A stretch of DNA of 16,603 nucleotides from an uncultured Candidatus Poseidoniales archaeon (GCA_964645485.1 CAZXZO010000034.1:1-16603), one strand, 5' to 3'. Counted from the stretch's first letter, positions 1 through 16,603 are shown. Notes: generated by a model not told the origin, from the letters alone. A program made the numbers and translations.

Positions 1-69
1 CAGAATTAGATATAATCAAGCAGTGATTGTGCAAAGGGGTTGCTTAGTGACTACCGGGTGCGCAGCTTC

Positions 70-417
70 TCAGTTACCAATCAATTGGTAATCGGGAGAA
101 AGTGGTGTGGCACCGGTTTCTATGGAAATGATTTGACCGTCTTTGAACTGCATGAACGACAAGACCGCTTCGGAGTCCGAGTCATTCGCAAAGTGAATGA
201 TTGAATGAGAAACTCCAACTTCATCATTCTCATACAGAATTCGGTTGTTTTCTGCAGTCGGTTTGTTTTCACTCATCACGAAGCCCAAAATATCTGACTT
301 GCCCATGGTGACGTTACCAACGTGTGGATTGAACACAAAATCATCGTGGATGATCATTTCAAGTGTTTCGATATCTCCCATATCCAGGGCTCCATTGTAT
401 GCTTCTATGATTGACAT
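70..417 (-). CDS. NTF2/SnoaL-like small protein (nuclear transport factor 2 fold), function unknown
   Basis: 115 aa ORF, ATG at 415-417 and TGA at 70-72. N-terminal helix AYNGALDMGDIETLEMIIHDDFVF matches the SnoaL-like 'gDxxxlxxllxddfvf' pattern, followed by beta-rich segments and a terminal FKDGQIISIETG strand pair. Confidence 0.7.
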   Translation of the reverse strand: MSIIEAYNGALDMGDIETLEMIIHDDFVFNPHVGNVTMGKSDILGFVMSENKPTAENNRILYENDEVGVSHSIIHFANDSDSEAVLSFMQFKDGQIISIETGATPLSPDYQLIGN

Positions 418-440
418 GAATCAATCTAATGGCGCTCCCT

Positions 441-446
441 GTTTAA
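441..446 (-). promoter_or_regulatory. Possible TATA-like box (TTAAAC on the minus strand) for the NTF2-like gene
   Basis: GTTTAA on the + strand lies 24-29 nt upstream of the ATG at 417, the spacing expected for a leaderless archaeal transcript. Positional evidence only. Confidence 0.3.
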
Positions 447-461
447 CTCAATCGGTAGCAC

Positions 462-2135
462 CTAGGTAAGGTCAAGGTTGTAGTGAAGTCCAACATTCAC
501 TTTTCTAGCCAAAGAAGCAGCCATTATCATCTGCGCTAATTGCACCATATTTCTCAACTCAACAATTTCCCTTGAAGGCAGACAGCGCCGCCAAATGCGT
601 TCAACTTCTTCATTGAGTAAGGCCAATCTTCTCTGTGCTCTTTTCATTCTCCAGTTACTCTTCACTAGTCCCACATCATCACTCATTGTGGAGCGTAGTT
701 GTGCTCGGTCATGCACCAAAGGCGCGTGTTCCTCTAAGTCTGCAAGTCCATCAGCCCGCCATTCGGGTAGGCCGGTTTTTTCTTGTCCCGCGGTCTCTAA
801 CCACTCAAGCACCCTAACCCCTGCCCGGTGAGAGAATACCACAGCCTCAAGCAATGAGTTACTGGCCAGTCGGTTCGCCCCGTGAAGTCCGGTGCAAGCA
901 GTTTCACCAATAGCAAATAATCCGTCGACTAATCTGTCACTTTTCGTACTAAATGTTGGATCATCTGAGTTGAGGTCGCGTTGCCAAACTTCCCCCCACT
1001 CATTAACCGCCAATCCCCCTACAATGTAGTGTGCGGCTGGTGCCACGGGGATTGCATCAATGCCTATTTTTAAGCCGTTTTTGAGCATTTTATTGGCTAT
1101 ATTCGGGAATCTTGATGCAAGATGTTCAGCATCTAAATGCTCTGTCACTAACAATACATGATGGCGGCCACTGCGTTTCAATTCAGTATCAATAGCCCTC
1201 GCGACAATGTCGCGGGTTGCAAGACTTCCTCTAGCATCAGTTTGGCGCATGAATGAGAAATCGTTTGGGTCAGCCGAAGAGTCGGTTTGTTTTGCTTGAT
1301 GCCAGTTTTCAAGATCTTCTGCAGTCATCAAGACTGCGCCATCACCTCTGACTGCCTCCGAAATTAGAAATGGGTTTGAATCACCCTTGCTGTAGGCTGT
1401 TGGATGAAATTGCGCGAATTCAAGGTCGCCAACAGCAGCCCCGGCTCTAACAGCCATCGAGATTCCATCACCGGTTGCAACCGATGGATTTGTGGTGTGT
1501 CGCCATAATTGTCCAGCACCACCAGTAGCAATTAGAACAGCGCGGCTTGGCAAAGTGAAAACAGAGCCATCAGAATTGAGACACCAAAGACCTGCGATTT
1601 TTCTTTCATTAGAATCACGGTCATCTAAAATGAGGTCAAGAGCGAGGCAATCTTCGTAGATTGTAATCCTCTCCTCCGTACGACAGGAAGCAATCAGTGC
1701 ACGCTCGATTTCAGCACCTGTCGCATCTTTTGTGTGTAGAATCCGACGTTCTTTGTGCCCACCTTCCATGGCTAAATCGTAAGCACCACTCTCTTCTTTG
1801 TCAAAATTCACACCCTCATTAATCAAGTCTTGAATTCTCGCGGCGGCCTCTTGTACAACCATACGAACAATTTTCTCGTCCCCTATTCCTCCCCCTGCCT
1901 CAAGGGTGTCAAGGATGTGTGCCTCTACTGCTTCTGAGTCATTAGTGTCAAGAACTCCTGCAATACCTCCCTGGGCTCGATTAGTTGAGGAGTCTGAAAG
2001 ACGTTGTTTAGTTACTAATGCAACGTTTTGTCCAGCCCGTGCACAACGGGTTGCGACGAACAGTCCAGCAATCCCTGAGCCGACTATGGTTACATCTACC
2101 ATACTGGGGTCTCCGGGCCATCGCCTCATACTCAT
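462..2135 (-). CDS. nadB: L-aspartate oxidase (FAD-dependent, first step of de novo NAD synthesis)
   Basis: 557 aa. FAD-binding VTIVGSGIAGL, SSTNRAQGGIA, EGGHKERRILH, ATGGAGQLW..TTNP..ATGDG, QFHPT, LISEAVRGDGA, APAAHYIVGG and TGLHGANRLASNSLLEAVVF, all typical of NadB in the SdhA/FrdA superfamily. It has AQGG rather than the covalent-FAD His motif of SdhA. Start may be 2135 or 2129. Confidence 0.92.
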   Translation of the reverse strand: MSMRRWPGDPSMVDVTIVGSGIAGLFVATRCARAGQNVALVTKQRLSDSSTNRAQGGIAGVLDTNDSEAVEAHILDTLEAGGGIGDEKIVRMVVQEAAARIQDLINEGVNFDKEESGAYDLAMEGGHKERRILHTKDATGAEIERALIASCRTEERITIYEDCLALDLILDDRDSNERKIAGLWCLNSDGSVFTLPSRAVLIATGGAGQLWRHTTNPSVATGDGISMAVRAGAAVGDLEFAQFHPTAYSKGDSNPFLISEAVRGDGAVLMTAEDLENWHQAKQTDSSADPNDFSFMRQTDARGSLATRDIVARAIDTELKRSGRHHVLLVTEHLDAEHLASRFPNIANKMLKNGLKIGIDAIPVAPAAHYIVGGLAVNEWGEVWQRDLNSDDPTFSTKSDRLVDGLFAIGETACTGLHGANRLASNSLLEAVVFSHRAGVRVLEWLETAGQEKTGLPEWRADGLADLEEHAPLVHDRAQLRSTMSDDVGLVKSNWRMKRAQRRLALLNEEVERIWRRCLPSREIVELRNMVQLAQMIMAASLARKVNVGLHYNLDLT

Positions 2136-2160
2136 ATGAATTGAAGATTACTCTTCGGGA

Positions 2161-2168
2161 TTTTAAAT
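2161..2168 (-). promoter_or_regulatory. Likely TATA box of nadB in the divergent intergenic region
   Basis: TTTTAAAT on + (ATTTAAAA on -) sits 26-33 nt upstream of the ATG at 2135. Confidence 0.4.
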
Positions 2169-2243
2169 TCTGGTGCAGGAGGGTAATGTTTTCCTATCCA
2201 TATTACACAACTACTAACAATCTCCGGCGGCTCCTTATCAATT

Positions 2244-3050
2244 GTGGCAAAGGCGAAGCCGTTGATACTCGCTATAGTAGGAGTCCTTCTACTGTCTTTT
2301 GTGGTTTACAATGTGGAAGTTGGATTATACTACTTCCAGTATCCTGACCAATTAGTTCACTACAAAATGGAAATCATTGAAATTATATCTGGTAATTGTG
2401 ATAGAAATACAATAAATGCAGATTTGGCGGACCATCAGAGCAATCAATGTCTATCCCCCTTAGGGACTTATTATGCAATTGATGTGATAATTGCAGCAAT
2501 AGGATTTGTCTTTTCAATTTCAGCACCGATTGCTGCATTGAAGCAATCTGGCAAATTAAAAGCTTCAAGAGGTTGGTCAAAAAACTTGGCTCGACTTCGC
2601 TTGGTATTCGGTATTAGTTTGGTGACAATTGCAGTTTCTGATGCGCTGGGGTTGCTAACAACAGAGGGACAACCTCTTGATTGGGCACTGGTTCTTGGGA
2701 TACCGATGCCTGCGTTCATAGTTGAAGTCTCACTCCTGATTTTGGGGGTCATGGTCATCAAAAAGGCTGTACGCACGCTCAAGTCAAAACCGAAATCAGA
2801 ATATGCCGAGCCTTGGCAAATGGCTGGTGCTGGTGGCTTCCGTGGTTCACTCGAAAAGAAAGATAAGAAATCCAAAAAAGGTGGAGTTATGACTGTTGGT
2901 GACCTTCGTTCTGCCTTGTCACTAGATCAGTATGAGGATATATTCCAACTTGGCACTAGTTCAGGTGAGGAAATGTCAGTTGGACGCATGTGTCATTACT
3001 GTAATGGCCAGGGCTGTACACAATGTGAATTCAAGGGAGAATTCGCGTAA
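2244..3050 (+). CDS. Hypothetical membrane protein (about 4 TM helices) with a Lys-rich cytoplasmic tail and a C-terminal CxxCxGxGCxxC zinc-knuckle motif
   Basis: 268 aa ORF (GTG start, TAA stop). Hydrophobic stretches: LILAIVGVLLLSFVVY, AIDVIIAAIGFVFSISAPIA, LVFGISLVTIAVSDALGLL, PAFIVEVSLLILGVMVI. Ends in CHYCNGQGCTQCEFKGEFA. Confidence 0.8.
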   Translation: MAKAKPLILAIVGVLLLSFVVYNVEVGLYYFQYPDQLVHYKMEIIEIISGNCDRNTINADLADHQSNQCLSPLGTYYAIDVIIAAIGFVFSISAPIAALKQSGKLKASRGWSKNLARLRLVFGISLVTIAVSDALGLLTTEGQPLDWALVLGIPMPAFIVEVSLLILGVMVIKKAVRTLKSKPKSEYAEPWQMAGAGGFRGSLEKKDKKSKKGGVMTVGDLRSALSLDQYEDIFQLGTSSGEEMSVGRMCHYCNGQGCTQCEFKGEFA

Positions 3051-3079
3051 GACGGTTAGATATTCCCAAAAAGGTTCAA

Positions 3080-3147
3080 TTTTTTCTCATATAGAGATTA
3101 ATTCTTGATATTTAATTTCACAGAAAACCGTTCTCTTCTGCTTTTTT
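3080..3147 (+). terminator. Possible archaeal oligo-T terminators after the membrane protein gene
   Basis: Two T6 runs (3080-3085 and 3142-3147) in an AT-rich stretch after the stop at 3050. Confidence 0.3.
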
Positions 3148-3299
3148 GAGACTTATTGATAGAATCTATGAAACGCTTGACGGCTCTTAAGTCGGGGTCT
3201 TGAAACCGCTCTCTCGCGCGTGACTGACCACTATCATTTATAGTCCCTTGAAATCCCCCGATGAAATCGTAGTCGCTTTTCGCGACCAAAAAGCAGGGG

Positions 3300-6200
3300 A
3301 TGGGTAACTTGCATCTAAAAGCAATCGAAATGGAGAATTTTAAATCATTCAAAGGAGAGGTCGTAATACCGTTTGAAGTCGGTTTTACAGGGATAACTGG
3401 GCCGAATGGTTCTGGCAAGTCAAATTGTGGAGATGCACTACAGTTTGTGTTAGGGGCTAAGAGTTCGAAAAGCCTCCGCGCTGAAAATGTAGGTCAATTG
3501 ATATTCAATGGTGGTAACCACGGGAAAGCCGCAAAAAATTGCAAAGTCACACTAGTTTTTGATAATCCAAAAGATGCCTCCGGTACTCGAAGATTGAAGG
3601 TTGACACAGACGAGGTTCTACTCACAAGAACTGTCAGATTAGGTCGTAAAGGCAATTCAAACTCTGCTTATTACCTAAATGAAAGGCCCTCTACTGCAAC
3701 TGAATTCCGCCGTCTTTTGACAGGCGCAGGTGCTAGAGGAGACGGCTATAATATCGTCCTTCAAGGAGACGTCACTCACCTAGCAACAATGACTGACCGT
3801 GCTCGACGCAAGGTTTTGGAAGATGTTGCAGGTGTAACATCCTATGACGATGAAATTCGTAAGGCGAATCGCCAGCGTGACAAAGTCGAGCAGTATCTTG
3901 AGCAGATTACTCTGCTAGAGGATGAAATCAATAAGCGAATCAAAACGCTGGCGAAAGAACGCGAGCAGGCGATGAAATATCGCGAATTGCAGGAAACCCT
4001 GGAGACTGCTCGCCGGACTTTGATGCATTCTCGTCATCGAAGCCGAATAGAAGAAATTGAATTGGTAACCGATGAAAGAGGTAACTACATTGTTCGGCTG
4101 AGTGAAATCGGCGAGGAAATCGAAGCCGATAACAAGCAAGAATTGGCAATTGAAGACGAATTGGCAGAAATTCAGCGGCAATTGAATGAGGTGTTGGGCG
4201 ATGATGGTAAGAAATTGGGCGACCAACAACGCCGACTAGAAGTCGAAGTTGAAACCAGAAAAGACCGAATTTCAGGCTTGAAAGAGGACATTTCAGATGC
4301 AAGCGATGAGCAAGAAGTTCTGCAAGCAGAACAGACTGAAGCCGAACAAGCATTAGTATCTCATGAAGAATCTCTTGATTCAGCAAGAGAAACCCTCAAG
4401 AAAGCAGAAGAGGATCTTCGAGGAGCTGCAGAGGCAGAAGAAAACGCACGCTCCGCTCTTGATTCAGGTGACAAAGTTGTCCACGAACTCAATCGTGCAT
4501 TTGGGAAGGCAACTGAAGAAGTTGAAAAGACTCAAGAAGTTGCCAATAAAGCAATTCTAAAAGTTGGTGCTGAAAGCCAAAATGTAGAATTTTTGCACCA
4601 ACAACTCGCTGACCTTGAAACAGCCCTTGATGAGGCGAGGTTGAATCGTGACGATTTATTACTCCAAGGTGAAGAACTTGATTCCAATGCACCTGAACAA
4701 GACCGCACAAAATTGGCTCAAGAGTTGGCAAGAATCCAACGCCAAGAACGAGGCTTACTAGATGATGTACAGAGGTCAGAGGACCAATTACGTGATGCAG
4801 AAATGGCCTTGGTTAGGGCTCGAGGTGAACTAGAGACCCGAAGTGGCAGCACTACTGGTATGGCTCGCGCAGTGAAGTCTGTACTAAATCTCAGAGATTC
4901 TGGTGAGGTTAGAGGAATACTTGGCTCAATGTCTGAACTTTGTGCACCCAAAGATTCGCGCGATGAAGAAGCCCTTGCTTATGCGATGGGTGGAGGCATG
5001 AACAGTATCGTAGTCCGTGACGATGAAACCGCTGCACAGTGTATCTCATGGCTACGTAAGAACAAGGCAGGGAGAGCAACTTTCCTACCGTTGAACCGTT
5101 TGCAATCTCGTCGCCCTGGCGGGCGTTCCGTGATGGTTTCACGACAACCCGGTGTAGTAGGATTCGCTTCTGACTTGTTGGAATATGATAATTCAATTGA
5201 ACTTGCAGTCATCAATGTTGTACGAGACACTCTAATTGTCGAGTCAATGGATGTTGCTCGCCGCCACATGGGTGGAGTTAGAATGGTAACTAGGACCGGT
5301 TCAGTTGTCGAAGGAAGCGGTGCAATGGTTGGCGGCTCCTCAAGAGCAAACCGGCCCCAGTTTGGCGGCAAGATGGCAGGAAGTTCTGTGGTTGAGAAGG
5401 CCGAAGAAGATGTTGAACGCCTTAGCCTAGTCGCTGAAACTGGGCGAGCGGCATTGGCAGAATTACGCCAAAGCGAGCATCAACTCCGACAACGAATTAC
5501 CAATCTTGCTAATGATGACCACGCATTTGAAGCGAGGGCATGGAAAGAAGATTTAGCCCGTGCTGAAACATCATTCAAAGATTCAGAAAGCAAAGTAAAA
5601 GTTGCACTAAAGAATTTAGAACAAGCAACTGCAAAGCAGAATAAGGCTGAAAATGCGTCTGAATTAGCCAATAATGCTCATCAAGATGCAATCCAAGCAA
5701 AGACCGATGCTGCAACGGCTCTCCAAGAAGGCAGTCCACAGCATCTTTCCCGGCGTCTTCGAGATTCACAAGAGCAACGCAACGAAGCAGAGCGAGCAAA
5801 ACTCACTGCAAAGGGGACACTTTCAGGCGGCGAGAATCAATCAATTTTGTTGACCCGCCAAATCAAGGAACTACAACGTCGTATTGATGAGCAACAATCA
5901 ATCGTTGACAAGGCTACTAAGAAAATATCAGACGCTGAATCGGAAATTGAAACCTACCAAGAGGAACTTGATACCGTTAGTGAAGCCCATTCACAAATAA
6001 CCGAGGAGTACCGAGAGTTAGATGATAATAGGATTGCATTACGTGAAGAGCGCGTCAAACTAACTACACGCTTGGAACAAAAAGTCAGGGACCGTGATGC
6101 GATAAATAAGCGAATCACAGACCTCAACCTTCAGATTCACCAGAAGAAGGAAGCACTTCGTGAACTGGATGCAGAAATGGCTGAATTAGAAATCAAGCCA

Positions 6201-7358
6201 GCCTCTGATGATGCAGTTCTCCCAACTGTTCAAGAAGCCGAGGCAGCTGTTAGGAACCTTGAGCGCAGAGTTGGCAACCTAGGGGATGTCAACATGCGGG
6301 CAATTGAACAATATGACGAGGCACAGGAGCGCAGCGACAGTTTGAGCACAGACTCAAAGCGACTACGCGAGCACCGTCAAAGTTTGATTTCACTCGAAGA
6401 CCAACTTGAGACTGAGCGTAAAGACCGCTTGACAACCGTGATGGACATAGTCAATGTCAACTTCAGTAGAGTCTACCAACATCTTCAACCGGGTGGTAAA
6501 GGCGAATTACGCTTTGAAAACCCCAAGAAACCTTTCGAAGGCGGTCTTCAGATGTGGGCAAGTCCACCAGGAAAGAAGAGTGGATTGGGATTACTATCGG
6601 GCGGTGAGAAGTCCATGGCTGCACTAGCCCTGATTTTCGCAATCCAGGATTATGAACCATCTCCATTCTACTACTTTGATGAAGTTGATCAGAATCTTGA
6701 CACCTTCAACGCTGAAAACATCGCTTCATTGTGTAGATTACGCAGTGAGCAAGCACAATTCATCATGGTAACTCTTCGTAAGGTCAGCCTACAATTGGCT
6801 GACCATCATATTGGAATCACTCACGCAGGTGATGGATGCAGTAGAAGAATAACCGATTTCGGTCGTGAGCAAGCGATTGAAGTTGGAGATGCAGCACACC
6901 AAGAACTTGAGGCAATTAAGAATACTAAAGATGCAAAGAAAGCACTTGATGAGTTGCCAGCAGTCGAAGAAATGCCAAAGGCACCAGAAGAACTCGCTAC
7001 ACCAGCAAGTCTAGGTGGCTTGGATATTGAAGATTTATTAGCTGCCAATAAAGAATCAGAATTGAAAGCAGAGGCTGAAATTGCCGAACAAGATGATACT
7101 GCCTTGGAATCCGAGGATACCCCAACTCCTGAACTAGAACAGGCAGAAACACAGGACCTCGCTGAAGAAATCGAAGATGACGGCACACTTTCATCTCTTG
7201 CAGATAGGGCAGGAGATTTCAGAGAAGATATGGAAGAAAAACTCGGAGTCGCATTGCCAATTGAGCAGGAACAAAGAGATATTCTCGATGCAAGAGACAC
7301 CGAAGAAGAGGTCGACGACCTAGATATAGATGGCATCACAAAGGATGAAGGAGAGTGA
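3300..7358 (+). CDS. smc: Chromosome segregation ATPase Smc (condensin subunit) with an acidic C-terminal extension
   Basis: 1352 aa. N-terminal LKAIEMENFKSF, Walker A GPNGSGKSN, Q-loop IVLQGDV, long coiled coils, hinge (GRATFLPLNRL; GSVVEGSGAMVGG = GX6GX3GG), signature LSGGEKS, Walker B/D-loop YYFDEVDQNLD and archaeal-type QFIMVTLR. Start may be the TTG at 3309. Confidence 0.98.
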   Translation: MGNLHLKAIEMENFKSFKGEVVIPFEVGFTGITGPNGSGKSNCGDALQFVLGAKSSKSLRAENVGQLIFNGGNHGKAAKNCKVTLVFDNPKDASGTRRLKVDTDEVLLTRTVRLGRKGNSNSAYYLNERPSTATEFRRLLTGAGARGDGYNIVLQGDVTHLATMTDRARRKVLEDVAGVTSYDDEIRKANRQRDKVEQYLEQITLLEDEINKRIKTLAKEREQAMKYRELQETLETARRTLMHSRHRSRIEEIELVTDERGNYIVRLSEIGEEIEADNKQELAIEDELAEIQRQLNEVLGDDGKKLGDQQRRLEVEVETRKDRISGLKEDISDASDEQEVLQAEQTEAEQALVSHEESLDSARETLKKAEEDLRGAAEAEENARSALDSGDKVVHELNRAFGKATEEVEKTQEVANKAILKVGAESQNVEFLHQQLADLETALDEARLNRDDLLLQGEELDSNAPEQDRTKLAQELARIQRQERGLLDDVQRSEDQLRDAEMALVRARGELETRSGSTTGMARAVKSVLNLRDSGEVRGILGSMSELCAPKDSRDEEALAYAMGGGMNSIVVRDDETAAQCISWLRKNKAGRATFLPLNRLQSRRPGGRSVMVSRQPGVVGFASDLLEYDNSIELAVINVVRDTLIVESMDVARRHMGGVRMVTRTGSVVEGSGAMVGGSSRANRPQFGGKMAGSSVVEKAEEDVERLSLVAETGRAALAELRQSEHQLRQRITNLANDDHAFEARAWKEDLARAETSFKDSESKVKVALKNLEQATAKQNKAENASELANNAHQDAIQAKTDAATALQEGSPQHLSRRLRDSQEQRNEAERAKLTAKGTLSGGENQSILLTRQIKELQRRIDEQQSIVDKATKKISDAESEIETYQEELDTVSEAHSQITEEYRELDDNRIALREERVKLTTRLEQKVRDRDAINKRITDLNLQIHQKKEALRELDAEMAELEIKPASDDAVLPTVQEAEAAVRNLERRVGNLGDVNMRAIEQYDEAQERSDSLSTDSKRLREHRQSLISLEDQLETERKDRLTTVMDIVNVNFSRVYQHLQPGGKGELRFENPKKPFEGGLQMWASPPGKKSGLGLLSGGEKSMAALALIFAIQDYEPSPFYYFDEVDQNLDTFNAENIASLCRLRSEQAQFIMVTLRKVSLQLADHHIGITHAGDGCSRRITDFGREQAIEVGDAAHQELEAIKNTKDAKKALDELPAVEEMPKAPEELATPASLGGLDIEDLLAANKESELKAEAEIAEQDDTALESEDTPTPELEQAETQDLAEEIEDDGTLSSLADRAGDFREDMEEKLGVALPIEQEQRDILDARDTEEEVDDLDIDGITKDEGE

Positions 7359-8350
7359 CTCCAATGAGTGCTCTTGATTCAGAGACACTTAGAGACGACA
7401 TCATCGCTGAGATGATTGGCCATGACGAATCACTCCCCCTCAACAAAAGTAGGTATGCAGAGCATATTCAAGAGTTAGTTGAGATGGAAGAAGCCGAACA
7501 TAAGGCTCTCAGTCACCCATTTGACAGAAGTATTGCCCTGGTTTTACAGATGTTTCAGGATGCGACACTCGACCCATGGAATGTTGACCTAAACCGCTTT
7601 ATTGAATTGTTCAAAGAACGACTTAAGGGAGCCGAAAACATCGACTTACCGACTTGTGGAAGGCTAATCCGAATGGCTTGGCAAATCCTACATGGGCAAG
7701 CCGCAAACCTGTTGGAAAGGGCAGAGAATGCAGACCAAGATATTGATGATGATTGGGATTTCATTCCGAGTTGGCAGACCGAATACGATGATGACGATTT
7801 CCATTTCACTACTACCGTCTTGGCAGGTGAAGCAGCAGAAGAATTGCCTGGCCTGTTTGATGGGCGCATCAAGAGAGATGGTGGACGGCCAGTAACTCTC
7901 GCTGAATTACTATCTTGTCTTTCAGAAGCACACGACGATGCCGAAGAGCGCCGCTTGAGAGAGAGTGCCCGAGAGGAGCATGCACTGGAAGTAAAGAAGG
8001 CAATTGCCAATGTGAAGGGTCGAGTTCATCAAGAAAATTTGGAAGAAGAAATACGTGAAACTTGGCAATCAATCCGAGAGTTATCCCCAGAAGGAGAGCC
8101 TGTTACTGTTAAATCAGTCACTGAGAAACTGAAATCTAAGGGTATTGATGCAGGTTGGGACCCCGAAGATGCTGAAGCAGAAGGTGGAATAGTTGGTTTC
8201 GTATCAGCGCTTTTCCTAACTCACAGAGGTTATACAGACATTTGGCAAGTGGAATATCCAAATGGTGAAATTTTCCTACAAGATAAGTGGCCAGAATTGG
8301 GTACTTTTGACGCGATTACCGAACATCTTGCACCAGAGGTGGCAGCATGA
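7355..8350 (+). CDS. scpA: Kleisin ScpA (segregation and condensation protein A)
   Basis: 331 aa, GTGA overlap with the smc stop (alternative ATG at 7364). Archaeal ScpA motifs LDPWNVDL, CGRLIRMAWQIL..QA..LL, RPVTLAELLSCL and a C-terminal FVSALFL winged-helix segment. Confidence 0.92.
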   Translation: MTPMSALDSETLRDDIIAEMIGHDESLPLNKSRYAEHIQELVEMEEAEHKALSHPFDRSIALVLQMFQDATLDPWNVDLNRFIELFKERLKGAENIDLPTCGRLIRMAWQILHGQAANLLERAENADQDIDDDWDFIPSWQTEYDDDDFHFTTTVLAGEAAEELPGLFDGRIKRDGGRPVTLAELLSCLSEAHDDAEERRLRESAREEHALEVKKAIANVKGRVHQENLEEEIRETWQSIRELSPEGEPVTVKSVTEKLKSKGIDAGWDPEDAEAEGGIVGFVSALFLTHRGYTDIWQVEYPNGEIFLQDKWPELGTFDAITEHLAPEVAA

Positions 8351-9003
8351 GTGATGAAATAGAACTCACAACTTTGCTTGAAGCGACATTATTTGGTGCT
8401 GGCAGGTCAATACCTCAAGCAGAATTAGCCGAACAGTTCAAAATCACTGAATCAACTATTAGAATGGCACTTTTAGACTTACAAGAGTTGATCTCAAATA
8501 GGGAACAAACTGCTATTCAATTGACTGAAATAAATCGCTATTGGGTACTAGAAGTGAAACCTCATCTGGCTAATCATATTCCGCAGATTGCAAGGACAGA
8601 AATTCCGAAAAGATTGCTAAAAACTGCAGCACTGATAGCCTATCATCAACCAATGGCTCAGAATAAATTGGTAGAAATGGTTGGTCAAGTGACCTACGAG
8701 CATGTCTCTGATTTGAGGGAATTGGGCCTAATTGACAAACGTCGAGACGGAAATACACGTCGATTGAGCACCACCAGGAGATTTTCAGAGTACTTTGGTT
8801 GCCCCCACACATCTACAACAGAAGTTGCGCAGTGGTTCAAAGAACAGGCTGCTGGCTTAGGCTTGACGGGTTCACAACTTGCTGATGCTCTTTCAGGTGA
8901 AGAAGCAGGTGATGAAGAGGGAGAATCCACCACCTCAGGCACGGAAATGTCAATTGAAGTGCTTGAGAATGGCTCTTTGTCAGAAAATTCCGAAGAAGAA
9001 TGA
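8347..9003 (+). CDS. scpB: Kite subunit ScpB (segregation and condensation protein B)
   Basis: 218 aa, ATGA overlap with scpA. LLEATLFGAG, LKTAALIAYHQP, HVSDLRELGLI and STTRRFSEYFG are characteristic tandem winged-helix ScpB motifs. Confidence 0.95.
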   Translation: MSDEIELTTLLEATLFGAGRSIPQAELAEQFKITESTIRMALLDLQELISNREQTAIQLTEINRYWVLEVKPHLANHIPQIARTEIPKRLLKTAALIAYHQPMAQNKLVEMVGQVTYEHVSDLRELGLIDKRRDGNTRRLSTTRRFSEYFGCPHTSTTEVAQWFKEQAAGLGLTGSQLADALSGEEAGDEEGESTTSGTEMSIEVLENGSLSENSEEE

Positions 9004-9091
9004 TTTTCTTGTTCGGAGTTAGAACTTTTGTAAGATTCCTGCCCTGTTATTTGATATTCAATAGGGTGTATTCAAGTAGTATGGGTTGGGC

Positions 9092-9097
9092 GAGGTG
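9092..9097 (+). promoter_or_regulatory. Shine-Dalgarno site of the cold-shock gene
   Basis: GAGGTG ends 5 nt before the ATG at 9103 and matches the archaeal anti-SD complement. Confidence 0.6.
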
Positions 9098-9102
9098 GAA
9101 TT

Positions 9103-9294
9103 ATGGCCGAGGGTCAAGTAAAGTGGTTTAATCAGAGCAAAGGATTCGGATTTATCGAGCGAGATGAGGGTGATGACCTCTTCGTTCATATTTCCCAAGT
9201 AGAAGGTCGCATCGAAGATGGCGACAATGTGGAATTTGAGATTGGAGAGGGTCCAAAGGGACCTAATGCAATCAATGTCCGCAAAGTCGACTGA
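9103..9294 (+). CDS. cspA: Cold-shock domain protein (CspA family RNA chaperone)
   Basis: 63 aa. GQVKWFN, RNP1 KGFGFI, RNP2 LFVHIS, VEFEI and GPKGPNA.NV. Confidence 0.97.
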   Translation: MAEGQVKWFNQSKGFGFIERDEGDDLFVHISQVEGRIEDGDNVEFEIGEGPKGPNAINVRKVD

Positions 9295-9307
9295 ATAGAA
9301 TTCTCAT

Positions 9308-9331
9308 AATATTGTGCTTTAGCACAAAATT
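9308..9331. terminator. Stem-loop between convergent csp and hmgA, probably a bidirectional terminator
   Basis: AATATTGTGCT-TT-AGCACAAAATT: perfect 7-bp inverted repeat TTGTGCT/AGCACAA (9312-9327), extending to 11 bp with one mismatch, in a 37-nt gap between two stop codons. Confidence 0.6.
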
Positions 9332-10627
9332 TCAGCTATTGCGGACATGTTCAAGGGCCGCTTCAATTGCAGCAGCAGTTATTCTGCCAGATGCACGAGC
9401 GATTTCAACAACTTTGTCGACTTCGTCATCATTAGCACCAGCCGTGACTGCCATATTTCTAGCGTGTAACTTCATGTGTCCCGCTTGGATACCAACTGTG
9501 GCTAGTGCTCTAAGGGCTCCTAAATTTTGAGCAATACCGGCCGCAGCAATCACTTTGGCTAATTCGTCAGCAGTTCTTGCCCCCATTATTGCAACATTTG
9601 CCTTCGCAGTAGGGTGTACTCTAACTGCTCCACCAACTAATCCAACTGCCATTGGTAATTCAATCGAACCTACGAGGTTTCCATCAGCATCCTTCTCCCA
9701 GTGAGTGAGGGAGCCATAAATTCGCTCATGTGAAGCGTAGGAATGGGCTCCTGACTCGATTGCACGCCAATCCTGGCCGCATGCAACAGCAATAGCAGAA
9801 ATAGCGTTCATGATGCCTTTATTGTGGGTTGTAGCCCTAAATGGGTCAGCAGCAGCAAAATGGTAGGCCTGTAGTATACCATCAATGACTTTTCCCCCTT
9901 GTTCAGCAGTTTCTCCCGAATTTGCCATTTCTGATGGAGTAAATGTAGCACTTACCCTTGCTAATCGATGAACTGCTAGGTTCGAAATAATCCTCAAAAT
10001 CACTGTTCCGCCGGTTATTCTCTCAACAGTTGGGGCGATAGTTTCCGCCATGGTATTGACTGCATTTGCCCCCATTGCATCGCGGCAATCGACTAAGATA
10101 TGAATGATAACCATTGGTCCTGAATCGGTATCAATTACCCTTGCTTCAAGGCCTTTACAACCGCCTCCAAATTTGACTAAAATAGGGTCAACTTCGTTGC
10201 ATGCTGAGACTAATTCATCAGTAGCAGAAAGGACGGCTTCTTTGGCTGCAAATGGGTCATCACACCCGACCACTTGAATCTGGCCTATCATGATGGGTTC
10301 GGTGTTATCAGAGACGAAACCGCCACTGGCATGGCAGCGTTTTGCCATGTTGCTTGCAGCGGCTACAACAGATGGTTCTTCTAAGGCAAATGGTACTAGA
10401 TAATGCTCGCCATCAACGATGAAATTTGTTGCTACTCCAACCGGCAAGGCAAGGGTCCCAACTACGTTCTCGATAATACGATCTGCAGCAGCCTCAGAAA
10501 GCTCTCCTGTAGCAGCCAAAGCATCTACTGCTTCTTGGTCCAATCCTGCTAATTCAGCAATCATTTCTCGGCGCTCTTTTACACTTAATTTGTAGAATCC
10601 TTTCAGGCGGCTATTATCAACAGGCAT
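9332..10627 (-). CDS. hmgA: Hydroxymethylglutaryl-CoA reductase, class II (bacterial/MvaA type)
   Basis: 431 aa. SRLKGFYKLSV N-terminus, dimerisation motif ENVVG, EEPSVVAAAS, DAMGAN, HNKGIMN and GIQAGHMKLHARN (catalytic His), which are class II signatures. Confidence 0.97.
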   Translation of the reverse strand: MPVDNSRLKGFYKLSVKERREMIAELAGLDQEAVDALAATGELSEAAADRIIENVVGTLALPVGVATNFIVDGEHYLVPFALEEPSVVAAASNMAKRCHASGGFVSDNTEPIMIGQIQVVGCDDPFAAKEAVLSATDELVSACNEVDPILVKFGGGCKGLEARVIDTDSGPMVIIHILVDCRDAMGANAVNTMAETIAPTVERITGGTVILRIISNLAVHRLARVSATFTPSEMANSGETAEQGGKVIDGILQAYHFAAADPFRATTHNKGIMNAISAIAVACGQDWRAIESGAHSYASHERIYGSLTHWEKDADGNLVGSIELPMAVGLVGGAVRVHPTAKANVAIMGARTADELAKVIAAAGIAQNLGALRALATVGIQAGHMKLHARNMAVTAGANDDEVDKVVEIARASGRITAAAIEAALEHVRNS

Positions 10628-10765
10628 TGACTTCCCTCAACCTTGATGCCCGAGTCGGACTCCCTAAAGCATTGCGAGGATTTCCAAAACATTTGGATTA
10701 CTAGTTGAGGTGTGGTTCACGATATGATTCTCTATTGCGGATAGCAATGATTCCTACTACATCCA

Positions 10766-10838
10766 ATGCGTTAACGAAGCGTTAATTTATTGTGAATAAC
10801 GGGTTAACGCTTATTCTGATGCGTTATTAACGCGTTAA
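10766..10838. repeat. Phased direct and inverted repeat array built on GCGTTA/TAACGC
   Basis: Two 20-mers, ATGCGTTAACGAAGCGTTAA (10766-10785) and ATGCGTTATTAACGCGTTAA (10819-10838), are 16/20 identical and 53 bp apart. Each holds two GCGTTA copies 11 bp apart. Inverted copies TAACGC occur at 10805 and 10828. Confidence 0.85.
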
Positions 10839-10839
10839 A

Positions 10840-10883
10840 CCGGCAAAACAATTCCATTTTCAAGGGTCATTTTCCCGGCAAAA
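10840..10883 (+). repeat. Second short direct-repeat set (CCGGCAAAA x2, CATTTTC x2)
   Basis: CCGGCAAAA at 10840-10848 and 10875-10883. CATTTTC at 10855-10861 and 10868-10874. Confidence 0.6.
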
Positions 10884-10949
10884 GGCAACTCCGTGACTTG
10901 TTCAACGCTTCTGAACGCATCATTTTTACAACTTAAAATGCGTAAATAT

Positions 10950-10955
10950 GTTAAG
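10950..10955 (+). promoter_or_regulatory. Possible TATA-like box for the AAA-wHTH gene
   Basis: GTTAAG in AAATATGTTAAG lies about 24-29 nt upstream of the ATG at 10979, which supports that ATG over the GTG at 10955. Confidence 0.3.
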
Positions 10956-10978
10956 TGGACTTCAAGTTCGCTCCTATC

Positions 10979-12937
10979 ATGCAATCAACAGCGCTAGAGA
11001 TGTTGAATCTCCCTGCCATTAGGTCAAATCCTTTTGACACTAGACCCCTAAGTCGAGAACAGTTGGAGTTGATGGTTGGTAGAGATGAAGTGTTCACCGC
11101 TTTAGCCAACAATATCCGGTTAGTCTCACCACGGGTTGTGGCAGTGGTAGGAGAGAAAGGTTCTGGGCGCTCATCATTAGTTCAATCAGTTGCTTCAACT
11201 GCAGACCAAATCCACACCGTATTTTGGCCTTCAGGAGACCATGTTACCACCATTCTGCATCAGATATATTGCGACTTGATGAAGGACTTCGAAACCCCGC
11301 CTGTACATAGTGTGATGATTGACCGATTGGAGGAAGAATTAGCAGGCCGAACTGGGCTTCTTCCTGTCATCATTTTTGACCATTCATTATTGCCTGGTCC
11401 GGTGCTTGCAGAAGTGCTATCTCAACTGATGCCGGTATTGACTAAAATCCGTGCTTTAACCATCATTACTCTCACTCCTGGCCAGAAATCAGGCTTCCCA
11501 GAAGAACTACTTTCAGAGATGGATATTACCCCTTCTCTAGAATCTCTTACAAGAGCCGAAATGGCCTCCCTCATTGGTAAGCGGGTGCATAAGGCGAGCC
11601 GCTCATCTTGGACCGCTCCTGACGCCCTTCTTGATATGGTGATGAAAGAAAGCAGTGGACATGTTGGCAGGGCAATGAGATATCTCCGAGATGTTGTAGA
11701 TCAATCACGCGGAATGCCACTAGTTAATGGGCGTAAATTGGATTTGAAGGTTGATATCACATCAAAACCACCGACTGTAGTGGAAGATTCTACTTTTCAG
11801 CGAGTTGCTGAAGCCGCCCCTCCAATTACAGAAGTAGAAGTCAAAGTTTCAGAATCTTCTGAATTTGATTCTCAATCAGAGGAAATCCCATTTTCTGTTG
11901 TAGATGAAGAGACCTCAACAATGGCAGAACCATCAACTGAAGAGCAAATTGAAGCCCCCACAAAAGCGCCAGAATTAGATGAAAGTCAGACTTTATTCCC
12001 TTCATTATCAGATGCTGCAGACATGTGGAAGAATTCTGGCGAAGATAATGGGCCACAATTAGATTCAACCGAAGAAACAGATGTTGAAGAACAAACAATC
12101 GAATCGGAATCAGAATCTGGTGAACCTCCGCTAGAGCCTGAGGAAAATCAGCAGTGGAAGAATGAATTTAGCGATGAAATGGGTGGTGCTGAGATATTGG
12201 AGATGGCTGAAGGCACCGCACCATCATTTGGAGGAGGGCGATTTGGCGGCCTACGGTCCCGAAATAGAGCAGCAAAAATTGACACACGTGCTGAAAATAG
12301 GGGCGCACCTAGGAAAACCCAAGGCCCCAGAGAAGCAAAGCCAAACGAGGAGGAATCCGACCCTAACAGAGGTCGCAGAATCAATACTAATGACCAAAAC
12401 ACAGAACTTTGGATTCAAGATGGTACCGACTCACCGATTAAAAATGCGCCAAAAGTCAAGCCACAACAGATGCAACCGAGTATAGATAGTACTCCAAACC
12501 AAGAACCAAAACCCCAGTCCCCGGCACAGTTTGAAGAGACAATCGAGTGGGAAGAAGAACCTCAATTCGAGGATGAAGAATTGACCGGTGAACAACCCCA
12601 AGCAACACCAGAAGAAGTACTCAGTGCACTCAGTTCTATTCGCAGAGTTGCGCCTCCCCGTAAACCAGATATTGTGTTAGATATCAATGCATTAACTAAT
12701 CTCAATGATGCTGAAACGTTGATTTTGACTCAAGCAGTAGAACGTGAAGTATCTCCTTCGGACAATCTACTTCAGGATGAATTAGGAGTTGGGCGTCCTC
12801 GGCTTTCACAAATCTTCAATGGATTACTGAAATCGGGTATTCTCACAGTTCGAAAACAGGGGCGTAGTCGCATGTTTAGGATAAGTGCACCAGCCAAAGA
12901 CCACCTAGTCAATCTAGGTGCTGGAGGCGAATTCTGA
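10979..12937 (+). CDS. Uncharacterised protein: N-terminal AAA-type P-loop domain with degenerate Walker motifs, long acidic low-complexity linker, C-terminal winged helix-turn-helix
   Basis: The ORF track gives 10955-12937 (GTG); the ATG at 10979 is preferred. NPF...MVGRDE, Walker A-like GEKGSGRSS (11150-11176) and Walker B-like VIIFDH (D at 11378). About 310 aa of E/S/P/Q-rich linker, then LNDAETLIL..LQDELGVGRPRLSQIFNGLLKSGILTVRKQGRSRMFRI, a MarR/ArsR-like wHTH. Confidence 0.8.
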   Translation: MQSTALEMLNLPAIRSNPFDTRPLSREQLELMVGRDEVFTALANNIRLVSPRVVAVVGEKGSGRSSLVQSVASTADQIHTVFWPSGDHVTTILHQIYCDLMKDFETPPVHSVMIDRLEEELAGRTGLLPVIIFDHSLLPGPVLAEVLSQLMPVLTKIRALTIITLTPGQKSGFPEELLSEMDITPSLESLTRAEMASLIGKRVHKASRSSWTAPDALLDMVMKESSGHVGRAMRYLRDVVDQSRGMPLVNGRKLDLKVDITSKPPTVVEDSTFQRVAEAAPPITEVEVKVSESSEFDSQSEEIPFSVVDEETSTMAEPSTEEQIEAPTKAPELDESQTLFPSLSDAADMWKNSGEDNGPQLDSTEETDVEEQTIESESESGEPPLEPEENQQWKNEFSDEMGGAEILEMAEGTAPSFGGGRFGGLRSRNRAAKIDTRAENRGAPRKTQGPREAKPNEEESDPNRGRRINTNDQNTELWIQDGTDSPIKNAPKVKPQQMQPSIDSTPNQEPKPQSPAQFEETIEWEEEPQFEDEELTGEQPQATPEEVLSALSSIRRVAPPRKPDIVLDINALTNLNDAETLILTQAVEREVSPSDNLLQDELGVGRPRLSQIFNGLLKSGILTVRKQGRSRMFRISAPAKDHLVNLGAGGEF

Positions 12938-13962
12938 TGGCTGGTGATTGGCGCGTTTCTTGGAGTCACCAACTTGAAGGAAAAGTTGGCACTATCGAAA
13001 CTCTAAACGATGGAGTAGTTATTGCAACTGGCGGAATTGTAAGATTACTCAACGATTTAGGGGATTTCATTTGGAAGCGTACTTTTCAATTTGATGTCTA
13101 CAGATTAGTATCTGATGGAACCAGTGTCGCAGTTCTTTCAGGTCCCGGATTTCATCTATTAGATATCAGAACGGGAAACCCGCTTGGTGAAGGCCGTTCG
13201 GTTGGAGGCGGTTTCCGAGATTGTTTGCCAAGACCAGGTGGAGGTTGGTTGTTAGCTGACCGAGGCGACCATATTCACATGTTCAATCGAGATGGCAGAG
13301 GAATTAGCCGACTTCGACCGGGTCGAATCAGGAAATTAATCGGCTGGCTTGATAGAGAACATCTAATCGCCATAAATGACGATGGGCATCTCATTTGTTT
13401 ACGCCTATTTGGTGAAAACTCTCAGAGAATTATTGAGGATAGGCGTTGGTCTTGGGCTAGTCGCTTAACAAATGGGAAATTACTAGTCCAGTCAGTGGAT
13501 GGTGCTATCCACGAGGGAGTTCCAAATCCATTTGGTTGGGATTCACTTGAACAGTTGATAGATACAGGGGTGGATCCACTTGAAGCAGCAATGACTGGTG
13601 ATGGCTGGTGGATGCTTACTATGAATGGTGTTCTTGACAGAATACCGCCTACTGAAGGTGAATCGTGGCCCGCAGGAGTTCATATTTCATCCAACAACTC
13701 TGATATCATTACAACAGCAACAAGAGATGGATTAATTCGTTGGTGGGAATCACCAAAACTAATCTCAAAACGTGATTTATTTCTCAGAAAATTGGTTACC
13801 GAAGAGCGTCAAAGAGTTGATTGGGAGCAGCGCCAAGTTATCTTTGAAGCAGCAAGAGATGCCGAAGAAAATGGTCTGTTAACCCGAGCGATTGAGTTGT
13901 ACAATACTCTAGGTAGGCATGAGGACGTGCGACGCATCTTAGCCATCAAGGAGGCCGGTTGA
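12937..13962 (+). CDS. Beta-propeller (PQQ/WD40-like) protein with a C-terminal helical, TPR-like segment
   Basis: 341 aa, TGATG overlap with the upstream gene. Recurrent short strands with Trp/Gly (SWSHQLEG, GDFIWKRTF, LLDIRTGNPL) and a WD-like repeat IITTATRDGLIRWWES (13705-13752). Helical end FEAARDAEENGLLTRAIELYNTLGRHEDVRRI. Confidence 0.7.
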   Translation: MAGDWRVSWSHQLEGKVGTIETLNDGVVIATGGIVRLLNDLGDFIWKRTFQFDVYRLVSDGTSVAVLSGPGFHLLDIRTGNPLGEGRSVGGGFRDCLPRPGGGWLLADRGDHIHMFNRDGRGISRLRPGRIRKLIGWLDREHLIAINDDGHLICLRLFGENSQRIIEDRRWSWASRLTNGKLLVQSVDGAIHEGVPNPFGWDSLEQLIDTGVDPLEAAMTGDGWWMLTMNGVLDRIPPTEGESWPAGVHISSNNSDIITTATRDGLIRWWESPKLISKRDLFLRKLVTEERQRVDWEQRQVIFEAARDAEENGLLTRAIELYNTLGRHEDVRRILAIKEAG

Positions 13963-14255
13963 TGAACTCACAAGTAACTCAAGAATTAGTTGAGAAATAC
14001 CTTGATTTGACTTCACGAGCCAAAGCAAAGGCGACGCCGATACATGGTGAAGACACTGCTGAGGCTAAACAATTGAGTGATATGATGGGGATGTGCGATG
14101 ATTACGCATCAGACGCGCGTCATTTCATGGGAGTTGGTGATTTAGTGCGGGCGTTCGGGGCGATAAATTATGCTCACGCTTGGCTTGATGCTGCTGTTCG
14201 AATTGGATTATTAGATGGGCATGGGGATGACCAATTGTTCACCCTTCCCAAGTGA
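13962..14255 (+). CDS. DUF357 family protein (conserved small archaeal helical protein)
   Basis: YASDARHFMGVGDLVRAFGAINYAHAWLDAAVRIG matches the DUF357 pattern YxxDAxxFxxxGDxxxAxxxxxYAHxWLDA. ATG at 13962 overlaps the upstream TGA, with GGAGG at 13950-13954. Confidence 0.88.
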   Translation: MNSQVTQELVEKYLDLTSRAKAKATPIHGEDTAEAKQLSDMMGMCDDYASDARHFMGVGDLVRAFGAINYAHAWLDAAVRIGLLDGHGDDQLFTLPK

Positions 14256-14283
14256 GGTTAGTGTCAGCAAACTGAGAATGTTG

Positions 14284-14308
14284 ATTTTGGTTAGGTAATG
14301 ACCAAAAT
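14284..14308. repeat. Inverted repeat between DUF357 and cdc6 (terminator or protein-binding site)
   Basis: ATTTTGGT-N9-ACCAAAAT, a perfect 8-bp inverted repeat. Confidence 0.55.
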
Positions 14309-14364
14309 TGCTAAGAACGTTGGAAGTTGGAAGCAAACGGTTCACTAACCGGGTTGTAGGTTGA

Positions 14365-15570
14365 ATGGTCAGCGAGACATTGGGAGGCAAGCGTGTGGCG
14401 GGATATTTAGACAGAATTGGAGCGGGCAAGATTCTCATCAATGCCGAGCCGCTGTCATACGATTATGTGCCAGAAGAATTAGTTGGCAGGGATGAGCAAT
14501 TACAGCAAATGGCTGGCATCTTTCAACAAATTAATGACCACAGAATTTCTTGTCGTGTAGCAATTACCGGAAATGTAGGGTGTGGTAAGACAGCACTTTC
14601 ACATGTGTTTTCAAGGGATTTACAGAGGCACCTTGGTGAGGAAAGGGCACTCAAGTTGGTTCATGTCAATTGTCGAAATTTCCCATCAAAATCACAGGTT
14701 TTGCAGCGTATTGTCACACATCTTGACTCTAGGCATCCAGAGCGCGGCTTTGGTAGCGGTGAGGTTTTACAATCGATACGCAAGCAATTACAAGGCAGAA
14801 ATGAACACTTGTTATTGATTTTAGATGAAGTTGACCATCTACTGAGAGCTGACAAGGGAGACCTTCTCTATCAACTTCTAAGAATTGATGAAGGTCGTGA
14901 GATTAAAGGCACAATTTCACTAATAATCATCAGTCAAGAGCAAGTACTTGACCAGTTAGAAGGGGCCGTATTATCGCGCTTTGGTCAAAGTAATCACATT
15001 AGGCTTGAATCGTATCAAGAAACGGCATTAACTGCAATCGCTACACAGCGTGCAGCATTATCATGTCATGAGGGTTCTATTCCTGATGGCGTATTACGTA
15101 CAATAGGGCAACGTTCTGCAGAAACTGGTGATGCTAGAGTTGCCATCGAATTATTGGAAGATTCAATCAAGAAGGCTGAACGAGCAGGCCGAGATGAGGT
15201 AATTGCTGATGATGTGCGATTTTTGGCAAAAGAAATCGGCCGTACAGTGGAGCCGAGCATTGTTGTTGACCTAAACAAACATGCTCAGATGATTTTGCTA
15301 GCACTTTGCCGCAGACTTCGCAAGGAGTCTGAGGTGACAACAGGTGATGCAGAAAAATTGTATCGTGTGGTCTGTGAAGAATATGAAGAAGAACCACGTA
15401 GCCATACTACTTTCTGGAAGCACCTCAAGCGTTTAGAAGACTTAGAATTGATTGAGTCGCATATATCTAGCCGCTCCGAAGGACGCGGCCGCACACAACA
15501 TATCTCAATGCCGGCGGCACTACCTGGAGCAGTTGAGAAACGGCTTGAGAGTGCCCTAAAGGGCAAATGA
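14365..15570 (+). CDS. cdc6: Orc1/Cdc6 family replication initiation protein
   Basis: 401 aa. LSYDYVPEELVGRDEQ, Walker A GNVGCGKT, VHVNC, Walker B LLILDEVDHL, TGDARVAIELL and the C-terminal wHTH VTTGDAEKLYRVVCE..EPRSHTTFWKHLKRLEDLELI...GRGRT. Confidence 0.96.
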   Translation: MVSETLGGKRVAGYLDRIGAGKILINAEPLSYDYVPEELVGRDEQLQQMAGIFQQINDHRISCRVAITGNVGCGKTALSHVFSRDLQRHLGEERALKLVHVNCRNFPSKSQVLQRIVTHLDSRHPERGFGSGEVLQSIRKQLQGRNEHLLLILDEVDHLLRADKGDLLYQLLRIDEGREIKGTISLIIISQEQVLDQLEGAVLSRFGQSNHIRLESYQETALTAIATQRAALSCHEGSIPDGVLRTIGQRSAETGDARVAIELLEDSIKKAERAGRDEVIADDVRFLAKEIGRTVEPSIVVDLNKHAQMILLALCRRLRKESEVTTGDAEKLYRVVCEEYEEEPRSHTTFWKHLKRLEDLELIESHISSRSEGRGRTQHISMPAALPGAVEKRLESALKGK

Positions 15571-15598
15571 GTGCGAAATGGGTTGCCCTTACAGGGCG
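15552..15598. repeat. Pair of near-identical palindromes TGCCCT-N2/3-AGGGC at the cdc6/rps6e junction
   Basis: TGCCCTAAAGGGCA (15552-15565) and TGCCCTTACAGGGCG (15584-15598), starting 32 bp apart. Confidence 0.6.
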
Positions 15599-15606
15599 GA
15601 ATTGCC

Positions 15607-15612
15607 TTATAT
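15607..15612 (+). promoter_or_regulatory. Likely TATA box for the rps6e-eif2g unit
   Basis: TTATAT lies 31-36 nt upstream of the ATG at 15643. Confidence 0.5.
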
Positions 15613-15642
15613 GGGTCGCTTGTCGGCGGGACGCTGATTACC

Positions 15643-16125
15643 ATGGCAGTTACAGGAGACACCTCATTTATGGCGGCGGTCAATGACACCGACCCTACAA
15701 GTAAGGGCAAGTCATATTCGGTTGAAATTAAGGGTTCAAACTACAATCACTTTCTTGGAAAGAAGATTGGTGATGTAGTAGATGGACAGTTCGTAGGTGA
15801 AGGCGACCAGTCACTTCTTGGATACAAGTTGCAAATCACCGGAGGATCTGATAAAACAGGAACACCAATGCGCAGCGATATCGCTGGTGGAAACCGTCAA
15901 GCGGTTTTGGTTACCAAAGGTGTTGGATACAAGGCTCAAAAACTCGTAAAGAAGAAGGGAGATACTTACCGGTACACCTACGATGGTATCCGCAAGCGTA
16001 GATATTTCCGTGGCAACACAATCAATCAAGACACCCGTCAGTTGAACCTGAAGGTTGTCGATAGCGGCAAGAAGTCGCTCGCTGACCTTTTGGGTGACAG
16101 CGGCGGCGATTCAGACGAGTCGTGA
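15643..16125 (+). CDS. rps6e: 30S ribosomal protein S6e
   Basis: GKSYSVEIK, FLGKKIGDVVDG, GYKLQITGGSDKTGTPMRSDI, RKRRYFRGNTI and QLNLKVV are S6e motifs. The true start is probably the ATG at 15643; the ORF track's GTG at 15571 adds 24 non-homologous residues spanning the promoter. Confidence 0.96.
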   Translation: MAVTGDTSFMAAVNDTDPTSKGKSYSVEIKGSNYNHFLGKKIGDVVDGQFVGEGDQSLLGYKLQITGGSDKTGTPMRSDIAGGNRQAVLVTKGVGYKAQKLVKKKGDTYRYTYDGIRKRRYFRGNTINQDTRQLNLKVVDSGKKSLADLLGDSGGDSDES

Positions 16126-16155
16126 TAGAGATGTACAAGGAGAGGATTTCAACTG

Positions 16156-16603
16156 GTGAGCAAGTTACCTCGTCAGCCTGAAGTCAATATTGGATTAGTA
16201 GGTCACGTAGACCACGGTAAGACAACCCTGACTCAAGCATTGTCTGGGACTTGGACAGATACTCATTCAGAAGAGCGCAAGCGCGGAATTTCAATCAAGT
16301 TGGGATATGCAGATACTGCTTTTTACAAGACTAAGAAGGGTGAGTTCTACACCACTGGCAAAAGACCAGACGGAAAAAAGGACGACGAAAAAGAACTCTG
16401 TAGAGTGATTTCATTTGTTGATGCGCCCGGTCACGAGACGCTGATGGCTGTGATGATTAGCGGCGCTTCCATTATGGATGGCGCCTTACTATTGATTGCA
16501 GCCAATGAAGAATGCCCTCAAGCCCAAACTCTTGAACACTTGATGGCACTGGAAATCGCCGGCATCAAAAATATCGTAGTTGTGCAAAACAAGATTGACA
16601 TTG
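16156..16603 (+). CDS. eif2g: Translation initiation factor aIF2 gamma subunit, 5' part (runs off the window; absent from the ORF track)
   Basis: Manual translation from GTG 16156 (preceded by AAGGAGAGGA): [53 protein letters not shown]...[45 protein letters not shown]...VVQNKID. This contains G1, G3 and NKxD. The rps6e-eif2g adjacency is conserved in archaea. Confidence 0.97.

Follow-up and report, generated by a model that had tools for sequence, protein, structure and literature searches.

A phased GCGTTAA box array of Marine Group II archaea as a candidate operator of the adjacent AAA+/winged-helix gene

Marine Group II ranks with the most abundant archaea of the plankton; to our knowledge none of its members is in culture, and we know of no experimental work on their replication, their chromosome segregation or the control of their lipid synthesis. 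The window analyzed here, the whole of a 16.6-kb contig (C34) from a 1.94-Mb Thalassarchaeaceae metagenome-assembled genome (Poseidoniales, Marine Group II; 55 contigs, 43.9% GC), holds a dense cluster of GCGTTA hexamers between two divergent genes, and the question raised by this locus is which protein reads the cluster and to what end.

Layout of the array

A hexamer search of the window located GCGTTA on the plus strand at 10768, 10779, 10821 and 10832 and on the minus strand at 10805 and 10828, and these six copies, all within 10768–10837, are the only ones in the 16.6 kb; by comparison with shuffled sequence their total is unremarkable (6 vs. 4.08 expected), whereas their clustering within 70 bp is not. 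A repeat finder recovered two 20-mers (10766–10785 and 10819–10838) that are identical at 16 of 20 positions and offset by 53 bp, and a perfect 9-nt inverted repeat (10777–10785 and 10804–10812) with an 18-nt spacer. Palindromes could be read directly at 10769–10776 (CGTTAACG), 10827–10838 (TTAACGCGTTAA, 12 bp) and 10821–10833 (of the 6-1-6 type). An initial annotation of this DNA had listed the hexamers, the 20-mer repeat, the inverted repeat and the palindromes, and every position that it gave for them was correct; the weaker echoes of the motif that it had reported further downstream proved to be both real and conserved (TCAACGC, TGAACGC and GCGTAAA; blocks D and E in Table 1).

The array lies in the middle of the 351-bp spacer (10628–10978) that separates hmgA from a divergent gene of 652 residues downstream of the array, labeled P652 here. 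Counted from the P652 ATG, the six perfect hexamers and one degenerate copy (TAACGG) occupy −211 to −141, two weaker boxes −77 to −61, and a further weak box, over a TATA-like element, −39 to −33. Block A is invariant in ~20 congeneric species, and block C is the most conserved block of the spacer. Block D is located directly upstream of the P652 core promoter and has a counterpart in Poseidoniaceae, a TAACG pair; this and all other promoter elements and transcription starts mentioned here were inferred from sequence alone. Block E, presumed to be the BRE/TATA region of the P652 operon, is centered 33 nt before the ATG and is invariant in the genus, and in other Thalassarchaeaceae genera a GCGT-N-AA box abuts the TATA-like element.

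Table 1. Box blocks of the array and genes around it, in window coordinates.
Feature	Position	Strand	Description
Block A	10768–10785	+	Direct GCGTTAA boxes at 10768–10774 and 10779–10785; 11-bp period; first box overlaps CGTTAACG
Block B	10797–10810	−	Inverted boxes: degenerate TAACGG (10797–10802) and perfect TTAACGC (10804–10810)
Block C	10818–10838		GCGTTA 10821–10826 (+), TTAACGC 10827–10833 (−), GCGTTAA 10832–10838 (+); contains TTAACGCGTTAA
C-to-D spacer	10839–10900		62 bp; length fixed, sequence free; gapless at low identity in a 20-locus alignment
Block D	10902–10918	−	One-mismatch boxes TCAACGC (10902–10908) and TGAACGC (10912–10918); 10-bp period
Block E	10940–10955	+	GCGTAAA (10940–10946) overlapping TATA-like TAAATAT (10943–10949), then GTTAAG
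hmgA	9332–10627	−	HMG-CoA reductase (Pfam PF00368, E = 1e-103); divergent from the array spacer
P652	10979–12937	+	652 residues, ATG at 10979; candidate binder
P341 and DUF357 gene	12937–13962 and 13959–14255	+	Each frame overlaps the 3′ end of the gene before it
orc1/cdc6 (Orc1-1 type)	14365–15570	+	Pfam Cdc6_C and lid; TIGR02928, 252.7 bits

Uniqueness and conservation across Poseidoniales

The source genome contains 335 hexamers in 1,938,227 bp, and no 100-bp window away from the array holds more than two of them; Poisson arithmetic on these genome counts puts the chance of a six-hexamer cluster anywhere in the genome at ~1e-7. The genome-wide count of such clusters, which had been suggested in the initial annotation as a check on the array, thus found it to be unique, and searches with the core CGTTAA, with paired boxes and with the 12-bp palindrome likewise found a cluster at this site only. 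In five further genomes, one of them closed and the other four with a completeness of at least 93%, the orthologous locus is the only place with the paired-box and palindrome patterns. The sole other box pair in the source genome (C30:18262) sits inside a long ORF and was rejected as a second target site, and lone GCGTTAA heptamers outside the array are just ~2-fold enriched in non-coding DNA as defined by a crude ORF mask, which gives no sign of a regulon. A separate 14-mer, TTTAACGCGGAGTT, is present in three non-coding places of G000 (C4:64502, C13:30125 and C18:17899) and probably belongs to a repeated RNA gene or a mobile element.

By their record titles, the relatives belong to Candidatus Poseidoniales (Marine Group II), family Thalassarchaeaceae. 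Conservation of the motif in the orthologous spacer of relatives was another check named in advance, and the motif is present at all 64 non-redundant Poseidoniales loci: CGTTAA occurs 325 times in 25.6 kb of hmgA–P652 spacer vs. 13 times in 196 kb of flanking sequence, an enrichment of ~190-fold. The extended box consensus drawn from these 64 loci is an asymmetric unit of ~10 bp, A-N-G-CGTTAA-Y. Of 125 distances between same-orientation neighbors, 66 are 11 bp, the next most common being 22–23 and 31–32 bp; the helical phasing first noticed in the direct copies of the window recurs across the whole set. The main array lies 140–230 bp before the ATG of P652, with additional boxes down to −20.

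Within the genus of the source genome the boxes stand out from the sequence between them, with a column identity of 0.97 vs. 0.72 for the spacers in 17 congeners. The array keeps the same coordinates relative to the P652 start in ~20 congeneric species, even where P652 itself is just 58–63% identical, and while the distance between array and hmgA changes by indels, that between array and P652 is constant. Between genera, box number, order and orientation all vary. The TATA-like element of Thalassarchaeaceae has box variants next to or over it; in Poseidoniaceae the TAACG pair lies upstream of the TATA-like element and the array starts 65–130 nt away from the start of hmgA. None of five non-Poseidoniales Thermoplasmatota genomes had paired boxes, and no description of the array turned up in library papers on Marine Group II/Poseidoniales and replication origins.

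Two loci have features of their own. In a Thalassarchaeaceae genus (G021:C3; loci L023 and L145) the box has drifted to AGCGTGA/AGCGTTR, with one perfect CGTTAA left, and the P652 of this genome is far longer (821–839 residues). In the closed Poseidoniaceae genome G026 a run of 15 Ns, perhaps withheld or unresolved bases, interrupts the array (L021:4930–4945, at ~694.93 kb of G026:C1), making the box counts at this locus lower bounds.

P652 and the gene neighborhood

The initial annotation had pointed to a winged-helix protein encoded immediately downstream of the array as its likely reader. A winged helix is indeed encoded at 12692–12900, although not by a separate gene: it is the C-terminal domain of P652, whose start codon is at 10979. 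P652 has an orthologue in all 41 genomes of the order (41/41) and consists of three parts, an AAA+/STAND-like region (residues 1–250), an acidic linker of ~300 residues and an ArsR/SmtB-type winged helix (residues ~570–650).

The N-terminal domain is modeled as an AAA+ fold with lid (pLDDT 90.7), and its nearest solved folds, at a TM of ~0.6, are those of TnsC, MuB, CED-4/NLR STAND proteins, ORC/Cdc6, RFC and RuvB; a profile search with this domain gave human Cdc6 as the sole long alignment. The ATPase motifs are unusual: Walker A reads G-x-x-G-S-G-R-S/T, with Arg in place of Lys in at least 90% of sequences, and Walker B (h-h-h-h-D) is followed by a non-acidic residue and thus lacks the second acidic residue (glutamate). 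P652 reached no curated family cut-off, scoring below those of the ArsR model NF033788 (20.5 vs. 55 bits) and of AAA_16 (29.8 vs. 32.6), and had no match to the Orc1/Cdc6 models TIGR02928 and Cdc6_C, the former scoring 252.7 bits with the true cdc6. We rejected P652 as a member of the Orc1/Cdc6 family based on this lack of a model match, the absent Walker A Lys and the incomplete Walker B acidic pair.

The linker is acidic, variable and gap-rich, and was called disordered. Short motifs in it (window 11700–12650) are nevertheless kept across the order, one around W350 and another, G-G-R-F-G-G-L-R-S-R-N, with an invariant R428; these may be partner-binding sites.

For the C-terminal ~85 residues a complete ArsR/SmtB winged helix is predicted (pLDDT 88), the model showing helices, a hairpin and a helix at the end. 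The best 40 Foldseek matches are nearly all ArsR/SmtB proteins, the closest structures being HlyU, Rv0081, SmtB, NolR and CzrA (E-values of ~1e-4 for the first four), and a profile search matched BigR (4e-5). Neither Pfam HTH_5 nor HTH_20 was among the matches listed, and judging from the model the domain is kin to the ArsR/SmtB family at the level of fold only. Four residues of the presumed recognition helix (R606, R608, S610 and Q611) are invariant across the order, matching the invariant core of the box. The winged-helix profile found one copy in each of 18 Poseidoniales (18/18), and among ~100 other Thermoplasmatota, including one genome of the same class, a single marginal match. A homodimer prediction for the winged helix scored 0.00 in a run without controls and is evidence neither way.

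P341 and the DUF357 gene likely form the remainder of a P652 operon, as their overlapping frames suggest. P341, putatively a propeller/TPR-like protein, which would be a typical STAND sensor, had no match when compared by sequence with solved structures, and the idea of a defense system was dropped, there being no meaningful PADLOC match for P652, P341 or the DUF357 protein. From the array to orc1/cdc6 the distance is 3.5 kb, with three genes between. The S6e gene follows orc1/cdc6, and smc, an ORF at the scpA position and scpB are upstream of hmgA; this 331-residue ORF (7355–8350) has no family match and is called scpA by position alone. The order smc, scpA-position ORF, scpB/hmgA/P652-P341-DUF357/cdc6-S6e was found at 18 loci from three families, the cdc6-S6e pair being inverted in Poseidoniaceae and ~2 kb further off (~6 kb from the array), and hmgA, present at these 18 loci too, is the divergent neighbor in 57 of 57 loci. 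The window contains no tRNA.

Two further observations concern the genes upstream of hmgA. The convergent spacer between the ends of scpB and hmgA (9004–9331) is, at 328 bp with short ORFs only, unusually long for a compact genome. The smc frame (3300–7358) is 1352 residues long and the tblastn matches at 18 loci mostly end at residue 1241 (range 1230–1347), which is consistent with the lineage-variable C-terminal tail earlier ascribed to smc.

Operator, origin or centromere

That the array is a protein-binding platform under selection we regard as certain, and the proposal of a cooperative platform is supported by near-invariant boxes vs. drifting spacers, by phasing that recurs in 64 loci and by the presence of a single copy per genome. 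The proposal that the downstream winged-helix protein is the binder is also supported, circumstantially: the fixed distance between array and P652, the indel-free C-to-D spacer, the boxes at or over the TATA-like element and the shared distribution of array and protein in Poseidoniales together point to the P652 promoter as the functional partner of the array and make P652 the most economical candidate binder. The sites are in the gene's own promoter, as read from the sequence, and touch its core; sites and protein also share their phyletic distribution, and within one order this co-distribution is a single phylogenetic event, not independent replication. Our preferred reading, of moderate confidence, is that the array is an operator with several docking sites for P652, which the adjacent gene encodes.

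We envisage that the unit recognized would be the asymmetric ~10-bp box, and that P652 would assemble through its degenerate AAA+/STAND-like domain, such oligomerization being itself presumed. The assembly would present several ArsR-type winged helices on long flexible linkers, and these could fill boxes on the same face of the helix at the 11-bp period, with the fixed 62-bp spacer letting the upstream complex reach the promoter-proximal boxes. Such a complex would set transcription of P652-P341-DUF357, and possibly of cdc6, with either sign of regulation. It may also act on the divergent hmgA, which is conceivable based on the fact that the Poseidoniaceae array abuts a conserved hmgA-proximal motif taken as the hmgA promoter, and co-control of hmgA is possible. 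Heads tethered independently by long linkers to an oligomerizing core would accommodate the reshuffling of box order and orientation between genera, but a rigid dimer bound to a fixed palindrome would not. Against an operator, most of the array is at least 100 bp from either inferred core promoter, and a simple autoregulator could do with fewer than the six to nine boxes present, a surplus that hints at a larger nucleoprotein assembly. ArsR-family dimers, moreover, usually sit on inverted repeats, but direct repeats prevail in the array, and P652 stays below the curated cut-offs of the ArsR models and of AAA_16.

Known systems offer partial parallels to a P652 operator, which would work in the manner of MalT boxes or of plasmid parC; the best functional analogues are MalT, Orc1-2 and the repeat arrays of R1 parC, SegB and AspA, described below. 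Pho boxes, read by winged-helix regulators of the PhoB/OmpR family, consist of a 7-bp direct repeat and a 4-bp spacer, giving an 11-bp period that is read head-to-tail on one face of the DNA. The array resembles them in its period and in having candidate winged-helix readers on one face, and differs in that Pho boxes serve bacterial response regulators of an unrelated protein family and typically number two to four repeats beside the −35 element. MalT is a STAND ATPase that must multimerize for cooperative binding to MalT boxes (PMC4381067), and it shares with P652 an NTPase oligomerization domain joined to a small HTH-type domain and short asymmetric boxes in both orientations upstream of a promoter; the presence of CED-4, Apaf-1 and NLRs among the fold matches of the P652 N-terminal domain adds to the likeness to STAND proteins. 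P652 differs in its ArsR-type domain (LuxR-type in MalT), its 300-residue acidic linker, its Arg for the Walker A Lys and in having, instead of a regulon, a single target locus per genome, and its partners, as P652 is archaeal, would be TBP/TFB and not a sigma-70 polymerase. Orc1-2 of Saccharolobus/Sulfolobus islandicus is an Orc1/Cdc6 paralogue that acts as a transcription factor on the hexanucleotide ANTTTC (PMC6061795). Both it and P652 are archaeal proteins with AAA+ and winged-helix domains for which promoter control through a short asymmetric motif is known or proposed (20–60 bp upstream of start codons for Orc1-2), but Orc1-2 is a true Orc1/Cdc6 member that reads single boxes in many promoters, whereas P652 matches no Orc1/Cdc6 model, has an ArsR-like winged helix and faces one multi-box locus.

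A different reading of the same locus is that the array is the chromosomal origin, or part of it, tied to orc1-1, with its boxes read by the initiator-like P652 or by Orc1-1, and this we consider unlikely. It draws on the array being a single, order-wide copy near orc1/cdc6, on cdc6-1 adjoining no other sizeable non-coding stretch, and on the initiator-like AAA+ plus winged-helix layout of P652, with Cdc6/Orc1 structures among its fold matches; the phased direct repeats are, in addition, iteron-like. GC skew offers a hint only, being weak everywhere and dominated by the coding strand. In the closed genome G026 (2.06 Mb; sampled at 58% and corrected for coding strand) the cumulative skew has minima at ~650 and ~1950 kb and maxima at ~185 and ~1207 kb, and the array maps to 695 kb, one cdc6 gene to 701 kb and the other to 1830 kb. 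Two long contigs were covered in full: in the Poseidoniaceae contig G032:C3 a minimum at 110–120 kb lies close to the array at 108 kb (p = 0.04, uncorrected), but the Thalassarchaeum contig G023:C8 has no change of skew at the array (p = 0.68). The lowest-GC spot near the G026 minimum (653.8 kb) is coding sequence and was rejected as a classical origin. ORB and mini-ORB elements are TCCA-N-TGGA-type dyads with a G-rich tail, usually inverted around an unwinding element. As the initial annotation had stated, the motif is not the canonical ORB: the boxes differ from it, units of 7–10 bp vs. at least 20 bp for ORBs, and 10628–10978 contains no ORB-like dyad (a search for TTCCA-N-TGGAA dyads gave scattered, uninformative matches). 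Boxes 11 bp apart or abutting are also too dense for Orc1 monomers, whose footprint we take to be 25–35 bp (2qby and 2v1u structures). The array further lacks an AT-rich unwinding element: the GC content of the spacer is 41% vs. 43.9% genome-wide, with a 60-bp minimum of 30% that falls in the promoter region, and in some species the stretches between boxes are GC-rich. Nor is the arrangement of boxes conserved between genera, and P652 has neither the Walker A lysine nor the Walker B glutamate. An iteron-type plasmid origin, which combines 17–22-bp direct iterons, the gene of a Rep (WH1-WH2) initiator and an AT-rich region, was rejected as well, the array having a shorter unit at an 11-bp period, a neighbor with AAA+ and ArsR-like winged-helix domains and no AT-rich region. 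On balance "origin-proximal" is a plausible description of the array, and "the origin" a minority reading. Marine Group II has both Orc1-1 and Orc1-2 according to phylogenomics (PMC3914693), and in G000 a 480-bp spacer (C3:92865–93344) upstream of the second orc1/cdc6 gene (C3, ~93345–94583) has 33.8% GC, a 60-bp minimum of 21.7% and TTCCAATTGGA-type dyads; by its sequence it looks like a classical archaeal origin.

The array could instead be a centromere-like or chromosome-organizing site on which P652 nucleates a complex for segregation or SMC loading, autoregulation being a side effect, and we regard this as distinctly unlikely. In the parC/ParR system of plasmid R1, 11-bp phased repeats are located upstream of the operon of their binder and overlap its promoter. 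Archaeal SegB and AspA sites are likewise repeats or palindromes upstream of, and overlapping, the promoter of the binder's operon (PMC5120986), one array can be both operator and centromere, and AspA is itself a winged-helix protein. The array fits this pattern in that each chromosome has one copy, whose boxes, phased at 11 bp, lie upstream of its candidate binder's operon, reach into the promoter and are more numerous than a simple repressor needs; smc-scpA-scpB (scpA by position) adjoins it in all three families, TnsC and MuB, both of which form filaments on DNA, are among the closest AAA+ fold matches, and the conserved linker motifs around W350 and R428 could recruit partners. However, no ParA-type, SegA-type or actin-like motor gene is present in the cluster, the ATPase motifs of P652 are degenerate, hmgA stands between the array and scpB, P652 is tied to Smc/ScpAB by gene order alone, and the strict array–P652 distance is explained more simply by promoter control; ParR, moreover, is a ribbon-helix-helix protein, and the array is chromosomal, order-wide and composed of boxes in mixed orientations. 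That another regulator, controlling hmgA and thus isoprenoid lipid synthesis, has its operator in these boxes, with P652 a mere neighbor, is very doubtful: hmgA is the invariable divergent neighbor and is close to the array in Poseidoniaceae, but in the source genus it is the hmgA distance that varies, the promoter-proximal boxes are on the P652 side, a single-target regulator is mostly encoded beside its site, and no other DNA-binding gene, within what was searched, has the distribution of the array. Scarcely credible is a structured RNA encoded by the nested palindromes, for although hairpins can be drawn (minimum free energy of −22.2 kcal/mol on the plus strand), there is no Rfam match, z-scores are just −1.9 and −1.25, the covariation term is −0.42 with a compensatory change in one of 18 pairs, and the array is upstream of both inferred promoters; the arms are invariant because the box is self-complementary.

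As an operator of P652 the array would be of an already known kind, that of cooperative multi-box operator arrays, while the regulator, with its degenerate AAA+ domain, long acidic linker and ArsR-type winged helix, has an undescribed architecture and would be new to archaea. The array is a rare cis-acting site, kept order-wide in single copy per genome and paired with one candidate binder, and this single candidate, being expressible in E. coli, makes the array testable in vitro; it is also a sequence marker for the hmgA–cdc6 neighborhood. We think it rather unlikely that array and P652 together are a Marine Group II-specific chromosome-level nucleoprotein machine, that is, a non-canonical origin or a centromere/SMC-loading site. 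If they were, the array would be a new type of chromosome landmark in archaea, with transcriptional autoregulation as the visible by-product only: as an origin its elements would be read by a degenerate, initiator-like AAA+/winged-helix protein instead of Orc1, and as a centromere or SMC-loading site it would lie beside both smc-scpAB and orc1.

A link to viruses was considered and rejected, as the viral contigs with three boxes at an 11-bp period (60 loci) all have perfect tandem repeats of an unrelated kind, and the nine window proteins used as queries, including P652 and the hmgA product, have no relatives encoded at any of these 60 loci. A group of related viral contigs (L196, L199, L203, L204, L223, L228, L233 and L240) has three tandem copies of TGCGTTAAAAC immediately ahead of a gene start; apart from a common GCGTTAA core, this 11-bp iteron or operator is unrelated to the array.

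What the first reader, a model, noticed from the sequence alone, without database searches (positions are those of the whole stretch)
10766..15570. Candidate undescribed chromosome module: repeat array + pseudo-ATPase/wHTH + beta-propeller + DUF357 + Orc1/Cdc6, next to smc-scpAB
Seen: the array is followed by three genes chained by TGATG overlaps (12935-12939 and 13960-13964), then co-oriented cdc6 109 nt later. smc-scpAB ends about 1.8 kb upstream of the array. Established: archaeal origins usually lie near orc1/cdc6; extra wHTH initiators (e.g. WhiP) and palindromic centromere-like sites upstream of their binding proteins (e.g. Sulfolobus SegAB) exist; and bacterial Smc is loaded near the origin by a site-specific DNA-binding protein. 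Inference: this could be a lineage-specific origin, partition or SMC-loading system in which the wHTH reads the GCGTTA array and the long acidic linker and propeller recruit partners. I cannot assign the two uncharacterised genes to any system I know.
Basis: inference. Interest (0 to 1): 0.75.

Follow-up and report, generated by a model that had tools for sequence, protein, structure and literature searches.

The report
Orc-like DNA-binder operon with repeat array
Marine Group II archaea (Poseidoniales) all carry an undescribed operon for a replication-initiator-like DNA-binding protein with a worn-out ATPase, placed behind a repeat array found nowhere else in the genome, but nothing here shows that it is a replication origin or works with the neighbouring cdc6 or smc genes.

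Summary
All six GCGTTA/TAACGC hexamers of the window lie in 10768-10837. This is the only such cluster in the 1.94-Mb genome. Both TGATG overlaps, the 109-nt gap to cdc6 and the gene identities are confirmed.

The core unit is [TTAACGC array]-AAA+/wHTH-(propeller)-DUF357. The AAA+/wHTH gene is in 62 of 63 sampled Poseidoniales genomes and was not found in sister orders or the rest of the phylum. The array always lies upstream of it.

The ATPase domain is closest in fold to archaeal Orc1/Cdc6 (Z 15), but its catalytic residues are degenerate and its winged helix is ArsR-like.

The wider "chromosome module" idea is not supported:
- The window's cdc6 is the ancient second Orc1/Cdc6 paralog, flipped or displaced in many lineages.
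- DUF357 is a pan-archaeal housekeeping gene.
- The propeller is lost in streamlined genera.
- The array region has no AT-rich unwinding element.
- An AT-rich, origin-like region lies next to the other orc1 gene.
- Skew in two closed genomes shows no turning point at the array.

Most likely the protein assembles on its own upstream array as a single-locus regulatory switch; its cellular role is unknown. This scan found the same operon in at least eight other genomes.

The parts
10766..10838 (.). Distal array: six perfect GCGTTA/TAACGC half-sites plus degenerate copies, including the palindromes GCGTTAtTAACGC and TTAACGCGTTAA. Direct copies are spaced 11, 42 and 11 bp.
   Evidence: Unique in the genome. 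Conserved in the same intergenic region in all relatives examined, with 3-7 perfect hexamers each, except G099 where no perfect cluster was seen. Extended consensus aTTAACGCnTT.
10904..10918 (+). Proximal pair of half-site-like boxes, AACGC-N5-AACGC, between the distal array and the promoter of the AAA+/wHTH gene.
   Evidence: Sequence. An equivalent pair, (T)AACGC-N4-5-(T)AACG, sits at the same relative place in families f1 and f3.
10940..10954 (+). Conserved GCGTAAATATGTTAA element, a probable TATA-like promoter box for the operon. Its position argues that ATG 10979, not GTG 10955, is the real start (inference).
   Evidence: Conserved across f1 loci; f3 has an (A/G)ATATAC box at the equivalent place. 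No transcript data.
10955..12937 (+). AAA+/wHTH protein, 660 aa from GTG 10955 or 652 aa from ATG 10979. It has an Orc1/Cdc6-like initiator-clade AAA+ module with degenerate Walker A (K to R), Walker B (D only) and sensor 2. A roughly 310-aa acidic disordered linker (pI 4.2) carries the conserved motif FGGLRxRN. The C-terminus is an ArsR-type winged helix.
   Evidence: Present in 41 of 41 and 62 of 63 Poseidoniales genomes; not found outside the order.
12937..13962 (+). Seven-bladed WD40-like beta-propeller (residues 1-271) with a long helix and a two-helix tail. Translationally coupled to the upstream gene by TGATG.
   Evidence: Restricted to the order: f3 42/42, f1 8/21, lost in small-genome genera.
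13959..14255 (+). DUF357 protein (probable start ATG 13962), coupled by TGATG. A near-universal single-copy archaeal gene of unknown function.
   Evidence: Found in 107 of 121 genomes of the phylum and in 4 reference archaea. [quoted passage not shown]
14365..15570 (+). Neighbour, not shown to be part of the unit: Orc1/Cdc6 of the second (Orc1-2-type) paralog clade, with intact Walker A, Walker B and GDAR motifs.
   Evidence: Orientation and distance to the operon vary among lineages.
9332..10627 (-). Divergent neighbour: class II (NAD-type) HMG-CoA reductase. Its promoter shares the intergenic region with the array.
   Evidence: The divergent arrangement is conserved order-wide. In the sister order hmgr has other neighbours and no hexamer cluster.
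3300..9003 (+). Neighbours: smc (3300-7358), scpA by position (7355-8350) and scpB (8347-9003). Synteny with the operon is order-wide, but no functional link was found.

Best explanation
The real unit is a Poseidoniales-specific, vertically inherited operon: [array of TTAACGC half-sites]-AAA+/wHTH-(beta-propeller)-DUF357.

Gene 1 descends from the initiator (Orc1/Cdc6-like) branch of AAA+ proteins. It has lost the residues needed for ATP hydrolysis, and it carries an ArsR-type winged helix on a roughly 300-aa acidic disordered tether.

Most likely (inferred, not shown), winged-helix dimers read the palindromic and helically phased TTAACGC half-sites 100-190 bp upstream of the protein's own start. 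The nucleotide-binding but hydrolysis-poor AAA+ modules would then oligomerise. The resulting single-locus nucleoprotein complex would set transcription of its own operon, and possibly of the divergent HMG-CoA reductase gene.

The propeller is an accessory partner. DUF357 is a housekeeping gene that happens to be co-transcribed.

The adjacency to cdc6 and to smc-scpAB is conserved synteny, not a shared machine, and the array is not the chromosome's replication origin.
For: Shown:
- Array unique in the genome and conserved with the gene across three families and at least 18 genera, at protein identities down to 23-30%.
- Array and gene co-occur. Neither was found in the sister order, whose hmgr has no such boxes.
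- Distance from array to gene start is constant while distance to hmgr varies from 43 to 189 nt.
- The recognition-helix region RxRLSQ, the SPSD motif and the TTAACGC core are all invariant.
- Overlapping stop/start codons between the genes recur order-wide.
- AAA+ fold: best wide-search neighbours are S. solfataricus Orc1/Cdc6 2qby_B (Z 15.3), A. pernix ORC2 (15.1) and Drosophila Cdc6 (15.0), tied within 1 Z with MuB (14.7). hhalign to the neighbouring Cdc6 family gives 96.4% over 209 columns, base plus lid.
- Two helices lie between beta2 and beta3, as in the initiator-specific motif.
- Walker A is K to R in 14 of 16 sequences. Walker B keeps only D. The sensor-2 Arg is not conserved.
- wHTH matches ArsR/BigR.

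Against an origin:
- Array intergenic region is 233-397 bp and 60% AT against 54.5% for the window.
- AT-rich (67-73%) 460-bp region upstream of orc1-1 on another contig.
- No skew turning point at the array in G026 or G209.

Precedent: an Orc1/Cdc6 paralog acting as a transcription regulator, Orc1-2 of Sulfolobales (PMC6061795, PMC9738581).
Against: - No binding, transcript or expression data exist. That the wHTH binds the array rests on co-occurrence alone.
- The distal array lies about 100 nt or more from both TATA-like boxes. That is far for an archaeal repressor and unproven for an activator.
- Six to eight phased half-sites, an initiator-type AAA+ module and a 300-aa conserved-motif linker are more elaborate than a simple autoregulator needs.
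- A regulator with only one target locus gives no hint of the physiological output.
- The nearest sequence relatives outside the family, compact AAA_22/ATPase_2 + wHTH proteins, are themselves uncharacterised.
Confidence: 0.5

Rival explanations
1. The array plus the Orc-like protein is a second or conditional replication origin (a replicator-initiator pair). It might use the neighbouring Orc1-2-type Cdc6, as at captured-element origins in Sulfolobus and haloarchaea.
For: - Initiator-clade AAA+ fold with an ISM-like helix pair.
- The gene lies immediately next to a unique, phased repeat array.
- A Cdc6 gene stays within 0.1-7 kb across the order.
- In G026 the locus lies 1.13 Mb from orc1-1 on a 2.06-Mb chromosome, roughly antipodal.
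Against: - No AT-rich unwinding element. The intergenic region is as short as 191-260 bp and also holds two promoters.
- ATPase motifs are degenerate.
- The wHTH is not of the Cdc6 type (hhalign probability 0.6%).
- The cdc6 block is inverted in f3, with only about 35 nt upstream of it.
- In G209 and G201 the locus is only about 95 kb from orc1-1, so the antipodal position is not conserved.
- Gene-strand-corrected AT skew in G026 (p<0.0002) and G209 (p=0.016) fits one origin-like and one terminus-like turning point, with the array on a monotonic arm. A two-origin model predicts the wrong signs.
- Elements conserved upstream of orc1-1 are absent here.
- No viral relatives that would suggest a captured element.
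Confidence: 0.12
2. The array is a centromere-like or SMC-loading landmark. The Orc-like protein would nucleate on it and, through its acidic linker and the propeller, recruit Smc-ScpAB or a segregation machine.
For: - Single site per chromosome.
- smc-scpA-scpB lies 1.8 kb upstream in every Poseidoniales genome examined.
- A conserved short motif, FGGLRxRN, in the disordered linker suggests a recruited partner.
Against: - The adjacency cannot be separated from general order-wide synteny; the flanking oxidoreductase gene is equally conserved.
- Sister orders have Smc-ScpAB, but this protein was not found in them.
- No ParA/SegA-type ATPase in the operon.
- The site's position relative to orc1-1 and to the skew turning points is not conserved.
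- The linker motif is kept in genomes that lost the propeller.
Confidence: 0.08
3. The array is the operator of a different factor, for example a regulator of HMG-CoA reductase or the neighbouring Cdc6. The AAA+/wHTH protein would bind elsewhere or not bind sequence-specifically.
For: - The array lies between two divergent promoters, and hmgr is always the partner gene.
- Binding by the wHTH has not been demonstrated.
Against: - The array is absent upstream of hmgr where the AAA+/wHTH gene is absent.
- Its distance is fixed relative to the AAA+/wHTH gene, not to hmgr.
- The Cdc6 paralog clade exists in other Thermoplasmatota without this context: no S6e, aIF2gamma or DUF357 homolog lay within 1.5 kb of its gene there.
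Confidence: 0.15

Closest known systems
Archaeal Orc1/Cdc6 initiators (TIGR02928; PDB 2qby, 1w5s, 1fnn), including the non-initiator Orc1-2 DNA-damage regulator of Sulfolobales
   Same: - AAA+ base plus lid with an ISM-like helix pair, and an N-terminal PL...LVGRDE lead-in.
- A C-terminal winged helix.
- Top structural neighbours (Z 15.0-15.3) and hhalign probability 96.4% to the Cdc6 family.
- Orc1-2 shows that such a protein can work as a transcription factor on short boxes (PMC6061795).
   Different: - No hit to TIGR02928 or Cdc6_C.
- Walker A Lys, Walker B Glu and sensor-2 Arg are not conserved.
- The wHTH is ArsR-like.
- A roughly 300-aa acidic disordered insert separates lid and wHTH.
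- Single target locus rather than origins or a regulon.
Compact archaeal AAA_22/AAA_16/ATPase_2 (ExeA-like) ATPases with a C-terminal MarR/TrmB/HTH_24 winged helix (350-400 aa, uncharacterised)
   Same: Nearest sequence relatives outside the family in a 1.84-billion-protein search (E 1e-11 to 1e-16 over the whole AAA+ module). Same order of domains.
STAND/AAA_16 + HTH transcription activators of bacteria (MalT, LAL family)
   Same: N-terminal AAA_16-like NTPase, C-terminal HTH, and oligomerisation-dependent binding to arrays of boxes upstream of a promoter. MalT appears among the structural neighbours (8bob, Z 12.6).
   Different: No sensor or TPR arm, no LuxR-type HTH, AAA_16 score below the Pfam cut-off (29.8 against 32.6 bits), and an archaeal lineage-specific family.
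Site-specific wHTH centromere binders upstream of their own genes (Sulfolobus pNOB8 AspA; SegB of SegAB)
   Same: A winged-helix protein and palindromic sites placed just upstream of its own operon, with a single locus per replicon. The comparison rests on recalled knowledge and was not tested here.
   Different: No ParA/SegA motor or ParB-like adaptor in the operon. The binder is fused to an Orc-like AAA+ module. Position on the chromosome is not conserved relative to orc1-1.

Membership tests
Orc1/Cdc6 (TIGR02928 / PF09079 Cdc6_C) | Family HMM scored above its curated cut-off | tested here: not met
   The AAA+/wHTH protein has no TIGR02928, Cdc6_C or Cdc6_lid hit. The neighbouring true Cdc6 scores 252.7 bits.
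Orc1/Cdc6 (TIGR02928 / PF09079 Cdc6_C) | Initiator-clade AAA+ fold with the initiator-specific helical insert between beta2 and beta3 | tested here: met
   AF2 model pLDDT 92.7 with helices 82-95 and 104-116 between beta2 and beta3. Top wide-search neighbours are 2qby_B, 1w5s and 7jgr_G at Z 15.0-15.3. MuB and TnsC, which share the clade, are tied within about 1 Z.
Orc1/Cdc6 (TIGR02928 / PF09079 Cdc6_C) | Intact Walker A GKT/S, Walker B DE and sensor-2 GDAR | tested here: not met
   Walker A is GSGR(T/S) in 14 of 16 sequences and K in 2. Walker B keeps only D142. The GHPG motif replaces GDAR, with a variable Arg.
Orc1/Cdc6 (TIGR02928 / PF09079 Cdc6_C) | Cdc6-type C-terminal winged helix | tested here: not met
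   hhalign of the wHTH alignment against the Cdc6 family gives probability 0.6%. The best solved relatives are ArsR/BigR.
Archaeal oriC | AT-rich duplex-unwinding element flanked by origin recognition boxes, next to an initiator gene | tested here: not met
   The array intergenic region is 59.6% AT against 54.5% for the window, and only 191-397 bp. No G-string or dyad boxes like those upstream of orc1-1. The orc1-1 upstream region is 67-73% AT.
Archaeal oriC | Nucleotide-skew turning point at the site | tested here: not met
   G026: turning points at about 0.08 Mb (plateau 1.96-0.3) and 1.2 Mb, with the array at 0.695 Mb. G209: about 0.36-0.40 and 0.96-1.16 Mb, with the array at 0.615 Mb. Sampling covered half of each genome and skew is weak, so this counts only moderately.
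ArsR/SmtB winged-helix regulators | Family HMM above cut-off | tested here: inconclusive
   NF033788 scores 20.5 bits against a 55-bit cut-off. The profile against the PDB gives BigR at E 8e-6 and other ArsR proteins at E 4.5e-5 to 6e-4.
ArsR/SmtB winged-helix regulators | Palindromic operator at its own promoter | tested here: inconclusive
   Perfect 12- and 13-bp palindromes lie upstream of its own gene, but 100 nt or more from the TATA-like box. Binding was not tested.
STAND / AAA_16 + HTH activators (MalT/LAL) | AAA_16/NACHT-type NTPase above cut-off, plus a sensor (TPR) arm and a LuxR HTH | tested here: not met
   AAA_16 scores 29.8 bits against 32.6. No TPR arm and no LuxR HTH.
ParABS / SegAB-type partition systems | Walker-type ParA/SegA ATPase encoded with the site-binding protein | tested here: not met
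   Pfam and NCBIfam scans of all neighbouring genes show none.
DUF357 (PF04010) | Family HMM above cut-off | tested here: met
   67.9 bits against a 29.4-bit cut-off.
WD40-like beta-propeller | Seven-bladed propeller fold | tested here: met
   AF2 pLDDT 91.4. Foldseek matches WDR5, WDR26 and BamB at E about 1e-12 and TM 0.6-0.65. No Pfam WD40 hit.

The most novel reading that the evidence does not exclude
The hydrolysis-poor Orc-like protein and its phased TTAACGC array could form a permanent, single-copy chromosomal landmark in Poseidoniales. This might be a conditional or dormant second origin, or a loading or anchoring site for chromosome-organising factors. The conserved linker motif and the propeller would then recruit partners. 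That would make it a repurposed initiator acting in chromosome biology rather than in transcription.
Probability: 0.15. Interest if true: 0.85.

Novelty: new variant of a known kind. Interest (0 to 1): 0.55.

Why it matters
Poseidoniales are among the most abundant planktonic archaea, and none has been cultured.

A single-copy gene found in nearly every sampled genome of the order encodes an initiator-derived, probably hydrolysis-dead AAA+ protein tethered to a winged helix. Its cis-array is unique in the genome and strictly conserved. Together they give a sharply defined protein-DNA pair that could be tested in vitro without a culture.

The system may show how an Orc1/Cdc6-like module is recycled as a DNA-bound switch. 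It also gives a first handle on DUF357, a universal archaeal gene with no known function.

For the scan, the result also narrows the claim. The cdc6 and smc neighbours should not be read as parts of one machine, and the likely primary origin lies elsewhere.

Tried and rejected
- **Origin at the array.** Looked for an AT-rich unwinding element, ORB-like boxes and skew turning points; none found. A two-origin model for G026 predicts skew signs opposite to those observed.
- **Antipodal placement to orc1-1.** True in G026 (1.13 of 2.06 Mb) but not in G209 or G201, where the gap is about 95 kb.
- **Co-acquisition of cdc6 and the AAA+/wHTH gene on a captured element.** The tree puts the window's Cdc6 with the second paralog of other Thermoplasmatota, so it is ancestral and was lost in the sister orders. 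Neither protein has viral relatives.
- **DUF357 as a module-specific part.** It is near-universal in archaea and has other neighbours elsewhere.
- **A regulon.** No other intergenic box pair or cluster exists in the genome.
- **Charge complementarity between propeller and acidic linker.** Not seen; the propeller has pI 5.9.
- **RNA element in the intergenic region.** No Rfam hit anywhere in the window.
- **Pattern search for TTAACGC-N(0-12)-GCGTTAA in closed genomes.** Uninformative. The overlapping palindrome does not fit the pattern, and part of the G026 array reads N.
- **Raw GC skew in G026.** Not significant on its own (p=0.21).
- **Complex prediction with Cdc6, Smc or ScpA.** No tool for multimers was available.


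Full report
**What is in the window**

The window is one whole contig (C34) of a 1.94-Mb, 82%-complete genome. Names attached to near-identical proteins place it in Candidatus Poseidoniales, family Thalassarchaeaceae (Marine Group II).

The gene order is as follows:

| Coordinates | Strand | Gene |
|---|---|---|
| 462-2135 | - | FAD-dependent oxidoreductase |
| 2244-3050 | + | Unknown |
| 3300-7358 | + | smc |
| 7355-8350 | + | scpA (by position only) |
| 8347-9003 | + | scpB |
| 9332-10627 | - | Class II HMG-CoA reductase (hmgr) |
| 10628-10954 | . | 327-nt intergenic region |
| 10955-12937 | + | AAA+/wHTH protein |
| 12937-13962 | + | Beta-propeller protein |
| 13959-14255 | + | DUF357 |
| 14365-15570 | + | Orc1/Cdc6 |
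| from 15571 | + | S6e, then aIF2-gamma |

**The observation**

- All six GCGTTA/TAACGC hexamers of the window fall within 10768-10837. They make nested palindromes.
- Across the genome the hexamer is rare (0.17 per kb). This is the only cluster, the only intergenic pair, and the only occurrence of TTAACGCGTTAA.

**Conservation**

- A homolog of the AAA+/wHTH protein is present in 41 of 41 relatives, covering 3 families and 10 genera.
- In a phylum-wide sample it is in 62 of 63 Poseidoniales genomes. It is in 0 of 8 genomes of the sister family, and in the rest of the phylum only weak partial AAA+ matches appear.
- In a library of 1.84 billion proteins the family forms an isolated group of about 67 representatives (E ≤ 1e-30). 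A clear gap follows.
- Across 25 loci from distinct genomes the order x557-(x268)-smc-scpA-scpB-hmgr(-)-AAA+/wHTH-(propeller)-DUF357 does not change.
- The operon genes overlap by a few bases order-wide.
- The propeller is order-specific but dispensable: f3 42/42, f1 8/21. In the small-genome genera the AAA+/wHTH gene is followed directly by DUF357.
- The cdc6-S6e-aIF2gamma block is co-oriented only in part of f1 and in f2. It is inverted and 1-4 kb away in f3 and several f1 genera, and cdc6 alone is flipped in one genome.

**The array is a conserved cis-element tied to the AAA+/wHTH gene**

- Nearly every relative has 3-7 perfect hexamers in the same intergenic region, often including TTAACGCGTTAA. 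One genome (G099) shows only degenerate copies.
- A proximal pair, (T)AACGC-N4-5-(T)AACG, and a TATA-like box follow the array.
- The half-site consensus is aTTAACGCnTT.
- The array sits 100-210 nt upstream of the AAA+/wHTH start in all lineages. Its distance to the hmgr start varies from 43 to 189 nt.
- In the sister order hmgr has other neighbours and no box cluster.
- Array and gene therefore co-occur. The wHTH residues SPSD and RxRLSQ and the DNA core are both invariant.
- That the wHTH binds the array is a well-supported inference, not a demonstrated fact.

**What the proteins are**

*AAA+/wHTH, N-domain.* The model is confident (pLDDT 92.7).
- A Foldseek search of the PDB ranks TnsC, MuB, RuvBL, NLR, RFC, DnaA and ORC highest.
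- A Foldseek-independent search of 48,161 chains puts archaeal Orc1/Cdc6 first: 2qby_B Z 15.3, 1w5s 15.1, Drosophila Cdc6 15.0. MuB (14.7) and TnsC (14.0) are effectively tied.
- Profile-profile comparison with the neighbouring Cdc6 family gives 96.4% probability over 209 columns, base plus lid.
- Two helices between beta2 and beta3 correspond to the initiator-specific motif.
- The catalytic set is degenerate. Walker A Lys is Arg in 14 of 16 sequences. Walker B keeps only Asp. The GDAR sensor-2 motif is replaced by GHPG with a variable Arg.

*AAA+/wHTH, C-domain and linker.*
- The C-terminal domain is ArsR-like and not Cdc6-like.
- Between the two domains lies a variable acidic linker, pI 4.2. 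It carries a conserved motif, FGGLRxRN, that is retained even where the propeller is lost.
- The nearest relatives outside the family are compact, uncharacterised AAA_22/ATPase_2 + wHTH proteins of 350-400 aa, one of them from an Asgard genome.

*Gene 2* is a seven-bladed WD40-like propeller with a helical tail.

*DUF357* is a near-universal archaeal single-copy gene (PMC12680538).

**Testing the "chromosome module / origin" reading**

- *Two Orc1/Cdc6 genes.* Each Poseidoniales genome examined for this family has two.
  - The one on contig C3 is a clear Orc1-1 (299 bits to S. solfataricus Cdc6-1).
  - The window's copy scores lower and matches Pyrobaculum Cdc6 best.
  - In a tree it groups with the second copy of other Thermoplasmatota. 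Sister orders keep only the Orc1-1 type.
  - Raymann et al. (PMC3914693) describe these as ancient paralogs. They note that the Orc1-2 gene does not coincide with mapped origins in H. volcanii or S. solfataricus.
  - In Sulfolobales Orc1-2 is a transcription regulator (PMC6061795).
- *AT content.*
  - The region upstream of orc1-1 is a 460-bp intergenic stretch of 67-73% AT with an inverted repeat. It is also AT-enriched in G026.
  - No comparable stretch lies at the array or beside the window's cdc6. In f3 that cdc6 has only about 35 nt upstream.
  - Elements conserved upstream of orc1-1 are absent here.
- *Relative position.* The locus and orc1-1 are 1.13 Mb apart in the closed 2.06-Mb genome G026. 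They are only about 95 kb apart in G209 and G201.
- *Skew.* I sampled half of two closed genomes in 20-kb blocks and removed the gene-strand effect.
  - G026: residual AT skew gives a clean V (permutation p<0.0002), with turning points near 0.08 Mb (plateau 1.96-0.3 Mb) and 1.2 Mb. Residual GC skew agrees on 1.2 Mb (p=0.04). The array at 0.695 Mb lies on a monotonic arm, and a two-origin model predicts the wrong signs.
  - G209: turning points are near 0.36-0.40 Mb and 0.96-1.16 Mb (AT p=0.016; GC not significant). The array is at 0.615 Mb.
  - This is moderate evidence against an active main origin at the array. It does not place the origin exactly at orc1-1 either.
- *smc-scpAB.* The adjacency cannot be told apart from general synteny. 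In sister orders these genes are on separate contigs and the AAA+/wHTH gene was not found.

**Verdict**

- The array, the coupling and the gene identities are real. The array-wHTH pairing is strongly suggested.
- The best-supported mechanism is a single-locus nucleoprotein switch. An initiator-derived, hydrolysis-poor AAA+ protein would assemble through its tethered winged helix on phased TTAACGC half-sites upstream of its own operon. It would control that operon and perhaps hmgr.
- The origin, partition and SMC-loading readings remain possible, but every test available here failed to support them.
- The family is undescribed. Literature searches found nothing on it.
- The same operon has already been reported by this scan from at least eight other genomes, with the same conclusions. 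I read those notes only after reaching mine.

**Limits**

- There are no expression, binding or coverage data.
- Part of the G026 array reads N.

Noticed in passing
L149:3-1755, L132:2-1755, L148:2-1758 (other Thermoplasmatota): Outside Poseidoniales, DUF357 lies directly downstream of a HerA-like ATPase (DUF87/HAS-barrel) in 13 of 30 loci, often overlapping it. In 3 loci it follows a DUF4443/PH0730-like wHTH protein. That HerA-like ATPase was not found in any of 30 Poseidoniales genomes or in G000. DUF357 may have swapped its ATPase partner in this order.
   Followed up: partly
G000 contig C3:92865-93326 (locus L115:1366-1827): The 460-bp region upstream of the Orc1-1-type gene is 67-73% AT. 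It holds a 15-nt inverted repeat, GCGACAAAATAACTA / TAGTTATTTTTTCGC. This is the best candidate for the primary origin. Family f3 genomes have a conserved G-string element, GGGGGACTCGGACTCA, at the equivalent place.
   Followed up: partly
G026 (closed, 2.06 Mb) and G209 (closed, 1.60 Mb): Gene-strand-corrected skew gives one origin-like and one terminus-like turning point in each genome. Neither Orc1/Cdc6 gene sits exactly at the origin-like point: orc1-1 is about 130-300 kb away.
   Followed up: partly
window 12242-12265 (residues 430-437 of the 660-aa reading): The short motif FGGLRxRN, preceded by a conserved Pro, is invariant or nearly so inside the otherwise variable acidic linker. It is kept in lineages without the propeller. 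It is a likely docking motif for an unknown partner.
   Followed up: no
window 14281-14310: The DUF357-cdc6 spacer holds a hairpin-capable inverted repeat, TTTTGGT-N9-ACCAAAA, after a short T run. This may be a terminator separating cdc6 from the operon.
   Followed up: no
window 7355-8350: The gene between smc and scpB, presumably the kleisin ScpA, has no Pfam or NCBIfam hit, although it overlaps both neighbours and is conserved order-wide.
   Followed up: no
L027, L032 (genus g10): Two lineages keep a canonical Lys in Walker A (GSGKTS) where all others have Arg. The K to R change is therefore not universal in the family.
   Followed up: no
window 3300-7358: Smc is 1352 aa long, and the SMC_N Pfam match ends at residue 1181. 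The extension is shorter or absent in the tblastn matches from f3, which end near residue 1241.
   Followed up: no
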